A DNA stretch of 34,961 bases. Source: Smithella sp. GTDB lineage: Bacteria > Desulfobacterota > Syntrophia > Syntrophales > Smithellaceae. The stretch spans positions 1-34,961 of the forward strand of contig JBDKUG010000119.1 in the NCBI GenBank assembly GCA_039679815.1, in the 5' to 3' direction. The stretch's first letter is position 1. The number at the start of each line of letters is the position of its first letter. Below, one piece after another: positions 1 through 34,961 of this stretch. Under the pieces are notes generated by a model. It was not told the origin of the DNA. It did not search any database and saw only the letters and a list, made by a program, of their open reading frames with translations. A program made the translations under genes and the position numbers.

Positions 1-169
1 ACACAAAATTAGATTTGATTCCCTTTTCATTGGTATGATATCATGGAATACCGCTTTTATGAAAGCTCAGGTACAGTTGTTGCCATGGCCATCACAAATA
101 GAGAAAGGGGACGGTTCTGTTTATTGATAGGAATACCACCGTGTTCGGGCAGCATATGCTCTTGGTGAC

Positions 170-577
170 ATGGGATATAGCGCCGCACCTGCCGTTCCTT
201 TCCTGATTAAGGCCCTAGGTGATACCGAAGTTGGAAAATCTCTAACGGACAAGCTATTTGACTCTCTGTTCCTCGGTGGTAGTGGCTGCGGTGTTAGCAC
301 CGCGGTAATGAATAATCTGGTGCGAATCGGCTCACCCGCTGTAGAACTCATCGGTGCGCTTCGACATCCCAACTCTCGTATCAGATATCATGCAGCATCG
401 GCATTGGGTAGTCTTGCCCTAAGAGGGATCAAGGCGCATAATGCAGTATCGTCGCTTATTGAAGCCCTCCATGATGATGATTCACATGTAAGAAATTCTG
501 CGGCGCGGAATCTGGGTGACGACGTCTGGAAATGGCAGGAATTCTGTGAAAAAGCAAATTTGGACAATGACCGATAA
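170..577 (+). pseudogene. HEAT/PBS-lyase repeat protein, probably a 5'-truncated gene cassette remnant
   Basis: Repeated HEAT-like units (AVPFLIKALGD; LIGALRHPNSRIRYHAASALG; LIEALHDDDSHVRNSAARNLG). HEAT-like sequence (RVRAAYALGD) continues in frame upstream of the ATG to a TAG at 128-130, so the real N-terminus seems lost. An attC-like site follows. Confidence 0.55.
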
Positions 578-589
578 GAAACCAGAAAC

Positions 590-647
590 GCACAACCAGC
601 AAATGCACCGGACGGTTTTCAACCGCCAGTGATGCCTAGTGTTGAGC
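590..647 (+). mobile_element. attC-like integron recombination site (58 bp)
   Basis: R'' GCACAAC (590-596) and R' GTTGAGC (641-647). Inner arms AT[G]CACCGG[A]CGGTT-TTC-AACCGCCAGTGAT pair with two extrahelical bases. It lies 12 bp after the preceding stop codon. Confidence 0.75.
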
Positions 648-757
648 ATTCGCTCTGTCAGCCGTTCCGGTTGCGCTTCGCTTGGTGATTGGCACGGCTA
701 ATTGCATAAATGCAATTTCCGCTCCTAAAAAACGGCAGCTCAACACCCACGTTATGT
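639..757 (+). mobile_element. Long attC-like element overlapping or fused to the preceding attC
   Basis: Inverted repeats GTGTTGAGC (639-647)/GCTCAACAC (738-746) and GCCGTT (661-666)/AACGGC (731-736), an inner hairpin AATTGCAT-AA-ATGCAATT (700-717), and an R' core GTTATGT at 751-757. Confidence 0.5.
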
Positions 758-770
758 GTAAGGAAAAGAA

Positions 771-1571
771 GTGATGGAGAAAACAGTATTTGAAATTACC
801 AAAATGGACTGCCCTTCCGAAGAAAACTTAATCCGAATGAAGTTGGACGGAATTACAGGTATTGAAAAGCTTGAATTTGACATTTCCCATCGAAAGCTGA
901 CCGTGTTTCACAACGGACAAATTGAGCAAATAGAAAAATTTATTCTCGAATTAAAATTAGGCGGGAAAAAGCTTTCTACTGAACAAACTGACCAAATCGA
1001 CTATGCAGCAGATACTAATCAAACAAAAATACTTTGGATGGTTCTTGCGATCAACTTCGCGTTCTTTCTCATCGAAATGACGACGGGATGGATTTCAAAA
1101 TCGATGGGGCTTGTTGCAGACAGTTTGGATATGCTTGCGGATGCATTTGTTTACGGAATCAGTCTTTTTGCAGTCAGTGGAACAATACTTAGAAAGAAAA
1201 GAATTGCCAGGGTTGCGGGTTACTTTCAAATCACGCTTGCAGCTATTGGATTTGTGGAAGTTTTAAGACGATTTATCGGAGAAGAAAAGCTTCCGGACTT
1301 TTCAATGATGGTCATTGTTTCTATTTTTGCCCTGATTGCTAACGGAATTTGCCTGTACTTGCTTCAAAAGTCAAAAGGCAAAGAAGACGCTCACATGAAA
1401 GCTAGTATGATTTTCACATCAAATGACGTGATTATCAATTTGGGAGTGATTGCAGCAGGATTTTTGGTGAATTGGTTGAACTCGAATAAACCCGATTTGA
1501 TTGTTGGAACAATCGTCTTCATTTTAGTTATCCAGGGAGCGATAAGAATACTAAAATTAGGAAAATCATAA
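771..1571 (+). CDS. Cation diffusion facilitator (Co/Zn/Cd efflux) transporter with N-terminal HMA-like domain; gene cassette
   Basis: N-terminal MDCPSEE HMA-like motif, CDF signature SMGLVADSLDMLAD and several hydrophobic segments. The start could be ATG 774. Confidence 0.88.
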   Translation: MMEKTVFEITKMDCPSEENLIRMKLDGITGIEKLEFDISHRKLTVFHNGQIEQIEKFILELKLGGKKLSTEQTDQIDYAADTNQTKILWMVLAINFAFFLIEMTTGWISKSMGLVADSLDMLADAFVYGISLFAVSGTILRKKRIARVAGYFQITLAAIGFVEVLRRFIGEEKLPDFSMMVIVSIFALIANGICLYLLQKSKGKEDAHMKASMIFTSNDVIINLGVIAAGFLVNWLNSNKPDLIVGTIVFILVIQGAIRILKLGKS

Positions 1572-1633
1572 AGAAAAGAAGTTCTGACTACGACTAGAAT
1601 CTCGTATAGTCGGACAAGGAGAAAGGTAACAAC

Positions 1634-1689
1634 ACATAATCCGTCGAACATAGCCGATCGCTGCGCTCCGGCTGATGTTTCCGTTCGGT
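1634..1689 (+). mobile_element. Degenerate attC-like site closing the CDF cassette
   Basis: ACACATAAT (1632-1640) is the reverse complement of the cassette start GTTATGTGT (751-759) except AAC>AAT. Inner arms AGCCG...CGGCT, and R' GTTCGGT at 1683-1689. Confidence 0.6.
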
Positions 1690-1708
1690 TCTTCAAAAAA
1701 AGGATTAG

Positions 1709-2314
1709 ATGACTATGGATGAAAGAGAAAACGTAAATATTTTAAGAGCGGTGTTTGATGCGCTGCCATCACTTGTCTTTGTGGTCGACCAGGATGTGAG
1801 GATTCAAGAGTATAATGCAGCAGCCTCCGATCTATTGATGGTTGAGAGGACGACTGTCATCAAACAGCGAGCAGGCGATATTCTTCATTGTGTGCATTCG
1901 CGTGATGTACCTGATGGTTGTGGTAGATCTCCATTCTGTAAAACCTGTATAATAAGGAATTCCGTCACGGAAGCCTTTCACGGGAATCGTGTTGTGCGAC
2001 GCCGTGCAAGAATAGAGCTTCTCCAAGGCGCAACCAAGAAAGAGATTTACGCACTGATCACCGCTTCTCCCTTTTCTTTCCAGGACAGGCCACTTGCGTT
2101 GCTGGTGATTGAGGACATCAGTGAGATAGCTGAGCTTTATCGCATGATACCTATTTGTTCTGTCTGCAAAAAAGTACGAGACGATAAGGAATCCTGGATG
2201 TTGGTCGAAGCCTATTTCAAGAATAATTGGGACGTCGACTTCTCACATGGACTTTGCCCAGACTGCTATAAGATCGAGAGTGATAAGCTGAAAGCATACA
2301 TCAAAACAGAATAG
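1709..2314 (+). CDS. PAS-domain protein with Cys-rich C-terminal domain; probable gene cassette
   Basis: PAS-like start (VFDALPSLVFVVDQDVRIQEYNAAA), an internal Cys cluster and a C-terminal ICSVCKKVRDD...W...FSHGLCPDC motif. SD-like AAGGA upstream. Confidence 0.8.
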   Translation: MTMDERENVNILRAVFDALPSLVFVVDQDVRIQEYNAAASDLLMVERTTVIKQRAGDILHCVHSRDVPDGCGRSPFCKTCIIRNSVTEAFHGNRVVRRRARIELLQGATKKEIYALITASPFSFQDRPLALLVIEDISEIAELYRMIPICSVCKKVRDDKESWMLVEAYFKNNWDVDFSHGLCPDCYKIESDKLKAYIKTE

Positions 2315-2364
2315 GCAAAGCCACCGGACCTGCGTTCCTCGGGTCGGTGATCGTCGTGTTTCAA
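2306..2364 (+). mobile_element. Degenerate attC-like site closing the PAS cassette
   Basis: ACAGAAT-AGGCAAAGCCACCGGACC...GGTCGGTGATCGTCGT-GTTTCAA aligns with the 590-647 site (GCAAAnnCACCGGAC...GTGAT...GTGTT). CACCG[G]ACC pairs with GGTCGGTG. Confidence 0.55.
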
Positions 2365-2558
2365 AAAAATATTACGGATGCCGGATTTTGGAAATACATT
2401 ATGGTTCCGGCACCGGATGATATTCTTATTGAATTGTTTGAAGTCGATAAAAACCAGATTCCGCCGGAGTATCAAAATTATTTTGAATAGAAAGATTGAT
2501 GTGCAAAGTAAACCGATCTGTCGATGGTTTACAGTCGCGGATGATCAGCGTGCGCAAA

Positions 2559-3866
2559 TTACATCAGCGACATATTTTCAGCTTCCCGCATGAGTTCGTC
2601 ACGGAATTTAGGATGGGCAATGCTGATCAGGGCAAGTGCGCGCTCCCGAGTAGACTTTCCCCTCAGGTTGACGATGCCGTATTCCGTCGCGATATAATGC
2701 ACGTCGTTGCGAGGTGTTGTGACCATGGTCCCCGCCGGGAACCGGCTGACGATCCGCGATACTTCTTCATTTTTGGCCGTTGAGTATAAAACGAGGATAG
2801 ATTTGCCTTCGGGCGAGTCGTAAGCTCCCCGGACGAAATCAAGCTGGCCCCCTGTTCCGCTGTATTGACGTCCCTCCAGGAATTCCGCGTTGCACTGTCC
2901 CAGCAGATCAACCTGCAGGATGGCATTGATGGCCGTCATCCTGTGATTCTGCGCAATGATCCCGGGGTTCATGACGTAGGAACTGGGATAATTTTCGAAA
3001 CTTTTATTTCCAGTCATAAACTCAAAAGTCTTTTTGCCGCCGTAAGCGAGAGAAAAAATATGCTTGTCCGTGTGCACATTTTTATGCCGTCCGGTAATCA
3101 CTCCTTTTTCGATCAGGTCCACCATGCCGGGGCAGAGAAGCTCCGTGTGGATGCCCAGGTCTTTGTGCCCTTCCAGACAGGAGGCGAGCGCATTGGGAAG
3201 GGTGCCGATGCCCAGTTGAATCACCGCTCTGTCCGGAACATATTCGGCAATGATCTTTCCGATCACCAGGTCCAGCGGATTTGACTCCATCGGCAGGATT
3301 TCCGGAAGCGGGACCGTGTTTTCCACAATCATCGAAATATTGGATATATGGATCAACGCTTCGCCGTAAACAAAAGGCATGTTTTCGTTCACTTCAACGA
3401 TCAATGTCTTGCACAGCCCCGCCATGACAGACAGGTAGCCGTTGCACGGTCCAAAACTGAAGTAGCCATCTTCATTCATCGGAGAGACGGTGGCAACCGC
3501 GACATTGACGTCCATGGTTTCCATGACGATTTTCGGTATCTGATGGAGATAGGCGGGGATAAATTGGGTCAGTCCAACCTGCACCATGTTTCTGGACGAT
3601 TCACTGACGAACCAGGTATAGGAATCGACAATATCCGATATATCCGGATTGCCCAGCGTCCGGGCAAAATGCTTCTGGGCGTTGAATGTATAAACCTTAA
3701 GCTGGTTCAGATCGCCTGCCCTTGCCCGTTGGGCAATGGCGGTCAGCATGCCCGGCGGTTCCGCGATGGTGACACCATGAATCAGCGTGTCTCCGTCCCG
3801 AACGGCTGCCGCGGCATTTTCGCAAGTTGTCAGTTTTGCCCTGTATTCATCGTCGTATCTGTTCAT
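2559..3866 (-). CDS. Acetyl-CoA hydrolase/transferase family protein (4-hydroxybutyrate/butyryl-CoA:acetate CoA-transferase-like)
   Basis: Motifs IQLGIG, LGIHTE (catalytic Glu), SGTGGQLDFVRGA, TEYGIVNLRGKS..ERA.ALISIAHPKFR. SD AGGAG upstream. Confidence 0.92.
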   Translation of the reverse strand: MNRYDDEYRAKLTTCENAAAAVRDGDTLIHGVTIAEPPGMLTAIAQRARAGDLNQLKVYTFNAQKHFARTLGNPDISDIVDSYTWFVSESSRNMVQVGLTQFIPAYLHQIPKIVMETMDVNVAVATVSPMNEDGYFSFGPCNGYLSVMAGLCKTLIVEVNENMPFVYGEALIHISNISMIVENTVPLPEILPMESNPLDLVIGKIIAEYVPDRAVIQLGIGTLPNALASCLEGHKDLGIHTELLCPGMVDLIEKGVITGRHKNVHTDKHIFSLAYGGKKTFEFMTGNKSFENYPSSYVMNPGIIAQNHRMTAINAILQVDLLGQCNAEFLEGRQYSGTGGQLDFVRGAYDSPEGKSILVLYSTAKNEEVSRIVSRFPAGTMVTTPRNDVHYIATEYGIVNLRGKSTRERALALISIAHPKFRDELMREAENMSLM

Positions 3867-3895
3867 CGCAGAGCTCTCCTTTTCAAGGCCGTGTT

Positions 3896-3924
3896 ATGCT
3901 ATCGTGTGCGACCGGTTCTTTCAA
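3896..3924 (-). promoter_or_regulatory. Putative sigma70 promoter for the CoA-transferase
   Basis: Minus strand TTGAAA-17 nt-TAGCAT, about 30 nt upstream of the ATG. Confidence 0.45.
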
Positions 3925-4065
3925 GAGAAATCGTCGAGTCAGGCAACCCCCGGGGCCCCGAATCATTATTTCTCAGCTTGCCGAAATGGTTGATAAAATA
4001 TTGCATATGAGGTATCGATAGAATCAAAGTATCCACCATAAAAAATAACCAGTGGATGAATCAAT

Positions 4066-6087
4066 ATGCCGGCACCGGATTCATTGACCCAAAAAACCTC
4101 ACGGAAAATTTCCACCCAGTATCTTCTTCTACTCATCCCTGCCATTGCCCTGCTTTTCATCATTTTCGGGATTGTCGCGTATTATCTGGGCAAACCGGAA
4201 GCCATGAAAGCCAACCGTGAACTGTCAGAGATTATTGCCAGAAAAACAAATCAGGCCCTGATCAGGTGGCTGGAGGAGCAGATTCGAACAGCCCAGACGA
4301 TTGCCCGTGATCCCCGGATTATTGATGCCTGCGCCGCCCCGCTGGATGTGCAAAAACGGGCGGCCGCGCAGAAATTCCTCTCGGAGATGCACGCCCTGTA
4401 TCCGTATTATGAAAACATTCCCCTGGCCATCAGGCTTGCTGACGGTCAGACGGTGTCCATCGATGTCCATGGTGTAAAAAAGAACGTTGGAAACGGGAAT
4501 TTCTTTATTGATACAGTAGGCGGCAAAACCATCGGAAAATGCGGTCCCGATTTCAGCTATATCCGGAATGTTTTCTCGGGAAAGCCATATTTCATCAGCG
4601 AGGTCTATCCCAGCATCCTGCGGGGAAATCCCATCTTTGTGGTCGCTGTGCCCATTCTGCACAACAATGAGATCATCGGTGCGACAATCGTTGCCCCGAG
4701 AATGGATTATTTCACGGAGTTTTTTGTTGAGAAATCCGTGATCGGCATGACCGGTTATCTGTCGATGATTGATCACGACGGCATGATTATTTCGCATCCC
4801 CAGAAAAAATTAATTCTGAATCCGAAGGGCCGGGACATGATAAAACCGGTCATGGACCGCATCGCGGCCGGAGAAACCTATTTTTTATCCGACTTTGCAG
4901 GCACTCTGAAAGTTTATTATGTGGAGAAACTTACAACCGCACAGCTAAACATGGAGGACAGCTGGTATATCATCTTTTGCCGGTCGTATGATGAAGTTCT
5001 TTCCGGGATCTATACCTTTCTGGCCAAAACGTTTATCGGCATGCTTCTGGTTGCCATTGCGGTATCACTGCTGGTTTACCTCCTTACAAGGCACTTTATT
5101 ACCACACCCATGAGCAGACTGACCAGGGCCGCAAACGACGTAGCCGAAGGCAATCTCCTTGTTCAAATCGATACCCTCGGCAGCTTGAATGAAGTGGGTG
5201 TTTTGAGCCGGTCCATTAATCATATGACCCAGAACATTCGTGAACAAACGATAAAAATAAGGGAAGCCGTCGATACCCTGCGTGAAACCGCGACCTCCAT
5301 CGTATCCGCGTCAGGCCAGCAGGAAGAAGCCATGAAAAGCCTTGAGGGTAATGTGGCACAGGTCGGCACTGCCTCACAGCAGATTTCAGCGACTTCTCAG
5401 GAGCTGGCGAGGACCATGGATGGCGTCAAGAAAGCTGCCTCAGAAGCCTCCAGTCTTGCCAATGAAGGGCAGGCGAGCCTCGCGGATTTGCAGGGAGCCA
5501 TGCATACGCTGTCAGACGGAACGGGCAGTATTTCTGATAAACTTGCCCTGATTCGCGAGAAGGCCGGCAGTATCGACACGATTATTGCAACGATTACGAA
5601 AATTTCCGACCAAACCAATCTCCTGTCCCTGAATGCCGCCATCGAGGCGGAAAAAGCCGGTGAATACGGAAGAGGATTTTCTGTGGTTGCCCGGGAAATC
5701 GGACGGCTGGCCAATGAAACGGCAATCGCGACACTGGATATTTCGGACATCATCAATGAAATGCAGACATCCGTTCTGGACGGTGTGAGGGAAATGAATC
5801 ATTTCCGGGAAGGGGTCACCCATGGCGTGCGGTCCGCGGAGGATGCCACGATGCAGCTGTCACAGGTGATTGCCAGGGTGGCCTACCTGAGCCCGGAATT
5901 TGACAAGGTGAACGAAGGCATGCATTTCCAGTCGCTCGGTTCCAAGCAGATCAGTGATTCCATGGCGGAACTGAATTTAAGCGCCGCGCAGTTGACCGGA
6001 TCACTTTCTCAATTCAAATCGGTGACGGACCAGCTGAATGCTGCCGCCAGCCAGCTCAGCGAAACGGTTGCCCGGTTCAGGGCATGA
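4066..6087 (+). CDS. Methyl-accepting chemotaxis protein (TM-dCache-TM-HAMP-MA)
   Basis: Two TM helices flank a Cache-like region, followed by a HAMP domain and the signalling hairpin [30 protein letters not shown]. Confidence 0.93.
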
Positions 6088-6094
6088 GAATATT

Positions 6095-6655
6095 CTAATC
6101 ATGCAGCCGGTAATTGAACGAAGCAATGATGTGGAGGCGGGACAGATCGTATTGCGAAGGCAGCGGCTGAAATGGAGCGGCTGCCTGAATAACCCCCAGG
6201 GTTCCGGAATCCAGATGCACCGATCCTGATGACGTTATAACCATCGTGTGCGCCAGGTTTCCGTCCGAGTCAATGGATATTTTAATCACCACTTCTCCTT
6301 CCTCGCTGTTTTCGAAAGCCCCCGCCGGATACTGCCAGAGGCTCATAATCTTTCTTTTCAATTCCGCCAGATAAGCCGCGTATTTGACATCGGAGGAACC
6401 GATATGCACGGTTTCTTCCCGTGTGCCCTGCGGAATCGGTTTTACTTCCTGGGCCGGTTTCGCTGTTTCTCCCGGCGCCGGTTTTTCTTCTTGTTTGGGT
6501 TTGGAAACAGGCTCGGATTGCGCGATCTGCACCGTAAATAACTGGACGGTTTTTGCATTGTCGCGCAAGTCAATCATGCTGCTGGCTGTAATCAGCGCAA
6601 CATGCCCAACAATTGATATAAGGACCGGCCAGATGAATATTGATTTTGAATCCAT
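6095..6655 (-). CDS. TonB family energy transducer / TonB C-terminal domain protein
   Basis: N-terminal TM with SxxxH (ISIVGH), a Pro/Lys linker and a C-terminal domain WQYPAGA...EGEVVIKISIDSDG...SSGSVHLD...AAPFQPLP. Confidence 0.85.
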   Translation of the reverse strand: MDSKSIFIWPVLISIVGHVALITASSMIDLRDNAKTVQLFTVQIAQSEPVSKPKQEEKPAPGETAKPAQEVKPIPQGTREETVHIGSSDVKYAAYLAELKRKIMSLWQYPAGAFENSEEGEVVIKISIDSDGNLAHTMVITSSGSVHLDSGTLGVIQAAAPFQPLPSQYDLSRLHIIASFNYRLHD

Positions 6656-6675
6656 TCTTATCTCGCTTGAATGTA

Positions 6676-6704
6676 ATCATATACGGCATTTGCCTCAAAA
6701 TCAA
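6676..6704 (-). promoter_or_regulatory. Putative sigma70 promoter for the TonB gene
   Basis: Minus strand TTGATT-17 nt-TATGAT. Confidence 0.4.
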
Positions 6705-6753
6705 CAATATGATAACCAAAATACGACATCGGTAAAAGAAAAGAGATTGATGG

Positions 6754-7227
6754 ATGCTGACGGATCATGATTTTATGCGGATCGCGCTTGAAGAGGCCGG
6801 TAAAGCGATGGCGGATGGCGAAGTGCCCATCGGGGCGGTTCTGGTGCAGGAAGGCCGGATCCTGGCCCGGGCGCACAACGCACCTATTTCCCGCAAGGAT
6901 CCCTCTGCGCACGCGGAAATGCTGGTCCTGCGAGAGGCCGGCGAGAAAACCGGCAACTACCGCCTGGCCGGCGCCGAGCTTTACGTTACGCTGGAGCCCT
7001 GCGTGATGTGCGCAGGCGCGATTCTCCAGGCGAGAATCGCGCGGGTCATTTTCGGCGCCCGTGATCCGAAAGCCGGCGCCGTGGTGTCCCTCTACCGGAT
7101 TTTGAGCGACAGCCGCCTGAATCATCAGCCGGAAGTTACAGAGGGAATATTACGGCAGGAATGCGGGGAAATTTTGAGTAGATTTTTTAAGGAAAAAAGG
7201 ATAAAAGCCGATTCGGCAGTCAAATAA
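6754..7227 (+). CDS. tadA: tRNA-specific adenosine(34) deaminase
   Basis: EVPIGAVLV, DPSAHAE and TLEPCVMCAGA motifs. Conserved position upstream of tRNA-Ser/ffs/dnaX. Confidence 0.95.
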   Translation: MLTDHDFMRIALEEAGKAMADGEVPIGAVLVQEGRILARAHNAPISRKDPSAHAEMLVLREAGEKTGNYRLAGAELYVTLEPCVMCAGAILQARIARVIFGARDPKAGAVVSLYRILSDSRLNHQPEVTEGILRQECGEILSRFFKEKRIKADSAVK

Positions 7228-7232
7228 GCCGC

Positions 7233-7326
7233 GGAGAGATGTCTGAGTGGCCGAAGGAGCACGACTGGAAATCGTGTGTATGCCCACAAAGGTGTACCGC
7301 GGGTTCGAATCCCGCTCTCTCCGCCA
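7233..7326 (+). tRNA. tRNA-Ser (anticodon GGA)
   Basis: Acceptor GGAGAGA/TCTCTCC+GCCA, anticodon arm CACGA-CT-GGA-AA-TCGTG, long variable arm and GGTTCGAATCC T-loop. Confidence 0.96.
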
Positions 7327-7335
7327 GAATATGAT

Positions 7336-7363
7336 GCAGAGACGCTGCAAGCAGCGTCTCTGC
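7336..7363. repeat. Perfect palindrome between the two tRNA genes
   Basis: GCAGAGACGCTGC-AA-GCAGCGTCTCTGC (13-bp arms), with no U-tract. Confidence 0.7.
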
Positions 7364-7382
7364 TGTGTTACAGCAAAAATCC

Positions 7383-7476
7383 GGAGAGGTACCGAAGTGG
7401 TCGTAACGGGATCGACTCGAAATCGATTTGGGGGCCACAAGCTCCCACGGGGGTTCGAATCCCCCTCTCTCCGCCA
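7383..7476 (+). tRNA. tRNA-Ser (anticodon CGA)
   Basis: Acceptor GGAGAGG/TCTCTCC+GCCA, anticodon arm ATCGA-CT-CGA-AA-TCGAT, long variable arm and GGTTCGAATCC. Confidence 0.96.
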
Positions 7477-7610
7477 GATTTCAATGCAAAGGCAGACGAC
7501 TCCTGCGGCCGGTGTTTTCATTACCGGATTCCATGATCCAGCAAAAATTTGGGTTGATTCCTGTCGATTTATCCATTAAGAGTTTCTGCGTGACAGTCAT
7601 TATGGGAATA

Positions 7611-7707
7611 TGGCCGGGTCCCGTACAACGAAGGCTTGTGAACCCCGTCAGGTCCGGAAGGAAGCAGCGGCAGCAAATCCCGTCGTGTGTTGCGGTAAAC
7701 CCGGTCA
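7611..7707 (+). ncRNA. ffs: Signal recognition particle 4.5S RNA
   Basis: Conserved domain IV GTCAGGTCCGGAAGGAAGCAGC, closing stem TGGCCGGGT/ACCCGGTCA, located upstream of dnaX. Confidence 0.93.
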
Positions 7708-7764
7708 CCAGTATATAAATGATAAAATTCCGTGGCTTCTAAAAATCAGTGAATTGAGGTTTCA

Positions 7765-9468
7765 TTGGAATACCAGGTTTTAGCGCGAAAATTCCGACCG
7801 CAAAAATTTGACGATGTTACGGGGCAGGAGCCTGTGGTCCGGACGCTCAGCAATGCAATCGCCCAGGGACGCATCGGGCACGCATTTCTTTTCGCCGGTC
7901 CGCGCGGTGTCGGGAAAACGTCTGTGGCACGCATTCTGGCCAAGTCGCTCAATTGCGAACAGGGGCCGACAGCGACGCCCTGCAACGTCTGTCCGAACTG
8001 CCGCGAAATTACGGACGGAAACTCGATGGATGTGCGCGAAATCGATGGCGCCTCCAACCGCGGCATCGACGAAATCCGCGAACTGCGGGAAAATGTCAAA
8101 TTCGCGCCGGCTGCCTCCAAATATAAAATCTACATTATCGATGAAGTTCACATGCTGACGCGCGAAGCGTTCAATGCGCTCTTAAAGACACTCGAAGAGC
8201 CTCCGGCGCATGTCATTTTTATCTTCGCCACAACGGAAAATCACAAGGTGCCGGCCACGATTTTGTCGCGCTGCCAGTGCTATGATTTCCGCCGTATATC
8301 GCTGGGCCAGATCGCAGCCAATTTAGGCAAAGTTGCCGCGGCCGAAGGCATTACGATCAGTCCCGCGGCGCTTTCCTGGATTGCCGAAGCGGGTGACGGA
8401 AGCATGCGCGACGCCCAGAGTATTTTTGATCAGGTCATTGCCTATGCCGGTTTGAATATTTCAGATGACGACGTGGAAGACATCCTGGGACTGGCCGACC
8501 GCAAGTACCTGTACCGTCTTTCCGAGGCTGTTTTGTCGCGCAGCGCAGGCACCTGCCTGACGATCCTGGAAGAAGCCTACCTCGCCGGGATTGATATGAA
8601 ACACTTTTACACAATGCTTTTGAGGCATTTCCGCAATCTGCTGCTGGTCAAAATCGCCGCGGACGACAGTTCATCTTTCGATATTCCTCCGGAACAGGTT
8701 GAAAAACTGAAGGGACAGACGCTGAATGTTTCCCGCGAAACGTTGCAGCGTTATCTGGACATTCTGCTTTCCGAAGCCGACAGCCTGCGCCGCAGCCAGG
8801 AAGTGCGGATGAAAATGGAAACCATCCTGGTCAGAATGGCATACCTGGAGCCGGTTCTTCCGGTGGGAGAAATTCTGGCGGCTCTCGAATCCATGGAGCA
8901 AAAGCTCCAAAACGGAATGCCGTCCGGAGACAGGATGGATCATGTGCCCAATGCCCCGAAACAGCCCTCCGTGTTGCAGCCGGCCGTCGTTGAGCAATCA
9001 ACCGACGGACCCCGGCCGAAGCCAATGCCGGTGGATACGACGATCCATCATGCCGGGAAGCCTGTATCGGGAGACGACTTGAAAAAGTTTATCCAAAGGG
9101 AAAATCCGCCGCTGGGGGCAAAAATTGAAGCTGCTGAAGTTCTGGGATTTGAAAACGGTTGTTTAACCCTGGGCTTTCCCAAGGGTTATCTTTTTATTGA
9201 CAGCATTATGGAAAAGACACAAAAAGAAGAACTGGAAAGAATTGCGGGGATTTATTATTCACAAAATGTTTCCCTGTCGGTTCAAACCATAGATTCGCCA
9301 AAGACAAACGGCAATGGCGGAAGCGCTCGCGGCATCAGGGCCAATAACATGAACGATATCAGACGTGAAGCCATGAATAATCCGTTGTTTCAGAAAGTGC
9401 TGGCCCAGTTTGAAGGGGCTGAATTGATAGAAATTAAACCAATTACTGATAAAAAACAGGGGGGATAA
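7765..9468 (+). CDS. dnaX: DNA polymerase III subunit gamma/tau
   Basis: LARKFRPQKF, Walker A GPRGVGKT, Zn Cys cluster, IIDEVHML, FNALLKTLEEPP and SRC motifs. TTG start with GAGGT SD. Confidence 0.97.
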   Translation: MEYQVLARKFRPQKFDDVTGQEPVVRTLSNAIAQGRIGHAFLFAGPRGVGKTSVARILAKSLNCEQGPTATPCNVCPNCREITDGNSMDVREIDGASNRGIDEIRELRENVKFAPAASKYKIYIIDEVHMLTREAFNALLKTLEEPPAHVIFIFATTENHKVPATILSRCQCYDFRRISLGQIAANLGKVAAAEGITISPAALSWIAEAGDGSMRDAQSIFDQVIAYAGLNISDDDVEDILGLADRKYLYRLSEAVLSRSAGTCLTILEEAYLAGIDMKHFYTMLLRHFRNLLLVKIAADDSSSFDIPPEQVEKLKGQTLNVSRETLQRYLDILLSEADSLRRSQEVRMKMETILVRMAYLEPVLPVGEILAALESMEQKLQNGMPSGDRMDHVPNAPKQPSVLQPAVVEQSTDGPRPKPMPVDTTIHHAGKPVSGDDLKKFIQRENPPLGAKIEAAEVLGFENGCLTLGFPKGYLFIDSIMEKTQKEELERIAGIYYSQNVSLSVQTIDSPKTNGNGGSARGIRANNMNDIRREAMNNPLFQKVLAQFEGAELIEIKPITDKKQGG

Positions 9469-9472
9469 GCAA

Positions 9473-9787
9473 GTGCACAACATCGGAAACATTGTAAAAC
9501 AGGCAAAAAAAATGCAGGAAAAAATGGGTCGGCTCCAGGAAGAACTGGCCCTCAAAACGATTGAAGCGCAGTCCGGCGGCGGCATGGTAAAGGTGACCGT
9601 GAACGGTAAGTTTGAAATCGTTTCTCTGAAAATCGAGAAAGAAGTTGTCAACCCTGAAGACATTGACATGCTGCAGGATCTGATTGCGGCGGCTGTGAAT
9701 GAGGGCATTCGCAAATCGCAGGAAATGGCTTCTTCGGAAATGGCCAAGATTACAGGCGGGTTGAACCTTCCCGGTATGGGCATGTAA
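9473..9787 (+). CDS. ybaB: YbaB/EbfC nucleoid-associated protein
   Basis: [10 protein letters not shown]...SGGGMVKVT...[13 protein letters not shown], located between dnaX and recR. Confidence 0.95.
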
Positions 9788-9795
9788 GGCGACCC

Positions 9796-10395
9796 ATGAA
9801 ATCATACGCACAACCCATCAAACGCCTGATTGATGAACTGGCCAAACTTCCCGGAATCGGGGCAAAGACGGCGGCCCGGCTGGCCAATTATATACTGCGC
9901 GCCACTCCGGATGACGTTGAGAAACTGGCGGAAAGCCTGGTCGAGGTGAAACGCCGAATCCGGCTTTGCAGTATCTGCCTCAATCCGACGGAAGAAGATG
10001 TCTGTCACATTTGCCGGAATTCTGAACGCGACCAGCACGTGATCTGCGTGGTGGAAGAGCCGGATGCCCTTGCCGCCATTGAAGAAAGCGGTGTTTTCCA
10101 CGGAACCTATCATGTTCTGCACGGTGCGCTGGCACCGCTTGACGGTATCGGACCGGAGCATCTGCGCCTCGGTGAATTACAGAAAAGAATCAGCGAGGGT
10201 CATGTTGAGGAACTGATTCTGGCCACGAATCCCAATGTTCATGGTGAATCCACGGCACTCTTAATTACCCGGATGTTCAAGGATTCGAACATCCGGATTA
10301 CGCGCATTGCCACGGGCGTCCCCATGGGTGGCGATTTGAAGTATGTGGATAAGATGACGATATCGAAGTCGCTGGAATTCCGGCGGGGCATGTGA
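9796..10395 (+). CDS. recR: Recombination mediator RecR
   Basis: Hh[16 protein letters not shown]4 zinc finger and Toprim domain (ICVVEE; YHVLHG; [13 protein letters not shown]). Confidence 0.97.
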
Positions 10396-10518
10396 TGCCC
10401 TTTCGCATGCTTCGGCTAACTTTGTTGGCAGCGTCGTCGGCTTCCTCAACGTATTTTCGTATACGCCTGCGGAGCCTCCTCCTAGCCGCCTCGTTATCCT
10501 TTGCATGCAAAAGGGCAT
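10395..10518. repeat. MITE/REP-like palindromic element (~124 bp)
   Basis: Terminal inverted repeats ATGCCCTTTCGCATGC (10395-10410)/GCATGCAAAAGGGCAT (10503-10518), 15 of 16 matching, with nested inner hairpins (CGTAT-TTTCGT-ATACG). Confidence 0.65.
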
Positions 10519-10562
10519 TAAGTTGAGGAGAAACATCTCTCCTCTGACTGTTTTAAGGCGTC

Positions 10563-11450
10563 ATGGAGAACAGTTTTATGGACACAGAAATTAAAACAAC
10601 AACAACTGTACGGCGGATTAACACAAAACGCATTACCGGGGCTGTCCGGAAATTGTTTATTGAAGCCAATCGTAATTTGGGACCGGACGTGGTTTGCTCT
10701 CTGCGCTCCGCCCTGAAGCGGGAAGAATCGCCCATCGGAAGACAGGTGCTTTCGAAAATACTCCAGAACGCCGACATCGCCTGCCGGGACGCAATGCCGA
10801 TTTGTCAGGATACCGGCCTGGCGGTTTTGTTTGTCGAGGCAGGTCAGGACGTCCGTATCGTTGGCGGGAGCTTGCACGATGCCCTTGAAGAAGGGGTGCG
10901 GCAGGCCTACAGGGAAGGTTATCTTCGCAAATCTCTTTGTGATCCCCTTACCAGAACCAATACTAAGGACAATACTCCCGCGGTCATCCACACGGATATT
11001 GTGCCCGGCAACCATTTAAAAATCATTGCCATACCCAAAGGCGGCGGCAGTGAAAACATGGGCGCCGCCCGAATGCTCACGCCTTCAGCGGGCATTGACG
11101 GCATTAAACAATTTGTCCTGGAAACCGTGGAAAAAGCAGGGGCCAATCCGTGCCCGCCAATTATCGTAGGTGTCGGTATAGGCGGATCGCTTGATCAGGC
11201 CTGCATCCTGGCGAAAAAAGCACTTTTAAGGAAACTGGGAAAAAAGAACCAGAAGGACAAACGGCTGGCGACGTTGGAAAAAGAACTTTTTGAAAACATC
11301 AATAAAACAGGCATAGGTCCCGCCGGAATGGGCGGCAGGGTAACGACCCTGGGGGTTCATGCAGAGATGATGCCCTGCCATATCGCCTCACTGCCGGTGG
11401 CGGTGAACATTCAGTGTCATGTTGCCCGACATAAAGAGACGACTTTGTGA
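10563..11450 (+). CDS. Class I fumarate hydratase / Fe-S hydro-lyase, alpha subunit
   Basis: PICQDTG, KGGGSEN, GANPCPP and [16 protein letters not shown] motifs. The start may be ATG 10578 (GGAGA SD). Confidence 0.92.
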
Positions 11451-11471
11451 AAAGTCTCCATGCGGAGTTTA

Positions 11472-11646
11472 CCCCGGCATAGAGATTGTGTAGTAATTCA
11501 TTCTCATGTCATTTCGAAGCGAAGCGAGAAATCTTTTTTCAATAACTACAATGCATTAAGATTCCTCACATACGTTCGGAACGCGTGACCTGAAAGGTTA
11601 TGACACTTTTTCTAATTGCGAAACAGCCTCCGAGCCGGGAATGACG
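11472..11646. repeat. Nested palindromic repeat elements between the hydratase subunits
   Basis: Outer CCCGGC...GCCGGG arms. Middle imperfect TIRs GAGATTGTGTAGTAATT (11482-11498)/AATTGCGAAACAGCCTC (11614-11630). Inner TGTCATTTCGAAGCGAAGCGAGAAATCT...AGATTCCTCACATACGTTCGGAA..ATGACA. Confidence 0.55.
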
Positions 11647-11658
11647 AGAGAAAGAAAA

Positions 11659-12222
11659 ATGACAACGACACGAAAAATTGAAACACCTCTGACAAAAGAA
11701 ATTATCACTTCGCTTCGTGCCGGTGATATGGTTTTGTTAAGCGGTGAAGTTTACACGGCCAGGGACGCGGCACACAGGCGAATGTATGATGCGTTAAAGA
11801 AGGGCCTTGTTCTGCCGATTGATTTATCGACAGTAACTCTTTTCTACGCCGCTCCATCGCCCGCTCCGCCGGGCAGGGTGATCGGCTCGATCGGTCCGAC
11901 AACCAGCTACCGGATGGATACGTTCACGCCTGCGTTCATCGAACATGGACTCAAAGGAATGATCGGCAAAGGCGGCCGGTCTCCGGAGGTGGTCAAAGCG
12001 ATCCGTCGGTACAAAGCGGTTTATTTCGGTGCGATCGGCGGGATCGCCGCCCTGACAGCCCGGTGTGTAAAAAAAGTGGAACCGGTTGCCTATGAAGATC
12101 TGGGACCGGAGGCAATCCGAAAGCTCACCGTCGCCGATCTGCCGCTTATCGTCATCAATGATTCACGAGGCAACGATCTGTACCTGTCTGAACAGAGCAA
12201 GTGGCGTATTCTTTCGAAATAA
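11659..12222 (+). CDS. Class I fumarate hydratase / Fe-S hydro-lyase, beta subunit
   Basis: LRAGDMVLLSGEVYTARDAAH, GPTTSYRMD, MIGKG and EDLGPEAI motifs. ATG 11641 falls inside the repeat, so 11659 is preferred. Confidence 0.92.
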   Translation: MTTTRKIETPLTKEIITSLRAGDMVLLSGEVYTARDAAHRRMYDALKKGLVLPIDLSTVTLFYAAPSPAPPGRVIGSIGPTTSYRMDTFTPAFIEHGLKGMIGKGGRSPEVVKAIRRYKAVYFGAIGGIAALTARCVKKVEPVAYEDLGPEAIRKLTVADLPLIVINDSRGNDLYLSEQSKWRILSK

Positions 12223-12321
12223 AGCTCCCGACAGATAAAATGAAAAAATATTGACTCGAAAAAATTTCTATAATAAGGGTGGTTTTTATTTTTTACAGAT
12301 AATGAAGGAGATCGTAATATA

Positions 12322-12870
12322 ATGATCGAAGTAAGATGGCATGGACGGGGCGGTCAGGGAGCAGTAACATCCGTGGAATTACTGGCAGTAGCTGCAATTG
12401 CCGCGGGAAAATACGCTCAGGGATTTCCGAGTTTCGGTCCGGAGAGAAGAGGGGCGCCGGTTGCTGCGTTTACACGCATTGATGATAAAAAAATCAATGT
12501 CCGTTCGGGCATTTATGAACCGGATGTCGTGCTGGTGCTCGACTCCAGCCTGATCGGTCTGGTTAACGTCACAGATGGTTTAAAATCCAACGGAAAATTA
12601 ATCGTCAACACGCCTAAAACACCCGAAGAAATCCGCAAGGAATTAAATTTCGGCGGTACGGTCGCCACCGTTGACGGCACCGGCATCGCGCGCAAGGAAA
12701 TGGGCGTGCCCATTGCCAATACGACCATGATCGGAGCGCTGCTCAAAGTGATCGGCATCATGGAGCTGGACGCGATGAAGGAAGCCATTGAACACCGGTT
12801 CGGCAGAATCGCCCAGAAGAATCTCAACGCAATGAAACGGGCTTTCGACGAAATCAAAATAAGCAATTAA
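12322..12870 (+). CDS. porC: Pyruvate/2-oxoacid:ferredoxin oxidoreductase gamma subunit
   Basis: EVRWHGRGGQGAVT and FPSFGPERRGAPV motifs. GGAG SD. Confidence 0.93.
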   Translation: MIEVRWHGRGGQGAVTSVELLAVAAIAAGKYAQGFPSFGPERRGAPVAAFTRIDDKKINVRSGIYEPDVVLVLDSSLIGLVNVTDGLKSNGKLIVNTPKTPEEIRKELNFGGTVATVDGTGIARKEMGVPIANTTMIGALLKVIGIMELDAMKEAIEHRFGRIAQKNLNAMKRAFDEIKISN

Positions 12871-12884
12871 GGGGTATATCCATT

Positions 12885-13163
12885 ATGGCATTGAAAACAT
12901 GGAAAGAGCTTCCCATAGGATGTGTTGTATCCGAGCCGGGCAGCGCCAGTGAATATCATACGGGCAGTTGGCGGTCGCAGCGACCTGTCTGGAATGACAC
13001 GAAATGCATCAAGTGCGGCATCTGTTATGTCTATTGTCCGGAGGGTTGCGTACAGCAGAGCGAGGATGGCTTTTTCCAGGCAAATCTGGATTATTGCAAG
13101 GGCTGCGGAATCTGCGCACACGAATGCTGGCCGCACGCGATATCGATGGTAGAGGAGGGATAA
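12885..13163 (+). CDS. porD: Pyruvate/2-oxoacid:ferredoxin oxidoreductase delta subunit (2x[4Fe-4S])
   Basis: TGSWRSQRP, CIKCGICYVYCP and YCKGCGICAHEC motifs. Confidence 0.93.
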   Translation: MALKTWKELPIGCVVSEPGSASEYHTGSWRSQRPVWNDTKCIKCGICYVYCPEGCVQQSEDGFFQANLDYCKGCGICAHECWPHAISMVEEG

Positions 13164-13164
13164 C

Positions 13165-14340
13165 ATGGGCAAGCGCATTGGAATGGAAGTGGCAGTTGCC
13201 GTCGCGGAAGCCGTGGGACTTTGCAATATCGACATGGCGGCCGTTTATCCCATTACCCCCCAGTCGCACATCGCGGAACATCTTTCCGATCTGGTTGCCG
13301 ACGGCAGGATAGACGCGGAATTCGTTACGGTCGAGTCCGAACATTCTGCCATGAGCGCGGTCATCGGCGCCTCCGGAGCCGGAGCACGCTCCTACACCGC
13401 AACCAGTTCTCAGGGACTGATGTATATGCATGAACTGCTGCCCATTGCCTCGGCGATGCGGCTGCCGATATGCATGGCCATTGCCAACCGGGCAGTGTCC
13501 GGTCCCCTGAATATTTTAAATGATCATACGGATATTATGCCCCAGCGAGATTCCGGCTGGATTTCCATCTTTGTGGAAAACGGACAGGAAGCAATCGACA
13601 TGTCGATTATATCTTTTAAAATCGCCGAGCATAAAGATGTCATGCTGCCGGTCAATGTCAATATTGACGGTTTTCAGCTGACCCACATGGTTGAGCCTTT
13701 TGAAATGCCCACCCAGGAAGAGGTCAACCAATTCCTGCCGCCGTTTGTCCCCCACGCAACGCTTCATCCCTCAAAGCCGGTAACCATGGGCGCTTTTGCC
13801 ATGTCCGACTACTTTGCAGAAATCATGAAGGCCAAAGATGAAGCTCTTAAAAATTCCAAAAAAGTTATTGTAGACGTCTGGGACGAATGGGGCAGATTGT
13901 TCGGCCGCAATTACAAACCAGTCGAAACATACCACGTAGAGGATGCGGATGTCTTGATGCTGACGATGGGGTCCATGGGTGAGACCGCGCAGATCGCCAT
14001 CGACGAGCTTCGCGCCAAGGGCGTAAAGGCCGGTCTGGTAAAATTGCGGCTGTGGCGGCCTTTCCCGCTGGCCGAAATCAAAGCCGTTTTAAAAAACGTG
14101 AAGAAACTGATTGTGACCGACCGCGCCATATCGTTTGGCGGTCCCGGCGGCCCGGTGTTTTCGGAAATCAAGTCGGCCCTTTATGCCGAAGCGAAGCGTC
14201 CCCTGATTTACAATTACATTTACGGACTGGGTGGACGCGACATGGCTGTTAAAGATTTTGCCGGCATGTTTGAAAAGGTTCTGGCCGACACAACAAACCA
14301 GGAATCAGATACGTATGAATTTTGGGGAGTGAGAGAATAA
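13165..14340 (+). CDS. porA: Pyruvate/2-oxoacid:ferredoxin oxidoreductase alpha subunit
   Basis: YPITPQS, VESEHSAMS, TATSSQGL, NRA and LWRPFP motifs. Confidence 0.94.
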   Translation: MGKRIGMEVAVAVAEAVGLCNIDMAAVYPITPQSHIAEHLSDLVADGRIDAEFVTVESEHSAMSAVIGASGAGARSYTATSSQGLMYMHELLPIASAMRLPICMAIANRAVSGPLNILNDHTDIMPQRDSGWISIFVENGQEAIDMSIISFKIAEHKDVMLPVNVNIDGFQLTHMVEPFEMPTQEEVNQFLPPFVPHATLHPSKPVTMGAFAMSDYFAEIMKAKDEALKNSKKVIVDVWDEWGRLFGRNYKPVETYHVEDADVLMLTMGSMGETAQIAIDELRAKGVKAGLVKLRLWRPFPLAEIKAVLKNVKKLIVTDRAISFGGPGGPVFSEIKSALYAEAKRPLIYNYIYGLGGRDMAVKDFAGMFEKVLADTTNQESDTYEFWGVRE

Positions 14341-15284
14341 TGAATATTGTAGAGAATTTTGATTTATTTGCTCCACGGCTGATTAATAAAAAAGAGTTGC
14401 TTTCGTCCGGCCACCGCGCCTGTTCCGGCTGCGGGGAAGTTCTGGCCGTGCGTTTGATGTGCAAAGCCCTGGGTGAAAATACCGTCATCGCTTCCGCGAC
14501 AGGCTGCATGGAAATCATCTCCAGCATGTTTCCCACCACTGCCTGGGAAGTTCCCTGGATTCACGTCGCCTTTGAAAACGCGGCATCCGTCGCTTCCGGA
14601 ATAGAAGCCGGCCTGAAGGCGCTGCGCAAGAAAGGCAAAATCGACGACCGCTATGTGAAGGTTGTCGGCATGGGCGGCGACGGCGCCACCATGGACATCG
14701 GTTTTCAGGCTCTTTCCGGAGCAATGGAGCGCGGCCATGATATGATTTATGTCTGCTTCGACAACGAAGCCTATATGAACACGGGCATTCAGCGCTCCAG
14801 CGGCACGCCGATGGGTGCTTCCACCACCACCGCTCCGGCGGGTAAAGTCAGCATGGGGCAGAAAACGTGGAAGAAAAACATGCCTGAAATCCTGGTTGCT
14901 CACGGCATACCCTATGTTGCTACGGCCTGTCCAAGCTATCCACTTGATTTTATCAGAAAAATGGAAAAGGCCAAAAGCATTAAGGGTCCTTCATACATTC
15001 ACTGTTTTTCCATGTGTCCAACCGGATGGCGTTCTCCGTCGCATACGGCGATCTCCATGGGACGTCTGGCCGTGGAAACGGGGGCTTTTCCTCTGTATGA
15101 AGTGGAAAACGGACATTATCATCTGTCTTCGGAAATGCCGAAAAAATTCAAGCCCATTAAAGATTACTTTAAGCCTCAGGGACGATTCCGTCACCTGACC
15201 GCTGATGAAATCGAGATGATCCAGGAAAGAGTAAATATTGAATATAAGAAACTGGTGGAAAAAGCCAAGTACCTGAAGGTTTAG
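14340..15284 (+). CDS. porB: Pyruvate/2-oxoacid:ferredoxin oxidoreductase beta subunit (TPP-binding)
   Basis: GHRACSGCG, ATGC, GGDG...DNEAYMNTGIQRS and CPTGW motifs. The ATG overlaps the porA stop (TAATG). Confidence 0.94.
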   Translation: MNIVENFDLFAPRLINKKELLSSGHRACSGCGEVLAVRLMCKALGENTVIASATGCMEIISSMFPTTAWEVPWIHVAFENAASVASGIEAGLKALRKKGKIDDRYVKVVGMGGDGATMDIGFQALSGAMERGHDMIYVCFDNEAYMNTGIQRSSGTPMGASTTTAPAGKVSMGQKTWKKNMPEILVAHGIPYVATACPSYPLDFIRKMEKAKSIKGPSYIHCFSMCPTGWRSPSHTAISMGRLAVETGAFPLYEVENGHYHLSSEMPKKFKPIKDYFKPQGRFRHLTADEIEMIQERVNIEYKKLVEKAKYLKV

Positions 15285-15333
15285 GATTATAAATAAAGGG
15301 GGACTCCTTCAAGAATACCGAGGTGAAAAAAGC

Positions 15334-15819
15334 ATGACAAAAGCCAATGATATCGTGGTGAAAACAAAACAAATCGTCAAAAAGCACAAGGGCGATAAAA
15401 GCGCGCTCATTGCCGTACTTCAGGAGATGCAGGAAGTTTTCAATTATCTTCCGAAGGAAGGATTAAAGGCGGCGGCCAAAGCGATGAATGTGCCCTTTAC
15501 CCGCATGTATGAAGCGGCCACATTTTACACTGCCTTCAGTTTGAAGCCGCGCGGCAAGAATGTGGTCAAAATCTGCAAAGGAACAGCCTGTCATGTCCGC
15601 GGCGCGTCCGCCCTACAGGACAAGTTCGAACGGACATTGTGCATCAAACCTGGTGAAACGACTGCCGATGGAATGTTTTCGCTTGAGACCGTGAACTGTG
15701 TGGGTGCCTGTGCGCTGGGCCCCGTTGTGGTTATCAACACCGACTATCACGGTCAGGTGACCATGAACAAGGTAGATAAAATCATCAAGAAGATCAATGA
15801 AGAGGGGGCGCAGCAATGA
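15334..15819 (+). CDS. NuoE/HydC-like [2Fe-2S] subunit
   Basis: [24 protein letters not shown] and [11 protein letters not shown] motifs. Confidence 0.92.
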
Positions 15820-17660
15820 ACGATAATCCCGACACTCAAGCCCGCCAGATTATGGAAAAGTTGACCATCTACTATGGTCCGAAGAAAAAATTTGTGGCGA
15901 TTTGCGCCGGCACCGGATGCCGTGCTTCCGGCAGCTTCAAGGTCAAAGAAGCGTTCGAGGCCGAATTTAAAAAACAAAACATGGACGTGGATGTGCTGGC
16001 TACCGGCTGTTTGGGGTTCTGTGAAAAAGGGCCCATGGTCATCGTTCATCCCGACAAGTATTTTTATCAGCATGTAAAAGTTGAAGATGTCCCGGAAATC
16101 GTTTCCAAAACCATAGCCAACGGTGAAGTGATCAGCCGTCTGCTCTACCGTCATCCGGAAACGAAAAAAACCCTGTTTCGGGAAGAAGACCTGCCCTTTT
16201 ACAAGAAGCAGCACCGAGTGGTTTTCGGCCAAAACGGCATGATCGATCCGGGACGCATTGAAGATTATTTTGCCATCGATGGATATCAGGCACTGGCTAA
16301 AGTTCTCACCGAGATGACCCCGGAAGATGTCATCAGCGAAGTGAAGAAGGCCGGTCTTCGGGGCCGGGGAGGAGGCGGATTTCCCGCTGCCATAAAGTGG
16401 GAAGGAGTACGTAAAGCAGAAGGTTCTCCCAAATATGTCATCGCCAACGGCGATGAGGGCGATCCCGGGGCCTATATGGACCGAAGCCTTATGGAAGGCA
16501 ATCCCCACAGCGTCATTGAAGGCATGATCATCGGCGCTTACGCCGTAGGTGCGCATGACGGCTACATTTACGTGAGAAACGAATACCCTCTGGCGGTGGA
16601 GCACCTGACAAAGGCTATTGAAGTTGCACGGGAAGCGGGTCTTCTGGGCAAAAACATTTTAGGTTCGGGATTTGCTTTTGATATTCATATTAACAAAGGC
16701 GCGGGAGCATTTGTCTGCGGTGAGTCCTCTGCGCTGTTCGCTTCAATCGAAGGCCGCGCCGGCGAGCCGCGAGCTAAATACGTACACGCGGTGGAAAAAG
16801 GTCTGTGGGACAAACCCACCGTCCTCAACAACGTGGAAACCTGGGCCAATGTGCCGCTGATCATTAATAAAGGCGCGGACTGGTATGCTTCGATCGGAAC
16901 GGAAGGCTCCAAAGGAACGAAAATCTTTTCACTGGTCGGCAAGATCAACAACACGGGTCTTGTTGAAGTTCCGATGGGCACCACACTCTATGAAATTATC
17001 TACGACGTAGGCGGCGGCATTGCCAATGGCCGCAAATTCAAGGCCGTGCAGACCGGCGGTCCTTCCGGTGGCTGCATACCGGAGAGCCTGCTGGATATTC
17101 CCGTTGATTTTGATAAGCTCACCGAAATCGGATCCATGATGGGTTCCGGCGGTATGATTGTCATGGACGACAAATCCTGCATGGTCGATGTCGCCAAATA
17201 TTTTCTTGCCTTCCTGCAGGAGGAATCCTGTGGCAAGTGTGTTCCCTGCCGCGAAGGCGTTCGCCGCATGCATGATATTCTTGAAGATATCTGCGCGGGC
17301 AAAGGCAGGGAAGGAGATGTTGAAATTCTGGAAACCATGTCCCGGGCGATAGCCGACGGTTCCCTCTGTGCACTGGGCGGTTCAGCCCCGAATCCGGTTA
17401 TGAGCACGATTAAATATTTCCGGGAGGAGTATGATGCGCATATCAAAGAGCACCGCTGTCCGGCGGGTGTCTGCAAAGCGCTCATCACTTACAGCATCGA
17501 TCCGGTAAAGTGCACCGGCTGCGGTTTATGCATCAAGGTCTGCCCTGTCGAGGCGGCCTCCGGTGAAAAGAAGAAAGCTCACAGCATCGATAATGACAAG
17601 TGCACACGTTGCGGAGCCTGTATAGAAAGCTGCAAATTTGACGCAATCAATGTGAAATAA
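15816..17660 (+). CDS. NuoF/HydB (BfuB)-like FMN/NADH-binding Fe-S subunit
   Basis: N-terminal [2Fe-2S] (CAGTGC...GCLGFC), [52 protein letters not shown] and a C-terminal 2x[4Fe-4S] domain. Confidence 0.94.
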
Positions 17661-17674
17661 AGGTAGGATAAACC

Positions 17675-18388
17675 ATGGTAAATATGATTATTGACGGAAA
17701 AAATGTGTCGGCGAAGAAAGGCACAATGCTTCTGGAAGCCATCCGTGGCGCCGGCATTTCGGTTCCCACCCTTTGCGCGCATGAAGCCGTGACCCGGTCA
17801 GGCGCCTGCAGGCTGTGCGTGGTGGAAATCAGGAAAGGCAACCGGACACGGATTGTCACCTCCTGCCTCTATGGCGTGGAAGACGGCTTGGTGATTGATA
17901 CGAGAAGTGACCGCGTCCTTAATGTTCGCAGGCTGGTCATGGAATTGCTGCTGGCGCGTTGCCCCGAATCCGAACTGCTGCAAAAGATGGCCAAAGAGAT
18001 GGGTGTGGAAACCCAACCGCGCTATGTCGCCGATACGGATAAAGGCAAGTGCATCTTGTGCCGTTCCTGTGTGCGCGTGTGTGAAGAAGTCGTAGGCGTA
18101 AGCGCAATCGGGCTTTTTTCCCGCGGTTCTTTCAAGACCGTAGGTACACCGTACAACGAAAAGTCGGATGTCTGCATCGGCTGCGGAGCCTGTGTATACG
18201 TCTGCCCCACCGGTCATATCGAAATGACATCGACAGGCGACAAACGCAAAATCTGGGGTCGCACCTTTAAAATGCAGACCTGCGAAAAATGCGGTAAATT
18301 CTTCGCCCCCGTGGATCAGTTGAAGTTCATCAGCAAAAAAACCGGTGTTCCCTACAAAGAATTGACCACCTGCACGGAATGCCGCTGA
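17675..18388 (+). CDS. Short NuoG/HydA N-terminus-like Fe-S protein (no H-cluster or Mo-pterin domain)
   Basis: PTLC...GACRLC...TSC [2Fe-2S], CILCRSCVRVC and CIGCGACVYVCP [4Fe-4S], and C-terminal CEKC...CTEC. Only 237 aa. Confidence 0.9.
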   Translation: MVNMIIDGKNVSAKKGTMLLEAIRGAGISVPTLCAHEAVTRSGACRLCVVEIRKGNRTRIVTSCLYGVEDGLVIDTRSDRVLNVRRLVMELLLARCPESELLQKMAKEMGVETQPRYVADTDKGKCILCRSCVRVCEEVVGVSAIGLFSRGSFKTVGTPYNEKSDVCIGCGACVYVCPTGHIEMTSTGDKRKIWGRTFKMQTCEKCGKFFAPVDQLKFISKKTGVPYKELTTCTECR

Positions 18389-18404
18389 GCATATTTCCTG
18401 ATTC

Positions 18405-18435
18405 AAAAAACCCGGCCGTCAAAGCCGGGTTTTTT
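18405..18435 (+). terminator. Rho-independent terminator (bidirectional-looking)
   Basis: AAAAAACCCGGC-CGTCAAA-GCCGGGTTTTTT immediately after the oxidoreductase operon. Confidence 0.85.
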
Positions 18436-18541
18436 ATTCCGGATAAACCAACAGAGAGATTTACTTTAGGGGTACTCAAGGCAATATTCAGGGTTATAAA
18501 CCGGTGCCAGCCGAATAATAGAAACACCTCTCTTTAAATCC

Positions 18542-18570
18542 TTGAAACATCAGAACACTTTTGATACGCT
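18542..18570 (+). promoter_or_regulatory. Putative sigma70 promoter of the aspS-gatC/gatA/gatB operon
   Basis: TTGAAA-17 nt-TACGCT. Confidence 0.45.
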
Positions 18571-18636
18571 TCGCGGCACAAATTTGTTGAAAATACAGGT
18601 TTGTGCTTAATGGTTTGCAAAGAAAGGACTTTTCAC

Positions 18637-20757
18637 ATGAGTTTTTCCCAACGGATCTTTTGCGGACAGGTGACGCCGGATGATGTCGGACGCAGCGTGC
18701 AGCTTTGCGGCTGGGTGGATGCTTACCGGGATCACGGCGGTCTGTTGTTTATTCACCTGCGCGACCGCAGCGGCATCATGCAGATTGTTTTCAGTCCGGA
18801 AATCGCCTCAGCCGATCTGTGCCGGAAGGCTGCCTCTCTTCGCACGGAATATTGCATTTCCATTGTCGGTGATGTCAAAAAACGCCTCGCGGGCACGGAA
18901 AACCCCAACATCGAGACAGGAAATATTGAAGTCATGGTCACCCAATTGACCGTGCTTTCCGAATCCGACGCGCTGCCCTTTGCCGTTTCCGACAAGGCCA
19001 TGGTCGCAGGCTCGTCAACAGCGGGTGCTGACAATGTGGCCGAGGATTTGAGGCTCCAGTACCGATACCTGGACATCCGCCGTCCGCAGATGCGCGACAA
19101 TCTCATGGCCCGTCACCGTATTTTTCAGTGCGTTCGCGAATTTCTCGATTCAAGGGGTTTCGTGGAAATTGAAACGCCGGTCCTGACGGCAAGCACACCG
19201 GAAGGAGCTCGCGATTACCTTGTGCCCAGCCGGGTCCATCCGCAGAATTTTTATGCCCTGCCGCAGTCGCCGCAGCTTTTCAAACAGCTGTTGATGATCG
19301 GCGGAATGGAACGTTATTTCCAGCTGGCGCGCTGCTTCCGCGATGAAGATTTGCGGCCCAACCGGCAGCCGGAGTTTACCCAGCTTGATCTTGAAGCTTC
19401 GTTCATCGACGAAGAATTTCTCTACGAGCTGATTGAAGAACTGACCGTAAAGATGTTCGCGGTTGGCGGCATTGATCTTTCCCGCCCTTTCCCCCGCATG
19501 ACCTATGCGGAGGCAATGAATACGACCGGTTCCGACCGTCCCGACCTGCGCTTCGGTCTGCGCTTTGTCGATGTGACGGATGTGTTTTCAAAAACCAATT
19601 ATTCAATTTTCCGCCAGATCCTTCAGCGTGGCGGGTGCATCAAGGGCATCAACATCAGGGGCCAGTCCGAAAAACTCAGCAAGAACGTCCTGCAGAATGA
19701 ATACGCCAGGGAGATCGTGCCGTCGTTTGGAGCAAGGGGCATGACCTGGATGCGCGCCGAAGGCGGTAAACTGGAATCCAATATTGTACAGTTTTTCAGT
19801 AGTGAGGAGCTGGAAGCGCTGTGGAAAAAATTCAATGTGGCCGACGGGGATGTTCTGATTATGATTGCCGACTCCTCATACAGCGTCGTTACGTCCGCAC
19901 TTGGTCAGCTACGTCTGCATCTGGCGAATCGCCTGGAGCTCATTGACGAAAACTGTTTTTATCCGGTCTGGATCACGGAATTTCCGCTGTTTGAACCTAC
20001 GGATGAGGGGGGTGTTACCTCCAGCCACCATCCGTTTACCGCGCCGGATCGTGTTGATTTTGATCCGAAAAATATTGAAGAGTTGCTCTCGCTTCATTCT
20101 CTCGCTTACGATCTGGTGATGAACGGCGAGGAGCTGGGAGGCGGAAGTATCCGCATCAACAACCGCGATGTTCAGCGTAAAATATTTGCCGCGCTGGGGC
20201 TCAATGAAGAAGAAATGAGGGAAAAATTCGGATTTTTCCTGCGGGCTTTTGATTTTGGCGCGCCGCCGCACGGCGGTCTCGCCCTCGGGATGGACCGCAC
20301 GGTGTCGATGATCCTGCGGACCCCATCTATCCGGGACGTCATTGCCTTTCCCAAAAACCGCAGCGCAAGCTGTCCCCTGACCGGTGCGCCCTCCGCGGTG
20401 AAGCGCGGACAACTGGCCGAACTGGGGCTTTTAAATCTGGGCGGTCAGGATGTCCTGCCCGGAACCGCCGAAAAGGAAAACAAGGTCGATCATTTGTCCT
20501 GGGTCTCGCGCATCGGTATTGCCGCCCATGAACGCCCCGTTATCGAAGAAATTATTGCCGAGGCGGAGGAACTGGCTTTGATCGCCTTCCAGAAGGCAGG
20601 CAAAGAAGAACCGATGTTTACCGTCGCCCCTGTTTCAAACCGCACACGGCCCGGTACAGAAGAAAAACGATCGGCGCTTGCGCAAAAAGGTCAGCTGCTC
20701 AAAAGCGCGCCTTCGGTAAAGGGGAATTACTTTAAAGTCGCCAGCATTCTGGAATAA
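18637..20757 (+). CDS. aspS: Non-discriminating aspartyl-tRNA(Asp/Asn) synthetase with C-terminal GatC-like fusion
   Basis: RDHGG (His typical of non-discriminating enzymes), LPQSPQLFKQLLM, FRDEDLRPNRQPEFTQLDLE and PPHGGLALGMDR motifs, plus an extra ~95-aa GatC-like tail. ATG 18637 has an AGGA SD. Confidence 0.93.
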   Translation: MSFSQRIFCGQVTPDDVGRSVQLCGWVDAYRDHGGLLFIHLRDRSGIMQIVFSPEIASADLCRKAASLRTEYCISIVGDVKKRLAGTENPNIETGNIEVMVTQLTVLSESDALPFAVSDKAMVAGSSTAGADNVAEDLRLQYRYLDIRRPQMRDNLMARHRIFQCVREFLDSRGFVEIETPVLTASTPEGARDYLVPSRVHPQNFYALPQSPQLFKQLLMIGGMERYFQLARCFRDEDLRPNRQPEFTQLDLEASFIDEEFLYELIEELTVKMFAVGGIDLSRPFPRMTYAEAMNTTGSDRPDLRFGLRFVDVTDVFSKTNYSIFRQILQRGGCIKGINIRGQSEKLSKNVLQNEYAREIVPSFGARGMTWMRAEGGKLESNIVQFFSSEELEALWKKFNVADGDVLIMIADSSYSVVTSALGQLRLHLANRLELIDENCFYPVWITEFPLFEPTDEGGVTSSHHPFTAPDRVDFDPKNIEELLSLHSLAYDLVMNGEELGGGSIRINNRDVQRKIFAALGLNEEEMREKFGFFLRAFDFGAPPHGGLALGMDRTVSMILRTPSIRDVIAFPKNRSASCPLTGAPSAVKRGQLAELGLLNLGGQDVLPGTAEKENKVDHLSWVSRIGIAAHERPVIEEIIAEAEELALIAFQKAGKEEPMFTVAPVSNRTRPGTEEKRSALAQKGQLLKSAPSVKGNYFKVASILE

Positions 20758-20772
20758 CAGGGAGACAGTTCT

Positions 20773-21972
20773 ATGGATTCTATTTTTGTTTATCTCAATC
20801 CCGAAACAGCGTCCGAAGGGAGCGGTCCTCTGCAGGGTTTGAAAATTGCGATTCAGCCCAACATATCCGCATCAGGCTGGCCAACGGACGCCGGCTCCAA
20901 CGCCCTCATCAATTTTAAAGCGCTCGAAGACGCAACGCTGGTGAACAGGCTCCGTGAGGGGGGAGCCGTGATTCAAGGTTTAACCCACATGAGTGAATTC
21001 GGTTTTGGTCTAGCGGGAAGCAGAGCCGGGGATGCCGTCAGGCGCGGCGCCGTGGATGCTGAACTGGTTTTAGACCTGATGGGGGAAAGCCGCCTGGCTG
21101 CCCAGCGCACCTCCGTTTGCGGTTTCAAGCCCAGCTACGGTCTGATATCCCGCTATGGTCTCATCGGTCTGATTCCATCGATGGAATGCTGTGGCGTTCT
21201 TTCCCGCAGTCTGAAAAATATCCGGGAGGTGGTGAAGATCATAGCCGGTCCGGATGAAAGGGATTTTGCGCTTCCCGATGAAAAGCCGCTGGACTTTTCC
21301 CCGCAAAAAATGAATCCGGAAAAAACAACCGTTGGTGTGATCACCGAAACGAAAAGCGGACTGCAAGGTGATCAGGAAGGCGCTTTTCATGCCGCTATCG
21401 ATGAGCTGAAAGAAACGGGTTTCCGCATCAAAGAAATGTCTTTTCCCGATTTTTCTCTTTTTTCACTGGTCCATAAAATCGTGGGTTCCGTCGAGGCGTC
21501 CTCCTGCGCCGGGCGCTACGATTCGGTACGCTATGGTCATCGTGTGCTGGGCGCAAAAAACTGGAACGAAATGTACCTGTCCTCGCGCGAAGAGTCCTTT
21601 GGCCTGCTTGTGAAAAGCTATCTGTTTCAGGGCGCGTTTTTCCAGTTTCAGCGCTACGACGCCTATGAAGACGCCTGCCGTATCCGCGCGAGGCTGCACG
21701 CGGATATGCAGAAAACCATTTCGAAGGTGGATTTCCTGGTTCTCCCGGCTGCAAACGAAGTTCCAACAAACACAACGGCTTCGCTTGCCGGCACATACGA
21801 ACAATTTTCCCCGACGGTTTTTGCCAATGTGACCGGCCAGCCCGCGCTGTACCTGCCGCCTGAGTCCGGCCAGGAGCGATTCGGGTTTCAGCTTTCCGGG
21901 CCGAGGCTCAGCGACGCGCGGCTTTTCGCGCTGGGCGAGCATCTTCTGAATCTGCGCCAGGGAGGTAAATAG
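20773..21972 (+). CDS. gatA: Divergent, truncated GatA (amidase fold), catalytic residues apparently lost
   Basis: GFKPSYGLISRYGL, EASSCAGRYDSVRYG and FANVTGQPA match GatA. The amidase signature is degenerate. Located between aspS-gatC and gatB. Confidence 0.82.
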   Translation: MDSIFVYLNPETASEGSGPLQGLKIAIQPNISASGWPTDAGSNALINFKALEDATLVNRLREGGAVIQGLTHMSEFGFGLAGSRAGDAVRRGAVDAELVLDLMGESRLAAQRTSVCGFKPSYGLISRYGLIGLIPSMECCGVLSRSLKNIREVVKIIAGPDERDFALPDEKPLDFSPQKMNPEKTTVGVITETKSGLQGDQEGAFHAAIDELKETGFRIKEMSFPDFSLFSLVHKIVGSVEASSCAGRYDSVRYGHRVLGAKNWNEMYLSSREESFGLLVKSYLFQGAFFQFQRYDAYEDACRIRARLHADMQKTISKVDFLVLPAANEVPTNTTASLAGTYEQFSPTVFANVTGQPALYLPPESGQERFGFQLSGPRLSDARLFALGEHLLNLRQGGK

Positions 21973-21974
21973 TG

Positions 21975-23408
21975 ATGGAATTTGAAGCGGTCATCGGACT
22001 GGAAATCCATGTTGAACTCAATTGCAAAACAAAATTATTCTGCGATTGCCCCAATAATCCCGGCGACGAACCGAACATCAACACCTGTCCTGTCTGCCTG
22101 TGGTTCCCGGGCGCCGTCCCCCGCTTGAGCCAGGAGGCGTTGGAAAAGGCAGCGATTTTATGCCTGGCACTGGGCGCCGAGCTCCAGCCAAAAAGCGCTT
22201 TTGACCAGAAGGTCTATTATTATCCGGATCTGCCGAAAGGCTACCAGTTGTCCCAGGCCCATCTTCCGCTTTCCCGGGGCGGCGGCATTGATATTACGGA
22301 CGAAGACGGCACAACGAAAAGACTGCGCATTCATCACATCCACATGGAGGAAGATGTCGCCAAGCTGGTGCATGAAATGGAGGGGCGTGTGCCGATCAGT
22401 CTGGTGGATTTCAACCGTGCCGGCTCGCCGCTGGTGGAAATTGTCACAGAGCCGGATTTTCGCACGCCATATCAGGCAATGGAATTTTTAAAGGCGCTGC
22501 GGACACAGGTTCGCTACGCGGGCTCCTCCGAGTGCAGCATGGAAAATGGCACCATGCGCGTCGATGCCAATATTTCCATTCGTCCGAAAGGCACCGGACA
22601 GATGAATACCAAGGTGGAAGTTAAAAACATGAATTCTGTCCGTCATGTGGGCGATGCCATTGCGCATGAAATCACCCGCCAGAGCGCATGTGTCCAGGCG
22701 AATGAAGCCGTGGTACTGCATACCCGTTTGTGGGACCCGGATAAAAAAGTCACCCTGCCGATGCGGGCCAAGTTTGAAGGCCCGTGCGTTCCCGATCCGA
22801 CGGTGCCGGCAATCGAGTTGTCGGCGCAGGAGATCGAACTTCTGCGCTCGCGGCTTCCGGAAATGCCCGCCGCAAGGGCCAAGCGCTTTGTTTTACAGCA
22901 TGGCCTGACCGGTGAAGAAGCAGCCTTTTTGAGCACCGATCCTGAGGTTGCGGGTTATTTTGAAGCGCTACTTACAGAAGGGATCGCGCCCCGCACCGCC
23001 ATGCACTGGCTTACCACGCAGCTTATTCCGGCTGTCAGGGACCGCGGCCAGGAACTGGGCACAACGCCTGTGACCCCGGCCCGCTTCGCCGTGCTGCTGA
23101 AAATGCTGTCCAATGACGAAATCAACGCCAACGCAGCCCGCGAAGTGCTGTTCCATCTGTTTGACTCTGACCAAGCGCCGGAATCCATTGTACATGCTAA
23201 GGGTTTTAAGCAGGTTTCCGACCGCGCTGAACTTGATTCGCTTATCGACAGGGTTTTGGGTGAACAGCCGTCGGCAGTCAATGATTTCCGTGCCGGCCAA
23301 AGCAAAGCCATGGGCTTTCTGATCGGCCAGGTCATGCAGGCCTCCGGCGGGAAAGCCAATCCGAAAATCATCCGTGAACTGCTGGCAAAAAAACTGGGAA
23401 AGATTTAA
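21975..23408 (+). CDS. gatB: Asp-tRNA(Asn)/Glu-tRNA(Gln) amidotransferase subunit B
   Basis: VIGLEIHVEL..KTKLFC, YPDLPKGYQ, HMEED, DFNRAG.PLVEIVTEPD and VEVKNMNS motifs, plus a YqeY-like tail. Start is ATG 21975 or GTG 21972. Confidence 0.94.
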   Translation: MEFEAVIGLEIHVELNCKTKLFCDCPNNPGDEPNINTCPVCLWFPGAVPRLSQEALEKAAILCLALGAELQPKSAFDQKVYYYPDLPKGYQLSQAHLPLSRGGGIDITDEDGTTKRLRIHHIHMEEDVAKLVHEMEGRVPISLVDFNRAGSPLVEIVTEPDFRTPYQAMEFLKALRTQVRYAGSSECSMENGTMRVDANISIRPKGTGQMNTKVEVKNMNSVRHVGDAIAHEITRQSACVQANEAVVLHTRLWDPDKKVTLPMRAKFEGPCVPDPTVPAIELSAQEIELLRSRLPEMPAARAKRFVLQHGLTGEEAAFLSTDPEVAGYFEALLTEGIAPRTAMHWLTTQLIPAVRDRGQELGTTPVTPARFAVLLKMLSNDEINANAAREVLFHLFDSDQAPESIVHAKGFKQVSDRAELDSLIDRVLGEQPSAVNDFRAGQSKAMGFLIGQVMQASGGKANPKIIRELLAKKLGKI

Positions 23409-23751
23409 CGGACGCAATTTGATTAAGCGCCCGTACCTGACATGATCTGTCCCGATCTATACTTGAAAGACCGTGTTCTATAAAATTTTTTTCAGCAACC
23501 ATTTCACAAACAAATGATTTTAAAAATTCTTGACGTTGTGAATTACGACTTGAAAGGTGACTCGGATTTTTTATCACAGGAATACTTTTGTAGTTGTGAT
23601 AATGACTGATAGAAGATGTTATTGACATGCTGCAAAATGGTGTTTATTAAAATTGTTAATGGATTCCATTTTTTCGAAAACCTTGGCCGGTCCTCCGGAG
23701 TTCGGTAAGGTGCCAATGCTGTTTCTACGGGAATTGAAAGGGGCTTTCTTC

Positions 23752-25128
23752 TCAGCTGTGGAGATATTGACCGATCATTTCTTTTGGAATGGTTAAGGGT
23801 AAATCACTGTTTCTAGTAAAGGGCTTTCTGTTTTCCATGACCCACTCTATCAAATTTACTGAAGTGGTCGCCCCATCTGATTTCATGAGCTTGCTGCTCA
23901 CATCCTTGAGCCGCAGCTTTACTTCAGTGTTGTTCCTAAGCCTCTCGATCGTGCTGCAGAGAGTTTCATTGTCCAGCGAATCCATGTCAATCCTGCATCC
24001 CAGCCCAAAGAACTCTATCCGGGATGCATTATCATGCTGTTCACCTCCTACCGGGAGGACAACGACCGGCTTGCCGTAATAGAGCGTTTCATTCAACGTG
24101 TTGTTTCCGCCATGACTAACCACAAGATCGACTCGTTTCAGTAACTCAGCTTGGGGTACGGACTGAAAAATCATGACATTAAAGTTATGACTCTTTCTGG
24201 AAACTGTTTCATAAGCTCCTCCGGCACTCACGATAATTTGGTAGTCCGGATTCTCATGCAAGGCTCTTATAATCTTGAGATAGGTCTTCGGCTTGTCGTT
24301 GAATACAGTGCCGAGCGAGACATAGATCTTGTACTTGTCATCTCTCAAGTCGCAGTAAGGGAAGGAGGATATGTTCATTCCCATGTTCATAAATGTGGGG
24401 CCTACATAAACCGTGTGGAGGCCGAGGCCGTGGCGCGGTATGTCTATGGCCTCATGGGTTATCAAGAGATTGAGCCATGGTGAATGAGGCGTCTTCAGCA
24501 TATCAAAGGCGATGGGCTTGAGTGAGAAAGCCTGTCTGGCCCTGTTGACAGAAGTCTTAAGCCTATCGGAGAGCTCCTGTTCCTTTTCTCTGAATATTCT
24601 CTTAAGGGGTGTGTCCCGATGGGAAGCCGGAAGACCACTGCCGAATGGAGGGGCGTCTCTCCCTGAAAATGGGAGCCCGCAGTGGTAAATTGCAGCATAA
24701 GGCAATGCATTCAATTCCGCCACTAGTGGTGCGGCATAGAAAAAGAAATCGGCCACTATCATATCAGGCCTGAGTTTCTTAACAAGTCTGTTTACACGCC
24801 TTGTTAAGTTTTCAATCCCGGAGCTAAAGAGTCGTAGTGCAGTCCTGGTTTCCTCAAACCCCACTTTCGATGGTAGCAGCGCTGCAAGATAGATGTACGG
24901 CAGAGGCGGGAAAAGCAGGTGAATTGGGATGTCGTGCGAACGGATCTTGTCAGGGACAATTTTTCCGTTATATAGTACCTTGAACATCTTGATCCTCGGG
25001 TCCGCAAGGTTTGACCCGGGAACGATGAAATGAACATCATGTCCATTTTCCCTCATTTTCAGGGCTATTGTTAGAAGGCTGTTCAGATGTCCTACGGTCG
25101 GATGTGTGAGAAATATGACTCTACTCAT
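23752..25128 (-). CDS. GT1/MGT family UDP-glycosyltransferase
   Basis: N-terminal PTVGHLN, YVSLGTVF and PSPG-like VPQAELLKRVDLVVSHGGNNTLNETLYYGKPVVVLPVGGEQ. Confidence 0.9.
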   Translation of the reverse strand: MSRVIFLTHPTVGHLNSLLTIALKMRENGHDVHFIVPGSNLADPRIKMFKVLYNGKIVPDKIRSHDIPIHLLFPPLPYIYLAALLPSKVGFEETRTALRLFSSGIENLTRRVNRLVKKLRPDMIVADFFFYAAPLVAELNALPYAAIYHCGLPFSGRDAPPFGSGLPASHRDTPLKRIFREKEQELSDRLKTSVNRARQAFSLKPIAFDMLKTPHSPWLNLLITHEAIDIPRHGLGLHTVYVGPTFMNMGMNISSFPYCDLRDDKYKIYVSLGTVFNDKPKTYLKIIRALHENPDYQIIVSAGGAYETVSRKSHNFNVMIFQSVPQAELLKRVDLVVSHGGNNTLNETLYYGKPVVVLPVGGEQHDNASRIEFFGLGCRIDMDSLDNETLCSTIERLRNNTEVKLRLKDVSSKLMKSDGATTSVNLIEWVMENRKPFTRNSDLPLTIPKEMIGQYLHS

Positions 25129-25134
25129 AGGTGA

Positions 25135-25163
25135 AGTATAAGAAGTCCGATCCTGTATGTCAA
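25135..25163 (-). promoter_or_regulatory. Near-consensus sigma70 promoter, probably giving a leaderless mRNA
   Basis: Minus strand TTGACA-17 nt-TATACT, then only 6 nt to the ATG at 25128. Confidence 0.65.
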
Positions 25164-25411
25164 GAATATCTAACAGAATATCCTGACCGCAAAATTTGGA
25201 TTATATGAATTAAAAATAACACGGCAAGGTAATCGCTATCAAATGAAATATTTGATAACTTCCATTATTATCCTGTTATTGACTTCAGGAAGCCATGCGT
25301 AACAAAGTCATGATGCGAGAGTGTCTTTACTCGTGCTCTCAATAAAACTCCACCTGAAAACACACTTATGACCAGATGATCCTGTTTTCTTTCCATAATC
25401 GTATATGCACA

Positions 25412-26656
25412 TCAGGCGGAAAGATTCTTGTCATCCAGCATCTGGACCTGATTTCTGCCCAGATCTTTGGCTCTGTAAAGAGCCTTGTCGGCCAGTTCGA
25501 CCAGCCGCTGCGGAGGCAGAATCTTTTGCGGCATCATGGTGGCAACCCCGACGCTGACCGTCACATAAGGACCGACACGGGAATGCTGATGATGAATATT
25601 TTCCAGCTCGATGTTGTTTCGGAGTTTTTCCGCTATCTGCAGGGCGCTTTTCTTGTCCGTATTGGGAAGGAGAACGACAAATTCTTCTCCTCCGTACCGT
25701 GCACACAGATCACGGGGACGTTGGATGCATCTTTTCAGTACCTCCGATATCTTCCCCAGGCAGACATCCCCCGCCTGATGGCCATAGTGATCATTGTAGG
25801 ATTTGAAGTCGTCTACATCTATAAAAAGCAGGGACAGCGGAGTGCGGTACTGGGCGCCCATTCGCCACTCCGTATCCAGGAAAGTGTCGAAGTTCCGCCG
25901 GTTGGCCAGTCCCGTCAGAACATCCAGCGAAGAAATGAGTTCAAGTTCCGTCTTGGCTTTTTCGAGGCGTATCGTTTCAATCTCCTTCGAAAGATTGCGA
26001 AGGTAATTCCACCGCAGGGCGCTTTCGATCTGATAATTGGCGATCAGGCTGATAATGATGGCGGAAAACAACACGACACTGCTGTTGATCATGACCGGCG
26101 GCTGCATGGAGGTGATTCCGGGTACAGTCAGGACGTAAAGAGCGAAGATGAGCGAGGAAACGGCTAAAGCGTGCCAGAATCGGAGACGAACAACAATATT
26201 GCCGAACATAATGATCAGGATAATACCGGTGTGGTAATGGACAACATTGGGATGATGGCTGAAATACAGAATCATAATGATGCTCGAAGCGCTCAGAACA
26301 ATGAGAAAATCGGCCATGAAATCAACGTAACGGATCAAAACGCGATAATGGAGCAGGGCCAGAATGATGACCATACAGGGGGTAACGATCCCCAGCCTGA
26401 TTTCCCAGGCTGTTTGGTAGATGTCCGGAAGCATCTCCCGGTCGGTAAAGAGAAACAGGTTGTACATGAAAATGGCAATGATGGTCATGACGAAAAAAAA
26501 TTTCCTGCGGGCATCCAGATTATAGGTGAGAAAGTGACGCTCGAGGTTGCGGGTAAACACCAGAAAAGGAAATCCGTCTTTCAAGGATTTCTGTATAGCT
26601 GTTTCAAGATAAAGGATGTGATCTCGACTGTTGTCAATTGAGGCCTGATCAGTCAT
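25412..26656 (-). CDS. Membrane-bound diguanylate cyclase (GGDEF)
   Basis: About 6 TM helices, then DVLTGLANRR, IDVDDFKSYNDHYGHQAGD, an RxxD I-site (RPRD) and YGGEEF. The start is placed downstream of the promoter at 26691-26719. Confidence 0.9.
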   Translation of the reverse strand: MTDQASIDNSRDHILYLETAIQKSLKDGFPFLVFTRNLERHFLTYNLDARRKFFFVMTIIAIFMYNLFLFTDREMLPDIYQTAWEIRLGIVTPCMVIILALLHYRVLIRYVDFMADFLIVLSASSIIMILYFSHHPNVVHYHTGIILIIMFGNIVVRLRFWHALAVSSLIFALYVLTVPGITSMQPPVMINSSVVLFSAIIISLIANYQIESALRWNYLRNLSKEIETIRLEKAKTELELISSLDVLTGLANRRNFDTFLDTEWRMGAQYRTPLSLLFIDVDDFKSYNDHYGHQAGDVCLGKISEVLKRCIQRPRDLCARYGGEEFVVLLPNTDKKSALQIAEKLRNNIELENIHHQHSRVGPYVTVSVGVATMMPQKILPPQRLVELADKALYRAKDLGRNQVQMLDDKNLSA

Positions 26657-26690
26657 GGTCTTCTTTGTGGAAATTCCTTTTATTTTCGTA

Positions 26691-26719
26691 ACTATAGAAA
26701 CAGAGCATTGCCGAGTCAA
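26691..26719 (-). promoter_or_regulatory. Putative sigma70 promoter for the diguanylate cyclase
   Basis: Minus strand TTGACT-17 nt-TATAGT. Confidence 0.55.
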
Positions 26720-26811
26720 GGGGTTTTTCAAAAAGGCGATATTCTCCGTTCGTGATCATCCATATCCTTATCTGCCTTCTGTATTCAAGTGGATCAACGT
26801 TGAATCCCGTT

Positions 26812-28158
26812 TCAGGTTCGGGGGAGCGATCTTGAAAAGCCTGCGGCGCTTTCTCCTGCCACATATCCCGTTGAGAACGCGGCCTGAAGATTGTAGCCGC
26901 CGGTATCGGCGTCAAGATCCATCACCTCGCCACAAAAATAAAGGCCCGCTACTTTTTTTGATGAAAGCGTGCGCGGATCGATTTCATCAAGTGCGACACC
27001 GCCCGCCGTCACTATCGCCCTGGCAAGCGGCAGCGGCGCCTTGATGTTGAAACGCAGGGCTTTGAGCAAATTAATGATGCTGTCCCGCTCGACCGCGCTG
27101 ACCTGATGAGCGAGCTTTTCCGTGTCCATACCGGCAAGGGCGATTACCGGTTCGATCATTTTTGCCGGCAGGTATTCTTTCATGATGCCCGTGATTTTTC
27201 TTTTACTGAATTTGTTTAAATCCGATTGCAAGCGCTTTCGGAGCTGCTCTTTGGTCAAGGCGGGCTTCAAATCGATCAGGATCGAGACGGGTCCTTTTTC
27301 CAGGGCTTCCACCACGGCCAGGCTCATGAGGAGGATGATCGGTCCGCCCAGGCCGAAATGAGTAAAGAGCATTTCACCAAACCGGCTTTCCAGGACAGGC
27401 AGCCGGGGAGTTTTCTTTTCGCCGCGGCCATAGTCGCAATCCGGTGTACGAGAGGCATCCACACTCGCTGCGGTCCCCTGAAACGCGGTGGCGCGGACGT
27501 TGCGCAAAGAAACGCCCTGCATGGATCGGGCAAGGGGTTGCTCGCGGACAACCAGGGGAACCAGGGCCGGCTTGGGAGCGACGATTCTGTGGCCAAGCGC
27601 CGCACTGATGGCGTAGCCGTCACCGGTTGAACCGGTAGCCGGCCAGGATGCGCCGCCGGTAGCGATAATGACGGCAGGGGAAAGATAACGACCTGATGCT
27701 GTCCCGACGGCAAAGCGTGAATGCTGTTCCAGGCTCACCGAACTCACCTGTGAGTTGGAAACGATGCGTACGTTATGGTCGGCGAGATATTTTTGAAAAA
27801 CCCGGACCACGTCGCGGGCATCGTCGGAAACCGGGAAAACTCTGCCGCCTCGTTCTGCTTTGGTTTCCAGGCCGTATTTGTCCAGAAAGGCAAGAAGCTC
27901 CGGACGGAAGAAGCGGGCAAAGGCGCTGTGCAAAAAGCGGCCGTTTGGTCCATACATGGCAATGAAATTTTTTATGCCGGCGGTGTTGGTCAGGTTGCAC
28001 CGCGTCTTGCCGCTGATCAGGATCTTTTTCCCGCAGCGGTCCGTTTTTTCCAGAAGCAACACGCGTGCGCCCAGCTCGGCGGCGCGACCCGCAGCCATCA
28101 TGCCCGCTGCGCCACCGCCGATGACAATGACATCAGTGTCAATCATTGATTTGTTCAT
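26812..28158 (-). CDS. HI0933/BaiN family flavoprotein (NAD(P)/FAD-dependent oxidoreductase)
   Basis: IGGGAAGMMAA, GKKILISGKTRCNLTN, GRVFP, ATGGASWPATGSTGDG and GEVMDLDADTGGYNLQAAFSTG motifs. Confidence 0.92.
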   Translation of the reverse strand: MNKSMIDTDVIVIGGGAAGMMAAGRAAELGARVLLLEKTDRCGKKILISGKTRCNLTNTAGIKNFIAMYGPNGRFLHSAFARFFRPELLAFLDKYGLETKAERGGRVFPVSDDARDVVRVFQKYLADHNVRIVSNSQVSSVSLEQHSRFAVGTASGRYLSPAVIIATGGASWPATGSTGDGYAISAALGHRIVAPKPALVPLVVREQPLARSMQGVSLRNVRATAFQGTAASVDASRTPDCDYGRGEKKTPRLPVLESRFGEMLFTHFGLGGPIILLMSLAVVEALEKGPVSILIDLKPALTKEQLRKRLQSDLNKFSKRKITGIMKEYLPAKMIEPVIALAGMDTEKLAHQVSAVERDSIINLLKALRFNIKAPLPLARAIVTAGGVALDEIDPRTLSSKKVAGLYFCGEVMDLDADTGGYNLQAAFSTGYVAGESAAGFSRSLPRT

Positions 28159-28291
28159 TGTGTCACCATGGGTTTGACAGCTATCACAAATCGGAGGAAC
28201 CGGTCAATTGATCAATTTGCATTTTCTTGAGATAGAGGCCGGCCTGTGCTAGAGGTTTGCGCATCGATATGTGAACAGCAAGGAGCCGGAT

Positions 28292-29350
28292 TTGCAGGTA
28301 CCGACCAATTTTATATCACTGACAACAAAAATGATTTTGAAAGTGCAGCCGCTCACTCATTTTTATTTGCGCCAGTGGAAAGAACGTGCCTTGCGGATTC
28401 CCGATCCGGAATTGCGCAAACAGGCGCTTGCCAGCATTGCAACGAAAGCGTTTCACTGCGAAGGCGGCGCTCTTTACGGCCTGCTGGCGGGTGTTCATTA
28501 TAAAGAAGCAATTGCTTTTATCGTTGCGTACCAGACCATCAGCGACTATCTGGACAATCTCTGCGACCGCAGCACATCGCAGGACCCGGAAGACTTCCGC
28601 GCGCTGCACGAATCCATGCTTCAGGCCCTGTCGCCGGATATGCCGCCGAGCGCCTATTACCGCTTCAGGCGGGAACAGGACGACGGTGGATATTTGAGTG
28701 CGCTGACGCAGACATGCAGGAAAGTCCTGAACGGTATTCCCAACTATCATCTCGGTGCGGCAGCCCTCCGGGAACTGGCAGAATTTTATGTTGATTTGCA
28801 GGTGCACAAGCATGTTCGAAAAGAAGAGCGCCTGCCGCGTCTGCAGGCGTGGTTTGAAGGCCACGCAAATGAACTGCCTCCCATGGCCTGGTATGAATTT
28901 GCCGCCTGCACCGGCTCTACACTGGGGATTTTTTGCATTGTTTCACAACTCTTCAATCCGTCAGCATCCGCCGCGCTGATTACTAAAATTAAAAACGCTT
29001 ATTTCCCCTGGGTTCAGGGATTGCATATCCTCCTGGATTATCTGATTGATCAGGAGGAGGATCGCAGAGGCCAGGATTTAAATTTTTGCTCATACTATGA
29101 AAACAAAGAACAAATGGCCGAACGTATTGGTTATTTTTATCATCGGGCGCAGGCGAGTGTCATGCGTCTGCCCGACACTAAATTTCACCGGTTAATTACC
29201 CGTGGCCTTTTGAGCATCTATCTGGCCGATCATAAAGTTACCCGCCAAAAAGATGTCCGGGACATTGCCAAAAAACTTTTGAGCCTGGGTGGGAGCCACA
29301 CGTTTTTCTTTTATCTGCACTGCTGGATTTACCGCCGTCTGACCGGTTAG
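28292..29350 (+). CDS. YtpB/DUF2600 family tetraprenyl-beta-curcumene synthase-like terpene cyclase
   Basis: FHCEGG, IVAYQTISDYLDNLCDRS, DLQVHKH, WYEFAACTGSTLG and GLHILLDYLIDQEED motifs. TTG 28292 is preceded by AGGAG. Confidence 0.85.
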   Translation: MQVPTNFISLTTKMILKVQPLTHFYLRQWKERALRIPDPELRKQALASIATKAFHCEGGALYGLLAGVHYKEAIAFIVAYQTISDYLDNLCDRSTSQDPEDFRALHESMLQALSPDMPPSAYYRFRREQDDGGYLSALTQTCRKVLNGIPNYHLGAAALRELAEFYVDLQVHKHVRKEERLPRLQAWFEGHANELPPMAWYEFAACTGSTLGIFCIVSQLFNPSASAALITKIKNAYFPWVQGLHILLDYLIDQEEDRRGQDLNFCSYYENKEQMAERIGYFYHRAQASVMRLPDTKFHRLITRGLLSIYLADHKVTRQKDVRDIAKKLLSLGGSHTFFFYLHCWIYRRLTG

Positions 29351-29514
29351 CCCGACCGCTGTCAGTTAATCCCAAGATGATTGATGCATTATTCTCCAGC
29401 GACTGGGGAGTTATTCCCCTTTTCTCCAGGCCCTGAAAAATACCAGGAAAAGGGGATTCAATATTTAAAACGTAATATCATGAATTTAGACGGTTAGCGG
29501 TCCGATCATGCAGT

Positions 29515-29530
29515 TGGCATGTTCGATGCT
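29515..29530 (+). promoter_or_regulatory. sigma54 (-24/-12) promoter
   Basis: TGGCATG-TTCG-ATGCT (GG-N10-GC). A candidate enhancer palindrome GGGGA-N5-TCCCC lies at 29405-29419, and an NtrC-family regulator is nearby. Confidence 0.7.
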
Positions 29531-29564
29531 ATATGATGGTCAGAAATGATCGGGGGATTATTTA

Positions 29565-29963
29565 TTGAGAAAAAAAACGTTGGCTTGCATCACAGTAATT
29601 CTTTGTCTATTGGCAGCACTTGCTTTTGCCGTTGATAAGCCTGTTGAAGAGTCAAGCCAGGGTGTTGTCTTGAAATCGACGAACGTCAAAGCACCTAAGA
29701 TGAACGCCAGAGGCAAGGTCGTAGAAATTTCCGATACAGCCATCAAAATTGAGCGACGCATTAAAGGGACTATAGAAGTTATGGAGTTCTCGCTCGAAAA
29801 TCCAGCGCAGAATATCACGGTAAACGATTCCGTTAAAATTGACTACAGCGTTAAAGACGGGAAGTTGACAGCATCCAGGGTTGCCAAACCGAAAACAGGA
29901 AAAAATTCAGGCAATACTGGAACAAAGCAGACAAAAGAGAAACCAGCATCCGCTGCGAAGTAA
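29565..29963 (+). CDS. Small exported protein, possibly OB-fold
   Basis: Signal peptide (..ALAFA) followed by a beta-rich GKVVEISD...VNDSVKIDYSVKDGKLTASRV pattern. Confidence 0.7.
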   Translation: MRKKTLACITVILCLLAALAFAVDKPVEESSQGVVLKSTNVKAPKMNARGKVVEISDTAIKIERRIKGTIEVMEFSLENPAQNITVNDSVKIDYSVKDGKLTASRVAKPKTGKNSGNTGTKQTKEKPASAAK

Positions 29964-30046
29964 CGTGCAGGGTGCCTTTCTATAGGTGAAGTCCCTTAAA
30001 ACCATTTAAGGGGTTATCAAAGAACTATTAACAAGGAGGATTTCAG

Positions 30047-30376
30047 ATGAAGCGTTTAGTATTATTAGTTGTAGCATTTGTTTTTGCACTTAGCATGACC
30101 GCAATTGCGGCCGACAAAATGGCCACTGACAAAGTAAAGGCCGATAAGGCCGTGGCCGCTGAAAAAGTAAAGGATGATAAAGCTGTAGCAGCCGAGAAAG
30201 TAGATGAAGCAAAAGTTGAAGCAGCGGCTGATGTGCAGAAAGCAGAGAAGAAAGCAGTAAAGAAAGTAAAGAAAGCAAAAAAGAAAGCAGCAAAGAAAGT
30301 AAAGAAAGCAAAGGAAGAAGCCGCCGAAAAGAAGGCTGAAGAAGCAGCTCCTGCTGAAGCTCCGGCCGTAAAATAA
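30047..30376 (+). CDS. Small exported Ala/Lys/Glu-rich repetitive protein
   Basis: Strong SD AAGGAGG, a signal peptide and repeats DKAVAAEKV and KKAxKKVKKAK. Confidence 0.8.
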   Translation: MKRLVLLVVAFVFALSMTAIAADKMATDKVKADKAVAAEKVKDDKAVAAEKVDEAKVEAAADVQKAEKKAVKKVKKAKKKAAKKVKKAKEEAAEKKAEEAAPAEAPAVK

Positions 30377-30399
30377 GTTATAGAAACGTATGAAATGCC

Positions 30400-30434
30400 A
30401 AAAAAGGGATGAGTGAAAACTCATCCCTTTTTTT
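30400..30434 (+). terminator. Rho-independent terminator
   Basis: AAAAAAGGGATGAGT-GAAA-ACTCATCCCTTTTTTT. Confidence 0.9.
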
Positions 30435-30518
30435 CGCGCTGGACCATTGATGAACCCGCGGCGCAAAACAAACTCATCGTGGTGTAATTTATTACATTCT
30501 GTTATATGATTTTTTATC

Positions 30519-32048
30519 ATGCTGAAAAACCTATTGGCAAAATTTATTGCGTACAACAGTAATTTGACTGTACGGATCAGGCTTGTTGTATTGACCGTGG
30601 CAGGACTTGCCATTGCCATGGCCGTCTGGGGTGTCATCCAACTGACCGCCCTGGACAGGCTTCTGGTCGATCAGCAGGTGAAACGGCTGGAGAATGTTGC
30701 CGAAACGGTCAGTACGTTCTATCAGCACTTTCCAACGAAACGGGGCATTGCCGCCCTCGACTCCGCCCTGAAAGATCATATCCAGACGGATGTTCGCCTG
30801 GCCAGAATCGATATTTTTGATACGCGGCGTAATCATGTGGATTATGTCGCCGGTGCCAGCCGTCTTCAATATGAATGGCCGGACAAGATGGTAGCCGAGG
30901 TCAGTGCAAGGGGAAAATCCCGTTATGTTAAACTGGAAACGGAAGCCGGACCTTCAACAGGGCTGCTCTATCCCGTTTCCGGCGAGGTCAAGGATTCCCG
31001 TATTGTTGTGGGCATCATTGCTTTTTCGCGTGCGAACGCCGAAATTATGAACAGTGCCCGGTTCCTGCTTCTTTTCACCAGCGTCGGCTTGTTGCTGGTA
31101 ATCCTTTTGCTCCTGGGAGTGAGCTACGGCTGGATGATCGGCAGGCCGCTTAAACTGATTATTGAAACCATTGATGAATTTCGGAAAGGACGATACGTGG
31201 AGCGTATACCCATCATGCGGGAGGATGAATGGGGACATCTGGCTAATCATTTCAATCAAATGGCCGGCGAAATTCAAAATGTCATGGCCAGAAATCTTGA
31301 TTTGACGAACAGTTTATCCGATCGGGTGCGCGAAGAAACGCTCAAGGTGGTTCATCTCCAAAAACAGGTTGATGATCTGCAGCAATTAACAGCCCTGGGT
31401 CATTTAACGGCGAACCTGGCACATGATCTGGGAACGCCGCTTCATTCCATCGCGGGGCTTGCCCAATTGATGCTCGAACGGGAAGGCTGGCCGCCTGATG
31501 TGGCACACAAGTTAAATTTGATTGTTGAACAGACCCGAAGACTCGACAACGTTATTCAAAATATCCGTAAAGCAACACGTCTTCCCGAGCCTAATTTTGA
31601 GTTGATGACTGTCCAGACGATATTGAACGATACACTGCCTCTGGTCGAACCGCTGATCCAGAAAAATCATATAACCATTGAAGCTCACATTGACCGGTCG
31701 ACGGAATCTTTATACGTTGATCGTTACAGGATTCAGACAGCACTCTTGAACATTATTCAAAATTCCATTGATGCCATGCCGGACGGAGGAAGAATCAGCA
31801 TCATTGCCGAAGATGACCGTACAGCCGGTAATATCAAAATATCCATTACCGACAACGGAAAGGGCATTGCAGCTGATCTTCTGCAAAAGGTATGCGAGCC
31901 GTTCTTCAGCTCACACAAGGATGAAGGCATGCGCGGCCTCGGACTGGCCATTGTGCGTGATATCATCAAGGCGCATGGCGGACAGTGGGATATCCAAAGC
32001 ACGCCCGGAGCCGGGACAACTGTTACGCTTTGCCTGCGGATGGCCTAA
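30519..32048 (+). CDS. HAMP-domain sensor histidine kinase
   Basis: Two TMs, HAMP, H-box LAHDLGTPL, N-box NIIQNSIDA, DNGKG, EPFFS and GLGL. Confidence 0.93.
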   Translation: MLKNLLAKFIAYNSNLTVRIRLVVLTVAGLAIAMAVWGVIQLTALDRLLVDQQVKRLENVAETVSTFYQHFPTKRGIAALDSALKDHIQTDVRLARIDIFDTRRNHVDYVAGASRLQYEWPDKMVAEVSARGKSRYVKLETEAGPSTGLLYPVSGEVKDSRIVVGIIAFSRANAEIMNSARFLLLFTSVGLLLVILLLLGVSYGWMIGRPLKLIIETIDEFRKGRYVERIPIMREDEWGHLANHFNQMAGEIQNVMARNLDLTNSLSDRVREETLKVVHLQKQVDDLQQLTALGHLTANLAHDLGTPLHSIAGLAQLMLEREGWPPDVAHKLNLIVEQTRRLDNVIQNIRKATRLPEPNFELMTVQTILNDTLPLVEPLIQKNHITIEAHIDRSTESLYVDRYRIQTALLNIIQNSIDAMPDGGRISIIAEDDRTAGNIKISITDNGKGIAADLLQKVCEPFFSSHKDEGMRGLGLAIVRDIIKAHGGQWDIQSTPGAGTTVTLCLRMA

Positions 32049-32072
32049 GGTTCCCGGTCGGGGCCGAAACGT

Positions 32073-33404
32073 TCACTTTTCATCTTGAAGGCCGTAGCGG
32101 CGGATTTTCATACGCAGGGTTTTGCGGTCGATACCCAGAATTTCGGCGGCCCTGGATTGATTCCAGGATGTTTCCCGGAGGGTTTGGGCAATCTGCTCCC
32201 TTTGCGCTTCCTCAAGGGGCGTCATTTCCGGCACAGTGCCGTTTTTGCTGTCTGCTTTTTTCTTCCGGAACCGGGCAGGCAGATTATCGGGCAGAATTAC
32301 TACAAAAGGCGAGAGCAGAAGTGTCTGCTGCAGGACATTTTCCAGTTCGCGCACATTGCCCGGCCAGTCGTAGGCCATCAGTAATTCAACGGCCTCGTTC
32401 GAAACCCGCACGCCGGGGTAGCCCAGTTTTTTTAACATGGCTTCAATCAGCAGGGGAATATCCTCTCTCCGTTCCCGTAAAGAAGGGATGCGCAGACGCA
32501 CAATGAAGCGGTATAAAAGATCCAGACGGAAATGGCCCGCGCTTACTTCGTCATCAATGTTTTTGTTGGCTGCCGCGACCACGCGAACCGCAACATGCAG
32601 TACTTCATGGCCGCCGATTCTGCGCACTTCACCATCCTGCATGAAACGCAGAAACTTGCTTTGCAGCGCGGTTGACATTTCCGTAATCTCATCAAGAAAA
32701 ACGGTGCCGCCCTGCGCGGATTCGAGCAGACCTTTATGCTGATGGTCCGCTCCCGTATAGGCCCCTTTTTCGTACCCGAAAAGTTCCGATTCGAGCAGGT
32801 TGTCGGGAATCGCCCCGCAGTGCACCACCACAAACGGCTTCTGGCGTCGCGACGACATAAAATGAAGAGACCGCGCGGTCAGTTCCTTTCCCGTGCCGCT
32901 TTCGCCTTCTATAAGCACGCTTGCCGGGGAATCTGCGACACGTGCTATCTGTTTGTAAAACTCGACCATCATGGCGGAAGAGCCGATCAGCTTCGCTTCT
33001 TCATGGGCTTCCGGAGGTCCGTTTTGCCGGCGCTCGCGCAGTTCCCTCACTTCCAGGACTTTTTTGACGATAGTGCGGCAGTCTTCAGGGGAAAAAGGTT
33101 TGCTGATGTAGTCCCAGGCGCCCAGCCGGATTCCTTCCATGGTGGTTTCCAGGGAGCCGTATGCCGTCATCAGGATAACGGGCAGATGCGGCCATGTTTT
33201 CTGAACTTCACTTAAGAATTGTAGACCATCCATGCCGGGCATGCGAATGTCGGACATTAACAAATCGTATTTGGAAAGGTCTTGTTTCAGGGCGTCAAGG
33301 GCGGAGGTAAACGCAGTGACGTCATAGCCGTCGCGCAGGAGAACTTCCTGCAGGAATTCACAGGCAACGGCATCGTCATCAATGACCAGTATGCGGGCTT
33401 TCAT
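32073..33404 (-). CDS. Sigma54-dependent Fis/NtrC-family response regulator
   Basis: Receiver domain (DDD; DIRMPGMDG), GESGTGKE, ESELFGYEKGAYTGA, WPGNVRELEN and a Fis-type HTH. Confidence 0.95.
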   Translation of the reverse strand: MKARILVIDDDAVACEFLQEVLLRDGYDVTAFTSALDALKQDLSKYDLLMSDIRMPGMDGLQFLSEVQKTWPHLPVILMTAYGSLETTMEGIRLGAWDYISKPFSPEDCRTIVKKVLEVRELRERRQNGPPEAHEEAKLIGSSAMMVEFYKQIARVADSPASVLIEGESGTGKELTARSLHFMSSRRQKPFVVVHCGAIPDNLLESELFGYEKGAYTGADHQHKGLLESAQGGTVFLDEITEMSTALQSKFLRFMQDGEVRRIGGHEVLHVAVRVVAAANKNIDDEVSAGHFRLDLLYRFIVRLRIPSLRERREDIPLLIEAMLKKLGYPGVRVSNEAVELLMAYDWPGNVRELENVLQQTLLLSPFVVILPDNLPARFRKKKADSKNGTVPEMTPLEEAQREQIAQTLRETSWNQSRAAEILGIDRKTLRMKIRRYGLQDEK

Positions 33405-33439
33405 ATAATCACCTGCTGCGCCTTTTGAGAAAGAAAATA

Positions 33440-33889
33440 TCAGGGCAGCGCGGCCACAAAGAAACCCTTGAGCTTTCTGCCGCCCTGCGCGTCGCGGACA
33501 CTGATTTCGCAGCGGATTCTCTTCTCTCCGTTTTCTTCATACTTTTCGGTTACTGTGCCGGTCACGGTGATGGTCGCCCGATCCCTCGTGTTTTCAAAAT
33601 CATCCAGATTGACGGGTTGTGTCATGCTCAGGAAATGCACGGAAAATTTTCTCAGGTATTTATTTTCGATCCAGGAGGTCACAGCTTCACCCGCAATGCC
33701 CGCAATGAACATGCCGTGAGCAATGACCGAATCCAAACCGATTGATCTGGCAAACGTTTCATCCGTATGCAGGGGATTAAAGTCGCCGGATGCTCCTGCA
33801 TAGCGCGCAAGCTGCATTCGCGTGATGGGCGCCGATGTATAGCTTGGCATGCTGTCTCCAACGGCTATCGAATCAAAATCAATCGTCAT
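33440..33889 (-). CDS. MaoC-like (R)-hydratase/dehydratase, catalytic subunit
   Basis: Hydratase-2 motif YAGASGDFNPLH...IAHGM. Confidence 0.88.
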   Translation of the reverse strand: MTIDFDSIAVGDSMPSYTSAPITRMQLARYAGASGDFNPLHTDETFARSIGLDSVIAHGMFIAGIAGEAVTSWIENKYLRKFSVHFLSMTQPVNLDDFENTRDRATITVTGTVTEKYEENGEKRIRCEISVRDAQGGRKLKGFFVAALP

Positions 33890-33898
33890 CTCGTCATC

Positions 33899-34372
33899 CT
33901 ATCTTTCCATAAACGTCGTACGTGCCCTGAGCACCATTTCACCTTTTTGATTAAAAGCTTCCGTTATCAGAACGGTCACCTGAATGTGCCAGCCTTTTCT
34001 TTCTTTTTTCCCGCGGTCGTACATCTCCGCAACTTTCATTGTACAGGTAATAACGTCCCCCGCGCAGATCGGCGCAAAAAATTCATATTCTTCTTCGGAG
34101 TGCAGCAGCTTGCTCAAATCGGCGCCCACACCGTTGACAATGCCCATCAGGCCGCCGCCCGTCCAGAAGGGGAAGCAGGTGGGAAAAGTCAACGGGATCG
34201 GGATATTTTCGTAGCCGGCTTTCCTTGCCGCGTCGACATCCCGGTAAATCTCCTTAACATGATCGATATCATCCAGCTGTTCCACGGCTGCGGCAAATTC
34301 TGCGATCTTGTTTTTGGGAACCTCAATGGAGCGAACAGGGAACTCCATGCCGAGTTTCGATTTATCCGCCAT
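33899..34372 (-). CDS. MaoC N-terminal-like (FAS1-type/HadA-like) hot-dog partner subunit
   Basis: IAEFAAAV...IYRDVDAARKAGY..IPIPLTF...LLHSEEEYEFFAPICAGD. A GGAGGT SD precedes ATG 34372. Confidence 0.85.
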   Translation of the reverse strand: MADKSKLGMEFPVRSIEVPKNKIAEFAAAVEQLDDIDHVKEIYRDVDAARKAGYENIPIPLTFPTCFPFWTGGGLMGIVNGVGADLSKLLHSEEEYEFFAPICAGDVITCTMKVAEMYDRGKKERKGWHIQVTVLITEAFNQKGEMVLRARTTFMER

Positions 34373-34519
34373 AGCAACCTCCGATGGATTAGGGACATAT
34401 TTTGTTTTAATACCACAGTCCTCCGATAATTTCATCTCTAATGATGGGGTAATTGAATCCTGTGCCGGGCAATGAAACGTTCTTGACAATGTCCCCTCGT
34501 TGCCTGTATTTCTTCGCTC

Positions 34520-34801
34520 ATGAAAGTCTGTCATCATTGTCAGAAGGAAATACCGGCCGATTTTCCGATCGGCAGACAGGCGCAGTGCCCCGGCTGCGGT
34601 GAGGATCTTTACTGCTGTATGAACTGTGTTTTTTATGAACGCGGCGTGTACAATGACTGCAGGGAAAATCAGGCGGAGCGGGTTGTGGATAAAAACCGCT
34701 CTAATTTCTGTGACTTTTTCCGATTCCGTGACGCACGTGGAAAGCCGGAGGCCCTGTCGTCTGATCCCAGGACAAAACTGGAGACCCTGTTTAAAAAATG
34801 A
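34520..34801 (+). CDS. Small Cys-rich (zinc-ribbon-like) hypothetical protein
   Basis: CHHC, CPGC, CxxC (CMNC), CRE and NFCDFF motifs. Confidence 0.75.
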   Translation: MKVCHHCQKEIPADFPIGRQAQCPGCGEDLYCCMNCVFYERGVYNDCRENQAERVVDKNRSNFCDFFRFRDARGKPEALSSDPRTKLETLFKK

Positions 34802-34961
34802 ATGATAGCCACCGTTGAAATTTCCTGCTGAGACAGCGGCATTTTTCAATACCTGGAGCCGGGCGGCTGGTTCAGGCCGGTTTCCTGGTCTTTTTCCGTA
34901 CCTGGGTCAGGCAGTACAGTCCCTTGCCTGCGTGAACCGGCCGATAGCATAGATTATCCGA

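What the first reader, a model, noticed from the sequence alone, without database searches (positions are those of the whole stretch)
18637..23408. Remodelled transamidosome operon: AspRS-GatC fusion, glutaminase-dead GatA and divergent GatB (candidate ammonia-dependent Asn-tRNA system)
Seen: three tightly spaced genes, with no free gatC and each component altered. Known: in the indirect pathway, ND-AspRS makes Asp-tRNA(Asn), and GatCAB amidates it using NH3 released from Gln by GatA. The partners normally associate non-covalently via the tRNA. Inference: here the synthetase is covalently tethered to the amidotransferase through GatC, and GatA is a scaffold. The complex would then use free ammonia (plausible in ammonium-rich anaerobic habitats) or perform a different tRNA-dependent amidation. 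It may be a second, specialised copy alongside a canonical aspS/gatCAB.
Basis: partly seen in the sequence, partly recalled or inferred. Interest (0 to 1): 0.88.

Follow-up and report, generated by a model that had tools for sequence, protein, structure and literature searches.

The report
Mobile fused asparagine-tRNA synthesis cassette
This is a self-contained three-gene cassette for making asparagine on its tRNA, in which the aspartyl-tRNA synthetase is fused to the small GatC subunit and the glutamine-splitting subunit has lost its active site; it sits beside a normal copy of the pathway and has spread between distant groups of anaerobic bacteria.

Summary
Window 18637-23408 encodes three genes. 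The first is a bacterial-type AspRS with a GatC-like C-terminal tail (706 aa). The second is a 399-aa GatA homologue that lacks the catalytic Lys, the nucleophile Ser and the glutamine-binding residues. The third is a full-length GatB paralogue. The same genome also holds canonical gatC-gatA-gatB and aspS elsewhere, so this is an accessory second system.

The exact gene order recurs in every one of 80 fetched loci that reaches far enough. These loci come from Syntrophales, Dehalococcoidia, Planctomycetota, Acidobacteriota, Verrucomicrobiota, Actinomycetota and others. Cassette GatB is about 78% identical between phyla, against 46% for canonical GatB of the same hosts, which points to horizontal spread. 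All three genes are under purifying selection (dN/dS 0.05-0.26). A structure model places the tail across both GatA-like and GatB-like (score 0.92, best control 0.51).

My best reading (about 0.45) is a hard-wired, glutamine-independent Asn-transamidosome that uses free ammonium. This is inferred, not shown. The fusion already has an NCBIfam model (NF009460). Eight full-text searches found no paper that describes it. I rate it a new variant of a known kind, of high interest.

The parts
18410..18437 (+). Terminator-like hairpin plus T-run that ends the upstream gene (stop at 18388). It sets the cassette apart as its own transcription unit.
   Evidence: Read by eye (ACCCGGC-cgtcaaa-GCCGGGT then TTTTTTATT). 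The consensus scan did not list it.
18542..18570 (+). Promoter-like TTGAAA (18542-18547), 17-nt spacer, TACGCT (18565-18570). It is conserved upstream of the cassette in many Syntrophales loci and some Dehalococcoidia loci.
   Evidence: Upstream regions compared. 270 of 1830 locus pairs share similarity that peaks at -100 to -40. Reading it as a promoter is inference; the scan did not list it.
18576..18606 (+). Two ACAAATTTGT-like arms (GCACAAATTTGT ... ACAGGTTTGTGC) separated by 7 nt. It is an operator-like or 5'-hairpin element.
   Evidence: Alignment A5. RNAalifold predicts no structure. The named hairpin is paired in 78.0% of cells against 75.9% in shuffles, with 41 of 500 shuffles as high. 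Covariation therefore does not support an RNA structure.
18621..18629 (+). Ribosome-binding site AGAAAGGAC, 7 nt before ATG 18637. It fixes the start at 18637 rather than TTG 18601.
   Evidence: Conserved as aGAAAGGAc before the ATG in the 61 upstream regions aligned.
18637..20757 (+). AspRS-GatC fusion, 706 aa. OB anticodon-binding domain is residues 21-107, the class II catalytic core is 136-575 with a GAD insertion at 325-420, and the linker is about 599-615.
   Evidence: QSPQ, FRDED, HHPFT and GGLALGMDR are invariant in 56 fusions (A2). dN/dS is 0.05-0.08.
20482..20754 (+). GatC-like tail of the fusion (residues 616-706).
   Evidence: Pfam GatC E 0.0012, below cut-off. hhalign against the genome's own GatC gives E 0.0012, probability 19%, co-terminal. 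It is modelled touching both GatA-like and GatB-like: ipSAE 0.92, best control 0.51. dN/dS is 0.13-0.18.
20773..21972 (+). GatA-like pseudo-glutaminase, 399 aa.
   Evidence: AF2 model pLDDT 88.7. Best fold matches are GatA chains, TM 0.89 to 3kfu_E. dN/dS is 0.17-0.26.
21972..23408 (+). GatB paralogue, 478 aa (GTG 21972, or ATG 21975). It has the cradle, helical and YqeY-like tail domains.
   Evidence: 3h0l_B E 5e-121 over residues 3-473. dN/dS is 0.09-0.13. It falls in a separate clade from canonical GatB with 100 SH-aLRT support.

Best explanation
The three genes encode a self-contained, covalently hard-wired Asn-transamidosome that works beside the host's ordinary AspRS and GatCAB.

The proposed mechanism runs as follows. 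The AspRS part, a bacterial type with a non-discriminating signature, puts aspartate on host tRNA-Asn. Its C-terminal GatC-like tail clamps a private GatA-like/GatB pair onto the synthetase. With a dimeric AspRS this would give (fusion)2(GatA')2(GatB')2. GatB' phosphorylates the side chain of Asp-tRNA-Asn and amidates it to Asn-tRNA-Asn.

GatA' has lost the catalytic Lys, the nucleophile Ser and the glutamine-binding residues. The nitrogen therefore cannot come from glutamine hydrolysis in this subunit. I infer that free ammonium enters through the remodelled former glutaminase pocket and the old tunnel. GatA' would then serve as scaffold and entry port.

The changed GatB'/GatC interface would keep the dead GatA' from poisoning the host's own GatCAB. 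That insulation would also let the cassette work after transfer into unrelated hosts.

Shown: the anatomy, the co-existence with the canonical set, the conservation, the selection and the spread. Modelled: the tail-GatA'-GatB' assembly. Inferred: tRNA-Asn as substrate, ammonium as donor, and the insulation.
For: The canonical set is present in the same genome: gatC, gatA and gatB on C62 (94, 634 and 634 bits, all over cut-off) and aspS on C379 (799 bits).

Active-site losses on the S. aureus GatA alignment:
- K79 becomes Gln28.
- S178 becomes Glu105.
- The Arg of VKRRI (R358 by my count) becomes Tyr283.
- D425 falls in a 3-residue deletion.
Family-wide, across 81 sequences, Gln is found in 80 and Gly in 1 at the Lys column, and Glu in 81 of 81 at the nucleophile column. 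Glu105 is invariant, and Gln28 and Tyr283 are at least 90% conserved in 62 sequences. Roles of the residues: S178 is the nucleophile and the triad is Ser-cisSer-Lys (PMC2330236, passages); D425 and Y310 sit in the Gln-bound site (PMC2811023, passage).

The AspRS core is intact (invariant class II motifs). It has His in RDHGG and Gly in LAG, as in the P. aeruginosa and mycobacterial ND enzymes. E. coli and T. thermophilus D-AspRS have Leu at the first position. The meaning of these two positions is recalled, not looked up.

GatB' keeps His13, Glu126/127 and Glu156. It shows no gap at the bacterial 3-10 turn region against 3h0l_B. The host tRNA-Asn has U1-A72 and tRNA-Asp has G1-C72.

Gene order is conserved. 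The fusion lies directly upstream in 76 of 76 loci that reach upstream, and GatB' directly downstream in 76 of 76 that reach downstream (80 loci examined). The order also holds in 7 of 7 relatives.

dN/dS is 0.05-0.26 for all three genes.

Complex model: ipSAE 0.92 against a best control of 0.51. The mark was reached by 58 of 80 solved complexes and 2 of 110 mismatched pairs. The runs agree in at least 94% of contacts, and the partner's pLDDT is at least 86.

Precedent that the transamidase half runs on NH4Cl, and that a variant with impaired glutaminase was faster with NH4Cl: yeast GatFAB (PMC4027206, passages).
Against: No biochemical result exists, so the donor is pure inference.

The hosts do not obviously need the cassette. 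A canonical GatA over cut-off is present in 24 of 25 hosts, and the 25th is cut by a contig end. AsnRS is present in 11 of 25 and an AsnB-family enzyme in 13 of 25.

Ordinary amidotransferases can already use ammonium in vitro (PMC4027206), so the advantage is unclear.

The substitutions are themselves conserved (Gln28, Glu105, Tyr283, Trp36, His234). That may mean a new ligand rather than an empty port.

GatB' has changed 23 of 86 canonical near-invariant columns, including EEAxDYRYFPDPDL to KFEGP--CVPDP. This could alter the chemistry rather than only the interface.

No nitrogen-control (sigma-54 type) motif was found upstream: 0 of 61 regions with the strict pattern and 3 of 61 with the loose one.

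The tail falls below the GatC family thresholds. The complex pass may come from likeness to solved GatCAB structures.
Confidence: 0.45

Rival explanations
1. The chemistry is the same (Asn-tRNA-Asn), but the selective value is robustness. The cassette would be a back-up transamidosome insensitive to whatever inhibits the host's AspRS or the GatA glutaminase, such as glutamine analogues or GatA-mimicking toxins. It would spread horizontally as extra aaRS copies that confer resistance do.
For: It is always accessory to a canonical set. Its distribution is patchy: 78 of 339 genomes in the order and 10 of 401 in the phylum draw. Cross-phylum identity is 77.5% against 46.0% for canonical GatB. There is no conserved neighbour. 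A GatA-like toxin aimed at the transamidosome exists (Tse8, bioRxiv 10.1101/733030; I saw only the search listing).
Against: No biosynthetic, immunity or toxin gene is linked in any of the 80 loci; the commonest flanking cluster occurs in 7 of 80. No inhibitor of this pathway is known to me from these habitats. The idea rests on analogy only.
Confidence: 0.15
2. The complex makes Asn-tRNA-Asn, but the nitrogen is delivered by another donor or another protein. The donor might be a small amide or amine bound in the remodelled pocket, or ammonia handed over by a separate glutaminase. It would not be bulk ammonium.
For: The replacement residues are conserved rather than random. Glu105 is invariant. 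Gln28, Tyr283, Ser83, Trp36, His234 and the NWNEMY stretch are conserved. GatA' has dN/dS 0.17-0.26, well under 1.
Against: No fourth gene is conserved with the cassette. No nucleophile of the amidase type remains.
Confidence: 0.12
3. The chemistry or use is different. GatB' activates Asp on a tRNA, and a nucleophile other than ammonia attacks. Alternatively, the product aminoacyl-tRNA feeds a non-ribosomal process.
For: 23 of 86 canonical GatB near-invariant columns are changed, including loss of the DYRYF motif. The cassette occurs in hosts that already have AsnRS and AsnB-family genes.
Against: No tRNA-Asn, tRNA-Asp or other recurrent tRNA gene is linked: 9 assorted tRNA genes were found in 8 of 60 loci. 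No transferase or biosynthetic neighbour is conserved. The metal ligands and the whole domain set of GatB are kept. In one Pirellulaceae locus asnS lies 439 nt downstream on the same strand, which points to asparagine.
Confidence: 0.12
4. It is a decaying duplicate, or a non-catalytic regulator or sponge for tRNA-Asn.
For: GatA' evolves 2-4 times faster than its partners and has lost its active site.
Against: dN/dS is well under 1 for all three genes. The frames are intact in all 80 loci. Gene order is identical across phyla. The AspRS and GatB catalytic motifs are invariant.
Confidence: 0.05

Closest known systems
Bacterial Asn-transamidosome (ND-AspRS + GatCAB + tRNA-Asn; T. thermophilus 3KFU, P. 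aeruginosa 4WJ3, H. pylori)
   Same: It has the same four protein modules and presumably the same two-step route. The GatA-like model matches transamidosome GatA chains best: 3kfu_E TM 0.89 and 4wj3_A TM 0.87.
   Different: Known complexes are non-covalent, held by the tRNA, and dynamic (PMC3367201, abstract). They use a catalytically active GatA. Here GatC is part of the synthetase polypeptide, and GatA lacks the Lys, the nucleophile Ser and the Gln-binding residues.
NCBIfam NF009460 / PRK12820 'bifunctional aspartyl-tRNA synthetase/Asp/Glu-tRNA amidotransferase subunit C'
   Same: The window protein aligns end to end with the model at 1341 bits.
   Different: The score is 38 bits under the curated cut-off of 1379. 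None of 41 related genomes reaches the cut-off either. The model names only the fusion. It says nothing of the dead GatA partner, the private GatB or the cassette's mobility. Eight full-text searches found no paper on it.
Second AspRS dedicated to tRNA-dependent asparagine synthesis (AspRS2 of Thermus/Deinococcus)
   Same: It is an extra, non-discriminating AspRS kept beside the housekeeping enzyme and working with an amidotransferase. This is recalled; PMC4206432 alludes to it in its abstract, of which I saw the start.
   Different: AspRS2 is of the archaeal type, is unfused and shares the host's single GatCAB. Here the extra AspRS is of the bacterial type, is fused to GatC and brings its own GatA' and GatB'.
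Yeast mitochondrial GatFAB
   Same: The GatC-like module is embedded in a larger polypeptide. NH4Cl can replace glutamine, and weakening the glutaminase side raised NH4Cl-dependent transamidation (PMC4027206, passages).
   Different: GatF is not a synthetase, and GatA in GatFAB is catalytically active.
Non-canonical GatA relatives (Tse8 toxin; AtzE-AtzG)
   Same: These are amidase-signature proteins of the GatA type, reused with or against GatC/GatB partners. Sources: the title of PDB 6c62, and the search listing for bioRxiv 10.1101/733030.
   Different: Those act outside tRNA amidation or block it. They are not encoded with their own AspRS and GatB.

Membership tests
Bacterial-type aspartyl-tRNA synthetase (TIGR00459 / NF001750) | Family model score over the curated cut-off | tested here: met
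   TIGR00459 694.3 against 373.85; NF001750 758.2 against 443.
Bacterial-type aspartyl-tRNA synthetase (TIGR00459 / NF001750) | Class II catalytic motifs and Asp-binding QSPQ; GAD insertion | tested here: met
   QSPQ, FRDEDLR, HHPFT and GGLALGMDR are invariant in 56 fusions. Pfam GAD hits at E 4.5e-17. That these motifs define the active site is recalled.
Non-discriminating AspRS | His and Gly at the two anticodon-domain positions that differ from discriminating enzymes (P. aeruginosa H31 and G83; recalled) | tested here: met
   The fusion has RDHGG and LAG. 4wj3_M has RDHGG and PEG. E. coli 1c0a has RDLGS and DEK. The genome's canonical AspRS carries the same signature. Charging of tRNA-Asn itself cannot be tested here.
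NF009460 bifunctional AspRS/GatC | Score over the curated cut-off of 1379 bits | tested here: not met
   1341.1 bits, or 1348.8 on the six-frame search. The alignment is full length, residues 1-706 to model 18-723. I treat it as the same architecture, just under the equivalog line.
GatC (PF02686 / TIGR00135) | Family model score over cut-off | tested here: not met
   Pfam gives 19.5 bits against 23. The TIGR00135 search of the genome lists only the canonical gatC. hhalign against the genome's own GatC gives E 0.0012, probability 19%.
GatC (PF02686 / TIGR00135) | Wraps the GatA-GatB interface | tested here: inconclusive
   The model places residues 616-706 against both chains: ipSAE 0.92, best control 0.51. 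The mark was reached by 58 of 80 solved complexes and 2 of 110 mismatched pairs. The pass may reflect likeness to solved GatCAB structures.
GatA (TIGR00132), amidase-signature glutaminase | Family model score over cut-off | tested here: not met
   230 bits against 481.1. Model positions 1-51 and 122-144 are unmatched.
GatA (TIGR00132), amidase-signature glutaminase | Ser-cisSer-Lys catalytic triad | tested here: not met
   Lys becomes Gln in 80 of 81 sequences and Gly in 1. The nucleophile Ser becomes Glu in 81 of 81. The cis-Ser aligns with Ser83, which is kept in at least 90%.
GatA (TIGR00132), amidase-signature glutaminase | Glutamine-binding Arg and Asp | tested here: not met
   The Arg of VKRRI becomes Tyr283, and D425 lies in a 3-residue deletion.
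GatA (TIGR00132), amidase-signature glutaminase | GatA fold | tested here: met
   AF2 pLDDT 88.7, pTM 0.90. The nine best Foldseek hits are GatA chains, TM 0.83-0.89.
GatB (TIGR00133 / NF004012) | Family model score over cut-off, all three domains | tested here: met
   NF004012 554.4 against 338; TIGR00133 474.8 against 314.8; Pfam GatB_N and GatB_Yqey. It aligns to 3h0l_B over residues 3-473.
GatB (TIGR00133 / NF004012) | Metal-binding His/Glu/Glu of the kinase pocket | tested here: met
   His13, Glu126/127 and Glu156 are invariant in 32 cassette GatBs. The role of the homologous residues is given in PMC4027206 and PMC2330236 (passages).
GatB (TIGR00133 / NF004012) | Bacterial 3-10 turn that reads U1-A72 | tested here: inconclusive
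   There is no length difference from Aquifex GatB in that stretch, and the host tRNA-Asn is U1-A72. The structure of the turn was not examined. Its role is described in PMC2811023 (passages).
GatB (TIGR00133 / NF004012) | Canonical near-invariant residues | tested here: inconclusive
   63 of 86 are kept and 23 changed, including the DYRYF motif.

The most novel reading that the evidence does not exclude
The former glutaminase pocket of GatA' has been rebuilt, not merely emptied. Its replacements are conserved: Gln28, Glu105, Tyr283, Trp36 and His234. On this reading the pocket recruits a nitrogen source or nucleophile that no tRNA-dependent amidotransferase is known to use. The mobile cassette would then give its hosts either a new way to feed nitrogen into translation or a non-standard aminoacyl-tRNA.
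Probability: 0.12. Interest if true: 0.9.

Novelty: new variant of a known kind. Interest (0 to 1): 0.72.

Why it matters
The indirect route to Asn-tRNA is textbook. Its partners are thought to meet only transiently on the tRNA, and its nitrogen is thought to come from glutamine.

Here nature has welded the synthetase to the amidotransferase, switched off the glutaminase and packaged the result as a three-gene unit. That unit moves between at least eight bacterial phyla of anoxic habitats while the host keeps its ordinary enzymes.

If it runs on free ammonium, it would be the first natural glutamine-independent tRNA-dependent amidotransferase. It would also be a ready-made, stable transamidosome for structural work. 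It would further be a portable, host-insulated module for asparagine decoding that synthetic biology could use.

It also shows how a pseudo-enzyme subunit is retained under selection. A cultured carrier with a complete genome is among the hits (Syntrophus buswellii DM-2, record NZ_CP175563.1, locus L070), so the question is directly testable.

Tried and rejected
1. I first recalled PRK12820 as a Desulfotalea/Desulfobulbales protein and assumed that lineage. The record titles of the nearest loci are Smithella, Smithellaceae and Syntrophus, so I dropped the assumption.

2. My first MAFFT alignments suggested that the cis-Ser was deleted. The HMMER alignment to S. aureus GatA and the family consensus G-S-x-A-G show it probably survives as Ser83. 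The 21-23-residue deletion lies just before it.

3. Conserved neighbours: none. The window's own neighbours recur in at most 3 of 80 loci. The commonest flanking cluster, a PurC-like gene by eye, is in 7 of 80, and canonical aspS is adjacent in 5.

4. A dedicated tRNA: none. The window holds only two tRNA-Ser genes. No tRNA-Asn or tRNA-Asp lies in the 60 loci scanned of the 80.

5. Known RNA elements: Rfam at gathering threshold gives nothing near the cassette.

6. Nitrogen-control promoter: 0 of 61 upstream regions match the strict pattern and 3 of 61 the loose one.

7. Leader hairpin: RNAalifold predicts none, and pair counts do not differ from shuffles. A search for further paired ACAWWWWTGT sites in the genome found none, and the pattern does not even match the window's own second arm.

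8. Expression: no RNA holder is listed. The four runs I laid are labelled 'RNA? (probably DNA)' and hold contigs of roughly 90%-identical relatives across the stretch. I draw no conclusion on expression from them.

9. The complex verdict is reported under evidence only as 'supports, does not show'.

10. Literature: eight full-text searches found no paper that names an AspRS-GatC fusion or an inactive GatA partner. 'aspS-gatC' matched only an artificial aspS-gatCAB operon (PMC4206432). PMC3927822 notes outlier gatB sequences in some deltaproteobacteria but no fusion. Subscription journals and supplementary files were not searchable, so this is no proof of absence.

11. The ESM Atlas look-up added nothing beyond 'amidase / GatA family' names.

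12. I did not run the search of protein representatives, a second structure job or an AspRS tree. The careful tree search for GatB did not finish, so one search is the quick tree.

Full report
WHAT IS THERE.

Window 18637-23408 holds three co-directional genes. The fusion runs 18637-20757 (706 aa), the GatA-like gene 20773-21972 (399 aa) and the GatB-like gene 21972-23408 (478 aa). The first gap is 15 nt and the second junction overlaps by 1 nt.

A hairpin plus T-run at 18410-18437 ends the upstream gene. I read it by eye; the scan does not list it. A conserved AGAAAGGAC 7 nt before ATG 18637 fixes the start. The three genes therefore form their own unit.

THE FUSION.

Pfam finds the OB anticodon-binding domain, the class II core and the GAD insertion of bacterial AspRS. 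NCBIfam scores it over the AspRS cut-offs: TIGR00459 694 against 374, and NF001750 758 against 443. NF009460, 'bifunctional aspartyl-tRNA synthetase/Asp/Glu-tRNA amidotransferase subunit C', aligns end to end at 1341 bits, just under its cut-off of 1379.

On sequence alone the last roughly 90 residues are only weakly GatC-like:
- Pfam gives E 0.0012, 19.5 bits, against a cut-off of 23.
- hhalign against the genome's own GatC gives E 0.0012 and probability 19%. The alignment is co-terminal, with ...SAPSVKGNYFKVASILE against ...NAPDARGEFFRVPKVIE.

The class II motifs are invariant in 56 fusions. The two anticodon-domain positions that I recall as separating non-discriminating from discriminating bacterial AspRS read His and Gly. 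The P. aeruginosa and mycobacterial ND enzymes have the same, while E. coli and T. thermophilus have Leu at the first position. The genome's ordinary AspRS shows the same signature.

THE GatA-LIKE PROTEIN.

It has the amidase fold. The AF2 model has pLDDT 88.7, and the nine best Foldseek hits are GatA chains with TM up to 0.89. It scores 230 bits against a GatA cut-off of 481 and lacks model positions 1-51 and 122-144.

On the alignment to S. aureus GatA:
- K79 becomes Gln28.
- The nucleophile S178 becomes Glu105.
- The Arg of VKRRI becomes Tyr283.
- D425 falls in a 3-residue deletion.
- The cis-Ser S154 aligns with Ser83.

In 81 family members the Lys column is Gln in 80 and Gly in 1, and the nucleophile column is Glu in 81 of 81. 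In 62 members Glu105 is invariant, and Gln28, Ser83 and Tyr283 are at least 90% conserved. The roles of S178, the Ser-cisSer-Lys triad and D425/Y310 are taken from passages of PMC2330236 and PMC2811023. The roles of K79, S154 and R358 are recalled.

The protein therefore cannot hydrolyse glutamine by the family's mechanism and has lost the residues that hold glutamine.

THE GatB-LIKE PROTEIN.

It is full length, with cradle, helical and YqeY-like tail domains. It aligns to Aquifex GatB at E 5e-121 over residues 3-473 and passes the GatB cut-offs. His13, Glu126/127 and Glu156 are invariant in 32 members.

It is only 37% identical to the genome's own GatB. Of 86 columns that are near-invariant in 24 canonical GatBs, 63 are kept and 23 changed. 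The changes include EEAxDYRYFPDPDL to KFEGP--CVPDP.

IT IS A SECOND SYSTEM.

The same genome (91% complete) holds canonical gatC, gatA and gatB in a row on contig C62 and canonical aspS on C379, all over their cut-offs. It has no asnS, asnA or asnB over cut-off. Its glnS carries an in-frame TGA. It has one tRNA-Asn (U1-A72) and one tRNA-Asp (G1-C72).

CONSERVATION AND SPREAD.

Among 41 related genomes, 8 have the fusion, and each of the 8 also has a canonical aspS. In 7 of 7 of those fetched the gene order is the same.

The tail alone finds fusions in 78 of 339 genomes of the order, covering 27 of 72 genera. It finds them in 10 of 401 genomes drawn from the phylum.

A scan of one genome per species with the GatA-like profile found 230 relatives. 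The 80 best carry titles of Smithella, Syntrophus, Desulfobacteraceae and Desulfatiglans. They also carry titles of Dehalococcoidia, Pirellulaceae, Thermoguttaceae, Acidobacteriota, Verrucomicrobiota, Lentisphaerae, Actinomycetota, Myxococcales and Competibacteraceae.

In these 80 loci the fusion, with core and tail in one frame, lies directly upstream wherever the contig reaches. That is 76 of 76 loci, with 4 cut by a contig end. GatB' lies directly downstream in 76 of 76, again with 4 cut. No other gene travels with them, and no tRNA gene does either.

The protein database holds 812 clusters at E <= 1e-60. They are named only 'amidase family protein', 'hypothetical' or 'GatA'.

A quick maximum-likelihood tree used 26 cassette and 24 canonical GatBs from the same hosts. 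I left out one partial canonical copy and one second canonical copy; one host had no canonical copy. The tree puts all cassette copies on one side of a branch of length 2.07 with 100 SH-aLRT support, and the crown is shallow.

Between phyla the cassette GatBs are 77.5% identical at the median, against 79.1% within phyla. The canonical GatBs are 46.0% and 65.2% respectively. This pattern fits recent horizontal spread.

dN/dS against four relatives is 0.05-0.08 for the fusion (core 0.04-0.07, tail 0.13-0.18), 0.09-0.13 for GatB' and 0.17-0.26 for GatA'. All three are under purifying selection, GatA' the least tightly.

HOSTS.

Of 25 hosts from different phyla:
- 24 have a canonical GatA over cut-off, and the 25th is cut by a contig end.
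- 24 have two or more GatBs.
- 11 have AsnRS.
- 13 have an AsnB-family enzyme.

The cassette is therefore always an addition and is not confined to hosts that depend on the tRNA route. In one Pirellulaceae locus (L065) asnS follows the cassette by 439 nt on the same strand.

ASSEMBLY.

I modelled GatA', GatB' residues 1-300 and the tail (residues 606-706). The model scores ipSAE 0.92, against 0.51 for the best of three controls. That mark was reached by 58 of 80 solved complexes and 2 of 110 mismatched pairs. The three runs agree in at least 94% of contacts, and the partner's pLDDT is at least 86.

The tail (616-706) touches both partners. Among the contacts is GatB' 268-282, the stretch where the DYRYF motif is replaced. 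The model supports binding but does not show it, and solved GatCAB structures may account for part of the pass.

HOW IT MOST LIKELY WORKS.

The fusion charges host tRNA-Asn with aspartate. The tail holds a private GatA'/GatB' pair on the synthetase, so the mischarged tRNA never leaves. GatB' phosphorylates and amidates it. Because GatA' cannot split or hold glutamine, nitrogen must come from elsewhere, most simply from free ammonium entering through the remodelled pocket and the old tunnel.

There is a precedent. Yeast GatFAB transamidates with 20 mM NH4Cl, and a variant with weakened glutaminase does so faster (PMC4027206, passages).

The changed GatB'/GatC interface would keep dead GatA' out of the host's own GatCAB. 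It would also make the cassette portable.

I give this reading 0.45. The assembly is modelled. The substrate, the donor and the insulation are inferred.

AGAINST IT.

There is no assay. The hosts have no evident need for the cassette. The replacement residues are conserved, which may point to a new ligand. GatB' is altered. No nitrogen-control motif lies upstream.

The rivals are a back-up that is insensitive to inhibitors (0.15), another nitrogen donor (0.12), another product or use (0.12) and decay or regulation (0.05).

KNOWN OR NEW.

The fusion has a curated NCBIfam model, so the architecture is on record in annotation. Eight full-text searches found no paper describing it, its inactive GatA partner or its mobility.

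Known transamidosomes are non-covalent and use an active GatA (PMC3367201, abstract; the titles of 3KFU and 4WJ3).

I file it as a new variant of a known kind, with interest 0.72.

Noticed in passing
window 18542-18606: A conserved non-coding element travels with the cassette in many Syntrophales loci and some Dehalococcoidia loci. It consists of TTGAAA-N17-TACGCT followed by two ACAAATTTGT-like arms 7 nt apart. It looks like a promoter with an operator. An RNA hairpin is not supported by covariation.
   Followed up: partly
G000:C165:658-2232 (minus strand): The genome's only glnS (784 bits, over cut-off) has an in-frame TGA after ...TYDPATLNGPPAD. The frame continues for 108 aa beyond it. This may be a sequencing error, a pseudogene or recoding, and it is not resolved. 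If GlnRS is dead, the canonical GatCAB also has to make Gln-tRNA.
   Followed up: partly
G000:C96:586-664: ARAGORN calls a 79-nt tRNA-like gene of undetermined identity with a four-base 'gtaa' anticodon, G1-C72 and discriminator A.
   Followed up: no
G000:C62:6276-6373 and G000:C64:270-365: There are two tRNA-Sec genes in one genome. One lies about 1.8 kb downstream of the canonical gatCAB. It is either a real duplication or contamination of the bin (4.7% contamination is stated).
   Followed up: no
L065:3612-4967 (G732:C266): In a Pirellulaceae record a full asnS (631 bits) lies 439 nt downstream of the cassette's GatB' on the same strand. This is the only asparagine-related neighbour seen.
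   Followed up: partly
L039 (G001:C2) 9018-10790, and 4 further loci: The canonical aspS lies directly next to the cassette in 5 loci. That may reflect the site of duplication or of insertion.
   Followed up: no
window 15816-18388: Just upstream lie a 614-aa protein and a 237-aa Cys-rich protein. By eye they look like the NuoF/HydB-type flavoprotein and a 2Fe-2S/4Fe-4S subunit of a hydrogenase or formate dehydrogenase module. They recur with the cassette in only 3 of 80 loci. I did not scan them against family libraries.
   Followed up: no
window 7233-7709: Two tRNA-Ser genes (gga, cga) and the small SRP RNA lie in a row.
   Followed up: no

Follow-up and report, generated by a model that had tools for sequence, protein, structure and literature searches.

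What would a bacterium do with an aspartyl-tRNA synthetase (AspRS) that runs in frame into a domain resembling GatC, and whose gene is followed by relatives of gatA and gatB? Transamidosomes channel mischarged tRNA away from the ribosome and are usually described as non-covalent assemblies. The locus in question lies on a Smithella sp. contig, in a stretch of 34,961 nucleotides which is referred to here as the window. A sequence-only reading of this stretch had proposed that a GatC-like domain is fused to the C-terminus of AspRS. The features of the locus are given in Table 1.

Table 1. Features of the three-gene cassette, with positions counted from the first letter of the window
Feature	Positions	Strand	Description	Evidence
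aspS2-gatC' fusion gene	18637..20757	+	706 aa from ATG 18637	NF009460 end to end, 1347.2 bits
Bacterial-type AspRS part	18637..20421	+	OB anticodon-binding domain, class II core, GAD insertion	PF01336, PF00152, PF02938
Linker	20422..20481	+	about 20 residues, from the AspRS C-terminus to the GatC-like part	canonical AspRS ends here
GatC-like module	20482..20754	+	about 91 aa	alignment with the genome's GatC; PDB 2df4_C; PF02686 below cut-off
gatA'	20773..21972	+	399-aa GatA paralogue lacking the amidase triad and glutamine-binding residues	TIGR00132, Foldseek, alignments
gatB2	21972..23408	+	GatB paralogue, 478 aa from GTG 21972	TIGR00133, alignment with A. aeolicus GatB

The first part of the question is whether the gene exists as read. 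A single open reading frame occupies positions 18601 to 20757 of the forward strand and has 718 residues when counted from the TTG of the ORF listing. The ATG at 18637 is the likely start, because no other length is nearly as common as 706 residues in the 120 relatives listed; a comparison with homologues of about 700 residues had been suggested as a check. Homology to AspRS had been said to end near 20430; the TIGR00459 match ends at 20424 and the canonical AspRS of the genome ends exactly there. From this point to the TAA at 20755-20757 the raw sequence contains no stop codon, as had been claimed, and the interval 20473-20757 that had been assigned to the extra domain reads as it was quoted, with 94 codons and the stop. 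The stretch occurs in runs from wastewater, bioreactor, sediment and aquatic metagenomes, several of which may be the source sample; run X15 bears an RNA label but probably consists of DNA, and only parts of the stretch are covered by it. Metagenome contigs from three DNA runs, one of which may be the source sample, span the junction with no inserted or deleted letter, so that the suggested read check revealed neither a stop nor a frameshift. One run contig of 4067 bases shows no difference across 19900-20748. Strain variants in one run fall at third codon positions in 4 of 5 cases within the tail and in 7 of 7 at the AspRS end. The dN/dS values measured against five relatives are as follows: AspRS 0.04-0.08, tail 0.12-0.15, GatA' 0.16-0.26, GatB2 0.09-0.13.

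The fusion is shared by a family. A search with the tail gave 306 protein clusters at E <= 0.001, and 140 loci were found in species-representative genomes. The frame that encodes the tail also carries AspRS in 78 of the 80 loci kept, closed genomes included, the two exceptions being a locus at a contig start and a copy with a 1-nt frameshift. The latter copy, from Syntrophorhabdus aromaticivorans (L104), was considered as a natural split between AspRS and tail and was rejected, as it is a near-identical second copy, located at a scaffold end, that has a 1-nt frameshift at the junction. The 52 matches of a search for shorter forms include no clear case of a free-standing GatC'. Most come from contigs no longer than a few kb, whose ends may have truncated them, and NCBI names two of the matches 'GatCAB subunit C, partial'. 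Given the frameshifted copy and the origin of the window, a MAG of 406 contigs with 4.7% contamination, one could suspect that two separate genes were joined by misassembly or a frameshift, or that a duplicate is in decay. The fused frame common to the 78 loci, the independent run contigs that cross the junction and dN/dS values well below 1 for all parts argue against such an artefact, which is exceedingly improbable. The AspRS-GatC fusion is a real gene, and the genes are not decaying.

The AspRS part scores 694.2 bits against TIGR00459 (cut-off 373.85) and 758.1 bits against NF001750 (cut-off 443). It is 47.7% identical to the canonical AspRS of the genome and has the same core motifs; by these features the fused AspRS looks active. 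AspRS works as a dimer. No AsnRS above the cut-off was found in the genome to which the window belongs, and its canonical AspRS could be the non-discriminating enzyme, which would charge tRNA-Asn as well as tRNA-Asp.

Beyond a complete AspRS the protein carries about 115 extra residues, of which the last 90 or so can be aligned over their whole length with the GatC of the same genome. The identity in this pairwise alignment is 24% over the whole tail, the C-terminal motif included. By generic GatC models the tail is weakly GatC-like. It reaches 19.7 bits against Pfam PF02686 (cut-off 23), over profile positions 30-66 only, and 16.8 bits against TIGR00135 (cut-off 47.1); a precomputed PF02686 match is found in only 3 of the 120 relatives listed, and hhalign of the tail with the genome's GatC gives 36% probability over 46 columns. 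Among PDB structures the tail profile matches S. aureus GatC (2df4_C) best, with an E value of 0.029 and near full length, and the tail alone scores 121.9 bits against NCBIfam NF009460 at profile positions 613-723. The absence of a GatC profile or structure match had been named as grounds for refutation, and this came true in part: PF02686 and TIGR00135 remained below their thresholds, but the best structure match is S. aureus GatC. The main proposal, a GatC-like domain in frame at the AspRS C-terminus, is borne out by NF009460, the alignment with the genome's GatC and 2df4_C.

It should be noted that NF009460 (PRK12820) describes a bifunctional AspRS/GatC of the same architecture, residues 5-718 of the frame lying on profile positions 10-723 of 723. 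Because it is already catalogued there, the fusion in itself is no discovery. The curated cut-off of the model is 1379 bits; the window protein (Table 1) and seven other fusion proteins (1175.6-1315.5 bits) all lie below it, and the cut-off appears tighter than the family. Since all eight members scored miss it, the GatC part goes unannotated in databases. None of the source names of the near-full-length relatives (120 listed) mentions GatC, the protein being called plain aspartate--tRNA ligase. The model is also silent on GatA' and the second GatB.

These two genes complete the cassette. The extra domain had been said to sit where gatC normally precedes gatA, and it does adjoin gatA- and gatB-like genes, but gatA' is a divergent paralogue of 399 residues and not a normal gatA. 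The fusion gene heads every cassette. Where 1300 nt or more of downstream sequence is available, the short gatA' follows it in 70 of 70 loci, and where 2750 nt or more is available, gatB2 is there in 64 of 64. GatA' scores 230 bits against TIGR00132, below the cut-off of 481.1; among nine other carriers the best stretch of the cassette copy gives 163-217 bits and the canonical copy 609-655 bits. The AF2 model of GatA' has a pLDDT of 73.7 and a pTM of 0.82, and the top ten Foldseek matches are all GatA chains (best 3h0l_A, E 1.9e-28). An apparent truncation of GatA' in another genome of the genus (G240, locus L046) was rejected, the record containing a run of N and no deletion.

Residue states of GatA' were taken from a family alignment of 72 sequences and from pairwise alignments to solved GatA. 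Positions 79, 154 and 178 of S. aureus GatA we take to be its catalytic triad. The equivalent of Lys79 is Q in 70 of 72 sequences and that of the nucleophile Ser178 is E in all 72, while the cis-Ser position is S in only 50 of 72, inside a degenerate motif. The signature stretch reads AGSRAGD in place of GGSSGGS and follows a deletion of about 20 residues. The substrate-binding residues of S. aureus GatA are Tyr309, Arg358 and Asp425, as given in the available part of a preprint (bioRxiv 10.1101/733030); their equivalents in GatA' are H (70/72), Y or F (69/72) and F (66/72). At these sites the canonical GatA of the window's genome still has K, S, Y, R and D. With the catalytic Lys, the nucleophile Ser and three glutamine-binding residues lost, GatA' does not look like a glutaminase. 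The replacements in the pocket are themselves conserved, and this fits a new ligand as well as a pocket that has been filled in.

GatB2 reaches 474.8 bits against TIGR00133 (cut-off 314.8) and contains PF02934 and PF02637 (the GatB_N catalytic domain and the YqeY-like tail). With A. aeolicus GatB it gives a full-length alignment of 408 bits, in which the shared motifs are retained. Its identity to the canonical GatB of the genome is 37%, and the mean column identity of its family alignment is 79%. The ATG at 21975 is a more likely start than the GTG, because Met2 is invariant across the family. One otherwise conserved GatB stretch has a family-invariant change and a 3-residue deletion. Judged from their retained motifs GatB2 and AspRS look competent.

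The cassette is not the only set of its kind in the organism. The genome has a canonical gatC-gatA-gatB operon on one contig (C62), with all three products above the cut-offs (79.7, 633.7 and 633.7 bits), and a canonical AspRS on another (C379). A canonical GatA above the cut-off is present in 10 of 10 cassette genomes tested, namely the window's own and nine others, three of them closed. The cassette is an accessory addition, and the fused GatC does not replace the gatC of the organism. The scan for a dedicated tRNA beside the cassette, in the window and in 32 related loci, gave none, the three tRNAs found there being unrelated. A single tRNA-Asn and a single tRNA-Asp are encoded in the genome. 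No riboswitch or T-box was found upstream: the only Rfam hits at the gathering threshold, two tRNA-Ser genes and the SRP RNA, are at other places in the window. Scans for promoters and terminators did not exceed chance.

It could be argued that such a supernumerary set has become a tRNA-dependent enzyme of new function, in which the pocket of GatA' binds a new donor or ligand, so that another donor is used or a product other than asparagine is made on tRNA. The near-invariant pocket replacements listed above would be explained in this way, as would the purifying selection on GatA', the family-invariant change in GatB2 and the presence of the canonical pathway in every carrier tested. This explanation is nevertheless unlikely. 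It has to face the lack of a dedicated tRNA gene in the loci scanned, the single genes for tRNA-Asn and tRNA-Asp, the unchanged core motifs of AspRS and the preservation of the remaining motifs that GatB2 has in common with A. aeolicus GatB. Among the loci compared there is also no conserved accessory gene which could supply a new donor.

The predicted complex bears on how the three proteins may fit together. The tail with GatA' and residues 1-300 of GatB2 gives an ipSAE of 0.92. The best of three controls, with GatA' swapped out, gives 0.59, and both controls with unrelated partners give 0.00. Of 80 solved complexes 58 attain the mark used for this score, as do 2 of 110 mismatched pairs; since solved GatCAB structures exist, the score may reflect likeness to them and not this particular pair. 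At least 88% of the contacts agree among three runs, and the pLDDT of the partners is at least 81. Residues 21-111 of the tail contact both GatA' and GatB2 in the prediction, and residues 1-20 are not named in the interface. The full-length AF2 model of the fusion (mean pLDDT 59.4, pTM 0.45, from a shallow alignment of 28 rows) was set aside except for the linker; in this overall poor model the pLDDT is low at residues 569-612. Invariant residues of GatA' are enriched at the predicted interface (23/74 versus 36/325, Fisher p = 8e-5).

A different possibility is that the cassette is an ordinary second GatCAB that depends on glutamine, either because GatA' hydrolyses it by an unrecognised mechanism or because the fusion and GatB2 recruit the canonical GatA, which all carriers tested possess, so that GatA' would play only a small part. 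The score of 0.59 obtained with GatA' replaced suggests that much of the predicted contact is with GatB2, and extra copies of AspRS and GatCAB are known from Clostridium acetobutylicum, as stated in the accessible text of PMC4206432. On the other hand, two residues of the triad (Lys and the nucleophile Ser) and all three glutamine-binding positions are replaced throughout the family, GatA' is strictly co-inherited with the fusion, and its invariant residues concentrate at the predicted interface with the tail. A glutamine-dependent second set is considered quite unlikely.

The spread of the cassette is rare and patchy, with 5 carriers among the 301 genomes of the phylum sample. It was found in one of two other genomes of the genus and in none of three from other genera of the family. 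Some loci come from MAGs labelled as outside Thermodesulfobacteriota (Dehalococcoidia, Pirellulaceae, Verrucomicrobia and others), a pattern that may reflect horizontal transfer or misbinning. There is no conserved flanking gene, the best flanking family occurring in only 7 of 80 loci. AsnRS is present in 2 of 8 carriers tested. An AsnB-type synthetase is above the cut-off of TIGR01536 in 4 of 10, calls which are soft because this model also covers paralogues other than AsnB. The presence of the cassette tracks neither the absence of AsnRS nor that of AsnB, so the need for a pathway does not explain its distribution; relatives that have neither the cassette nor AsnRS manage on the canonical set.

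Such a patchy and mobile-looking distribution, in varied contexts without conserved neighbours and redundant with the canonical set, would also fit a protective or non-catalytic module. It could be a back-up resistant to natural inhibitors or to toxins that mimic GatA, or it could sequester Asp-tRNA(Asn). A toxin that takes the place of GatA in GatCAB is known, according to the part available of 10.1101/733030. However, no biosynthetic or toxin genes were found to travel with the cassette among the loci compared, the motifs that GatB2 shares with A. aeolicus GatB and the core of AspRS are strongly conserved, which argues for catalysis, and loss of the glutaminase residues is unexpected in a simple resistant copy. 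We regard a protective role as rather improbable.

It is, in our judgement, fairly probable that the cassette encodes a second, hard-wired asparagine transamidosome, covalently tethered and independent of glutamine, with an amide donor that we infer. Positions 18637-23408 would then constitute a self-contained three-gene operon for this assembly. The predicted complex suggests that the GatC tail wraps the interface of GatA' and GatB2, as GatC does in GatCAB. AspRS would remain attached to the amidotransferase at all times and could pass the Asp-tRNA(Asn) it makes directly to GatB2, which keeps the kinase/amidotransferase motifs and the tRNA-binding tail. GatA' would serve as a scaffold derived from GatA and no longer able to hydrolyse glutamine. 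Because GatA' is devoid of glutaminase residues, the amide nitrogen would most likely come from free ammonia and not from glutamine, which is the least secure step of the scheme. More generally, it is possible, and put forward tentatively, that this is a mobile three-gene module for a covalently tethered transamidosome, in which GatA abandoned the hydrolysis of glutamine and gained a new conserved pocket (Q/E/H/Y/F), making it a natural glutamine-independent, tRNA-dependent amidotransferase that uses ammonia or another donor.

Tse8, a GatA-like type VI effector of P. aeruginosa, illustrates a difficulty. As described in the accessible part of 10.1101/733030, it has an amidase fold and binds GatB and GatC, but its glutamine-binding residues diverge and it shows no activity as a glutaminase. 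Since Tse8 bound in GatCAB is proposed to lower Asn-tRNA(Asn), a dead GatA is not obviously compatible with activity. Going by that description, Tse8 keeps the Ser-cisSer-Lys triad and poisons a foreign GatCAB, whereas GatA' is without the Lys and the nucleophile Ser and is co-inherited with GatB2 and GatC'.

[quoted passage not shown] Foldseek pairs GatA' with 4wj3_A at E 2.9e-25, and GatB2 matches 4wj3_B. Its stoichiometry is 2:2:2 (10.1101/733030, available part), and assembly of the bacterial transamidosome depends on the binding of tRNA-Asn (PMC9499178, available part). The known transamidosome is made of separate polypeptides, whereas the cassette has AspRS and GatC in one chain and a GatA' without glutaminase residues. 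The canonical GatCAB of the same genome has homologous subunits but is unfused. Yeast mitochondrial GatF (a GatC-like protein with an extension), the gatC-gatA fusion of M. smegmatis and the D. radiodurans GlnRS with a YqeY/GatB-like tail (PMC4027206, PMC7541841 and PMC1865053, each in its accessible text) are precedents for an extended or fused GatC and for an aminoacyl-tRNA synthetase that bears a piece of the amidotransferase; none of them, as described there, joins AspRS to GatC or is paired with a triad-less GatA. Acquisition of an additional AspRS is rare in bacteria, as the available portion of PMC4206432 has it. On the same partial text, the extra copies of C. acetobutylicum and the archaeal-type second AspRS of Thermus and Deinococcus are earlier examples of bacteria in which the indirect Asn pathway has a second AspRS of its own. 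Those enzymes are unfused, and that of Thermus and Deinococcus is archaeal-type without GAD, whereas the cassette AspRS is bacterial-type and fused.

Genomes that have a second AspRS are listed in Tables S1/S2 of PMC4206432. Full-text searches, which covered the main text of articles, found no paper on a natural AspRS-GatC fusion. It is not mentioned in the accessible portions of PMC8762117, PMC9499178, PMC9437257, PMC7373986, PMC2330236, PMC13685792, PMC12424349 and PMC8942843. The phrase 'bifunctional aspartyl-tRNA synthetase' has no occurrence among the full-text search results listed.

A natural AspRS-GatC fusion represents the covalent extreme of the transamidosome idea. If GatA' is truly dead as a glutaminase, the complex would show how the GatB reaction proceeds without its glutaminase, a matter for which in vitro work with ammonium salts has to our knowledge been the only approach to date. 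To infer a single gatCAB and a single AspRS from a genome is a mistake in these lineages. As a compact and portable three-gene route to Asn-tRNA(Asn), the cassette would be of interest for translation engineering. For energy-starved syntrophs like Smithella, Syntrophus and Syntrophorhabdus, a route independent of glutamine could, if it is true, spare the ATP of glutamine synthesis.

The AspRS gene of the cassette was called as a single open reading frame, and the raw sequence from the end of the AspRS homology to the TAA stop contains no stop codon, just as the sequence-only reading had claimed. Since 706 aa is by far the most frequent length of the fusion relatives (among the 120 matches listed), the ATG at 18637 is the likely start. 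Three AspRS domains were recognized by Pfam, namely the OB anticodon-binding domain, the class II core and the GAD insertion. The AspRS part (AspRS2) carries the core motifs common to canonical AspRS, scores far over the AspRS cut-offs and looks competent. Compared with canonical AspRS it carries an insertion of 12 residues after the anticodon-binding domain and ahead of the catalytic core. The canonical AspRS of the same genome shows 47.7% identity to the fusion, and its C-terminus falls exactly at the start of the extension.

That this extension is a GatC-like domain joined in frame to AspRS was borne out by several comparisons. NCBIfam NF009460, entitled 'bifunctional aspartyl-tRNA synthetase/aspartyl/glutamyl-tRNA amidotransferase subunit C', aligns end to end with the fusion (residues 5-718 on profile positions 10-723, 1347.2 bits) and scores 121.9 bits against the tail alone. 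This profile settles the identity of the fusion as a bifunctional AspRS/GatC. The tail is 24% identical along its length to the GatC of its own genome, C-terminal motif included, and hhalign gave a weak match between the two (36% probability, E 3.7e-4, 46 columns). The best solved-structure match of a five-tail profile was S. aureus GatC (2df4_C; E 0.029, positions 18-110 on 5-95). A GatC HMM match of the tail, which the sequence-only reading had proposed to look for, came from NF009460; the hit of the generic Pfam GatC model was weak (15.9 bits for the whole protein and 19.7 bits for the tail alone, cut-off 23; profile positions 30-66).

The junction did not arise in assembly. Contigs of three DNA runs, one of which may be the source sample, span it with zero inserted or deleted letters, and one contig of 4067 bases shows 0 differences to the window over 19900-20748. 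A strain variant co-occurring in one run has 5 differences within the tail and 7 in the AspRS end; third codon positions account for 4 of the former and all of the latter. The tail matches 306 protein clusters at E <= 0.001. Among related loci in species-representative genomes (140 found, 80 kept), AspRS and tail lie within one ORF in 78; both reads and homologues uphold the fusion. The remaining two are a locus at a contig start (L092) and one with a 1-nt frameshift (L104). Syntrophorhabdus aromaticivorans UI has the cassette twice, as near-identical copies L104 and L105; the frameshift of L104, which lies at a scaffold end, falls at the AspRS/tail junction and could reflect an error in the draft, or else a recent duplicate that is decaying. 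After the fusion stop (20757/20758) contigs of two runs depart from the window and rejoin it at the gatA' start, a strain difference in the short spacer between the two genes.

Features of the cassette, its surroundings and the genome carrying it
Feature	Sequence	Position	Strand	Remark
Fusion gene (AspRS2 + GatC-like tail)	window	18601-20757	+	one ORF, 718 aa
Stop codon of fusion	window	20755-20757		TAA
AspRS2 insertion	window	18950-19000		residues about 119-130 of 706-aa protein
GatA' gene	window	20773-21972		399 aa, GatA-like, 15 bases past fusion stop
GatB2 gene	window	21972-23408		directly after GatA' gene
tRNA-Ser genes (gga, cga), then small SRP RNA	window	7233-7709		two tRNA genes
Canonical-type AspRS	L063	2128-3927
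Canonical-type AspRS	L081	1330-3117
Canonical-type AspRS	L071	9964-11739
Canonical-type AspRS	L076	12082-12333		contig-end fragment only
tRNA-SeC (ARAGORN)	C62	6276-6373
tRNA-SeC (ARAGORN)	C64	270-365
tRNA, four-base anticodon (gtaa) (ARAGORN)	C96	586-664		no identity called
GlnRS match	C165	658-2232	-	784 bits, one in-frame TGA

The fusion is real and conserved, and the GatA'/GatB2 pair is strictly linked to it. Across the related loci the three genes keep one order, fusion, GatA', GatB2, without exception; GatA' follows the fusion in 70/70 loci with at least 1300 nt downstream, and GatB2 is present in 64/64 loci with at least 2750 nt. An apparent deletion in GatA' of one locus (L046) was ruled out, the break being a run of N in the record. 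No conserved neighbours of the cassette were found, the commonest flanking gene family occurring in 7 of 80 loci. No tRNA gene travels with it in the window or the related loci scanned, and no Rfam element was found upstream of it in the window. A canonical-type AspRS lies 0.2-4 kb from the cassette in four loci (see table); its identity to AspRS2 is 46% over the full length in L063, L071 and L081, and 56% for the L076 fragment.

By family profiles GatB2 is a good member of the GatB family (TIGR00133, 474.8 bits, over the cut-off of 314.8) and GatA' is no good member of the GatA family (TIGR00132, 230 bits, under the cut-off of 481.1). With the AF2 model of GatA' (pLDDT 73.7, pTM 0.82) as query, Foldseek placed GatA chains of GatCAB or GatFAB in all ten top ranks, 3h0l_A being the best (E 1.9e-28). 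Residues were mapped by HMMER alignments to solved GatA and a 72-sequence family alignment. In S. aureus GatA the catalytic triad consists of residues 79, 154 and 178. GatA' has Q at the Lys79 position in 70/72 sequences, E at Ser178 in 72/72 and S at the Ser154-equivalent position in only 50/72. It is without about 50 N-terminal GatA residues and about 20 residues ahead of the Gly/Ser-rich signature, which reads AGSRAGD in the window. A preprint names Tyr309, Arg358 and Asp425 as substrate-binding residues of S. aureus GatA (bioRxiv 10.1101/733030). At these sites GatA' has H in 70/72, Y or F in 69/72 and F in 66/72, respectively; the canonical GatA of the genome retains K, S, Y, R and D at the Lys79, Ser178, Tyr309, Arg358 and Asp425 sites. 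The alignments show that catalytic Lys, nucleophile Ser and the residues that bind glutamine are all lost from GatA'. Judged by these changes, GatA', a GatA-derived protein, cannot be a classical glutaminase.

All parts of the cassette, GatA' included, are under purifying selection: against five relatives, dN/dS was 0.16-0.26 for GatA', 0.04-0.08 for AspRS, 0.12-0.15 for the tail and 0.09-0.13 for GatB2. A 31-sequence alignment of GatA' has 59 invariant columns. Because the glutaminase of GatA' is gone, amidation by the cassette would draw on free ammonia, which is the least secure step of the proposed mechanism. The residues that stand in place of the triad and the pocket are themselves conserved, and GatA' could have acquired a new ligand instead. 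Against the ammonia-driven reading, Tse8, a non-glutaminase GatA-like subunit, is proposed in the same preprint to be able to cripple a GatCAB (bioRxiv 10.1101/733030). The GatA' profile, run against 1.84 billion representatives, sets the GatA' family (579 to about 245 bits) apart from canonical GatA (at most 239 bits). It also picked out 125 GatA-like representative proteins of 380-530 aa, of which 45 are without at least one triad residue (P0205, P0207, P0208, P0211, P0217, P0234, P0262, P0272, P0320 and more); loss of the triad may be more widespread among GatA paralogues. Many of the triad-lacking proteins have Glu at the nucleophile position, and two, from Dethiobacteria and Peptococcales MAGs, are titled 'amidase family protein'.

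A full-length alignment of GatB2 with A. aeolicus GatB scores 408 bits; GatB2 retains most of the shared motifs and looks competent from its sequence. At 79%, the mean column identity of its family alignment exceeds that of every other cassette part lying after AspRS. Around residues 267-280 a stretch conserved in GatB is altered, with a 3-residue deletion as compared to A. aeolicus GatB, and the altered stretch is invariant through the GatB2 family. Complex prediction with the tail as partner of GatA' and GatB2(1-300), using a 31-row alignment for each, gave a score of 0.92. The best of three controls reached 0.59 (GatA' replaced), and unrelated partners both gave 0.00. The mark used was attained by 58/80 solved complexes and 2/110 mismatched pairs. 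Three runs agreed in at least 88% of contacts with partner pLDDT of at least 81, tail residues 21-111 contacting both GatA' and GatB2. Since solved GatCAB structures exist, the score measures likeness to the GatC binding mode and is no proof. Binding of the tail to GatA' and GatB2 is supported in silico. Of the GatA' residues at the predicted interface 23/74 are invariant, as against 36/325 elsewhere (p = 8e-5), a comparison not independent of the model inputs; this enrichment would fit retention of GatA' as a structural partner of the tail.

The cassette co-exists with the canonical set, as an addition and no replacement. On contig C62 the genome carries gatC, gatA and gatB as a canonical operon (79.7, 633.7 and 633.7 bits); it also has a canonical AspRS on C379 (799 bits) and GlnRS, and no AsnRS over the cut-off was found in it. 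As this genome is a 406-contig MAG with 4.7% contamination, canonical GatA was sought in other carriers, including closed Syntrophus buswellii DM-2, a closed ORM2a MAG and the single-contig G264. It was over the cut-off in 9/9 (609-655 bits), the best-scoring stretch of the cassette copy reaching 163-217 bits. The canonical gatCAB operon has one of the two called tRNA-SeC genes about 1.8 kb downstream. The C96 tRNA call, with its four-base anticodon, may be an artefact of prediction, and the in-frame TGA of the C165 GlnRS could stem from a sequencing error, encode selenocysteine or mark a broken gene. Contigs C171 and C220 each hold a tRNA-Glu(ctc) as well as a GluRS-like gene, both open frames being 506 aa; the pair could be true paralogues or strain-duplicate MAG contigs.

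The cassette occurs rarely and in a patchy pattern. Of 301 genomes sampled over the phylum, 5 have it (the window's own counted), as do one of two other genomes of the genus and 0/3 genomes from other genera of the family. Carriers by record title are mainly Smithella, Syntrophus, Syntrophaceae, Syntrophorhabdus, Desulfatiglans and Desulfatitalea, and some cassette-bearing MAGs carry labels of other phyla in their records. The tail of the window is 96% identical to a Smithella tail, which makes the window Smithella-like. Pathway need does not predict presence of the cassette. AsnRS was not found in two family relatives (G082, G180) or a same-genus genome (G296), all without the cassette, which leaves tRNA-Asn to be served by their canonical AspRS. 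AsnRS occurs in 2/8 carriers tested and an AsnB-type synthetase over the cut-off in 4/10.

The AspRS-GatC fusion as such is already catalogued as NF009460. All eight fusion proteins scored end to end fell under its curated cut-off of 1379 (1176-1347 bits); the model seldom puts a name to its own family, and the GatC part is left without annotation. GatC appears in none of the source names of near-full-length relatives among the 120 matches listed, and none of the texts returned by a full-text literature search described a natural fusion of AspRS and GatC. From the known non-covalent transamidosome the cassette differs by the covalent tether between AspRS and GatC and by a triad-less GatA. The operon would build a covalently tethered Asn-transamidosome, in which the AspRS of the fusion would pass Asp-tRNA(Asn) to GatB2. 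An energy saving for syntrophs as the rationale of the cassette is speculation, consistent with the carrier taxa and with the runs that hold the window sequence, which come from wastewater, bioreactors and sediment and several of which may be the source sample.

Follow-up and report, generated by a model that had tools for sequence, protein, structure and literature searches.

The textbook example of a glutaminase joined by a tunnel to a tRNA-dependent transamidase is GatCAB, a complex essential in most bacteria. In the window, which is the whole 34,961-nucleotide stretch of Smithella sp. DNA analysed here, a GatA paralogue without glutaminase residues (GatA') is encoded, with an AspRS-GatC fusion on its 5' side and an intact GatB (GatB') on its 3' side. 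The question raised by this locus is what such a GatA does there.

The GatA' gene

The gene extends over positions 20773..21972 of the forward strand and, as claimed in an earlier note made from the letters of the DNA, reads as an unbroken ORF of 399 amino acids; the frame is also unbroken in 80 of 80 GatA' loci. Its description as a GatA paralogue lacking the glutaminase residues is based on the ORF call, residue alignment, fold and dN/dS. From the sequence at the junction, a GGAG ribosome-binding site is placed 8 nt 5' of the GatA' ATG, on the same strand. The protein scores 177.4 bits with Pfam Amidase (PF01425; gathering cut-off 27), which places it in the amidase signature superfamily, and 230 bits with the NCBIfam gatA equivalog TIGR00132, under the cut-off of 481.1. 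In a genome-wide profile search, the latter model gave 186.4 + 42.3 bits on GatA' and 633.7 bits on the genome's canonical gatA. Neither the Ser-cisSer-Lys triad of a GatA (Glu105, Ser83 and Gln28 stand in its place) nor the glutamine-binding Arg and Asp are found in GatA'; it is encoded together with a gatB and a gatC element, GatB' adjoining it downstream and a GatC-like tail upstream.

Active-site and glutamine-binding residues

Residues were mapped by a HMMER alignment of GatA' to S. aureus GatA (2df4_A), 78 members of the GatA' family were compared with 53 canonical GatA sequences, and the proximity of residues in GatA' was judged by homology to solved GatA. The triad had been described as lost, and this holds for two of its three residues: the catalytic Lys79 corresponds to Gln28 (Q in 77/78 of the family, K in 53/53 canonical sequences) and the nucleophile Ser178 to Glu105 (E in 78/78, S in 53/53), whereas the cis-Ser154 is retained as Ser83 (S in 75/78 close members). 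Among 13 representatives further away, Q (9), E (1) or P (3) occupies the Lys position and E (12) or Q (1) that of the nucleophile. It had been cautioned that Ser83 or Ser106 might act as shifted catalytic residues. The position of Ser106 varies within the 78 members (S 54, A 17, C 4, G 3), which makes it no candidate, and Ser83 aligns with the cis-Ser itself, its position holding Asp in three remoter members linked to the cassette and D or G in a number of the distant representatives; the caveat is thereby largely answered. The comparison of the 78 members with the 53 canonical sequences revealed no new invariant Lys or Ser, and Lys119 and Lys281 are conserved in the GatA' family as they are in canonical GatA.

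Arg358 and Asp425 of S. aureus, and R334 and D418 of yeast, are the glutamine-binding residues (PMC4027206). The change of KRRI to KSYL noticed earlier was reproduced in the alignment to 2df4_A, where Arg358 corresponds to Tyr283; across the family (n = 78), this position is Y in 66, F in 9, C in 2 and L in 1, and it is R in 52/53 canonical sequences. Asp425 falls inside a 3-residue gap of the alignment to 2df4_A and corresponds to Phe345 in the family alignment (F in 71/78, canonical D in 52/53). Thr175, at the tunnel entrance of GatA, is replaced by Leu102, and across the family by Leu, Met, Ile or Phe, so that bulky hydrophobic residues (Leu102, Met103, Tyr283 and Phe345) are found at pocket positions. 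Tyr309 is replaced by His234, which is kept in 76/78 members. Among tunnel residues of GatA, Arg200 aligns with Arg127, near-invariant in the family alignments, and Asp211 with Glu138, present in 78/78.

The family is also shorter than canonical GatA. About 47 N-terminal residues are missing, close to the approximately 50 first estimated. The deletion proposed for the PGGSSGGS segment is real in that 20 residues, present in the canonical GatA of this genome, are gone after residue 81; the GGSSGGS part itself survives as GSRAGD. Since the same substitutions recur across the GatA' family, the replacements are not due to chance, and judging by the residues involved, GatA' has probably lost glutaminase activity. 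The old site may, however, not be simply dead: the near-invariance of Glu105, Gln28 and His234 (78, 77 and 76 of 78) exceeds, as far as the alignments go, what a site that is merely dead would require.

Fold and selection

The predicted model of GatA' (pLDDT 91.3, pTM 0.92) bears out the claim that the GatA fold is kept. Its top Foldseek matches are the GatA chains 3kfu_E, 3h0l_A, 4wj3_A and 2df4_A, with TMq of 0.88-0.91, and 109 PDB matches were obtained at E <= 0.001, all of the matches listed being GatA or other amidase-family chains. The dN/dS analysis which had been proposed as a check gave 0.16-0.26 for GatA' orthologues, indicating purifying selection. For GatB' the value was 0.09-0.13, and for AspRS-GatC 0.05-0.09 apart from a 67-codon fragment with 0.185; constraint on GatA' is thus about 2-3 times more relaxed than on its cassette neighbours. 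It is likewise the least conserved gene of the cassette, with 55-72% identity against 73-87% for AspRS-GatC and GatB'. The idea that GatA' is a pseudo-enzyme retained in a structural role is supported by the agreement of sequence, fold and evolution (dN/dS and the fixed locus).

The AspRS-GatC fusion

The fusion gene (18637..20757, forward strand) encodes a bacterial-type AspRS core, a GAD domain and a C-terminal GatC-like tail. The mechanical ORF opens at TTG 18601, whereas the likely start is ATG 18637; relatives begin at MSFSQR. Pfam matches are to tRNA-synt_2 (390 bits), GAD and the OB fold, and scores against aspS models are 694-758 bits. With NF009460 (PRK12820, bifunctional AspRS/GatC), the ORF taken from the TTG start, probably 12 codons overlong, scored 1347.2 bits, 32 under the cut-off of 1379, residues 5-718 aligning to 10-723 of 723. 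As the fusion aligns across this model, its architecture is already catalogued; the model covers the fusion alone and is silent on the dead GatA partner. A literature search found no published description of the GatA' cassette or of an NF009460-type fusion, and PMC4206432 contains no sequence rule separating discriminating from non-discriminating AspRS.

The GatC-like tail (20443..20754, forward strand) comprises the last 104 residues and is divergent from free-standing GatC. At E <= 1, 36 of the 37 tails that were aligned match Pfam GatC, the lowest E being 6.1e-9. The tail of the window itself stays below the 23-bit cut-off with 20 bits (E 8.2e-4) and aligns weakly with S. aureus GatC 2df4_C from end to end (E 0.2). 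It was not picked up by TIGR00135 in the genome search.

Upstream, a hairpin followed by a T-run (cccggc, 7-nt loop, gccggg, tttttt) was read by eye at 18405..18438 of the forward strand, 3' of Fe-S/NADH-dehydrogenase-like genes, and is likely a terminator that makes the cassette its own transcription unit. It was not among the predictions of a consensus promoter and terminator scan, which gave fewer matches than shuffled sequences did. No sigma-54 promoter was seen by eye in 18440-18636, and an Rfam scan of the window gave no match near the cassette.

GatB'

The product of the GatB' gene (21975..23408, forward strand) is the tRNA-dependent kinase/transamidase subunit in intact form. The GatA' stop and the GatB' start overlap or touch (TAGTGATG). 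With a GGAGG ahead of this start, within the 3' end of GatA', the arrangement suggests translational coupling of the two genes. GatB' matches Pfam GatB_N (324.8 bits) and GatB_Yqey (140.3 bits), with an intact YqeY tRNA-binding tail, and its scores with NF004012 (554.4 bits, cut-off 338) and TIGR00133 (474.8 bits, cut-off 314.8) are those of an intact GatB. In a comparison with 9 canonical GatB sequences, the homologue search having given only close Smithellaceae relatives, 84 positions were invariant in both groups, including E11, H13, K80, E126, D128 and E156, and all catalytic and Mg-binding positions common to canonical GatB were kept. The same comparison showed 23 positions fixed differently in GatB', among them the two residues flanking the conserved Lys80 (R78 -> Q, N80 -> V) and a 3-residue (HDY) deletion in the DYRYFPDP motif; on these alignments, the chemistry of GatB' may be altered. 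According to PMC2811023, a 3-10 turn of bacterial GatB reads U1-A72 of the tRNA, and the alignment places no deletion in GatB' at the site of this turn. A complex was predicted from GatB' (1-300), the GatC tail and GatA', and the control in which chain 1 was replaced also scored high, leaving the prediction neutral on binding.

Organization and distribution of the cassette

The order of the cassette is AspRS-GatC fusion, GatA', GatB'. Of the 80 loci, 77 have room upstream of GatA' and 77 have room downstream; the fusion precedes GatA' in all of the former, and GatB' follows it in all of the latter. The same order was found in four of four relatives from a phylum sample. Across the 80 loci, there is no other conserved neighbour and no conserved or dedicated tRNA gene. 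An apparently truncated GatA' in a congener genome (residues 241-399 only) was dropped, a run of N being present at the locus. In four runs that are labelled RNA-Seq but marked as probably DNA, stretches of the cassette, GatA' among them, are matched by short contigs with 90-100% likeness.

The relatedness of the cassettes is at odds with that of their hosts, a pattern consistent with exchange among anaerobes from many phyla. The cassette comes in addition to the canonical system. The source genome also holds canonical gatCAB, GatA' being a paralogue, and canonical gatA is present in 47 of 50 other carrier genomes (45 over the cut-off and 2 cut at contig ends) and in all five carriers of a further sample. 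Hence, the cassette is dispensable for making Asn-tRNA. AsnRS is also present in 11 of the 50 carriers. A single, ordinary tRNA-Asn(GUU) with U1-A72 and G73 was found in the genome, which is 91% complete.

Comparison with known systems

With bacterial GatCAB and the Asn transamidosome (4WJ3, 3KFU; 2DF4, 3H0L), the cassette shares GatA and GatB parts and a putative GatC-like element, with the same predicted folds and roles; with the Asn transamidosome (AspRS, GatCAB and tRNA-Asn), it further shares an AspRS partner and a tRNA-Asn carrying U1-A72. It differs from GatCAB in that the glutaminase site of GatA' is gone (Lys79 to Gln, Ser178 to Glu, Arg358 to Tyr, Asp425 lost), that GatA' is without the 47 N-terminal residues and the 20-residue loop, that its GatC is covalently joined to AspRS and that it forms a second set beside canonical gatCAB.

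A GatA homologue taken off its original job, with the GatC-like partner kept, is also found in AtzE-AtzG (6C62), a 1-carboxybiuret hydrolase derived from GatA and GatC. This structure is rank 25 among the fold matches of GatA', and two of the 37 fusion tails weakly match an AtzG-like Pfam family. AtzE is an active amidase, whereas GatA' is without catalytic residues and keeps GatB', which the AtzE system lacks.

Ammonium use is known for bacterial GatCAB. For yeast mitochondrial GatFAB (4N0H, 4N0I), likewise a heterotrimeric amidotransferase, it is reported that transamidation proceeds with 20 mM NH4Cl replacing glutamine, and that a truncation disturbing the GatA site lowers glutaminase activity and raises NH4Cl-driven transamidation (PMC4027206). 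Unlike GatA', GatFAB retains the full Ser-cisSer-Lys scissors and glutamine binding (PMC4027206). As third subunit it has GatF, free of any fused synthetase, in contrast to the GatC of the cassette, which is joined to AspRS.

Proposed role of GatA' and alternatives

GatA' is, on balance, somewhat likely to serve, with no catalysis of its own, as the scaffold or tunnel subunit in a second Asn-transamidosome that does without glutamine and is probably fed by ammonia. This reading is backed by the lost catalytic and glutamine-binding residues, the kept fold, the low dN/dS, the constant gene order, the conserved tunnel positions Glu138 and Arg127 and the features of GatB', and yeast GatFAB is a precedent for transamidation on NH4Cl. 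The AspRS part of the fusion would load aspartate onto tRNA-Asn, the GatC tail would clamp GatA' to GatB' as GatC does in GatCAB, and GatB' would phosphorylate and then amidate Asp-tRNA(Asn). Free ammonia or ammonium would be the nitrogen source for GatB' and is the most likely donor because GatA' should be unable to release ammonia from glutamine. The ATP cost of glutamine synthesis would be spared, which could matter in ammonium-rich anaerobic habitats. The assembly of the three parts, the Asn-tRNA(Asn) product, the ammonia donor and the energetic benefit are all things that we infer. Against this reading, entry through the old pocket may be plugged, since the Thr175 position and the pocket positions carry bulky hydrophobic residues, which leaves no evident route for the ammonia. 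The near-invariance of Glu105, Gln28 and His234, the presence of canonical gatA and sometimes of AsnRS in the carriers, and the fixed differences of GatB' also count against it. In a bolder and rather unlikely version, the old site would have become an ammonium port, in which Glu105, His234 and Gln28 capture and deprotonate cytoplasmic NH4+ while Glu138 and Arg127 pass it along the tunnel to GatB'; the missing cover loop and N-terminal helices would then open the site to solvent.

The fixation of Glu105, Gln28, His234 and Glu138 at or near the old site could also belong to a GatA' that is still a hydrolase, with a rebuilt site (e.g. Ser83 with Glu105, or Glu105 with His234) that feeds GatB' with ammonia taken not from glutamine but from some other, perhaps more hydrophobic, amide. 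The retention of the old cis-Ser in most members would agree with this, as would the pocket residues, which became Tyr, Phe, Leu and Met instead of drifting freely. However, there is no family-wide serine nucleophile, since the Ser83 position is Asp in three distant members linked to the cassette and D or G among the distant representatives; moreover, Ser106 is variable, no invariant Lys or Ser has been gained beyond those of canonical GatA, and two parts that help to build the canonical site, the loop of 20 residues and the 47 residues at the N-terminus, are gone. A small probability is therefore all that we assign to the hydrolase.

Smaller still is the chance that the task of the cassette is not the synthesis of Asn-tRNA from ammonia, whether because GatB' transfers another nucleophile, because activated Asp-tRNA is diverted or because the product serves a non-translational pathway. 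Its redundancy with canonical GatCAB, and sometimes with AsnRS, would fit this, as would the 23 family-fixed differences of GatB', the HDY deletion and the unusually high conservation of GatB' and AspRS-GatC (73-86% identity across phyla); against it, GatB' keeps every catalytic and Mg-binding position of canonical GatB and an intact YqeY tail, no conserved partner gene for another chemistry adjoins the cassette, and the single tRNA-Asn found is an ordinary one. That GatA' is a relic (a decaying duplicate), or a decoy mimic titrating or regulating canonical GatCAB, seems very improbable. Its faster evolution and low conservation would suit either, and a GatA-like protein acting on the transamidosome has a precedent in the P. 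aeruginosa toxin Tse8, which is reported to target this complex in a comparable way (bioRxiv 10.1101/733030). Yet its dN/dS is far below 1, its frame is intact at every locus and its position between its partners is fixed, and the role of a decoy is unnecessary where the cassette supplies its own GatC tail and GatB'.

Significance

The cassette represents a natural version of GatCAB: its glutaminase is probably switched off, the putative GatC clamp is one chain with AspRS, and the set seems to pass between phyla as a spare module. It raises the questions of whether a tRNA amidotransferase runs on free ammonia in vivo, what the body of GatA contributes beyond catalysis, and why energy-limited anaerobes (Smithella, Syntrophus, Dehalococcoidia) retain two systems. 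The cultured carrier Syntrophus buswellii DM-2 (locus L059) brings the biochemistry within reach. If the ammonium port were true, nature would have turned a glutamine amidotransferase into an enzyme gated by ammonia, with its tunnel kept, and would have put it into a transferable set of three genes for anaerobes short of energy.

Organization of the locus

GatA′ is encoded in a tight three-gene unit, hereafter the cassette, and its 399-aa open reading frame (20773-21972, + strand) was confirmed to be intact, as the earlier note had stated. The gene upstream (18601/18637-20757, +, with two candidate starts) codes for an AspRS of bacterial type that is extended at its C-terminus; a gap of 15 nt follows, with GGAG before the GatA′ ATG, and GatB′ (21975-23408, +) begins at the GatA′ stop (TAGTGATG). 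The next gene downstream lies on the opposite strand. At about 18405-18438, where the gene preceding the cassette ends, a hairpin and a T-run were read by eye from the sequence; they are not among the terminators listed by the promoter/terminator scan.

Elsewhere in the window, two tRNA matches of 91 nt each and equal scores (7233-7323 and 7383-7473, both +), 60 nt apart, suggest two long-arm tRNAs in tandem; a small SRP RNA (7612-7709, +) comes next, upstream of dnaX and recR. A DUF2600 protein of unknown function (28271-29350, +; 477.9 bits) adjoins an HI0933-like flavoprotein and a GGDEF protein and has no relation to the cassette.

Partner proteins

Owing to its C-terminal extension, the AspRS matches the NCBIfam model NF009460 ("bifunctional AspRS/GatC"); the alignment spans the whole model and scores 1347.2 bits against a cut-off of 1379. 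The Pfam GatC model matches 36 of 37 related fusion tails at E ≤ 1, and the window's own tail is under the cut-off; judged by its sequence, this GatC-like tail is divergent. GatB′ passes the gatB model cut-offs, and 84 of its positions, including E11, H13, K80, E126, D128 and E156, are invariant across GatB′ (70 rows) as well as canonical GatB (9 rows). In the same rows, 23 GatB′ positions are fixed differently; changes flank the conserved Lys80 (R78 to Q, N80 to V), and DYRYFPDP becomes GPCVPDP through a 3-residue deletion (HDY lost). GatB′ has no gap at the 3-10 turn with which bacterial GatB reads U1-A72 (PMC2811023). The first 300 residues of GatB′ are 83-95% identical across at least seven phyla. 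From their sequences, both cassette partners look active.

Fold and active site of GatA′

GatA′ matches Pfam Amidase at 177.4 bits, reaches only 230 bits with the GatA equivalog TIGR00132 (cut-off 481.1) and is named "amidase family protein" or GatA in databases. Its predicted structure (AlphaFold2, 63-row alignment) had a mean pLDDT of 91.3 and a pTM of 0.92, and the top Foldseek matches in the PDB were GatA chains (TMq 0.88-0.91) from the T. thermophilus and P. aeruginosa transamidosomes, Aquifex and S. aureus, with other amidases ranking below; the proposed retention of the fold is thus borne out.

Residues were mapped onto S. aureus GatA (2df4_A) with a HMMER alignment, and 78 family members (the window and 77 loci) were aligned with 53 canonical GatA sequences. 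The first reading, made by a model from the sequence alone, was correct on nearly every point. It had placed Gln28 at the catalytic Lys79 and Glu105 at the nucleophile Ser178, and both assignments agree with the alignment (Q in 77/78 and E in 78/78 of the family; K and S in 53/53 canonical sequences). The change of the substrate-binding KRRI to KSYL was likewise recovered, with Arg358 (R in 52/53 canonical sequences) becoming Tyr283 (Y in 66 and F in 9 of 78). At Asp425 (D in 52/53), 71 of 78 members have F, and the pairwise alignment of GatA′ to 2df4_A has a 3-residue gap. According to PMC4027206, the Ser-cisSer-Lys scissors are common to yeast GatFAB and the bacterial enzymes, and Gln is bound in GatFAB by the equivalent Asp and Arg.

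The roughly 50 N-terminal residues reported as missing correspond to 47 residues absent throughout the family. The deletion described around PGGSSGGS was right in that a 20-residue loop is gone after residue 81 across the family, and wrong as to the Gly/Ser-rich motif, which persists as GSRAGD. The two serines offered as shifted catalytic residues are largely accounted for: Ser83 is the old cis-Ser154 and has not shifted (S in 75/78; canonical 53/53), and position 106 is variable, with S in 54, A in 17, C in 4 and G in 3 of the 78 members. Position 83 is Asp in three distant cassette-linked members, which keep Gln28, Glu105, Glu138, His234 and Tyr/Phe283. In a set of 13 distant representatives, Q occupies the Lys position in 9, E in 1 and P in 3; at the nucleophile position, 12 have E and 1 has Q.

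Tyr309 (53/53 canonical sequences) is replaced by His234 (H in 76/78), and Thr175 (52/53) by Leu102 (L, M, I or F in 75/78). Asp211 is conservatively changed to Glu138 in 78/78, and Arg127 aligns with Arg200; we take Asp211 and Arg200 of S. aureus GatA to be ammonia-tunnel positions. W36, P37, W264, N265, M267, Q291 and C302 are (near-)invariant in the 78 members and variable in canonical GatA, and may form a new contact surface, e.g., towards AspRS or GatB′. Outside the family, three short GatA-like proteins are likewise without the loop that precedes the Gly/Ser-rich motif, and the state of their triads is mixed: both Lys and the nucleophilic Ser persist in P0151, P0180 has Glu in both positions, and P0193 has Asp for Lys and retains Ser. 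Degenerate GatA forms may have more than one origin.

The dN/dS, which the earlier note had proposed to compute among relatives, was 0.16-0.26 for GatA′ (window against seven relatives), above the values for AspRS-GatC (0.05-0.09; 0.185 on one 67-codon fragment) and GatB′ (0.09-0.13). Hence, GatA′ is functional but under weaker constraint than its partners, in agreement with its lower identity across loci (55-72% vs 73-87%, the four closest relatives left out).

Canonical genes in the same genome

GatA′ is a paralogue beside a canonical gatCAB. In the genome of the window, which is 91% complete, gatC, gatA and gatB lie on contig C62 (94, 633.7 and 633.7 bits) and aspS on C379 (799 bits); neither AsnRS nor AsnB was found above cut-off in it. 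The single tRNA-Asn(GUU) found has U1-A72 and G73. GlnRS is over cut-off at C165:658-2232 (-; 784.3 bits); a single in-frame TGA within this match could be a sequencing error, selenocysteine or a sign of a broken gene, and tRNA-Gln(CUG) adjoins it (C165:557-630).

Distribution and possible transfer

The 120 clusters listed by the protein search share 62-100% identity with GatA′, with Smithellaceae, Syntrophales, Dehalococcoidia, Chloroflexota, Anammoximicrobium and Acidobacteria as named sources. In an exhaustive search, a score step separated the family-like representatives in the first 29 rows (457.7-168 bits) from canonical-length amidases beneath. Among one-genome-per-species contigs, 292 stretches encode a GatA′ relative; in the best 80 of these, the fusion lay upstream in 77/77 loci with room on that side and GatB′ downstream in 77/77 with room there, and no further gene family and no tRNA recurred next to the cassette. 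In the distant carrier G233, the cassette is directly followed on its contig by two more amidase-family genes, whose open frames span 485 and 500 aa and score 150-200 bits against gatA (C135:10826-14049).

In a 301-genome sample of the window's phylum, full-length members (>500 bits) occur in 4 genomes, that of the window included, and one additional member is interrupted by a run of N; the remaining 9 matches at E ≤ 1e-60 lie in open frames of ordinary GatA length (484-567 aa). Canonical gatA is over cut-off in 45/50 carrier genomes (in two more it is cut by contig ends, and in three, which may be incomplete, none was found) and in 5/5 of a smaller carrier set; AsnRS is present in 11/50.

A concatenated AspRS-GatC and GatB′ tree (59 rows) required 17 phylum-label changes against a minimum of 8, with Smithella rows scattered over several places. 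In 20 genomes compared with that of the window, canonical GatA identity ran from 53% to 86%, and GatA′ identity (57-70%) did not track it (Spearman rho -0.11); GatA′ was the more similar in 14/20, and in five close relatives canonical GatA was 83-86% identical and GatA′ only 57-61%. These patterns fit a transfer of the cassette among anaerobes, although mis-binning could contribute to them where genomes were assembled from metagenomes. Record titles and the sequencing runs containing the DNA indicate digesters, wastewater, sediments and hydrocarbon-degrading cultures.

Possible mechanism

On the simplest reading, the cassette would be a second, hard-wired Asn-transamidosome, in which the GatA′ body serves as scaffold and nitrogen enters as free ammonia. 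Ammonium is used by bacterial GatCAB. GatC is required for GatA folding and GatB binding (PMC2330236), and therefore GatB′ may need a GatA body. In yeast GatFAB, which uses ammonium, glutaminase activity falls and NH4Cl-driven transamidation rises when a truncation disturbs the GatA site (PMC4027206).

Two observations cut across a merely dead site, namely the near-invariance of Glu105, Gln28 and His234, and the presence of Glu138 and Arg127 at the tunnel positions Asp211 and Arg200. They allow the bolder idea that the old glutaminase site might act as an ammonium port, but Thr175 at the tunnel entrance has given way to a bulky, hydrophobic residue, as have several positions in the pocket, which speaks against it.

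No paper on an AspRS/GatC fusion or a triad-less GatA was found by full-text searches that covered few subscription journals. The fusion itself is already known, having a curated NCBI model; what would be new is a glutaminase-dead, AspRS-tethered, transferable GatCAB, and the cassette fits an add-on that moves.
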